A stretch of DNA of 26,576 bases from the NCBI GenBank assembly GCA_027053075.1, contig JALUEE010000100.1, forward strand, positions 1 through 26,576, written 5' to 3'. The DNA is from a candidate division WOR-3 bacterium. GTDB lineage: Bacteria; Hydrothermota; Hydrothermia; B15-G9; WFZT01. This document shows, piece after piece, positions 1 to 26,576 of the stretch; the stretch's first letter is position 1, and each line of letters begins with the position of its first letter. Both the position numbers and the translations under genes were made by a program. The notes beneath the pieces were generated by a model. That model was not told the DNA's origin. It did not search any database and was given only the letters and a program-made list of their open reading frames with translations.

Positions 1-72
1 CGTATGGAGGGTGGGTAGTGAGGGGTGTCCATCAAGTCGGTTTTACCTTTTAGGGGTTTGGTGGTGAGAAAG

Positions 73-113
73 AGTGGCGGGGCCCACTTGCTTCGCAAGT
101 GGGCCCCGCCACT
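73..113. repeat. Perfect 19-bp GC-rich hairpin with a 3-nt loop (GCGAAGC on the minus strand)
   Basis: AGTGGCGGGGCCCACTTGC (73-91), loop TTC, GCAAGTGGGCCCCGCCACT (95-113). The arms are exact reverse complements and there is no U-tract on either side. Confidence 0.9.
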
Positions 114-189
114 TAAGGGGTGATTGCTTGAAAATTTGAAAATCAAGATATATTTATCTTTTATCTATCCTTGCAAACTCAAAAGCTTT

Positions 190-230
190 CCCTCCCCCGC
201 GCTTCGCGCGGGAAGGACCAAGGGTGGGGG
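190..230 (-). repeat. REP-like palindromic repeat copy (reverse orientation)
   Basis: CCCGCGC-TTC-GCGCGGG stem (196-212) followed by a purine tail AAGGACCAAGGGTGGGGG. Its reverse complement resembles the copy at 268-305. Confidence 0.7.
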
Positions 231-267
231 CTTTCCGCTTGAAATCTCAAAAAATTTAAGATGAAGA

Positions 268-305
268 CCCTCACCCCAACCCTCTCCCGCTTCGCGGGAG
301 AGGGT
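268..305 (+). repeat. REP-like palindromic repeat copy
   Basis: C-rich leader CCCTCACCCCA, then a 12-bp stem ACCCTCTCCCGC (279-290), loop TTC, GCGGGAGAGGGT (294-305). Confidence 0.85.
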
Positions 306-343
306 GATTCTCAGATTTTTGATTAAAATTTTCTTAGTTGTGG

Positions 344-388
344 CCTCTCACCTTACCTCTCCCCGCAAGAAATTTATGCGGGGAGAGG
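344..388 (+). repeat. REP-like palindromic repeat copy
   Basis: Leader CCTCTCACCTTA, then a 12-bp stem CCTCTCCCCGCA (356-367), 9-nt loop, TGCGGGGAGAGG (377-388). Confidence 0.8.
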
Positions 389-532
389 AAGAATGTAAAG
401 TGTGTTAAGCCTCAATTGAGGTTAAAGGGCGCTCATAAAAGTTACACAAGGATGATAAGAAAGGTTTTGGTGGAATGAGAGTTTACACAAAATCGGTTAT
501 AATTCCGAAATGAATCATATGGAGAATTAAAA

Positions 533-1555
533 ATGCCTTTCAAAGCACTACTTAATGGACGTTTGGTAATCTCAATAAATTTATCCGACGAAGAGTGGGA
601 TGAATTAAAAAGGCAAACAAGGTCAGGAAAAATTGAATTAATTTTACCCTGTTGCAATAGTCCAGGCTATCTCAGGAAGAGTAAATACGGAACAAAACAT
701 TTTGTTCATAAGAGAGGTTTTAAGTGTGATAAATGGACACATGAAAGTTTTGAGCACATGAGATTGAAAGAGATGGTTTATAAAGTATGTATCGAAGAAG
801 GTTGGAATGCAGATGTAGAACATGTTTTACCAAGTGGAGAAATTGCAGATGTTTATGCTGAGAAAGATAATAAAAAAGTCGTTTTTGAAATCCAGTTGAG
901 CCACCAAAATTTAGAAAGATTTAGAGAACGCCAGGAGAAATATTTAAAGGACGGGATAAGAGCGTTCTGGTTGTTTAAACCCACTAAGAGTAAATCTGAG
1001 GAAATTCTTAGCTCTTCAAACGAAAAACTACCGATCTTTGCTATACAGGAAGGAAAAGATGAAAAAGAATTTTGTGTGAAGATTAATGATGTATGTATGC
1101 CAATTGAGACCTTTGTTAAATACGTGTTGAGAAACAAATTACAATTCCGTGTAAAAACTCTTAAAAAAGAAAAAGTACCCGTTAAAGTTTTTAAGACTTC
1201 TACTACATGCTGGAAATGCGGTCGAAGAATAAATGTAGTGTTTATTGATCCACAGAGGGATCAAGAGTTGGATTTACCACTTTATAAAGTGTGGCAGATT
1301 ATTGCAAAATTGCAAAAGCGTGGTGCTCCATTTTTCTCAGATGTCGGTCCTATAAAATATTTGTACAGTAAAACCATGCGGATTAAGTACTGGATGAACA
1401 CTTGTAAATACTGTGATGCGAAGATTAGAGACTTCTTTTTAAACTATGAGATTGCATTGAAAGCCTTATATGATGAGAATTTACCCCACGTTATTGTTGA
1501 ATTAACACTTCAGGAGCCAATTGAGTACATTGATAAACGATGGATTATAAAGTAA
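533..1555 (+). CDS. CoiA-like protein: PD-(D/E)xK-type nuclease domain with N- and C-terminal Cys/His zinc-binding motifs
   Basis: 340 aa with a GGAG SD. N-terminal PCC...KHFVH...C...ESFEH; nuclease-like ADVY...VFEIQLS...ERQEKY...GIRAFWLF; C-terminal CWKC...CKYC. Confidence 0.75.
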   Translation: MPFKALLNGRLVISINLSDEEWDELKRQTRSGKIELILPCCNSPGYLRKSKYGTKHFVHKRGFKCDKWTHESFEHMRLKEMVYKVCIEEGWNADVEHVLPSGEIADVYAEKDNKKVVFEIQLSHQNLERFRERQEKYLKDGIRAFWLFKPTKSKSEEILSSSNEKLPIFAIQEGKDEKEFCVKINDVCMPIETFVKYVLRNKLQFRVKTLKKEKVPVKVFKTSTTCWKCGRRINVVFIDPQRDQELDLPLYKVWQIIAKLQKRGAPFFSDVGPIKYLYSKTMRIKYWMNTCKYCDAKIRDFFLNYEIALKALYDENLPHVIVELTLQEPIEYIDKRWIIK

Positions 1556-1688
1556 GTTACTGTTTTAGGGATCCAAGGCTGATCTGAGTCAGATAGAAAG
1601 TCCCCAAGTATTGTTGTTTTAAAAAATTGCTCTTAATTTAATTCAAATTCGTGATACTTCTTTGATATTTTTTTAATGCTAAGAGATT

Positions 1689-2807
1689 TCACGGATACAC
1701 GCGGGTTTGGAGTTTTTCCTCCTTAAATCTAAATGAAAATGGGGCATTCGGGTCAACTTCGATGTATCCGTTTTTTATCTCAAAGGGTGGTTCTGCGAGG
1801 TCTTCGTTGTAAAACTCTGATGCCGGTGAAAAATCACCGGGAAATTTCTCACAAACCCCGGGCATGGAGGCAACAACCATGTTCTGTATCCTTCCCCATG
1901 TTGTCTCGAGCATCCCACCAATAAATGCATGGAGGACTCTCTTCTTTATCTCCTCTGCAAGCTTGAGAGAATTATAGAGTCCCCCGACACGAGGTGGCTT
2001 TATATTCACAACCACGTCAAAAAGTTCAGCAGCCTCTCTAAAGTCAATAAGTGTCTCAATGCTTTCATCAAGGGAAACAGCAGCTCTCGTCTTTTTTGAT
2101 AGGAGACTATGCATGTAAATAGCTTTGGGTATAAAAGGTTGCTCAATCTCATCAACAAGCTCACTCACGTCGAGTATCTCTTTCCAGTGCTTTTCATCAA
2201 AGGGGTCAAAAGAGCCATTGGCATCAACAGAAATAAATTCCGGGGCAAACTTCTCTTTCACAAATTTCACAGGTTCTATAGACCAGCCTGGCTTAATCTT
2301 GAGCTTTATGGCTCTTATTCCCTTGCCAAAAGCCCACTTGACATGGGCTCCTATTTCCTCAAAGGACCCTATTCCGATGCTGCTCTGGAGTCTAAATCTT
2401 ATTTTTGACGGCTTGAGAAAATCAAAAAAGCCCTTCCCCACCTTTTGCAGAATTAGATGCCACAGAGCAAATTCAATACCAGATTTGGCAAAGTTGTTTC
2501 CTCTATAACTTTCGTGAATTTCCAGAAGCTCAGAGATGGAAATTTCTTTTCCGGTTATTTGCTCCAGAACAATTTTCGAGAAGTCAATTGTGGATTCGAG
2601 AAATTCAGCACTGTAAATGGGCTCTTGCAGCACCGGGATTTCACCAAATCCTTTAAGCCCTGCACCTGTTAGCTTGATCACGGGAACGTTTTTGGTTTTA
2701 ATGACCCCACGGCTGATTGCAAATTCTCTTTTCATCTCGAGGTCAACTACATATATTTCTGCGCGGTAAATCCTTATTTTTTCGTGTAAAATCTCTTCAA
2801 ATTTCAT
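1689..2807 (-). CDS. Enolase superfamily (MLE subgroup) enzyme, N-acyl/N-succinylamino acid racemase / o-succinylbenzoate synthase (NSAR/OSBS)-like
   Basis: KLKIKPG (KxK), VDANG, EIEQP and LDESI metal ligands, NIKPPRVGG, GGMLET, PGDFSPAS, N-terminal EPIYSAE. AAGGAG SD; overlaps the upstream gene by 11 nt. Confidence 0.85.
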   Translation of the reverse strand: MKFEEILHEKIRIYRAEIYVVDLEMKREFAISRGVIKTKNVPVIKLTGAGLKGFGEIPVLQEPIYSAEFLESTIDFSKIVLEQITGKEISISELLEIHESYRGNNFAKSGIEFALWHLILQKVGKGFFDFLKPSKIRFRLQSSIGIGSFEEIGAHVKWAFGKGIRAIKLKIKPGWSIEPVKFVKEKFAPEFISVDANGSFDPFDEKHWKEILDVSELVDEIEQPFIPKAIYMHSLLSKKTRAAVSLDESIETLIDFREAAELFDVVVNIKPPRVGGLYNSLKLAEEIKKRVLHAFIGGMLETTWGRIQNMVVASMPGVCEKFPGDFSPASEFYNEDLAEPPFEIKNGYIEVDPNAPFSFRFKEEKLQTRVYP

Positions 2808-3963
2808 TGAGCACTCCTTTTTCTTTTAAAAATTCCTTTAACCTCCAGTGATTTTCCGGTAAATTGCCGTTTTTGATGGCCATTTTGCGTGCAGCATTTA
2901 TATTTTTCCAGATGCCGAGCTCTTCCGCTTTCCTGTTAATGTTTTGGGCTTCTTCGAATATTCGCGAAAAAACTACATAAATCTTTTCGATATATTCTAT
3001 TCCCGGTGGGGTTCCTATGTGCCTGATTTCAATGAAACTCTTGTTGTCAAAAAACCTCCATCTCGCATCCCAGAAGACCCACCAGTCCATTTGAGAAAGA
3101 TACTCATGACCTTTTACGAAGACTTTCCTGTATTTTAGTTGATCTCTGTCGAGGTCCTCAACCTTTTCAATGATAAATCCGTGTGTGCCCTCTATAACAT
3201 CCCTGGCCTTTACATTGTTGTCAAAAAAGAGGAGTTGTCCGTATTTGTAGGTTCCTTTTGTTGTGAGAATCTTCGCGCGTGTGTTTTTGAGCATTTCAAT
3301 GTAATGCTTAGAGCTTTGGACTTTGCCGGGGATTCCGAGCATGTCGCTATCAAAGGGATTATTTCGAATCATTTTCTCCCAGGCAAGAAGCCTGTATTCG
3401 TGGGTTGCAAGAGGGCTGTTGCCTCCGAGGGTTGAAATCAGGACAGGTGAAGTTGCAAAAATAGCGTTAATTTTTTCTGCAAGCTCGTCCGGGGAAACAT
3501 CAATTGCGGGCTGGAAACTGGCGCTCAAGTAGAGCTCGTGGTGTTTCCAGTTCCAGAATCTACGAATCACCGCATAGAGGCCGCGTCTCGTGTAGCGCTT
3601 GAGGTATTCTTCAAAATTGATGAGCCTGGGATACTGTGATACCCATAAAATGGAAAAATTTCTCGATTTGATGGCAACTTCAACGAGTGTAACAAGCTCT
3701 TTAATCTTTGCAACTGCTTCTCTTATGGTATCAGCGGGTTCAATGGCAAGCTCAAAAAGAGAGGCTGAGGAGTCAAGTCCAATGACACCAAGTCCCTCAA
3801 TTTCATAGCCGAGGAATGCACCTGTCAGGATGTCGGTATTGGGTTTGAATTGAGGAAGGACTTTCTCGAAGTCTGGGATGAGCTCGAGCCAGTCTTTCCA
3901 GGTTATGGGGATTCCATTTTCATTTACAACGATTAGCTCAAGCTCTGCTCCAAACTTTGTCAT
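2797..3963 (-). CDS. Glutamate--cysteine ligase family 2 (GCS2)-like gamma-glutamyl ligase, amine acceptor unknown
   Basis: N-terminal FGAELE (GxExE), LFELA, SASFQPAID, DARWR...FIEIRH motifs of the GCS2/YbdK/EgtA fold. ATGA overlap with the upstream gene. Confidence 0.7.
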   Translation of the reverse strand: MTKFGAELELIVVNENGIPITWKDWLELIPDFEKVLPQFKPNTDILTGAFLGYEIEGLGVIGLDSSASLFELAIEPADTIREAVAKIKELVTLVEVAIKSRNFSILWVSQYPRLINFEEYLKRYTRRGLYAVIRRFWNWKHHELYLSASFQPAIDVSPDELAEKINAIFATSPVLISTLGGNSPLATHEYRLLAWEKMIRNNPFDSDMLGIPGKVQSSKHYIEMLKNTRAKILTTKGTYKYGQLLFFDNNVKARDVIEGTHGFIIEKVEDLDRDQLKYRKVFVKGHEYLSQMDWWVFWDARWRFFDNKSFIEIRHIGTPPGIEYIEKIYVVFSRIFEEAQNINRKAEELGIWKNINAARKMAIKNGNLPENHWRLKEFLKEKGVLNEI

Positions 3964-4634
3964 TTCAGGAAAAATCTGTCGAGGAGAGTGTGGAGGTATT
4001 TGTTTGATTCACTGATCTTATGGGGATCAATCAGGTTGTCAGTCTGGATAAACTTATCGGGGACGAGTTCGCTGGCACCATTTTTGATGAGCTCGGCAAG
4101 AGATTCTTCTGTGACCTCGAGGTGGAATTGAAGTGCCATGACATTGTCGCTGAAAAATCCCTGATTTTCTGTTGCCTCACTCCATCCTATTCTTTTGTAG
4201 CCTGCTGGAATTTCGAATGTGTCCCCATGCCAGTGGAAGGGAGTGATTTTCTCTGGAAATCCGCTAAAGAACGGGGATTCCAGTGCCACGTGGGTGAGAT
4301 GGACGTCAAACCAGCCAATTTCTTTGAATTTGTTTGGGAAAACCCGGGAATTGAGCGAATCTGCGATGAGCTGTGCACCAAGACAAATACCTAATACCTT
4401 TTTACCGGCCTCGATGGAGTTTCTGATGAAGGATTTTTCTTCCTGGAACCATGGGATGTCGTCATAGACACTCATTGGGCCACCCATGATTACGAGGAAA
4501 TCGAAGTCAACCACGTTGGGCAGCGGGTCGTTCTGGTAAAATTTTGTAAATGTAATCTGATGCCCCTCTGCCCAGTTTATGATATATCCAGGCCCTTCAA
4601 AAGGAACATGCATGAGTACGTGCATCCTCATCAT
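3960..4634 (-). CDS. Stand-alone class I glutamine amidotransferase-like protein (possible gamma-glutamyl hydrolase)
   Basis: IMGGPMSV, LGICLGAQL (nucleophile Cys), HWHGDTF, QFHLE (His-x-Glu). No synthetase domain is fused. Confidence 0.9.
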   Translation of the reverse strand: MMRMHVLMHVPFEGPGYIINWAEGHQITFTKFYQNDPLPNVVDFDFLVIMGGPMSVYDDIPWFQEEKSFIRNSIEAGKKVLGICLGAQLIADSLNSRVFPNKFKEIGWFDVHLTHVALESPFFSGFPEKITPFHWHGDTFEIPAGYKRIGWSEATENQGFFSDNVMALQFHLEVTEESLAELIKNGASELVPDKFIQTDNLIDPHKISESNKYLHTLLDRFFLK

Positions 4635-4640
4635 TTACCA

Positions 4641-4669
4641 ATTATGGCATGCCATTTTCAGACTGCCAA
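4641..4669 (-). promoter_or_regulatory. Sigma70-type promoter for the GATase operon (probably leaderless)
   Basis: Minus strand: TTGGCA (4669-4664), 17 nt, CATAAT (4646-4641) with an extended-10 TG. The ATG begins 6 nt after the -10 and there is no SD. Confidence 0.55.
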
Positions 4670-4744
4670 GAGGTTAAGGTTTATTAAAATGGTCTGCTCT
4701 CAATTATTCCCTTACCTGAGATGTGTAGGGGAAAAATCGATTTC

Positions 4745-4799
4745 TTTAAACAAATTGCAAATGAGATTATAATTTTCACGGATTAATCTTTTAAGGAGG
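4745..4799 (+). promoter_or_regulatory. Putative promoter and RBS of the STAND-TPR gene
   Basis: TTTAAA (4745-4750), 17 nt, TATAAT (4768-4773). SD AAGGAGG (4793-4799) lies ahead of the GTG at 4805. Confidence 0.5.
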
Positions 4800-4804
4800 G
4801 AGAA

Positions 4805-7800
4805 GTGAATTTTGAAGATGTGATTAACATAATAGCCTCTATCATTGATTCACTGATACCCATACCTGCAGGCACAATTGGGTTTATGTTTGTAAATAAA
4901 TGGAGAAGGAATAGAATCCTCGCAAGGGTTATTCAAGCTACGTTAAAAGACTTCCAGAAATCAATGAAGATGCGGGGAACTGTTTATGAGACTGCTGCAT
5001 CCTGCCTGATTAAAGCTTTCGAGGATGAAAAAGACACGGTTAAAAACCTCGTTAAGGAAGCTCTTGAGGAAGGTGAGATTAAATCAACAGACAGGTTCAG
5101 GGAAACACAGTGTTTTCAGGGAATACCAGATGATATTCTTGCTGAAGTAAGTAATGAAGTTGTAAAACGAATACTCGGGAGTTTATGGGAATACAAGGAA
5201 TTCAGGGATGATGCAGCTTCTTTTTTAATTAAAACCCAGGCTGAAAGACTCGAACAAATTAAGAAGAGATTAGACGAATTCAAAAATGAATTGCCAGAAA
5301 CTTTGAGAGAGTCGATTAAAGCTATTATTACCGAATATAAGAGAGAAGAAGCTCTTGAGCAATTGAGGACAACAACTGCAAAGTTTCCTGAAGGACAGGA
5401 ATTTTCTTTCCATGAGCTTAAGGCGCAGTATCGGCTAATCCCATTTACAGGAAAAGAATCGAAGGCATTAAAAGATGAGATTGTTCAATGGGCAAAGAAA
5501 CTTAATGGTGTGGGGTTACGCTGGCTCTATGGTGCAGGTGGCGCTGGTAAGACACGACTCATGGTGGAAGTGGGCGAGGAACTTAAAAATAGCGGATGGA
5601 ACGCCTATTTCCTCCCCTTAGAAGAATGGGAAAAAGAGCACATGAAGTATTGGGTTGATAATGACAGGCCTACAATGCTCATTGTTGATTATGCTGAGAT
5701 GCGTAAAACGGAGCAGATAACAGACCTGCTAAATGCGGCTATTGGAGCCAAATCTGATGACACCAATCCACTTGCACTTGTATTGCTCACTCGTGAAGCA
5801 CCGAGAATTAAAGGTTCACAATCCAACCTGTTATCTGATGCCCTCCAAACATGGTCAGTTCAGGGGACTAACTCTTTGAGGCGTGAAATTTTTAACAATG
5901 CACTGCGAGAGGCAAAGGCTATCCCGCCACTCGATGAAATTGATAGAGTCGAACTTTTCAAAAAAGCGGTTGAACAGTTTAGAGAGCGTTTGAGAATATC
6001 TTCTAAAGCTATATCTTATGATGCTAATGAATTGCCTTCTCGTCCACTTGCAATTATTTTGCTTGCATTCCTTTTTGCACAGGGGCGTCGAGATGTTGAA
6101 AGCTCTAAGGAAGAGGAAATTTACAGTGCTGTGTGGGATTGGGAAAAGGGGAAGTGGGAGAAGACCTTGAAGGCTCTCGGACTATGGAAAAATCAGCCTG
6201 ATTTGATGAAAGAGGCGATAAATCGCATAGAGCAGTTGCAGGTGGCAGCTACATTGGGTCTTGGGTTTTCTAATAAAAAAGATAAAGATATCGTGAATTT
6301 CTGGCAAAAAGTGGATAATCTAACTGGTAAATTTCCTCTACTGGATGGAAAAGACCTTATCAGATTGGCTGGTCAGATACCACAGCTATTTGCAGGTCAT
6401 GGAAAGGGTATGTCTCTTGTGCCAGCTATTACGCCTGACCCATTAGCTGATTTTGTTATGGCAAATCTTGTTATTCCAATTTCATCACTCAATATACAGG
6501 GTTACGAAGATGATTTATGGGACTTACAAACAGTTATGGAATCACATCCACTGGCAATTATTGCATGGGCAGCACTACCTGAGCCAATTAAGCTTGTGTC
6601 CATAGAGTTAACAGAAGAATTTTGGGTCTTCAACATGTTGAAGATTATAACTCGTTTGAGGGATGCGTATCCTGATGCAGGCCAGGTTCTGGCCAAAATC
6701 CTTGCACTATGGTTAGAGCACACCGTCCGTGAACTTTATACCAAAAATCCGGATTTCACAAGGAAATGGCTCAAAATCTGGGAACATGTGCTTCCATCTC
6801 ATCCAGAACGCACAGTAGCACTGAGAGAATTGGTAGCTTCCTATTACAAATCACAATATTTTATAGCAACAGACGAAGCTGAAAGGGCTTCTTGGGCTAA
6901 CAATCTAAGCGTCTCACTTTCGGCACTCGGCAGAAGAAAAGAGGCATTGGAAGTTGCAAGAGAAGCTATGGAAATTCGCCGTAGATTAGCGAGTGAGAAT
7001 CCACAGGCATTTGAACCTGACCTCGCTATGAGCCTCAACAATCTTGCCACTTCCCTTTCTTATACAGGGCGAAGGGAGGAGGCACTGAAGATTGCAAGAG
7101 AAGCTGTGAAAATTAGTCGCAGACTTGCGAGGAAGAATCCACAGGCTTTCGAACCTGACCTCGCAGTGAGTCTCGCCAACTTTGCCGCACTCCTTTCTGA
7201 TGCGGGACAAAGGGAGGAGGCACTGGAGGTTGCAAGGGAAGCAGTAGCTCTGTACCGCAAATTGGCTAAACAGAATCCACAGGCATTTGAACCTGACCTC
7301 GCTATGAGCCTCAACAATCTTGCCACTTCCCTTTCTTATACAGGGCGAAGGGAGGAGGCACTGAAGATTGCAAAAGAAGCAGTGGATTTATACCGCAAAC
7401 TTGCAAAAGTGAGTCCACAGGCATTTGAACCTGACCTCGCTATGAGCCTCAACAATCTTGCCGCACTCCTTTCTGATGCGGGACAAAGGGAGGAGGCACT
7501 GAAGGTAGCAAAAGAAGCTGTAGAGATTCGCCGCAGACTTGCGAGTGAGAATCCACAGGCATTTGAACCTGACCTCGCTATGAGCCTCAACAACCTTGCC
7601 ATTTTCCTTTCTGAAGCAGGGCGAAGGGAGGAGGCACTGAAGATTGCAAGAGAAGCTGTGGAAATTAGTCGCAGACTTGCGAGGAAGAATCCACAGGCTT
7701 TCGAACCTGACCTCGCTATGAGCCTCACCAATCTTGCCGCACTCCTTTCTGATGCGGGACAAAGGGAGGAGGCACTGAAGGTAGCAAAAGAAGCTGTAGA

Positions 7801-8920
7801 GATTCGCCGCGGACTTGCGAGTGAGAATCCACAGGCATTTGAACCTGACCTCGCTATGAGCCTCACCAACCTTGCCACTTTCCTTTCTGATACAGGGCAA
7901 AGGGAGGAGGCTCTGAAGGTTGCAATAGAAGCTATGAATTTATACCGCAAACTTGCGAAGGAGAATCCACAGGCATTTGAACCTTACCTCGCTATGAGCC
8001 TCACCAACCTTGCCAAATTCCTTTCTGATACAGGGCAAAGGGAGGAGGCTCTGAAGGTAGCAAGAGAAGCTGTGGATTTATACCGCAAACTTGCGAAGGA
8101 GAATCCACAGGCATTTGAACCTTACCTCGCTTTGAGCCTCAACAACCTTGCTGCATTTCTTTCTGAAACAGGGCGAAGGGAGGAGGCACTGAAGGTTGCA
8201 ATAGAAGCTATGAATTTATACCGCAAACTTGCGAAGGAGAATCCACAGGCATTTGAACCTTACCTCGCAGGTAGCCTCACCAACCTTGCCAACAGCCTTT
8301 CTGATACAGGGCGAAGGGAGGAGGCTCTGAAGGTTGCAATAGAAGCTATGAATTTATACCGCAAACTTGCGAAGGAGAATCCACAGGCATTTGAACCTTA
8401 CCTCGCTATGAGCCTCACCAACCTTGCCAAATTCCTTTCTGATACAGGGCAAAGGGGGGAGGCTCTGAAGATTGCAAGAGAAGCTGTGGAAATTCGCCGC
8501 AAACTTGCAAAAGAGAATCCACAGGCATTTGAACCTGACCTCGCTGCGAGCCTCGACACCCTTGCCAACCGTCTTTCTGAAACAGGGCGAAGGGAGGAGG
8601 CACTGAAGGTAGCAAGAGATGCAGTGGATTTATACCGCAAACTTGCGAGGGAGAATCCACAGGCATTTGAACCTGACCTCGCAAGAAGTCTCGGTGCACT
8701 GGGCTATGCCCTATCAAATTTGAATAAACCAGAGGAGGCAATGGAATCTTTTGCCGAAGGGATAAAAATTCTTATACCTTATGCACAAAAGTTGACACAG
8801 GCATACTTCCCTATACTAAATGAACTTCTTGATGGCTATTTGCAGGCAGAAAATAAAACTGGCAAAGAGCCAAATTCAAAACTTATTAAGCAAGTTGAAG
8901 CTTTACTTAACCCCGAATAG
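4805..8920 (+). CDS. NLR-like protein: unknown N-terminal helical domain + STAND-type P-loop NTPase + TPR repeat array
   Basis: 1371 aa. Walker A GAGGAGKT (5531-5554), Walker B MLIVDYAE (5675-5698), sensor-like VLLTR, GxP-like SRPLAI, WHD-like PDPLAD, and 46-aa TPR-like repeats at the C-terminus. Strong SD. Confidence 0.85.
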   Translation: MNFEDVINIIASIIDSLIPIPAGTIGFMFVNKWRRNRILARVIQATLKDFQKSMKMRGTVYETAASCLIKAFEDEKDTVKNLVKEALEEGEIKSTDRFRETQCFQGIPDDILAEVSNEVVKRILGSLWEYKEFRDDAASFLIKTQAERLEQIKKRLDEFKNELPETLRESIKAIITEYKREEALEQLRTTTAKFPEGQEFSFHELKAQYRLIPFTGKESKALKDEIVQWAKKLNGVGLRWLYGAGGAGKTRLMVEVGEELKNSGWNAYFLPLEEWEKEHMKYWVDNDRPTMLIVDYAEMRKTEQITDLLNAAIGAKSDDTNPLALVLLTREAPRIKGSQSNLLSDALQTWSVQGTNSLRREIFNNALREAKAIPPLDEIDRVELFKKAVEQFRERLRISSKAISYDANELPSRPLAIILLAFLFAQGRRDVESSKEEEIYSAVWDWEKGKWEKTLKALGLWKNQPDLMKEAINRIEQLQVAATLGLGFSNKKDKDIVNFWQKVDNLTGKFPLLDGKDLIRLAGQIPQLFAGHGKGMSLVPAITPDPLADFVMANLVIPISSLNIQGYEDDLWDLQTVMESHPLAIIAWAALPEPIKLVSIELTEEFWVFNMLKIITRLRDAYPDAGQVLAKILALWLEHTVRELYTKNPDFTRKWLKIWEHVLPSHPERTVALRELVASYYKSQYFIATDEAERASWANNLSVSLSALGRRKEALEVAREAMEIRRRLASENPQAFEPDLAMSLNNLATSLSYTGRREEALKIAREAVKISRRLARKNPQAFEPDLAVSLANFAALLSDAGQREEALEVAREAVALYRKLAKQNPQAFEPDLAMSLNNLATSLSYTGRREEALKIAKEAVDLYRKLAKVSPQAFEPDLAMSLNNLAALLSDAGQREEALKVAKEAVEIRRRLASENPQAFEPDLAMSLNNLAIFLSEAGRREEALKIAREAVEISRRLARKNPQAFEPDLAMSLTNLAALLSDAGQREEALKVAKEAVEIRRGLASENPQAFEPDLAMSLTNLATFLSDTGQREEALKVAIEAMNLYRKLAKENPQAFEPYLAMSLTNLAKFLSDTGQREEALKVAREAVDLYRKLAKENPQAFEPYLALSLNNLAAFLSETGRREEALKVAIEAMNLYRKLAKENPQAFEPYLAGSLTNLANSLSDTGRREEALKVAIEAMNLYRKLAKENPQAFEPYLAMSLTNLAKFLSDTGQRGEALKIAREAVEIRRKLAKENPQAFEPDLAASLDTLANRLSETGRREEALKVARDAVDLYRKLARENPQAFEPDLARSLGALGYALSNLNKPEEAMESFAEGIKILIPYAQKLTQAYFPILNELLDGYLQAENKTGKEPNSKLIKQVEALLNPE
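6875..8806 (+). repeat. Intragenic tandem array of 138-bp units: 12 near-identical units (7013-8668) plus a degenerate first and last unit
   Basis: GAACCT(G/T)ACCTCGC recurs at 7013, 7151, 7289 ... 8669 with an exact 138-bp period. Confidence 0.95.
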
Positions 8921-9005
8921 ACAAATCCTTGGGGTAAATTCATTGAGAGTGGAAATCCTTATTCTCTATGGTGGGCTGAATAAAATTATTTAATCGGGTA
9001 TGGTC

Positions 9006-10937
9006 TCACACAATCAATCTAAATATAAATCCCACAACAGTGGCGACTGAGAGGCCCAGTAAAATGGAGTAAAGCATTATTTTTTTGCCGTACTCTTTCC
9101 AGATGATACCGATGGTGGAGATGCAGGGGATGTAAAATGTTACAAACATGGTGAAGACAACGATTTGCTCCTTTGTCATAACGAGGTTGATCTTCCCGAT
9201 CTCTGTTCCAAGGGCCTGGGAGAGCATCACCAGTGTCAGCTCTTTTCTGAGGATTCCAAAAATCAGTGTAGTTCCGACCTTCGTTGGAAGACCCAGCAAG
9301 GTATGCACCAGAGGGGAGAATATCAGGTTGATGTAATAATCCCAGTTAAGGTACTGGATGACACCCAGCACAATACTACCAATGATAAGGAGTGGCCATG
9401 CGAGATATATAAAGTTTTTGACCTGCAGCCACGTTTTATCAAATGTGATTTTAAGAGACGGAAATTTGTATGAGGGTATTTCCATAAGAAGACCATAAGA
9501 AGGAGTCTTGAAGAAGCCATTTAAAATTTTTCCCATCAGTGCCACCACAAAAATGTTGAAGATAAAGAAAAATAATGCCCACCAGGGGCCAAGAAAATAG
9601 GCTACAAGTGCAAAAATAACGGTAATTCTTGCCGAGCACGGCACGAGAGGGATGAGGAGTGCCGATAGAATCCTATCCCTTTCATTGTCAAGTATCCTTG
9701 TTGCAGCTATTGCAGGCACGTTGCAACCATATCCAAGGATAAATGGGATCACAGATTTTCCATGAAGCCCCATTCTATGCATGAGACCGTCCATCAAGAA
9801 AGCCACCCTTGGCAAATATCCGAGGTCTTCGAGGAAAGAGAGCAAAAATACGAGAGGGATGAAGTAGGGGAGTACAATCCCGATTCCACCCGCGATCCCC
9901 TGCAGGAGCCCATTCGCAATATAAAGAAGAAGTTTGTTATGTATCTGCTGTGGAAGTGCTGATATCAACTTATCAAATGGAGATGTGAAAAGCTCCTCCA
10001 ACGGTGCCCCGATTTTAAAGATTAGATAATAGAAGACAAAAAATACGACTGCAAGAATGAAATATCCTAAAATCGGATGCATAACATAGGCATCAAGTTT
10101 ATCATCGATAGACTTTTCGGTCCGGTGCTTGATTTTCATGACCTCTTCAGCGATCCTCATGGAGATGTTGTGTCTCTCGCCGTGGATCACATCGGGTGCA
10201 GGAGAGCCAATGATTTCTTCAAGCTCCTTTCGGTATTTCTCTGCGAGTCTTAGTAGCTCCGGATAGTCTTTAACAAGATTTACAAAATAATCATCATTTT
10301 CGAGCAGCTTTATCGCAAATAGCCTTGGTGGTATTTCATACTTTCCGTCAATCTTCTCTCTAACCATCTGTGTGAGGGCTTTTATCCTATCCTCAACAAC
10401 TTTAGAACAACTGTATGTTTTTGGCTTCGTACCGGTTTTGATAACTTTTAAGATGGTCTCAAACAGCTCCTTCAGGCCCTTTCCGTGAACGGCAACCGTG
10501 GGAATAACAGGTATTCCGAGAATTTTTTCAAGTTTTTTTGCATCAATCTCAATTCCCTTGGATTTGGCCTCATCCATCATGTTTAAAGCAATTACCATGG
10601 GTTTGCCAAGCTCCATCAGCTGCAATGTAAGCTCGAGGGAGCGGGAGAGAAGTGTGGCATCCATGACGTTGATGATAATGTCAACTTCCTGCGTCAGAAG
10701 GTACTTCAGTGTTTCGTGCTCGGCCATGTCCTGCGAGGAAAGCGAGTACGTGCCGGGAAGGTCTATGACATCAAAAATTCTGCCCTTGTAATTCATACGG
10801 CTCTTTGTGAACTGGACCGTTGTGCCGGGAATGTTGGAAGTCTGAGCCTTTAGACCCACAATTGCATTAAAAAGGGTACTCTTCCCGCAGTTTGGCTGTC
10901 CCACGAGGGCTATTTTTATTGGGCCGTACTTCCTCAT
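9006..10937 (-). CDS. feoB: Ferrous iron transport protein B
   Basis: GQPNCGKS, DLPGTYSL and NMMD GTPase motifs; LEDLGYLPR, GYGCNVPA, PCSAR and YIPC membrane-domain motifs. Confidence 0.97.
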   Translation of the reverse strand: MRKYGPIKIALVGQPNCGKSTLFNAIVGLKAQTSNIPGTTVQFTKSRMNYKGRIFDVIDLPGTYSLSSQDMAEHETLKYLLTQEVDIIINVMDATLLSRSLELTLQLMELGKPMVIALNMMDEAKSKGIEIDAKKLEKILGIPVIPTVAVHGKGLKELFETILKVIKTGTKPKTYSCSKVVEDRIKALTQMVREKIDGKYEIPPRLFAIKLLENDDYFVNLVKDYPELLRLAEKYRKELEEIIGSPAPDVIHGERHNISMRIAEEVMKIKHRTEKSIDDKLDAYVMHPILGYFILAVVFFVFYYLIFKIGAPLEELFTSPFDKLISALPQQIHNKLLLYIANGLLQGIAGGIGIVLPYFIPLVFLLSFLEDLGYLPRVAFLMDGLMHRMGLHGKSVIPFILGYGCNVPAIAATRILDNERDRILSALLIPLVPCSARITVIFALVAYFLGPWWALFFFIFNIFVVALMGKILNGFFKTPSYGLLMEIPSYKFPSLKITFDKTWLQVKNFIYLAWPLLIIGSIVLGVIQYLNWDYYINLIFSPLVHTLLGLPTKVGTTLIFGILRKELTLVMLSQALGTEIGKINLVMTKEQIVVFTMFVTFYIPCISTIGIIWKEYGKKIMLYSILLGLSVATVVGFIFRLIV

Positions 10938-11182
10938 AAAGGCTTTACCAGTATTTTAGCGGCAATCCCGCGCCCGATAGCGACGCGAGTGCCATTGGTT
11001 AGATTTTCGATATAAATCGCCCCTCCGAAAGGACCCACGGACAGTATTTTGATCTCATCTCCGGGGTTGATCCCCAGTTGCATGATCCTCATTCTTGAGT
11101 TCCTTCCACCAGAAAAACTTACAACCCTTGCTTTCGCCCCCGGTCTCAGGTAAACCAGACTTGTTATCGATGTATCAAACAT
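10934..11182 (-). CDS. feoA: Ferrous iron transport protein A
   Basis: 82 aa with RIMQLGINPG...GPFGG...VAIGRGIA. ATGA overlap with feoB. Confidence 0.95.
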   Translation of the reverse strand: MFDTSITSLVYLRPGAKARVVSFSGGRNSRMRIMQLGINPGDEIKILSVGPFGGAIYIENLTNGTRVAIGRGIAAKILVKPL

Positions 11183-11190
11183 GGATGTTA

Positions 11191-11219
11191 ATGATATTTC
11201 CAGCCCTTCAACCTGTCAA
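11191..11219 (-). promoter_or_regulatory. Sigma70 promoter of feoAB
   Basis: Minus strand: TTGACA (11219-11214), 17 nt, TATCAT (11196-11191). The ATG begins 8 nt downstream. Confidence 0.8.
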
Positions 11220-11221
11220 TA

Positions 11222-11238
11222 TTGAGACTGATTCTCAA
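11222..11238. promoter_or_regulatory. Fur-family (7-1-7) operator
   Basis: TTGAGACTGATTCTCAA inverted repeat. The core TGAGACT-G-ATTCTCA resembles the Fur 7-1-7 box and abuts the -35 of an iron-uptake operon. Confidence 0.75.
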
Positions 11239-11296
11239 AATCATTCAAAACAAAGAATAATTCAGACTGTTAAACAGCACAAAACTCGTGATAATT

Positions 11297-12307
11297 TTAC
11301 TCTTTTGGAATCTTTTGAGAGGAGAGGAATCTCAGGAAATAAATTCCTCCAGTGAGGGCGTTCATATACGTGGTGAAAAATCTCCAGAGAACTATGAGAA
11401 TTCCAAGGAGGTATTTGGGACACACTGAGAGAAATACCGCGGCTCCAGCGGCCTCAGCTACTCCAGAGCCCCCTGGAGTGGGCATAAAAATGAGTGAGCC
11501 CTGAAGGAGAATTTCCAGAAAGAGCACCTTTGTGAGCTCAAATTTCAGTCCCAGACCTGCAAGAAGGGCAGGCACTATGGCAGACCTGAAGATCGGAGAG
11601 ATGAAGCTCATGACAACTGCGGCCAATATGTAATCCCAGTGAGAAGCCCTGAAGAATAGCTTCAGGCTGTTACTCATGTTGTAAGCTTCTTCTCTAACTT
11701 TAGCCCTTAGTGCGCCGAATCGCCTGGGAACAAGCTTCTCAGCGAGATCAGGTTTGAGGGTCGCGATTAGATATGTGAGAGTCACAATGCTCAAAATTGC
11801 CACCATGTACCAGAGAATCACCTTCATACTCGAAGTGCTGACGCCGCTTGCATCCTTGAGTGCAAGAGGCAGCAGGGCAATGATCGCAATGTCCATCAAA
11901 ATCCCTCTGATAATCAGGAGTGCCATCCCTTCACCCACTGGCACACCATCCCTGTCGTTTAGTATCCATAGCTGAAGTGGAATTCCGGATATCTGAAATG
12001 GTGTAACTGCTGCAAGAAATGAGCCTGTGTAGATTGTCCCTATTGCAGTCATGAGTCGAATCTTGCGTCTTATGGCGCGGCCGAGGAATACAAATCTGAT
12101 CCCATCAGTTGTTACGTATCCAAGCCACAGGAAAAAGACGAGGATGAGGTATTCCGGATTGAATCTTTTTAATGCCTTTAATGTCTCATGGGAAAACGTG
12201 AATGCAAGAACGGCGAGGGAAACGGTAAAAAACAGCAGGAATGATATTTTGAGTCCCCGCGCAATCTTTCTTCTGTTCTCTCTTATCTTCTGGGGAATTT
12301 CATTCAT
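11297..12307 (-). CDS. UPF0104 / lysylphosphatidylglycerol-synthase TM (flippase-like) membrane protein
   Basis: Multi-TM protein with AVTPFQISGIP, PTPGGSGVAE and LWRFFTTY motifs. Confidence 0.85.
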   Translation of the reverse strand: MNEIPQKIRENRRKIARGLKISFLLFFTVSLAVLAFTFSHETLKALKRFNPEYLILVFFLWLGYVTTDGIRFVFLGRAIRRKIRLMTAIGTIYTGSFLAAVTPFQISGIPLQLWILNDRDGVPVGEGMALLIIRGILMDIAIIALLPLALKDASGVSTSSMKVILWYMVAILSIVTLTYLIATLKPDLAEKLVPRRFGALRAKVREEAYNMSNSLKLFFRASHWDYILAAVVMSFISPIFRSAIVPALLAGLGLKFELTKVLFLEILLQGSLIFMPTPGGSGVAEAAGAAVFLSVCPKYLLGILIVLWRFFTTYMNALTGGIYFLRFLSSQKIPKE

Positions 12308-12584
12308 CGCAGGTACAGGGAATGTGTCCGCATTTCGGGCAGCCGTGGGCGTATCTTTGGGCAGCCTCTTCCATATCTATGCCCTCAAGGTTGGCGAGGG
12401 AAAACAGCCATGCCATTACATCTGAGAATTCTTCCACAAGATTTTCCCTCTCCCCCCTGCGAATCGCCTTTGCGAGCTCTCCGATTTCTTCCACAAACCA
12501 CCTGAATGTTCCCTCTACGCCCCTCCTTTTGTCCTTCTTGTAATATGTGTCCTTTATGATCTTTTGAAATTCTTTTATTTCCAT
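12300..12584 (-). CDS. MazG-like nucleotide pyrophosphohydrolase (single domain, C-terminal Cys motif)
   Basis: EEIGELAKAI...EEFSDV and a C-terminal CPKCGHIPCTC. Confidence 0.9.
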   Translation of the reverse strand: MEIKEFQKIIKDTYYKKDKRRGVEGTFRWFVEEIGELAKAIRRGERENLVEEFSDVMAWLFSLANLEGIDMEEAAQRYAHGCPKCGHIPCTCDE

Positions 12585-13366
12585 AGCCAGTTTAAAAGCA
12601 TGAAATAGAATGGAGCGGCTGCAACCAGACTGTCTGTTCTATCCAGTATTCCACCGTGACCCGGGAAGAGATTTGAAGAATCCTTGAGCCCCGCCTCTCT
12701 TTTAATAGCTGATTCCGCAAGGTCTCCCTGCTGACCCACTATTGTGATAAGGTAGGCGGAGACAAAGAGAAAAGTCCAGTTGCCAAGTCCTGGCAGATTC
12801 AGGAATTTTACAAGGATTACATAGGGAATGAGTGAAACAAGGCCACCACAAAAGCCTTCCCATGTTTTCCCCGGACTCACAAGCTCTGCGAGCTTGTGTC
12901 TCCCCCATCTTTTCCCTACGAGATAACAGGCGGAATCAAAGTACCAGATGGTGACAAAGAAATAGAGAGATACCCAGAATCCGTATTCTCGTGCCTTAAA
13001 AATAGAAAACCCAGCAAAAGATAGGAGAAGTACTTCAAAAAACAGTGAGAAATAAACTCCTATGCCCACGCCTCTCACGTAATAGAATGGATAGATGATC
13101 CATGGGAGAAAAATTACAAGCAACACTGGATAGATCAGAGGAATGCCGGGTATAGAGATTAGTATCATGAATGGAATTAGTGTACCGAGGGCAAGTGGAA
13201 GAAGGAGGCGATGATGAATGGTTCTTATCCTCAAAAATTCTACAATTCCGCCTGTTAGGAAAATGACAATAAAAGCGAGAAAGTAGTAACCACCCAATAT
13301 CAGTGCACCAAGCACTATTGGAATGAGGATAGCGCCGGTAATGACTCTCTTTTGAAGCTCAGTCAA
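12575..13366 (-). CDS. cdsA: Phosphatidate cytidylyltransferase
   Basis: SPGKTWEG and GDLAESAIKR...KDSSNLFPGHGGILDRTDS signature; follows uppS. TTG start. Confidence 0.95.
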   Translation of the reverse strand: MTELQKRVITGAILIPIVLGALILGGYYFLAFIVIFLTGGIVEFLRIRTIHHRLLLPLALGTLIPFMILISIPGIPLIYPVLLVIFLPWIIYPFYYVRGVGIGVYFSLFFEVLLLSFAGFSIFKAREYGFWVSLYFFVTIWYFDSACYLVGKRWGRHKLAELVSPGKTWEGFCGGLVSLIPYVILVKFLNLPGLGNWTFLFVSAYLITIVGQQGDLAESAIKREAGLKDSSNLFPGHGGILDRTDSLVAAAPFYFMLLNWLWK

Positions 13367-14069
13367 TTGTGGTCACTCCACCGAATCTCCTCTCCCTGCG
13401 ACTGAAATCCTCAATTGCCTCGAGAAGGTCATCCTTCCTGAAGTCTGGCCACAGGGTGGGAGTTATATAGATTTCTGTATAGGCAATCTGCCAGAGGAGA
13501 AAGTTTGATATTCTCATCTCACCACTGGTTCGAATGAGCAGGTCCGGGTCAGGTAGCTCTGGGTCGTACAGGAACTGGTAAAAATTCTCCTCATTAAGGT
13601 CATCAATTGTGAGTTCCCCGCTGCTGATTTTCTGGTAGGCCTTCTTAAAGGCGTCAATAATTTCGGCCCTGCCTCCGTAGGAGAGAGCAAGATAGAGCTT
13701 TAAACCAGTATTGTTTTTCGTCTTCTCGATTGCCTTCTCAAGCTCTTCCTGGACATCTTCGGGGAGTCTTTTAATCCTGCCAATGGCTTTGATTCGCACA
13801 TTTCTGCGATTCAGGTCATCTACTTCTTTCTTCAGCATTCTTTTCAGCATGGACATGAGAGCCTGTACCTCATCACTTGGTCTCCTCCAGTTCTCGCTCG
13901 AAAATGTGTAGAGGGTCAGGTATTCGACGCCGAGGTCAGAGCAGGTGCGAACAACATCCCGAACAGATTCAATTCCAGCTCGATGGCCAAAGATTCTCGG
14001 TAAACCGCGTCTTTTCGCCCATCTGCCGTTTCCATCCATTATGATAGCAATGTGACGGGGAATTTTCAT
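13359..14069 (-). CDS. uppS: Undecaprenyl diphosphate synthase (isoprenyl transferase)
   Basis: HIAIIMDGNGRWA, FSSENWRR, DLLIRTSGEMRISNFLLWQ. Confidence 0.98.
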   Translation of the reverse strand: MKIPRHIAIIMDGNGRWAKRRGLPRIFGHRAGIESVRDVVRTCSDLGVEYLTLYTFSSENWRRPSDEVQALMSMLKRMLKKEVDDLNRRNVRIKAIGRIKRLPEDVQEELEKAIEKTKNNTGLKLYLALSYGGRAEIIDAFKKAYQKISSGELTIDDLNEENFYQFLYDPELPDPDLLIRTSGEMRISNFLLWQIAYTEIYITPTLWPDFRKDDLLEAIEDFSRRERRFGGVTTID

Positions 14070-14633
14070 CTAATCTTCTAATATCTCCTTCTCCTTGGCC
14101 TTGAGAATCTTGTTAACCTCTTCAATGTTATCATCGGTGATGTCCTGAATCTTCTCCTCGGCCTTTTTCCTTTCATCCTCGGAGATTTCTTTGTTTTTCT
14201 CCAGGGCTTTCACCTTATCAATGCCATCACGACGGATATTTCTGATGGCAACCCTCGCCTCTTCTGCGAGTTTCCTGACCAGCTTGATAAGGTCCTGACG
14301 CCTCTCTTCAGAAAGAGGTGGAATTACAACTCTGATAACGTTCCCATCACTCTGTGGGTTAAGTCCGAGTCCTGACTTGCGGATCGCCTTTTCAATTTCT
14401 CCAATGGCAGTCTTGTCCCAGGGCTGAATGACGATGAGTCTTGCCTCAGGAGCGACGATGCTTGCGACCTGGTTGATTGGAACCTGCGTGCCGTAGTACT
14501 CGACTTTAATGCCTTCGAAAATAGCAGGGCTTGCGCGACCTGTTCTAATACGTGCTATCTCAACCTTGAAGTTTTCTACACTCTTTTTCATGCGGCTTTC
14601 AACATCTTTATAAACTTCATTTAAGTCAGCCAT
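14070..14633 (-). CDS. frr: Ribosome recycling factor
   Basis: IRTGRASP, VEYYG, PPLSEERR, ARVAIRNIRRD. AGGAGG SD. Confidence 0.98.
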   Translation of the reverse strand: MADLNEVYKDVESRMKKSVENFKVEIARIRTGRASPAIFEGIKVEYYGTQVPINQVASIVAPEARLIVIQPWDKTAIGEIEKAIRKSGLGLNPQSDGNVIRVVIPPLSEERRQDLIKLVRKLAEEARVAIRNIRRDGIDKVKALEKNKEISEDERKKAEEKIQDITDDNIEEVNKILKAKEKEILED

Positions 14634-14687
14634 AGCCTCTCCTCCTTTTGATTCATAGAATCGTGGTTTTGATGCGAATTATCCAGT

Positions 14688-15410
14688 CTATCCCTTGATC
14701 AGGGTTCCTATTCTTTCACCTGAAACGACTCTATAGACTGAATCCTCCTCAAGAAGGTTAAAAACTACAACTTTCATCCCGTTGTCGCGACAGAGGGTAG
14801 CGGCAGTCATATCCATGACTCTGAGATTTCTTAAAACCATTTCGTCAAAGGTGAGTTCATCAATTTTTCTGGCATTTTTGTCTTTCTCTGGGTCTGCGGT
14901 GTATACCCCATCTACTTTTGTCCCCTTAAGCAGGACATCGGCTTTTATCTCTATTGCTCTCAGTGCTGCGGATGAATCTGTGGAAAAGTAAGGGTTTCCC
15001 GTTCCACCTGAGAATATGACCACCTTCCCAATTTTCAGGGTTTCCACTGCCCTGTGGGCGTCATGAGGTGATACGATTGCCCCAACGGGAATTGCAGAAA
15101 AGACCTCAGCCTTTATGCCGTGTTTTTGAAATACACTCTTGAGGGCAATGGAATTGATGATGGTTCCGAGCATCCCCATAAAATCCGCAGAAATCCTATC
15201 AAGCCCCATCCTGTCACTGTTAACACCACGGATAATATTTCCCCCGCCTACAACAAGTGAAACTTCAACTCCTAATTTGTGGACTTTTTCGACCTCTTTA
15301 ACGATATATTCTAAAATATCGGGAGAAAACGAGCCCCCCTGCTCACCGGATAAAATTTCTCCCGAAATCTTTAAAAGAATTCGTCTATAAGCTGGCTCAC
15401 TCTTCTCCAA
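14688..15410 (-). CDS. pyrH: UMP kinase
   Basis: [33 protein letters not shown]. The start is placed at the TTG at 15410 overlapping the end of tsf; the ORF track extends to 15425. Confidence 0.95.
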
Positions 15411-15993
15411 CCCTGAACCTCGCAAATCTGCGAACTTTAATGTTCTCGCCTATCTTTGCGATATACTCTTTAATGAGGTCCCCCACCGTTTTGGATGGGT
15501 CTTTAATAAAAGGTTGCTCGAGTAAAACGTTTTCCTCAAAGAACTTCTCAAGCTTTCCTTCAATGATTTTCTCGATAACGTGAGGAGGTTTGTTCTCCTT
15601 CTCAAGCTGAGCGCGATAAATTTCCTTTTCTTTTTCAATCACGCTCTCTGGAATATCCTCTCTTCTTACTGCAATGGGAGCGGCTGCCGCAATCTGCATA
15701 GCAATGTCATGGGCAAGCTGTTTGAATTCATCTGTGCGGGCCACAAAGTCCGTCTCACAGTTTACCTCAACAAGCACGCCAAGCTTTGCACCTGGGTGTA
15801 TATATGCCTCGACGATACCCTCTTTCGCCTCTTTGGCAATTCTTTTCTCGGCCTTTGCGGCTCCCATCTTTTTAAGTTCTTCAATAGCTTTCTCAAGGTC
15901 TCCGCCGGTCTTCTCAAGAGCCTTTTTGCAATCCATGAATCCGGCGCCTGTAATCTCTCTTAATTCCTTAACAAGTTTAGCATCAACTGCCAT
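15397..15993 (-). CDS. tsf: Elongation factor Ts (short, 198-aa type)
   Basis: [41 protein letters not shown]. Confidence 0.98.
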
Positions 15994-15995
15994 TT

Positions 15996-16850
15996 TTAAA
16001 CTGCCTCCTTTCCCTCAAATTCTTTTTCTTTAACAAGGAAATCCTTGCCCTGCTTGCCCTCAATCACTGCATCGGCAATGGTCTTTGTGATCAACTTGAT
16101 TGACCGAATAGCATCATCGTTACCCGGAATAGGGTAATCTATGATCTCAGGGTCACCGTTGGTATCAACGAGGGCAACAATGGGAATTCCCAGTTTTCTT
16201 GCTTCTTTAACAGCAATATCTTCGTTTATAACATCGACAATATAAATAAGGTCTGGCAGGGTATCCATGTCCTTGATTCCACCGAGCACTTTCCTCAGTT
16301 TTTCAAGTTCCTTTTCCAGCTTTACCCTTTCCTTTTTTGGATACTGCTCAATCCTGCCATCCTCCATCATCCTTTCGAGGTCCTTCATCCTCTCAATGCG
16401 TGTCTTGATAGTCTCGAAGTTGGTGAGTAATCCGCCAAGCCACCTTTCCACAATGTAAAATGCACCGCATCTTTCGGCCTCTTCTCTCACAACGTCCTTG
16501 CCCTGTTTCTTTGTGCAAACGAAAAGTATCTTCCCGTCATTGGCGGCAACCTCTCTCACCTTGTCGTAGGCCTTTTCAAGCATCTCGAGGGTTTTCCTGA
16601 GGTCAATGATGTGGATTCCCTGTCTCTCGGTGAATATGTACTGTCTCATCTTGGGGTTCCATCTTCTCTTCTTGTGGCCAAAATGGACACCCGCCTCGAG
16701 TAGCGCCTTAATGTCAACGTTTATAGATGATGCCTTGGGTTTCTCTTCTGTTTTCTCTTCAGGAGTGCTCTCTACAGGCTTTTTCTCCTCATCCTGTGGA
16801 GCATCAACGTTTGGAGTATTGTGGAGATTTTCTTCTCTTGCTCTTTCCAT
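15996..16850 (-). CDS. rpsB: 30S ribosomal protein S2 with an acidic N-terminal extension (start uncertain)
   Basis: [10 protein letters not shown]...[26 protein letters not shown]. The only canonical in-frame start ahead of the core is the ATG at 16850, inside rpsI. Confidence 0.95.
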
Positions 16851-17202
16851 ACTTCATTCTCTCCTTTTCTCTTGGGTCTCTGGAAAGCATACCATACTTT
16901 TTGAGCGTAGGTTTTAAAGTTTCATCGTACTGGAAAAGTGCTCTTGCAATAGCATGTCTCAGTGCACCTGCCTGACCTGACAGACCGCCACCTTCGATTT
17001 TCGCGATCACAGCAAATTTCCCTTCGAGCCCTGTGACCTTCAGTGGCTCAAGGGCATGAATAATGAGGTCCTCACGTCCGAAATAGGTTTTTAGGTCCTT
17101 TCCATTGACTATTGTGATGGGCTTGACCCCTTCCTTTAGTCTTATACGGGCAACTGCCCTTTTACGGGAACCTGTTGCAAAAATGATTTTTGGTCCCTCC
17201 AT
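16804..17202 (-). CDS. rpsI: 30S ribosomal protein S9
   Basis: [31 protein letters not shown]...PQYSKR. AGGAGGT SD 5 nt before the ATG at 17202. Confidence 0.98.
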
Positions 17203-17212
17203 CAATTACCTC

Positions 17213-17653
17213 CTAATTAAAGCTGTTTATATCAAAGACTTCCGGCTTCTGAGCCTGATGCGGATGCTCGGGGCCGGTATAAACCTTTAATCTCTTGAGC
17301 ATTTTTCTTCCTAACCTGTTTTTGGGGAGCATCCTTCTGACAGCGAGTCTTACAAGAGCAGCAGGATTCTTCTGGAAAATCTCACGAGCCGTCCGAGCCT
17401 TGAGCCCACCAGGATAGAACGAGTGCCTGTAATACACTTTCTGGTCCCACTTTTTACCAGTGAGCTTCACTTTGTCCGCATTAATCACGATAACAAAATC
17501 ACCTGTGTCGATATGGGGCGTGTAAATACTCTTTCTCTTCCCCTGAAGCAGAAGGGCAATTTTTGAAGCAAGACGCCCCAGACTCTGGTCTGTAGCATCA
17601 ACTATCAGCCATCTTCTCTCAATTTGATCAGGTTTCGGCAAAAAAGTCTTCAT
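17213..17653 (-). CDS. rplM: 50S ribosomal protein L13
   Basis: WLIVDA...[30 protein letters not shown]. Start set at MKTF (17653) because GGAGGAG lies just upstream. Confidence 0.98.
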
Positions 17654-17686
17654 AGTATAATTCTCCTCCATAATATTGGGAAACTT

Positions 17687-17715
17687 ATATTACTCCAACA
17701 AATCTACAAAGTCAA
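17687..17715 (-). promoter_or_regulatory. Sigma70 promoter of the rplM operon
   Basis: Minus strand: TTGACT (17715-17710), 17 nt, TAATAT (17692-17687). Confidence 0.65.
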
Positions 17716-17791
17716 CCTCAAAAGACGGTTTCTATTATAATGTAAACTCGTGGTTTATGAAAGACGGACGGAGCAAGCGTGGTTCGAAATT

Positions 17792-17834
17792 CCTTCCCCA
17801 CGCACGAAGTGCGTGGGGAAGGTTAGGAGGGGGG
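17792..17834 (-). repeat. REP-like palindromic repeat copy (same family as 190-388)
   Basis: 14-bp stem CCTTCCCCACGCAC (17792-17805), loop GAA, GTGCGTGGGGAAGG (17809-17822), then a purine tail TTAGGAGGGGGG. Confidence 0.8.
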
Positions 17835-17952
17835 ATTTTCGAACAATCTTATTAAGCATAAAATTCTGGGGCTTGATTTTTCGTAATTTTTCGGGATTTT
17901 TATTCGTGTGTTTTGATTTATACTTAAAAAACTAAATCACAGGAGGTTAAAA

Positions 17953-18609
17953 ATGAAGTTATTCATCGACACTGCCGACTTAAAAGAGATCAGAGAAATT
18001 GCCAGCTGGGGTATAGTGGAAGGAGCTACAACCAACCCAACTCTTCTTTCCAAGCAGGAAGGACATCCCCATGATATTCTTCGTGAAATTTGTGAGATTG
18101 TTAAAGGTCCGGTTTCTGCCGAAGTGGTTTCACAAGACCATGAGGGCATGGTGAGGGAGGCGCGCGAGCTTGCAAAAATTCATGAGCATATAGTCATTAA
18201 AATTCCATTCGGTATCGAGGGTTTGAAGGCGGTAAAACAGCTCTCAGGTGAGGGTATTAAAACAAACGTTACCCTCGTTTTCTCACCTTCACAGGCACTT
18301 CTTGCTGCAAGAGCGGGCGCAAATTACATTTCTCCCTTTGTTGGACGACTCGACGATATTTCAAACGATGGCATGGAAATTGTGGCTCAAATTGTGGAGA
18401 TTTTTAATAACTATCCCGATATCGAGACAGAAGTTATTGTCGCCTCAATAAGGCATCCAATGCACGTGGTAGAGGCCGCGCTCCTTGGTGCTCCCATTGC
18501 AACCATTCCCCCCAAGGTTTTCAGACAGATGGTAAAACATCCTTTAACCGACATTGGCATTGAAAGATTTCTAAAGGACTGGGAGAAGGTCAAGGACAGA
18601 ATGAAATAG
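17953..18609 (+). CDS. fsa: Transaldolase / fructose-6-phosphate aldolase (short MipB/TalC type)
   Basis: [52 protein letters not shown]. Confidence 0.95.
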
Positions 18610-18621
18610 CAGGGGGATTTT

Positions 18622-19989
18622 ATGAGAAAAATCTTAGTATTTTCATTGATTTTTGCTTTAGGTTTTTCTTTTGCGGAAAATCTTGAAAATTCAAGGAGAA
18701 CGGCAATTGTCAGGGCCGCTGAAAGAGTGGGCCCCTCTGTTGTTTCCATTTCCGTTCTATCTCACAGGGTGGTGGCAGCAAGCCCGTTTTCCGGCTCCTT
18801 CTGGGGAGATTTCTGGCGGGATTTCTTTCCACCTGAGTATTTCAAGGAAGAAGTTAAATCCCTCGGGTCCGGAATCATTTTTGATAAACGTGGATACATT
18901 CTGACAAATCAACACGTTGTGGAAAATGCAGAGATTATAAAAGTTACACTCCCAGATGGTCGCACTTTTGACGGAAAGCTCATCGGCGCAAGCGAAAAGC
19001 TGGACGTGGCTGTGGTTAAAATTGAAGGCAAGAATCTACCGGTGGCTCCCATTGGTAACTCCGATACACTTTTTATAGGAGAATGGGCAATTGCCATCGG
19101 AAATCCGCTTGGATTTCTTCTTGAGGACCTCCAGCCAACGGTTACCGTCGGCGTGATTTCTGCTGTCCACAGAACTATCAAGGTCCAGGAGCAAAACAGG
19201 CTATACCGTGATATGATTCAAACGGATGCTGCAATAAATCCGGGCAATTCCGGAGGTCCCCTCGTCAACAGTCTCGGGGAAGTCATTGGAATAAATACAT
19301 TTATATTCTCCAAATCCGGCGGTTCAGAGGGCATGGGGTTTGCTATTCCTATCAATACGGCAATGAAAATCGCCCGCGAGCTTATAAAATACGGTAAGGT
19401 TCGAGAGGGTTACATAGGTGTCTATGTTCAAAATCTTACCCCTGACCTTAAAAAAGCTCTTGGTTATAAAAAACTTTACGGTGTCCTGATCTCCTCAATT
19501 GACCCCGAGAGCCCTGTAAAGAAAAGGCTTCAGGAAAGCGACATTGTTGAAAAAATCAACGGCAGGTACCTTTACAACGTTGGTGACTGGGAGGATTTCA
19601 CATACGCTCTGGTTCCAGGTGATACGCTGAGGATGACGGTATTCCGAGATGGAAAAGAATTCACTGTAAAAGCAGTGGCAATTGAAATTTCTGAGAAAGG
19701 TGAATTTATAAAGGACCTCGGGCTCACAGTTGCGAAAATCACCCCCTACTTTATCCACAGGTTGAATCTCACTACAAGCGAAGGGCTTGTGATACTCAAG
19801 GTAAAACCCGGGTCTGCTGCCGACCGTATAGGTCTTCAGCGCGGGGATGTTTTACTTGCAATCAATGGTGTAAAGATTGAGAAAAAATCCGATATCTTTA
19901 AAGGATTGAAAAAGGCGAGGAAAAGGGGTATCCTCAACCTTGTAATTAACCGCCACGGTAGCATTTACCAGGCGACTTTCGGGTATTAG
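18622..19989 (+). CDS. DegP/HtrA (Do family) serine protease with signal peptide and two PDZ domains
   Basis: LGSGII, LTNQHVV, DVAVVKI, IQTDAAINPGNSGGPL. N-terminal signal peptide. Confidence 0.95.
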   Translation: MRKILVFSLIFALGFSFAENLENSRRTAIVRAAERVGPSVVSISVLSHRVVAASPFSGSFWGDFWRDFFPPEYFKEEVKSLGSGIIFDKRGYILTNQHVVENAEIIKVTLPDGRTFDGKLIGASEKLDVAVVKIEGKNLPVAPIGNSDTLFIGEWAIAIGNPLGFLLEDLQPTVTVGVISAVHRTIKVQEQNRLYRDMIQTDAAINPGNSGGPLVNSLGEVIGINTFIFSKSGGSEGMGFAIPINTAMKIARELIKYGKVREGYIGVYVQNLTPDLKKALGYKKLYGVLISSIDPESPVKKRLQESDIVEKINGRYLYNVGDWEDFTYALVPGDTLRMTVFRDGKEFTVKAVAIEISEKGEFIKDLGLTVAKITPYFIHRLNLTTSEGLVILKVKPGSAADRIGLQRGDVLLAINGVKIEKKSDIFKGLKKARKRGILNLVINRHGSIYQATFGY

Positions 19990-19991
19990 TT

Positions 19992-20822
19992 ATGGATGAC
20001 AAAAAGGTCAAAATAAAAGTAGGTCTCACAATCCTTGTGGGACTCGTTATCCTGATCCTGGGTTATTATTGGCTCAGGAACTTTCAGTTTCGCAAGGAAT
20101 ACCATTTTTACCGGGTTAAATTTTCGAAGATAGGGTGGGTAAACAAGGGAGATCTTGTAACGGTGATGGGGGTGCCAAAAGGCAGGATCGAGGACATTCA
20201 GCTTTACGGGGACAGTGTGATCATAGTTGCCAGACTCGAAGGTATTAGACTCCGTAGGGGAGCCACTGCAACACTGGTAAGTCTTGGAATCATAGGTCAG
20301 ATGAGACTCTCCTTTACCCTTGGCGATGGGCCTCCATTACCCGATTATTCCACAATTATTGGACACACACAAAAAGACATGGGAGAGGTGGTTTCTGAGA
20401 TGGGAGAGCTTCTCGCCTCGTCAGATTCAGTTATTGCCTATGGTATTAAACTTATGAGCCAGACCTCATCAGTGCTAAAGGTGGCATCCGAGAAGATTGT
20501 CGAAACTTCAAACAGAACCGACAGTTTAATTGACGCATTAACTGGACTCATGGTGGATTTGAGGGGTGTTGTGAAAGACCTCTCTCCTCAGGTGAAAAAA
20601 TCAATTGCAAGCGCTGATTCTACATCTAAAAACCTCAATAAACTTATCACTGACCTCGATTCTCTCACAATTGTCATGCTAAAAAGTGAAGGAACACTTG
20701 GTAAACTTATTCAAAACGATTCCCTCTACTATTCCATGGATTCTACTCTGAGGTCGTTAAAGGCTCTCCTCGAAGACATAAAGGCTCATCCGAAGAAGTA
20801 TGTCCAGATCAAAATCTTCTAA
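19992..20822 (+). CDS. MlaD/MCE family protein
   Basis: N-terminal TM anchor, VTVMGVPKGRIEDI MCE motif, helical region, GTLGKLIQNDSLY...LLEDIKAHPKKY tail. Confidence 0.9.
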   Translation: MDDKKVKIKVGLTILVGLVILILGYYWLRNFQFRKEYHFYRVKFSKIGWVNKGDLVTVMGVPKGRIEDIQLYGDSVIIVARLEGIRLRRGATATLVSLGIIGQMRLSFTLGDGPPLPDYSTIIGHTQKDMGEVVSEMGELLASSDSVIAYGIKLMSQTSSVLKVASEKIVETSNRTDSLIDALTGLMVDLRGVVKDLSPQVKKSIASADSTSKNLNKLITDLDSLTIVMLKSEGTLGKLIQNDSLYYSMDSTLRSLKALLEDIKAHPKKYVQIKIF

Positions 20823-22164
20823 AAAGACAAAATTCGTGTGCTCCAACTGCGGGTATGAAAGCCCCAAATGGCTCGGCAAATGTCCAAACTGTGGAGCATG
20901 GAACTCATTTGTCGAAGTGCCAGTTGAAGACAGTAAGAAGGGATGGCTTGTTGAAAAAAGTGGTGTCGAGCTTAAGAAACTGTCCGAAGTTATGTCCATC
21001 AGAAGGGAGAGAATCCCTGTGGGCATCGGTGAAGTGGACCGGGTGCTCGGTGGGGGTATTGTTCCTGGCTCACTGATTCTCATTGGGGGTGACCCTGGAA
21101 TTGGGAAATCCACACTCCTGCTTCAGATAGCAGGGAAACTTGCTCAAAGCGGGAAGAAGATACTGTATGTCACAGCTGAGGAATCACTTGAGCAGGTAGG
21201 GGACCGTGCAAAAAGATTAGGTGTGGAAAGCGATAATATCTACGTACTTGCCGAATCAGAGATGAAGACCATTATCCAGCAGATTGAGGAGGTTTCACCA
21301 GACATCCTTTTCGTGGATTCCATTCAAACTGTTTATCATCCTGATTTAACTTCTGCCCCTGGCTCTGTTTCTCAGGTGAGGGAGTGTGCGGCGGAATTTA
21401 TGAGGCTTGCAAAATCCCGGAATATTGCAACATTCCTCGTGGGACATGTGACGAAAGATGGCTCTCTCGCTGGCCCGCGTACGCTCGAGCACATGGTAGA
21501 TGCCGTAATTTACCTTGAAGGTGAAAGGCAGATGGGGCTTAGAATCCTGAGGAGCGTAAAAAACCGTTTCGGCTCCACCAACGAAATTGGTGTTTTCGAG
21601 ATGGAGGAAAATGGCCTTGTCGAGGTAACCAATCCGAGCTCCCACTTTCTCACACATTCAGATGAAAAAAGGATAGGCGTGGCAGTTATAGCACTTCTTG
21701 AAGGTGTGCGTCCCCTTCTTGTGGAGGTCCAGGCACTTGTTGCGCCATCCACGTTTGGTGTCCCTCAGCGAAATACAACGGGATTTGACCCCCGCAGACT
21801 CTCCATGATTCTTGCGGTTCTCGAAATAATAACGGGCTACTCCTTGAGAAATTCCGATATTTTTGTTAACATAACAGGAGGGCTGAAAATAACGGAGAGT
21901 GGTGGCGACCTGGGAATTGCGATGTCCATTGTTTCTGCCTTCCGCAGAGTCCCACTGCCACCAAAAACAATTTTTATTGGAGAAATTGGACTGGGAGGTG
22001 AGATCAGACACGTAAAGGGCATTGATAGAAGGATCAACGAAGCCGAACGCCTTGGCTTAGAAAAGGCGTATATTCCTGTGACCGCTCATAAGCTACAGGG
22101 AAGCAAATTGGAAATAGTAAAAGTAAAAAATATAGAGGAGGCGATTCAACTATGCGTTGGTTGA
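20800..22164 (+). CDS. radA: DNA repair protein RadA/Sms
   Basis: CSNC...CPNC zinc finger, GDPGIGKST, KNRFG motif, Lon-like C-terminus. Confidence 0.98.
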   Translation: MSRSKSSKKTKFVCSNCGYESPKWLGKCPNCGAWNSFVEVPVEDSKKGWLVEKSGVELKKLSEVMSIRRERIPVGIGEVDRVLGGGIVPGSLILIGGDPGIGKSTLLLQIAGKLAQSGKKILYVTAEESLEQVGDRAKRLGVESDNIYVLAESEMKTIIQQIEEVSPDILFVDSIQTVYHPDLTSAPGSVSQVRECAAEFMRLAKSRNIATFLVGHVTKDGSLAGPRTLEHMVDAVIYLEGERQMGLRILRSVKNRFGSTNEIGVFEMEENGLVEVTNPSSHFLTHSDEKRIGVAVIALLEGVRPLLVEVQALVAPSTFGVPQRNTTGFDPRRLSMILAVLEIITGYSLRNSDIFVNITGGLKITESGGDLGIAMSIVSAFRRVPLPPKTIFIGEIGLGGEIRHVKGIDRRINEAERLGLEKAYIPVTAHKLQGSKLEIVKVKNIEEAIQLCVG

Positions 22165-23192
22165 CGACGATCAGATTGCTGTTTTTTGTTATATTCACGG
22201 TGCTTGTTTCCGAGATAATAATCAGGCTTGGATATGGCTTGCTCGTTGGCTTGATAGGAGGCCTTGTCACAGCAGCCGCTCTGCTGGGACTCGAATATTT
22301 TATTGTTAGAAAAAGGTCAAGAGATGTACTTGCTCTTTTTGCAGGTATTACGGTGGCTTTAGTCACGGCCAACCTGCTGGCTTTCTTTGTAACAAAAATT
22401 GATATCCTTGCAAGCGTCAAGCCTTATGTTTACATTCTTTTTAACATCCTGATACTTTATCTCTTTGGCAGTTTTGCCTATCACAAAAAAGATGAGCTTA
22501 AGTTTTTGGACATCTTTTATCACAAAAAGGGATACTCGAAGGGACGTGTTCCACCCAAAATTGTTGACACGAGCGTGATAATTGATGGCCGTATCCTTGG
22601 CATTGCCAAAACAGGATTTCTTGAGGGAGAGGTGATTGTTCCGAAGTTTGTTCTTCGTGAACTCCAGCATATTGCCGATGCTAAGGATCATGCAAAGAGG
22701 ACCAAAGGGAGAAGAGGGCTTGATGTTTTGAAGGAATTGCAGCAGCTTCCAGATTTTCACCTGATTATTTCATCTGAAGACGTGCCGAGAGTCAAAGAGG
22801 TTGACCACAAGCTTATTGAGCTTGCCAAGAGAAAAAAGGCAAAGATTCTGACAATTGACTACAACCTCAAAAAATTGGCTGACATAGAGGGCGTTCGGGT
22901 TCTGAATATCAACGAGCTCTCGAAGGAACTTAAGCCTATCCTGGTGCCTGGGGATATAATTCATGTCAAAGTCCTGAAACAGGGTAAAGAGGAAGACCAG
23001 GGTATCGGTTACCTTGAGGATGGCACCATGGTTGTGGTAGAGAACGGCGTGGATTATATTGGCGAGGAGCTTGAATGCTCCGTGATTTCGGTTTTGCAGA
23101 CAGATGCTGGAAGGATGATTTTTGCAAAACCGAAGAGAGTTCTGCAAAAGAAAAACAATGAGCATCACCACCATCAGAGTAATCACAGATAA
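22152..23192 (+). CDS. Membrane-anchored PIN/TRAM domain protein (YacL-like)
   Basis: N-terminal TMs, VDTSVIIDGRI, ELQHIAD...GRRGLDVL, GKEEDQGIGYLEDGTMVVVE, QTDAGRMIFA. Confidence 0.92.
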   Translation: MRWLTTIRLLFFVIFTVLVSEIIIRLGYGLLVGLIGGLVTAAALLGLEYFIVRKRSRDVLALFAGITVALVTANLLAFFVTKIDILASVKPYVYILFNILILYLFGSFAYHKKDELKFLDIFYHKKGYSKGRVPPKIVDTSVIIDGRILGIAKTGFLEGEVIVPKFVLRELQHIADAKDHAKRTKGRRGLDVLKELQQLPDFHLIISSEDVPRVKEVDHKLIELAKRKKAKILTIDYNLKKLADIEGVRVLNINELSKELKPILVPGDIIHVKVLKQGKEEDQGIGYLEDGTMVVVENGVDYIGEELECSVISVLQTDAGRMIFAKPKRVLQKKNNEHHHHQSNHR

Positions 23193-24000
23193 TTACGTTT
23201 TTGGTGGAGATTTCAGGGCAGAGCATGGATTTTCTGCCCTTGTAGAGCATAATGGCAAGAGGATAATCTTTGATTTCGGGAAGACACCGGAAGTTTTCAG
23301 ATTTAACTTTTCCCAGATTGGGGTGAGTGCAGACGAGATTGATGTTGGGGTAATAAGTCATGGGCATTATGATCATACGGGCGGGGTGGCGGAGCTTTTA
23401 AAGCTCCGCCACCCCGCCCTCCCCATTTTCGCACATCCCGAAATTTTCTCCAACCGATTTGCCCTCGACCCTGATGGTAATCTCCCCTACATCGGCATGT
23501 ACTGGTCAAAACAGTATCTTGAAGGTCTCGGAGCCGATTTTCGTTTTACCACGGAGCCTGTTGAGATTTTTGAAGATGTCTGGTTCTCCGGTGAAATTCC
23601 CCGTGACCTCGGCTTTGAAGGCCGCTCTCCAAGATTCAGGGTTGAGGTGGATGGCTTTATGATGGAGGATATCATCCCCGATGACGCTTCTCTTTTCGTT
23701 AAAACAGATGAGGGACTTGTTATAGTAGTGGGATGCTGCCATTCCGGGTTACTCAATACCATTGATTATGCGATCAGGATTACTGGAGAGGGGAGGATTA
23801 GACTTGTTATCGGCGGCACCCATCTCTCGGGATACCCACCCGAAAAACTTCATGAACTATTTAGAAAACTTGAAGAGTACGAGGTGGAAGAATTTCGACT
23901 CTCTCACTGCACAGGTCTCGTCCCCTTTGCCGAGCTCTACAAAAGATACCCTGATAAAACAAAACCCACCAGAGCGGGAGAAGTGATTCAAATTGGCTGA
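23158..24000 (+). CDS. Metallo-beta-lactamase-fold hydrolase (COG1237-like)
   Basis: EHGFS, SHGHYDHTGG, GCCHSG, GGTH, HCTG. Start set at the ATG at 23158. Confidence 0.9.
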   Translation: MSITTIRVITDNYVFGGDFRAEHGFSALVEHNGKRIIFDFGKTPEVFRFNFSQIGVSADEIDVGVISHGHYDHTGGVAELLKLRHPALPIFAHPEIFSNRFALDPDGNLPYIGMYWSKQYLEGLGADFRFTTEPVEIFEDVWFSGEIPRDLGFEGRSPRFRVEVDGFMMEDIIPDDASLFVKTDEGLVIVVGCCHSGLLNTIDYAIRITGEGRIRLVIGGTHLSGYPPEKLHELFRKLEEYEVEEFRLSHCTGLVPFAELYKRYPDKTKPTRAGEVIQIG

Positions 24001-24901
24001 TCTTTCCATTGAAATCGCTGGAGTTAAATTTAAAAACCCTGTTCTTACAGCATCTGGCACCTTTGGATATGGGACCGAGCTGAAGGATTCGCTCCCTCTT
24101 GAAAAGCTTGGGGGTATTGTTTCCAAAGGATTAACCATCAAGCCGAAAGTGGGAAATCCACCTCAGAGGCTGATTGAGACCCCATGTGGACTCATTAACT
24201 CCATTGGACTTGAAAATATGGGTATCAGGGAGTTTGTGAAAACCAAACTGCCAGAGCTTAAGGAATTGGGTGTCAGAGTAATTGCCAACATTTCAGGGGA
24301 TACGGAGGCAGAATACCTTGAAGCTGTGGAAATAGCCGATGACGCTGAAGGGATTGATGCCATTGAGCTCAATGTTTCCTGCCCCAACGTTGAGAAGGGT
24401 GGAATGGAGTTTGGTAGAAATCCAGGGATGCTTGAACAACTTGTCAGCGGAGTTCGAAAGAAAACACGAAAACCATTATGGGTCAAGATAACTCCAAATT
24501 TTGTGGATATAGAGGAAGAGGCAAGAGCCGCTATTAACGGGGGAGCTGATGCCATCAGTGCCGTTAACACATTGCTCGGTATGCACGTCAATGTGAGGGA
24601 GAAGAGATTTTCAATAAGCAGAAAATTTGGCGGACTTTCTGGACCTGCCATAAGGCCTGTTGCCCTTTACATCGTCTGGAAACTTGTTCAAACCGTGGAT
24701 GTGCCTGTCATTGCCATCGGTGGAATTGATTCTCTCGATGCTGCACTCCAGTTTCTTTTTGTTGGTGCCCGGGCTGTCCAGATCGGGACGGCAAATTTTG
24801 TTGATCCCCGAGTACCATTCAAAATAGTCGACGGGCTAAATAAATACCTTGATAAAGAAGGTTTTCATTCCATAAGCGAAATTATCGGCGTTCTTAATTG
24901 A
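23993..24901 (+). CDS. pyrD: Dihydroorotate dehydrogenase family 1 catalytic subunit
   Basis: ASGTFGYG, NSIGLEN, ELNVSCPNV, GGLSGPAIRP, AVQIGTANF. TTG start. Confidence 0.95.
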   Translation: MADLSIEIAGVKFKNPVLTASGTFGYGTELKDSLPLEKLGGIVSKGLTIKPKVGNPPQRLIETPCGLINSIGLENMGIREFVKTKLPELKELGVRVIANISGDTEAEYLEAVEIADDAEGIDAIELNVSCPNVEKGGMEFGRNPGMLEQLVSGVRKKTRKPLWVKITPNFVDIEEEARAAINGGADAISAVNTLLGMHVNVREKRFSISRKFGGLSGPAIRPVALYIVWKLVQTVDVPVIAIGGIDSLDAALQFLFVGARAVQIGTANFVDPRVPFKIVDGLNKYLDKEGFHSISEIIGVLN

Positions 24902-24934
24902 GCGTTTTGGATAATTCACAAAAGGAGGTGACTT

Positions 24935-26293
24935 ATGGATTATCCCTTTGAGCCTTTTAAGATTAAGTCAGTTGAACCCATTTATTTGACGACAAAAGAG
25001 GAAAGAAAAAAGATTCTGGAGGAGGCGGGCTATAATGTTTTTAACATAAAATCTAAGTATGTGACCGTAGATTTGCTGACTGATTCGGGGACGGGGAGTA
25101 TGAGTCAGTTTCAGTGGGCAGCTCTCATGCAGGGGGACGAATCCTATGCTGGGGCATCGAGTTTTGAACGATTTGAGGAGGCGGTGATGAAATACACGGG
25201 CAAGAAATACGTGATACCAACTCATCAGGGGCGAGCTGCAGAAAAGATAATCGCGCATGTTTTATTTAGTGGCCAGGATGGGCTTGTTGCAGTTTCTAAT
25301 ACCTTCTTTGACACAACTCGGGCCAATTTCCAGTTTCAGGGGGCAGAGGTAATAGACCTGCCATCACCAAAGGCAAAGGATATATTTTCCGATGAAATGT
25401 TTAAGGGTGACATTGACCTTGAGAAGTTAGAGGAAATTTTAAAAACCAGAGGTGATAGGGTTAAGCTCATTACGATGACGGTGACCAACAATACACAGGG
25501 AGGGCAGCCTGTCTCTATTGGAAATATCAAAAAAGTGCACGAACTTGCAAAAAAGTACGGGGTACTCCTTCATATTGATGCATGCAGAGTGTCTGAGAAC
25601 AGTTATTTTGTTAAAAAATACGAGCCCGGTTATGAGGAGAAATCCATACATGAAATTGTGAGGGAAACACTTTCTTACGCGGACATTGTGACCATGAGTG
25701 CCAAAAAGGATGGTCTTGTGAATATTGGTGGATATATTGCGACGGACGATGAAGGGCTTGCACTGAAGTTTAAGGAGATGCTTATACTGTGGGAGGGATT
25801 TCCCACTTATGGTGGTCTTGCCGGGCGAGACCTTGAGGCTATCGCTGTGGGATTGATGGAATCTCTTGACGAAAGCTATCTCGAGTACAGGGTAAGGCAG
25901 GTAAGATACCTTGGCGAAGGGTTTAAAAAGGCGGGAATCCCTGTAATGTGGCCAACAGGTGGACATGCAGTTTATGTGGAGGCCTCTCGGTTTTTGCCGC
26001 ATATCAAAAAGGAGAACTTCCCTGCCCAGGCCCTTGTGGTAGCTTTGTATTTAGAAGGGGGGATAAGAGCCGTTGAGATCGGGTCACTCATGTTTGGCAA
26101 GGATAAGGAGGTTGAGCACGAATTTGTAAGGTTTGCCATCCCGAGGAGAGTATACACGAGGTCACACATGGATTATGTGATCGAGGTGATGAGGAAATTG
26201 AGGGACGAAAAAGCGCATATAAAGGGTCTTGAGATAGTTTATGAACCTCCGTATTTGAGGCATTTTCTTGCGAGATTAAAGCCTGTGGATTGA
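24935..26293 (+). CDS. tnaA: Tryptophanase (beta-eliminating lyase)
   Basis: DLLTDSGT, GDESYAG, THQGRAAE, MSAKKD (PLP Lys), EGFPTYGG. The C-terminal LRHF is the tryptophanase form; tyrosine phenol-lyase has LRFF. AAGGAGG SD. Confidence 0.88.
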   Translation: MDYPFEPFKIKSVEPIYLTTKEERKKILEEAGYNVFNIKSKYVTVDLLTDSGTGSMSQFQWAALMQGDESYAGASSFERFEEAVMKYTGKKYVIPTHQGRAAEKIIAHVLFSGQDGLVAVSNTFFDTTRANFQFQGAEVIDLPSPKAKDIFSDEMFKGDIDLEKLEEILKTRGDRVKLITMTVTNNTQGGQPVSIGNIKKVHELAKKYGVLLHIDACRVSENSYFVKKYEPGYEEKSIHEIVRETLSYADIVTMSAKKDGLVNIGGYIATDDEGLALKFKEMLILWEGFPTYGGLAGRDLEAIAVGLMESLDESYLEYRVRQVRYLGEGFKKAGIPVMWPTGGHAVYVEASRFLPHIKKENFPAQALVVALYLEGGIRAVEIGSLMFGKDKEVEHEFVRFAIPRRVYTRSHMDYVIEVMRKLRDEKAHIKGLEIVYEPPYLRHFLARLKPVD

Positions 26294-26340
26294 GGAAATT
26301 CAGTTGTAAACAGGGGATAAAATTTGATTGTATAAGAGGG

Positions 26341-26369
26341 TTGACAATATACAGTGGCGGGGATATATT
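26341..26369 (+). promoter_or_regulatory. Sigma70 promoter directly upstream of the 23S rRNA gene
   Basis: TTGACA (26341-26346), 17 nt, TATATT (26364-26369). Confidence 0.85.
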
Positions 26370-26408
26370 AATAGAGCCTTAACAAAAGGATAAGGTAAGG
26401 AAGCATTC

Positions 26409-26421
26409 TGGTCTTTGAAAA
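26409..26421 (+). promoter_or_regulatory. rRNA boxA-like antitermination/processing motif
   Basis: TGGTCTTTGAAAA between the promoter and the 23S 5' end, matching the CTTTGAAAA boxA form. Confidence 0.75.
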
Positions 26422-26446
26422 TGAAGTGGGTTTGGTTCAGGTAAGT

Positions 26447-26576
26447 GGTTAAGTTACTAAGGGCGTCTGGTGGATGCCTTGGCGCCAGGAGGCGATGAAG
26501 GGCGTGGCAAGCTGCGATAAGCCCGGGGGAGGCGCAAGCGGCCTTTGATCCCGGGATGCCCGAATGGGGAAACCCG
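26447..26576 (+). rRNA. rrl: 23S rRNA, 5' fragment (runs off the window)
   Basis: GGTTAAG...TAAGGGCG...GGTGGATGCCTTGGC...GCGATGAAGG..GTGG...GCTGCGATAAGC...CCGAATGGGGAAACCC matches the conserved 23S 5' end. Confidence 0.97.

Follow-up and report, generated by a model that had tools for sequence, protein, structure and literature searches.

A likely immune sensor in a candidate division WOR-3 bacterium: an accessory STAND NTPase encoded by a single gene, with a helical head and 14 TPR units

Characterised bacterial STAND sensors mostly carry enzymatic heads and mostly come from E. coli-like hosts. Among the described systems, the Avs (AVAST) proteins, for example EfAvs5 (9jap) and Avs7-24 (Lee et al. 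2026, PMC13581612), have the same layout of effector, STAND NTPase and helical sensor as the protein studied here, and they are likewise encoded by single genes with swapped effectors. Avs5 is its best structural match, but identity to Avs5 is 11-12%, and our protein differs from Avs in having a near-identical tandem array as sensor and in lacking an enzymatic head. In the accessible part of the study by Dyrka et al. (10.1101/2020.01.06.895854), bacterial and fungal NB-ARC/NACHT-TPR NLRs show high internal repeat conservation, their TPR units are 80-90% identical, and bacterial TPR reshuffling is proposed as diversification by fungal analogy. The same pattern is found here; in contrast to the NLRs covered in that part, Pfam places the NTPase in neither NB-ARC nor NACHT, the units are 46 aa long, and no Bell gene is found next to it, nor an amyloid partner. 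The third comparison is with bNACHT proteins bearing NNH heads (Kibby et al., 10.1101/2022.07.19.500537): NNH profiles match sister heads and a member of the protein's own cluster, but the protein itself has no NACHT module and its own head no NNH match. Both the layout and near-identical repeats have been described for bacterial NLRs. The preliminary description spoke of a candidate undescribed immune system, and 'undescribed' is not supported: the layout is standard, and an existing Pfam family, nSTAND_NTPase5, reaches into the NTPase.

In the window (the whole stretch of DNA analysed, 26,576 nucleotides), the gene forms an uninterrupted ORF with a GTG start, with the following features:

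4681..9005, no strand: accessory segment, replaced in relative G004 by 433 bp of unrelated DNA (locus comparison)
4745..4773, + strand: sigma70-like promoter consensus, TTTAAA-17-TATAAT (10/12, a consensus match only)
4793..4799, + strand: ribosome-binding site AAGGAGG, 5 nt upstream of the GTG
4805..8920, + strand: STAND NTPase-TPR gene, 1371 aa (ORF call, Pfam, Foldseek of the model)
4805..5380, + strand: all-helical N-terminal domain, aa 1-192, weakly NNH-like, presumed effector (model, profile comparisons)
5381..6094, + strand: P-loop NTPase and helical domain 1, aa 193-430, with Walker A, Walker B DYAE, sensor-1 R330 and LPSRPLA (motifs, alignment, model)
6095..6880, + strand: helical, winged-helix-like region and helical arm, aa 431-692, with a conserved PDPL at aa 544
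6881..8812, + strand: mosaic, internally homogenised array of 14 x 46-aa TPR units (138 bp each), presumed sensor
8813..8920, + strand: C-terminal capping segment, divergent among alleles

The preliminary description gave the gene its own SD, which the AAGGAGG bears out, and its own promoter, for which a sigma70-like site was found as a consensus match only (251 nt contain four such consensus matches, where 0.7 would be expected). Between 8850 and 9100 no terminator was found on the + strand, and no RNA dataset holding the gene was among the matches listed. The gene had also been said to stand alone between metabolic genes. Its neighbours are on the opposite strand, with GATase, GCS2-like and enolase-family genes diverging on the left and feoB/feoA converging on the right; feoAB serve iron transport. 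No defence island was seen, the neighbours here and at four same-class homologue loci being housekeeping-type genes or contig ends.

The NTPase carries Walker A (GAGGAGKT, aa 243, nt 5531), Walker B (LIVDYAE, aa 292, nt 5678) and a sensor-1-like LVLLTR (aa 325). The three elements taken here as marks of a STAND NTPase, namely intact Walker A, Walker B and a sensor-1 arginine, are all present; K249, D295 and R330 are invariant in the family alignment A1, and Walker A is intact in 133 of 150 hits, with DYAE in 90 of the 133. A model of aa 1-745 (pLDDT 77.8, pTM 0.70) found EfAvs5 as its top Foldseek match (E 1.1e-5), with NRC/Sr35 resistosomes, SAMD9, NLRC4 and Apaf-1 among the further best matches; the top STAND matches lie at E 1e-5 and a TM of about 0.3. 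VIA-align gave Z values of 13-14 to Cdc6, ORC2, Avs5 and NRC2, tied with other AAA+ proteins, the alignment to Avs5 (Z 13.0, 368 residues) being the longest among those listed. As modelled, the region consists of an AAA+-type P-loop domain of Cdc6/ORC type and, after it, domains that are helical and winged-helix-like. Both structural searches support the STAND assignment made at the outset, and the refuting condition named with it, a non-STAND NTPase, was not borne out. The WHD label for aa 431-692 was assigned from its position and from alignments to Avs5, NRC2 and ORC2. In STAND NTPases, HD1 carries a GxP motif and the WHD a motif containing His; LPSRPLA and PDPL lie at the expected places, but without the Gly and the His, respectively. 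The Walker B of NACHT NTPases is of the DGxDE type. Here it is DYAE, and neither the NACHT nor the NB-ARC profile matched in Pfam at E up to 10, the likeness to NB-ARC being one of fold only. The NTPase resembles nSTAND5 weakly, the protein scoring 18.9 bits against nSTAND_NTPase5 (PF25199; curated cut-off 34), and PDB sequence searches returned generic P-loop or coil matches only.

The array comprises 14 units of exactly 46 aa (aa 693-1336) and matches Pfam TPR_10 at E 3e-102, which, together with the motifs, confirms the tripartite layout and the 14 TPR repeats initially described. Units 2-13 share 72-99% DNA identity and are flanked by units 1 and 14 as degenerate caps; half-units are 100% identical between the non-adjacent repeats 2/4, 9/12 and 8/11. 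Unit positions 4, 11, 12 and 15 are the most variable, three of them being TPR ligand-contact positions in the accessible part of Magliery and Regan (PMC1261162). Groove positions vary more than the remaining positions in 9/9 proteins (permutation test, p 0.001, with a comparison set that takes in buried positions too). A variable groove is described in the same part of that source as a general TPR property, and the overall pN/pS between repeats, 0.62, gives no support for positive selection.

The family numbers 1513 clusters. Enzymatic heads were found in 16 of 53 hand-picked relatives (TIR 5, PNPase 4, GT4 2, trypsin 2, CHAT 2, phosphoesterase 1) and HTH heads in two, and TIR/SEFIR, HD-CE and trypsin heads occur among 15 further relatives. 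Such swapping of TIR, GT4, PNPase, trypsin, CHAT, phosphoesterase and HTH heads among distant members is a signature of conflict proteins, in agreement with the conflict role first proposed. On a tree of 93 rows (IQ-TREE quick search, no outgroup, 4/97 rows dropped as short), the head label changes 27 times, the label 'nucl' resting on a motif for which Pfam gave no confirmation. The protein's own branch (43 rows) contains no enzymatic head; its heads are all-helical and may be NNH-like. PF25199 was matched by 36/53 relatives at E up to 5e-4, six of them above the curated cut-off, which is also passed by 2/15 further relatives; the close relative P0022 scores 34.8 bits. Alignment scans found at least 39 loci, at least 35 loci and at least one viral locus, mostly of distant relatives, and set no range for the close branch; a single-protein query against genome contigs gave no match. 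Two weak matches in genome G025 were dropped as homologues because their architecture differs and the P-loop region alone is common.

PADLOC 2.0 (library of 2023) matched no Avs model and named no system, its sole match (E 1e-4) being repeat-driven; for PADLOC, the statement that the gene matches no named system holds. Likewise, no Avs or NACHT model matched any of 34 aligned relatives. The family may be included in the census of 589 STAND clades by Lee et al. (PMC13581612); motif and name terms had no match in seven of its supplementary files, a set outside which the largest tables lie. Full-text searches of open papers found none that applies 'nSTAND5' to a protein, and no description of this family was found in the open literature on 46-residue TPR NLRs or on a presumed host phylum.

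The gene is accessory; the core-genome conservation that the preliminary description had named as refuting was not found. Across the phylum, 6 of 272 genomes were found to carry it, its own among them, as against none of five congeners. It is absent from the same site in relative G004, the flanks of which are 93% identical, and gene-bearing and gene-free forms occur together in metagenome runs X2, X4 and X8, which come from three other studies. Neither a target-site duplication nor a terminal inverted repeat was found to mark the segment 4681..9005, and in G001 and G002 synteny breaks off on the feoB side.

The head begins with a hydrophobic helix-turn-helix (19-aa mean hydropathy of the N-terminal segment, 1.68), and its first 30 residues are modelled with low confidence. 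It has no enzyme motif, no Pfam match below E 0.03 and no fold match by Foldseek or VIA-align (best Z 5.4), an absence that marks neither difference nor novelty; an identifiable effector was not found. Bell, HeLo and MLKL entries are absent from the head fold matches listed, as is the 'MEPIS' motif of Bell/Hell-type killers from the head itself. Sister helical heads match NNH1, that of P0059 above cut-off, and one member of the protein's own cluster matches NNH2 weakly (E 6e-4). The Atlas look-alike score for NNH2 is 0.86, and the hhalign link to the NNH1-bearing cluster has a probability of only 63%.

With its three-part anatomy, the STAND-type fold of its model, its presence or absence at one site, the effector swapping of its family and its mosaic repeats, this accessory STAND NTPase, the product of a single gene that joins a non-enzymatic, helical head to 14 TPR units, is, in our judgement, likely an immune sensor whose head probably acts on oligomerisation. 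By analogy with other STAND proteins, bound nucleotide would hold it in a closed state, a protein of foreign origin would dock in the TPR groove of the repeats, and the NTPase would then oligomerise; once clustered, the heads would bring about arrest or death of the cell. The weakest steps of this scheme are that a phage protein would be the trigger and that the hydrophobic first helices of the head would insert into the membrane and so kill the cell.

We consider it unlikely that the protein is instead a conflict sensor with an adaptor head, the oligomer recruiting a separate effector, or one that responds to an invader other than a phage or to a signal of host damage. The lack of a recognisable enzyme or pore fold in the head would suit an adaptor, the accessible part of Kibby et al. 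(10.1101/2022.07.19.500537) includes non-catalytic adaptors among bacterial NACHT heads, and another NLR-like gene, whose head is CHAT-like, is present in the same genome. However, no partner gene accompanies the gene at any close locus examined, and no stand-alone head copy was found among 228 candidates (single-sequence query).

MalT/AfsR-like STAND proteins serve non-immune signalling or regulation. That our protein is one of these, reading a metabolite or a host protein and acting by a DNA- or polymerase-binding head, seems quite improbable. The isolation of the gene among housekeeping genes, the HTH heads of the two relatives and six sigma-factor entries among the best 50 weak head matches would favour such a role, but the Z values of these entries (best 5.1) lie in the noise range for helical bundles and the head has no HTH Pfam match at E up to 10, while patchiness, one-site polymorphism, repeat shuffling and the enzymatic effectors of the wider family suit conflict better. 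It is very improbable that the gene is a passenger, a mobile conflict-family derivative with lost effector function, repeats grown by slippage and no present role: homologue L020 is split into several frames, the gene-bearing form is less covered in X2 and X4 (by summed contig depth, a rough measure) and of the 31 allele differences listed, 13 are non-synonymous, but the 4.1 kb ORF is intact with all catalytic motifs present, the indels listed for other populations, one of 6 nt at 6278 and a -1/+1 pair at 5872/5875, leave the reading frame unchanged, and the head is conserved across its 27-protein cluster.

To a specialist, such an architecture would come as no surprise. It is a doubtful proposition that the immune sensor favoured here could be the type example of a bacterial NLR branch in which the NNH-like head would be a new death effector that is no enzyme. 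The array of 46-residue TPR units would then serve as a receptor that recombines, its binding groove being recast, as in fungal NLRs, by the shuffling of half-repeats, and natural populations would maintain the gene as a one-site presence/absence polymorphism. The locus offers a compact single-gene case for the role of NNH-like helical heads, and it also bears on whether near-identical bacterial TPR arrays switch target via repeat shuffling, with the forms that carry and lack the gene at a single site as natural alleles to compare.

The gene occupies window 4805-8920 on the forward strand as a single unbroken reading frame encoding 1371 aa, with AAGGAGG lying 5 bases 5' of it and a sigma70-like consensus match ahead of it at window 4745-4773. 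The reading frame, three-part protein, P-loop motifs, 14 TPR units and Shine-Dalgarno-like site of the preliminary description were all borne out, and protein and locus are laid out as follows:

aa 1-192: all-helical head
aa 193-560: P-loop module, with GAGGAGKT at aa 243, LIVDYAE at aa 292, LVLLTR at aa 325, LPSRPLA at aa 410 and PDPL at aa 544
between the P-loop module and the TPR array: helical arm
aa 693-1336: 14 units, each exactly 46 aa (Pfam TPR_10, E 3e-102)
left of the gene, opposite strand: GATase, GCS2-like and enolase-family genes
right of the gene, opposite strand: feoB and feoA

A gene for a CoiA-like nuclease (Pfam, E 9e-14) lies at window 533-1555, where the GC content is lower, and is found as well in G004, a congener lacking the NTPase-TPR gene at this site.

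The NTPase is classed here as a STAND NTPase closest to nSTAND5, though under the cut-off of that family, and is divergent in sequence. A Pfam scan of the protein with the repeats removed gave sub-threshold matches to ATPase_2 (E 1.5e-4), AAA_22, nSTAND_NTPase5 (E 1.4e-3) and AAA_16, and none to NACHT or NB-ARC up to E 10. The single weak PADLOC match was located within the repeats, and 0 of 34 aligned relatives matched an Avs or NACHT model in PADLOC. Residues 1-745 were modelled with AlphaFold from 15 sequences (pLDDT 77.8, pTM 0.70), and the best Foldseek matches of the model were STAND proteins, namely EfAvs5 (E 1.1e-5), the NRC and Sr35 resistosomes, SAMD9, NLRC4 and Apaf-1, all at TM-scores near 0.2-0.3. 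In VIA-align, Cdc6/ORC, other AAA+ proteins and Avs5 were tied at Z 12.5-14, the longest alignment (368 residues) being that with Avs5. The STAND class initially proposed is favoured by the resemblance of the model.

Queried with aa 1-700, a set of 1.84 billion cluster representatives yielded 1513 relatives at E <= 0.001 (37 at 1e-30); Walker A is present in 133 of the best 150 of these, and DYAE in 90 of the 133. Among 53 hand-picked relatives, 36 matched nSTAND_NTPase5 (6 above cut-off), 16 have an enzyme as N-terminal domain (TIR 5, PNPase 4, GT4 2, trypsin 2, CHAT 2, phosphoesterase 1), and HTH was found in 2 and NNH1 in 3; 15 further relatives add TIR/SEFIR, HD-CE and trypsin heads. Loci L066:3054-5999 and L064:1775-5071 encode trypsin-headed members, and a small ORF upstream in L066 may be Trypco2-like, judging from its motif. 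In the members L072 (two copies, both fragmented) and L073, the N-terminal segment resembles a papain-fold peptidase by eye. The effector classes of the 53 and 15 relatives above were catalogued for conflict STANDs by Kibby et al. (10.1101/2022.07.19.500537) and Kaur et al. In a quick-search, midpoint-rooted tree of 93 NTPase segments, the protein sits in a 43-row branch (SH-aLRT 96) where 41 rows bear one of two helical head types, which swap within the branch, and 0 of 43 bear a recognised enzyme head; the conflict signature therefore derives from the wider family, not from that branch.

The head groups in a 27-head cluster whose members start with a hydrophobic helix-GxPG-helix segment. Three agreeing comparisons weakly suggest a link to NNH domains: hhalign related this cluster to a sister cluster holding NNH1 matches (probability 63%, E 7e-5), NNH2 matched 1 of 15 aligned members (E 6e-4), and the look-alike that Atlas gave for NNH2 scored 0.86, which is no more than a lead. 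A separate head model (pLDDT 73.7, aa 1-30 poor) gave no Foldseek match and no VIA-align match (best Z 5.4), and the head lacks the 'MEPIS' motif, a mark of Bell/Hell-type membrane killers and Avs2 (10.1101/2024.11.07.622273). Action on the membrane, suggested by hydrophobicity and position, is therefore a guess.

Units 2-13 of the array share 72-99% DNA identity. The first 54 bases of unit 2 equal unit 4 exactly and its last 84 match unit 6 at 99%, and units 9 and 12 are identical in their first part and only 88% identical in the remainder; these mosaics point to recombination or conversion within the array. Near-identical TPR units in bacterial NLRs were described by Dyrka et al. (10.1101/2020.01.06.895854), who proposed reshuffling, and relatives have from a few to at least 12 such units. 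With unit position n taken as TPR position n-2 (Pfam), the most variable unit positions, averaged over 9 proteins, are 11, 12, 4, 31 and 15, and Asn at TPR 6 is conserved. Unit positions 4, 11 and 15 correspond to TPR positions 2, 9 and 13, which are among the ligand contacts of Magliery and Regan (PMC1261162). Three points caution against reading much into the variability: TPRs generally vary at these positions, unit positions 12 and 31 are absent from that contact list, and pN/pS across the array is 0.62. The close homologues L006:397-3867 and P0003 bear, beyond the repeats, an extra helical C-terminal domain with an 'LxGERDP' motif (one copy and ~3, respectively). The genome that holds the window also has a second NLR-like gene (G000:C27:45697-50033, forward strand); its head looks CHAT-like by eye, its P-loop reads GIGGSGKS, and its TPR units are of 42 aa and near-identical, in an array that the assembly interrupts with N gaps. 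Genome G025 has paralogous genes (L008:6127-9057, L009:5828-8731), cyclase-NTPase-TPR by eye, of a different STAND-like architecture.

By analogy with Avs proteins, for which sensing, oligomerisation and cell arrest were demonstrated by Lee et al. 2026 (PMC13581612), the array would probably bind a foreign protein, whereupon the NTPase would oligomerise and the clustered heads would halt the cell. An adaptor head, or a trigger other than phage, is a much less probable alternative. Because only 198 of 589 clades in that study were defence-associated, layout alone does not prove defence. A regulatory STAND is unlikely, and a passenger gene more so.

As for distribution, 272 genomes from the phylum were searched by profile and 6 yielded the gene, its own included, whereas 0 of 5 congeners (completeness 82-96%) did. 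The four strong same-class homologues occupy unrelated sites, two of them near contig ends, and no neighbour common to them was seen; a close homologue in a Thermoflexales MAG (L020:801-3206) runs in several frames, a broken gene or an assembly error. Viral contigs yielded one distant relative. In G004, both flanks are 93% identical and 433 bp of unrelated DNA replaces window 4681-9005, with no target-site duplication found in this comparison. In three metagenome runs (X2, X4, X8), which come from three studies other than that of the possible source run X1, contigs leave the window at 4677-4680 and 9006 and continue as G004-like sequence, and other contigs span the gene at ~90% identity. The left junction is crossed by a single contig of X8, and the gene's end is connected with the feoB side in contigs of X2 and X4. 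These contigs were placed at 85% likeness, so they may come from two or more related species, and depth does not measure the share of cells. REP-like GC-rich palindromes lie at window 75-112 and 180-400 and at L010 6188-6620; window 180-400 has 215 blastn matches across the genome, and like elements occupy the gene-free site of G004. Third-position GC is 0.34 in head and arm, below the 5th percentile (0.38) of the genome's long ORFs, and 0.39, just over it, in the NTPase part, a weak sign that the gene may be of foreign origin.

The layout, swapped effectors and homogenised repeats have all been previously described. Our literature search found no paper describing the NTPase-TPR family, and the clades of Lee et al. 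2026 (PMC13581612) may include it.

Follow-up and report, generated by a model that had tools for sequence, protein, structure and literature searches.

The closest described counterparts of the gene analyzed here include fungal NLRs with high-internal-conservation (HIC) TPR repeats, such as Podospora Pa_2_10340 (PMC4986451), in which an NTPase is followed by similar TPR units, as it is here. The parts of that paper covered describe, for NLRs of this Podospora type, variation in repeat number, as is also seen among the homologues here, and selected sites on the concave helices, as may hold for our gene. HIC repeats are characterised by more than 85% identity over at least 100 amino acids, concerted evolution through exchange of repeats, positive selection at a few sites and variable sites on the concave face (Dyrka 2014). 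ATPase-linked HIC repeats are also known from bacteria and archaea, with rapid diversification proposed (PMC13449251; bioRxiv 10.1101/2020.01.06.895854). In addition, Avs and related defence-associated STAND receptors (PMC13581612) join a STAND NTPase to a TPR sensor, as our gene probably does, and in their activation model the TPRs are clamped by the ligand and the NTPase oligomerises. The likeness to fungal NLRs claimed in the original prediction for this locus was right, and the pattern has also been published for bacteria. Selection-driven diversification of bacterial NLR-like repeats has, in the parts of this literature covered, already been proposed; what we add is moderate codon-level support across a family.

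The window analyzed, 26,576 nucleotides from a candidate division WOR-3 bacterium, carries the gene at 4805–8920 on its forward strand, where the promoter candidate and the parts of the gene given below also lie. The encoded protein of 1371 amino acids comprises an N-terminal helical region, a P-loop NTPase module and 14 TPR units. The start codon is GTG, with a purine-rich ribosome-binding site immediately upstream, and a sigma-70-like promoter candidate at 4745–4773 was recognized by consensus match only (10 of 12 positions). Twelve in-frame internal units of 138 bp (46 residues) were found at 7013–8668, as predicted, and the predicted residue alphabets were exact at unit positions 6 (M/V/L/G/A), 9 (N/A/T/D), 13 (T/A/I/K/N), 14 (S/L/F/R) and 17 (Y/D/E). 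Position 3 (D/Y), absent from the predicted list, was also variable, the persistently variable sites being 3, 6, 9, 13, 14, 17 and 35, and position 10 was a near-invariant Asn. The units are bounded by an N-terminal cap repeat with a divergent helix A (6875–7012) and by a C-terminal cap repeat with terminal helices (8669–8917), a type conserved across homologues. The array consists of TPR repeats of the long-unit type: the TPR_10 profile matched the protein in 13 stretches (E 3e-102), the array model (pLDDT 92) had two 21-residue helices per unit, and its Foldseek matches were TPR solenoids. Pfam TPR_1 aligned unit positions 6–35 to profile positions 2–31, in agreement with the proposed register, in which 6, 9, 13 and 17 are TPR positions 2, 5, 9 and 13. 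Designer PPR proteins, the top sequence match, had no individually significant stretch and were set aside as a generic solenoid likeness.

Ahead of the repeats, the protein has the order of STAND/NLR proteins, with a P-loop NTPase preceding superstructure-forming repeats. The Walker A motif (GAGGAGKTR, 5531–5557) was invariant in 19/19, the Walker B motif (LIVDYAE) lies at 5678–5698, and downstream of the NTPase is an LPxxPL motif that is conserved. The NTPase scored under every Pfam cut-off, gave no NB-ARC or NACHT match at E values up to 0.1, and had no solved relative in our searches. There was a weak likeness to nSTAND5 (PF25199; 17.3 bits, cut-off 34), which 8 of the 19 aligned homologues matched at E up to 0.01; a literature search on nSTAND5 gave no relevant paper. 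The N-terminal region (4805–5404), which has a hydrophobic start, occupies the position of the effector domain in relatives; a single-sequence model of it and the NTPase reached a pLDDT of 44. It is an orphan, with no match above cut-off in Pfam, NCBIfam or PADLOC, and its score with a profile built from 59 N-termini of homologues was 5.0 bits (best of 200 shuffles, 4.3). Among 1.84 billion proteins, its only other match was an unrelated-looking repeat protein and none was an effector. PNP effector domains were present in three relatives and NNH1 in 5/19 aligned homologues; other relatives carry what we take, from precomputed accessions, to be TIR_2 and trypsin domains. The sole PADLOC match to the protein was weak and lay inside the repeats, and no defence genes were seen flanking the gene. 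The gene is accessory: it was found in 4 of 60 relatives and in none of five congeners, and in one of these (G004), a close relative, the orthologous site lacks it and holds 433 bp of non-coding DNA in place of the segment 4681–9005. Internal unit number among homologues ranged from 1 to about 20. This stand-alone gene encodes an ATPase with twelve similar 46-residue repeats, likely a fast-changing sensor of the immune type.

Comparison of the units showed that they exchange DNA with one another in register. Distances between helix-A halves were uncorrelated with those between helix-B halves (rho 0.13, p 0.29), A halves were identical in units 1 and 3 and in units 8 and 11, B halves were identical in units 7 and 10, and incompatibility grew with distance (p=0.024). 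At scaffold codons for the same residue, mismatch was 0.14–0.15 within a gene versus 0.60–0.76 between genes (four genes). These data upheld the predicted concerted evolution, by mosaic exchange between units with homogenised scaffold codons. The best in-register 100-residue windows were 90% identical, above the HIC identity threshold, with 7/66 unit pairs at 85% or more and an array mean of 76%. Descriptions of the units as near-identical DNA and of the scaffold codons as nearly invariant proved too strong, as mean pairwise DNA identity was 84% (72–99%; protein 76%), synonymous divergence was 0.21 across all codons and 0.16 where the amino acid is invariant, and only 13 of the 23 codons for invariant amino acids were codon-invariant.

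The proposed concentration of changes in helix A was confirmed in part. Of 43 extra amino-acid alleles, 13 fell at sites 6, 9, 13 and 17, where chance would put 3.7 if all 46 sites are considered (p=0.0005) or 6.1 if the non-core sites are (p=0.004), and a literature-fixed set (TPR 2, 5, 9, 12, 13, 33 and 34) was also enriched (p=0.0065). Helix B (21–42), however, held 53% of the nonsynonymous differences versus 43% in helix A, and positions 33, 35, 40 and 41 showed roughly the variability of 9 or 17 in this gene. Changes at 6, 9, 13, 14 and 17 were radical (mean BLOSUM -0.7) versus conservative on outer helix B (+0.29), and 10/12 units had distinct groove words.

Sequence-based mapping of the register to HOP and kinesin light chain supports the predicted place of the variable sites on the concave groove. 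TPR positions 2, 5, 9, 12 and 13 are named as concave in the covered part of PMC1261162. The closest solved TPR sequences were those of the kinesin light chain (PDB 5OJ8, 3EDT and 3ZFW; E 1e-21), which share with the array the helix start P-D-x-A-x-x-L-N-N-L-A and the Asn ladder but belong to a eukaryotic cargo adaptor with 42-residue diverged repeats, four shorter than ours, and no NTPase. An N/S difference there decides JIP1 binding (PMC5642895, part covered), and by our own alignment this site corresponds to unit position 9. We infer that the variable sites line a concave groove beside the position-10 Asn ladder.

Variability within and between proteins was compared on 18 cluster representatives of the homologues. 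The within/between ratio was 0.92, 0.87, 0.91, 0.93 and 0.75 at positions 6, 9, 13, 14 and 17, and 0.85 and 0.91 at 3 and 35; positions 3, 14 and 35 joined this set only after data inspection. Outer positions 26, 29, 33, 37, 40, 41, 42 and 44 were homogenised (0.46–0.70), position 37 (TPR 33) behaving as an outer site, and the difference between the two groups had a confidence interval of 0.16–0.33. Non-groove sites 20, 21 and 45 likewise had high ratios. Positions 6, 13 and 14, with 3, 9, 17 and 35, escape homogenisation across the family.

Allele-count ratios were near 1–1.7 and saturating, and likelihood models were therefore used in their place. In codon models of 10 arrays, sites 6, 13, 14 and 17 jointly had a dN/dS of 1.6 (LRT 15.2), a statistic reached in 0/42 neutral simulations with gene conversion (maximum 3.1); after leaving this gene out, the values were 1.3 and 9.4. 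Single-site LRTs of 8.3 and 7.3 in the 10 arrays were equalled by the maximum over sites in 3–4 of 42 null runs. When each codon was given its own synonymous rate, no excess was left at sites 6 and 13, although synonymous polymorphism counted directly was not raised at either. The diversifying selection originally proposed was supported for the family at 6, 13, 14 and 17 jointly, and not for position 9 in other arrays (the original set 6/9/13/17 had a pooled dN/dS of 1.0) or for the five most diverged arrays. For this gene alone the test was not significant, as 31 of 287 null runs reached the observed value with the five best sites chosen post hoc, and the whole-array mixture test gave a 2dlnL of 2.9. 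Support for selection is moderate for the family and suggestive for this gene.

A rather unlikely alternative is relaxed constraint, under which groove and outer residues would drift freely with slow conversion everywhere and no positive selection. It would accommodate the non-significant gene-alone test, the similar variability of helices A and B in this gene, and the modest pooled dN/dS (1.3–1.6, falling to 1.0 in the five diverged arrays). However, homogenisation within proteins affects outer sites that vary just as much and spares 6, 13 and 14, neutral conversion never reproduced the joint statistic, and outer helix-B dN/dS was 0.5 in the nine other arrays.

We think it improbable that each repeat is instead specialised by position, fitting a separate part of a single, unchanging host ligand, with selection preventing homogenisation at groove sites in the absence of an ongoing arms race. 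Such specialisation predicts equally high within-protein variability and radical differences, and identical 13-14 pairs do recur across phyla; nevertheless, unit number varies widely among homologues, identical half-units occupy different array positions, and the gene is accessory. By our reading, contigs of two other studies also carry 13-14 pairs that the window lacks (I-H, S-I and K-A), an anecdotal observation. Very doubtful is an assembly artefact, with short reads mis-joined across similar repeats to give the mosaic. No array-spanning contig was among those listed for the best-matching sequencing run, and the longest exact repeat spans 143 bp, but every other is at most 102 bp, the frame is intact, 10 of the 12 groove words are distinct and the pattern recurs in independent arrays; mis-joining may change order or count, and cannot make alleles. 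Rewriting of variable codons by a diversity-generating retroelement, suggested by position 9 alleles (AAC, ACC, GCC, GAC) that differ solely at adenines, was rejected as extremely unlikely, as the genome (95% complete) had no RVT_1 match, blastn found no template copy elsewhere, and non-adenine bases change at position 6.

We consider it probable that twelve TPRs which exchanged DNA in register form the ligand-sensing end of what is likely an NLR-like (STAND-type) immune receptor, with predicted groove residues likely selected to be diverse. The Asn ladder would hold an extended polypeptide backbone in the groove, and half-repeat shuffling with changes in repeat number would create new binding surfaces. 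Ligand binding, most likely of a foreign protein (phage or other non-self), may then switch on the NTPase, leading to oligomerisation and triggering of the N-terminal region. Candidate sites for mutation are 6, 13 and 14 first, then 3, 9, 17 and 35.

Positions 13 and 14 were the strongest non-self covarying pair in 80 proteins, with N-R in 40 and A-M in 26. We speculate, with little confidence, that the 46-residue repeat could be a programmable peptide reader like TALE or PPR, in which the 13-14 pair with 6, 3 and 35 would specify the accepted ligand side chains, several phyla would share one alphabet, and gene conversion would rewrite the target. If so, bacteria would possess a recombination-driven receptor repertoire. 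Regular and stable, with variation at few positions, this vent-organism scaffold also offers a handy system in which to probe for a modular code of peptide recognition.

Among known systems, the TPR protein of the FxSxx-COOH system (NF040586) has similar repeats (185 bits, under the cut-off of 300), and no FxSxx-system neighbours were seen around our gene. Characterised Avs sensors read conserved phage folds by shape, according to the part of PMC13581612 covered, and our gene had no PADLOC Avs match. It differs from the fungal HIC NLRs, as described in the covered parts of PMC4986451, in its bacterial host, its 46-residue units, an NTPase that is not NB-ARC/NACHT by Pfam, a lower mean identity, a weaker selection signal and the lack of a known effector. 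Two relatives lie beside Bell/amyloid-like genes, as in bioRxiv 10.1101/2020.01.06.895854, whereas this gene, unlike the bacterial HIC NLRs, is solitary with an orphan N-terminus. The parts of PMC13449251 and of that preprint covered contain no codon-level selection test on bacterial repeats. The principle was already known; what is new here is a codon-level selection test in bacteria, together with the recurrent residue pairs at positions 13 and 14.

The ORF at 4805-8920 on the + strand encodes a protein of 1371 aa whose repeats were assigned a period of 138 and 12.6 copies by Tandem Repeats Finder. Cutting the array from 7013 gave twelve 46-residue units, with an N-cap unit before them and a C-cap unit after, and the residue alphabets originally listed at unit positions 6, 9, 13, 14 and 17 proved exact. 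The predicted model of the repeat region was confident (pLDDT 92, pTM 0.72), and gave each unit two helices of 21 residues (helix A, positions 43-17; helix B, positions 21-41). Its Foldseek matches were TPR solenoids, and the nearest solved TPR sequences were kinesin light chains (KLCs). Upstream of the repeats lies a P-loop NTPase with a Walker A that is identical in all 19 aligned proteins and a Walker B of LIVDYAE; in a Pfam profile search it fell under every cut-off, with a weak likeness to nSTAND5. The N-terminal 200 residues were an orphan region in homologue-profile and full-library searches. The sole other match of the N-terminal-region search was an unrelated HEAT-like protein (P0103) with near-identical repeats of ~70 residues.

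The units were more diverged than the original prediction had proposed. Their DNA, described there as near-identical, had a mean identity of 84% (range 72-99%) and an overall synonymous divergence of 0.21, and this divergence was still 0.16 at invariant residues, where near-invariance had been claimed. Helix B held 53% of the nonsynonymous differences. Of the 43 extra alleles, 13 fell at positions 6, 9, 13 and 17, an excess both against all sites (p=0.0005) and against non-core sites (p=0.004). The Pfam alignment puts unit residue n at TPR position n-4, confirming these sites as TPR 2, 5, 9 and 13; in the available text of PMC1261162, TPR 2, 5, 9, 12, 13, 33 and 34 are concave-face positions, and Asn at TPR 6 has a backbone-binding role. 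TPR 6 is unit position 10, which was Asn in 115 of 121 units. The accessible portions of two KLC studies report that JIP1 binding is decided by an Asn/Ser difference in helix A4 (PMC5642895) and that N287L and R251D disrupt cargo binding (PMC5450233). By alignment, the former would correspond to unit position 9, and in our own numbering the latter two to positions 10 and 16. KLC2 L291 and R312 (unit positions 14 and 35) presumably contact cargo, a point on which the accessible text of PMC12774541 is silent. Positions 34-35 of the window units, in helix B (positions 33-37), alternate between I-R and L/I-Y, a dimorphism found repeatedly inside arrays of different phyla and also between KLC repeats.

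The predicted concerted evolution of the units was borne out by mosaic half-units and by low scaffold-codon mismatch, which for the same residue was 0.14-0.15 within the gene versus 0.60-0.76 against four other genes. Unit halves (helix A versus helix B) were historically uncorrelated, identical halves recurred in different units, and incompatibility grew with distance (p=0.024). The longest exact repeat was 143 bp and all others were ≤102 bp; the unit order rests on the assembly as given, because no contig among those listed spans the array. Overall, these units form a genuine TPR array of moderate conservation that evolves in concert.

With the NTPase region as query, 102 proteins including the window protein were retrieved (7992 scored candidates), named NTPase relatives including Thermoflexus, Anaerolineae, myxobacteria and actinobacteria. 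After removal of cap units, these yielded 57 arrays with at least four internal units, in 18 clusters. Across the clusters, within/between-protein variability ratios were 0.92, 0.87, 0.91, 0.93 and 0.75 at positions 6, 9, 13, 14 and 17, 0.85 at position 3 and 0.91 at position 35, versus 0.46-0.70 at outer positions 26, 29, 33, 37, 40, 41, 42 and 44. The group means were 0.88 and 0.63 (bootstrap difference 0.16-0.33), with positions 3, 14 and 35 having joined the tested set only after the data had been inspected; in the nine most conserved arrays they were 0.85 and 0.44. Positions 20, 21 and 45 likewise had high ratios. The low outer ratios indicate that the helix-B variation omitted from the original prediction mostly resembles homogenised drift, position 35 excepted. 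As far as these sequences indicate, the groove-mapped sites of the array resist homogenisation.

For the codon tests, 133 fetched loci and the window provided 23 loci with arrays, 14 of them with at least four units after the N-cap. Twelve arrays with at least five distinct units were kept, C-cap-like, duplicate and three aberrant units being removed, and a custom codon model was fitted with a separate tree for each half-unit. In these, dN/dS was 2.0 at site 13 (LRT 15.6) and 1.6 at site 6 (LRT 9.1), the null maximum being 7.2 over 34 gene-conversion simulations; all null simulations lacked multi-nucleotide mutation and biased conversion. As three arrays were closely related, one of these was kept, and in the remaining 10 arrays single-site signals were marginal. 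The site-wise check then upheld an excess jointly at 6/13/14/17 (dN/dS 1.6; LRT 15.2, against at most 3.1 in 42 null runs) but not at the predicted groove set 6/9/13/17 (1.0), because position 9 is mostly Asn in other arrays. Without the window array, joint dN/dS at 6/13/14/17 was 1.3 (LRT 9.4) and that of outer helix B 0.5; in five diverged arrays dN/dS was 1.0. The excess at 6 and 13 vanished when the synonymous rate was freed per codon, which was probably due to multi-step codon paths, since direct synonymous variants at these sites were not raised. For the window gene alone, the five sites had dN/dS 3.2 with an LRT of 15.9, a value that, among 287 nulls, 1 reached with preset sites and 31 reached with the best five chosen post hoc. 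We consider these fits moderate evidence that diversifying selection acts at the family level.

Positions 13-14 were the strongest non-self covarying pair among 435 internal units from 80 proteins, with 110 distinct residue pairs, of which N-R was present in 40 of the proteins and A-M in 26 of them. This recurrence and covariation could stem from shared ancestry or from side-chain packing. Related-strain contigs (single contigs, depth 6-29) read as the pairs I-H, S-I and K-A. The run best matching the gene was a hydrothermal vent metagenome, and contigs from three other studies covered 27-30 of 30 bins at ~90% identity.

The gene was matched in 4 of 60 relatives and in none of five congeners. 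In one congener (G004) its flanks (93% and 91% identity) are 433 bp apart versus 4325 bp in the window. This empty site (L153:4182-4614 = G004:C216:9187-9619) contains copies of an intergenic repeat with many copies in the window genome, including window 189-391. A CoiA-like nuclease gene at 533-1555, of low GC (34%), is flanked by intergenic repeats on one side and by the housekeeping operon on the other and was possibly acquired as well. The operon at 1689-4634 (- strand) encodes an enolase-superfamily protein, a PF04107-like protein (weakly glutamate-cysteine-ligase-like, slightly below cut-off) and a class I glutamine amidotransferase. The source genome carries a second NTPase-TPR gene (contig C27:45697-50033; loci L008-L012) with a by-eye CHAT-like N-terminus and 42-aa repeats of 88% DNA identity that vary at equivalent positions 6, 7, 13 and 17, its array being interrupted by assembly gaps.

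By-eye comparison of 16 related loci revealed no common neighbour gene. Three relatives have N-terminal PNP domains. Two (L032:5887-8995 and L050:5392-8610) adjoin small genes of 125-145 aa that appeared Bell-like with amyloid-like tails (by eye, against the available part of bioRxiv 10.1101/2020.01.06.895854); Pfam gave nothing above cut-off for these genes. As in amyloid-signalling pairs, the C-terminal tails encoded by these genes look similar to the low-complexity motif at the receptor's N-terminus. Two relatives (L072:1590-6004 and L077:5383-8445) seem to have a split or a frameshift that separates the N-terminal or NTPase part from the remainder, possibly through sequencing error.

In the literature searched, as far as its available text extends, a codon-level test on bacterial high internal conservation (HIC) TPRs was not found; supplements may bear on the point. 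From the portions available, 22% of repeat proteins with a linked ATPase show HIC across domains (PMC13449251), HIC TPRs were noted in bacterial NLRs, which “might similarly” diversify (bioRxiv 10.1101/2020.01.06.895854), and a STAND activation model has been described (PMC13581612). The likeness to fungal NLR repeats that had been predicted agrees with the accessible text of PMC4986451, in which the same HIC pattern has selected concave sites. The window array may work like these fungal HIC NLR sensors and would then be a further example, with a putative function and a putative 13-14 code.
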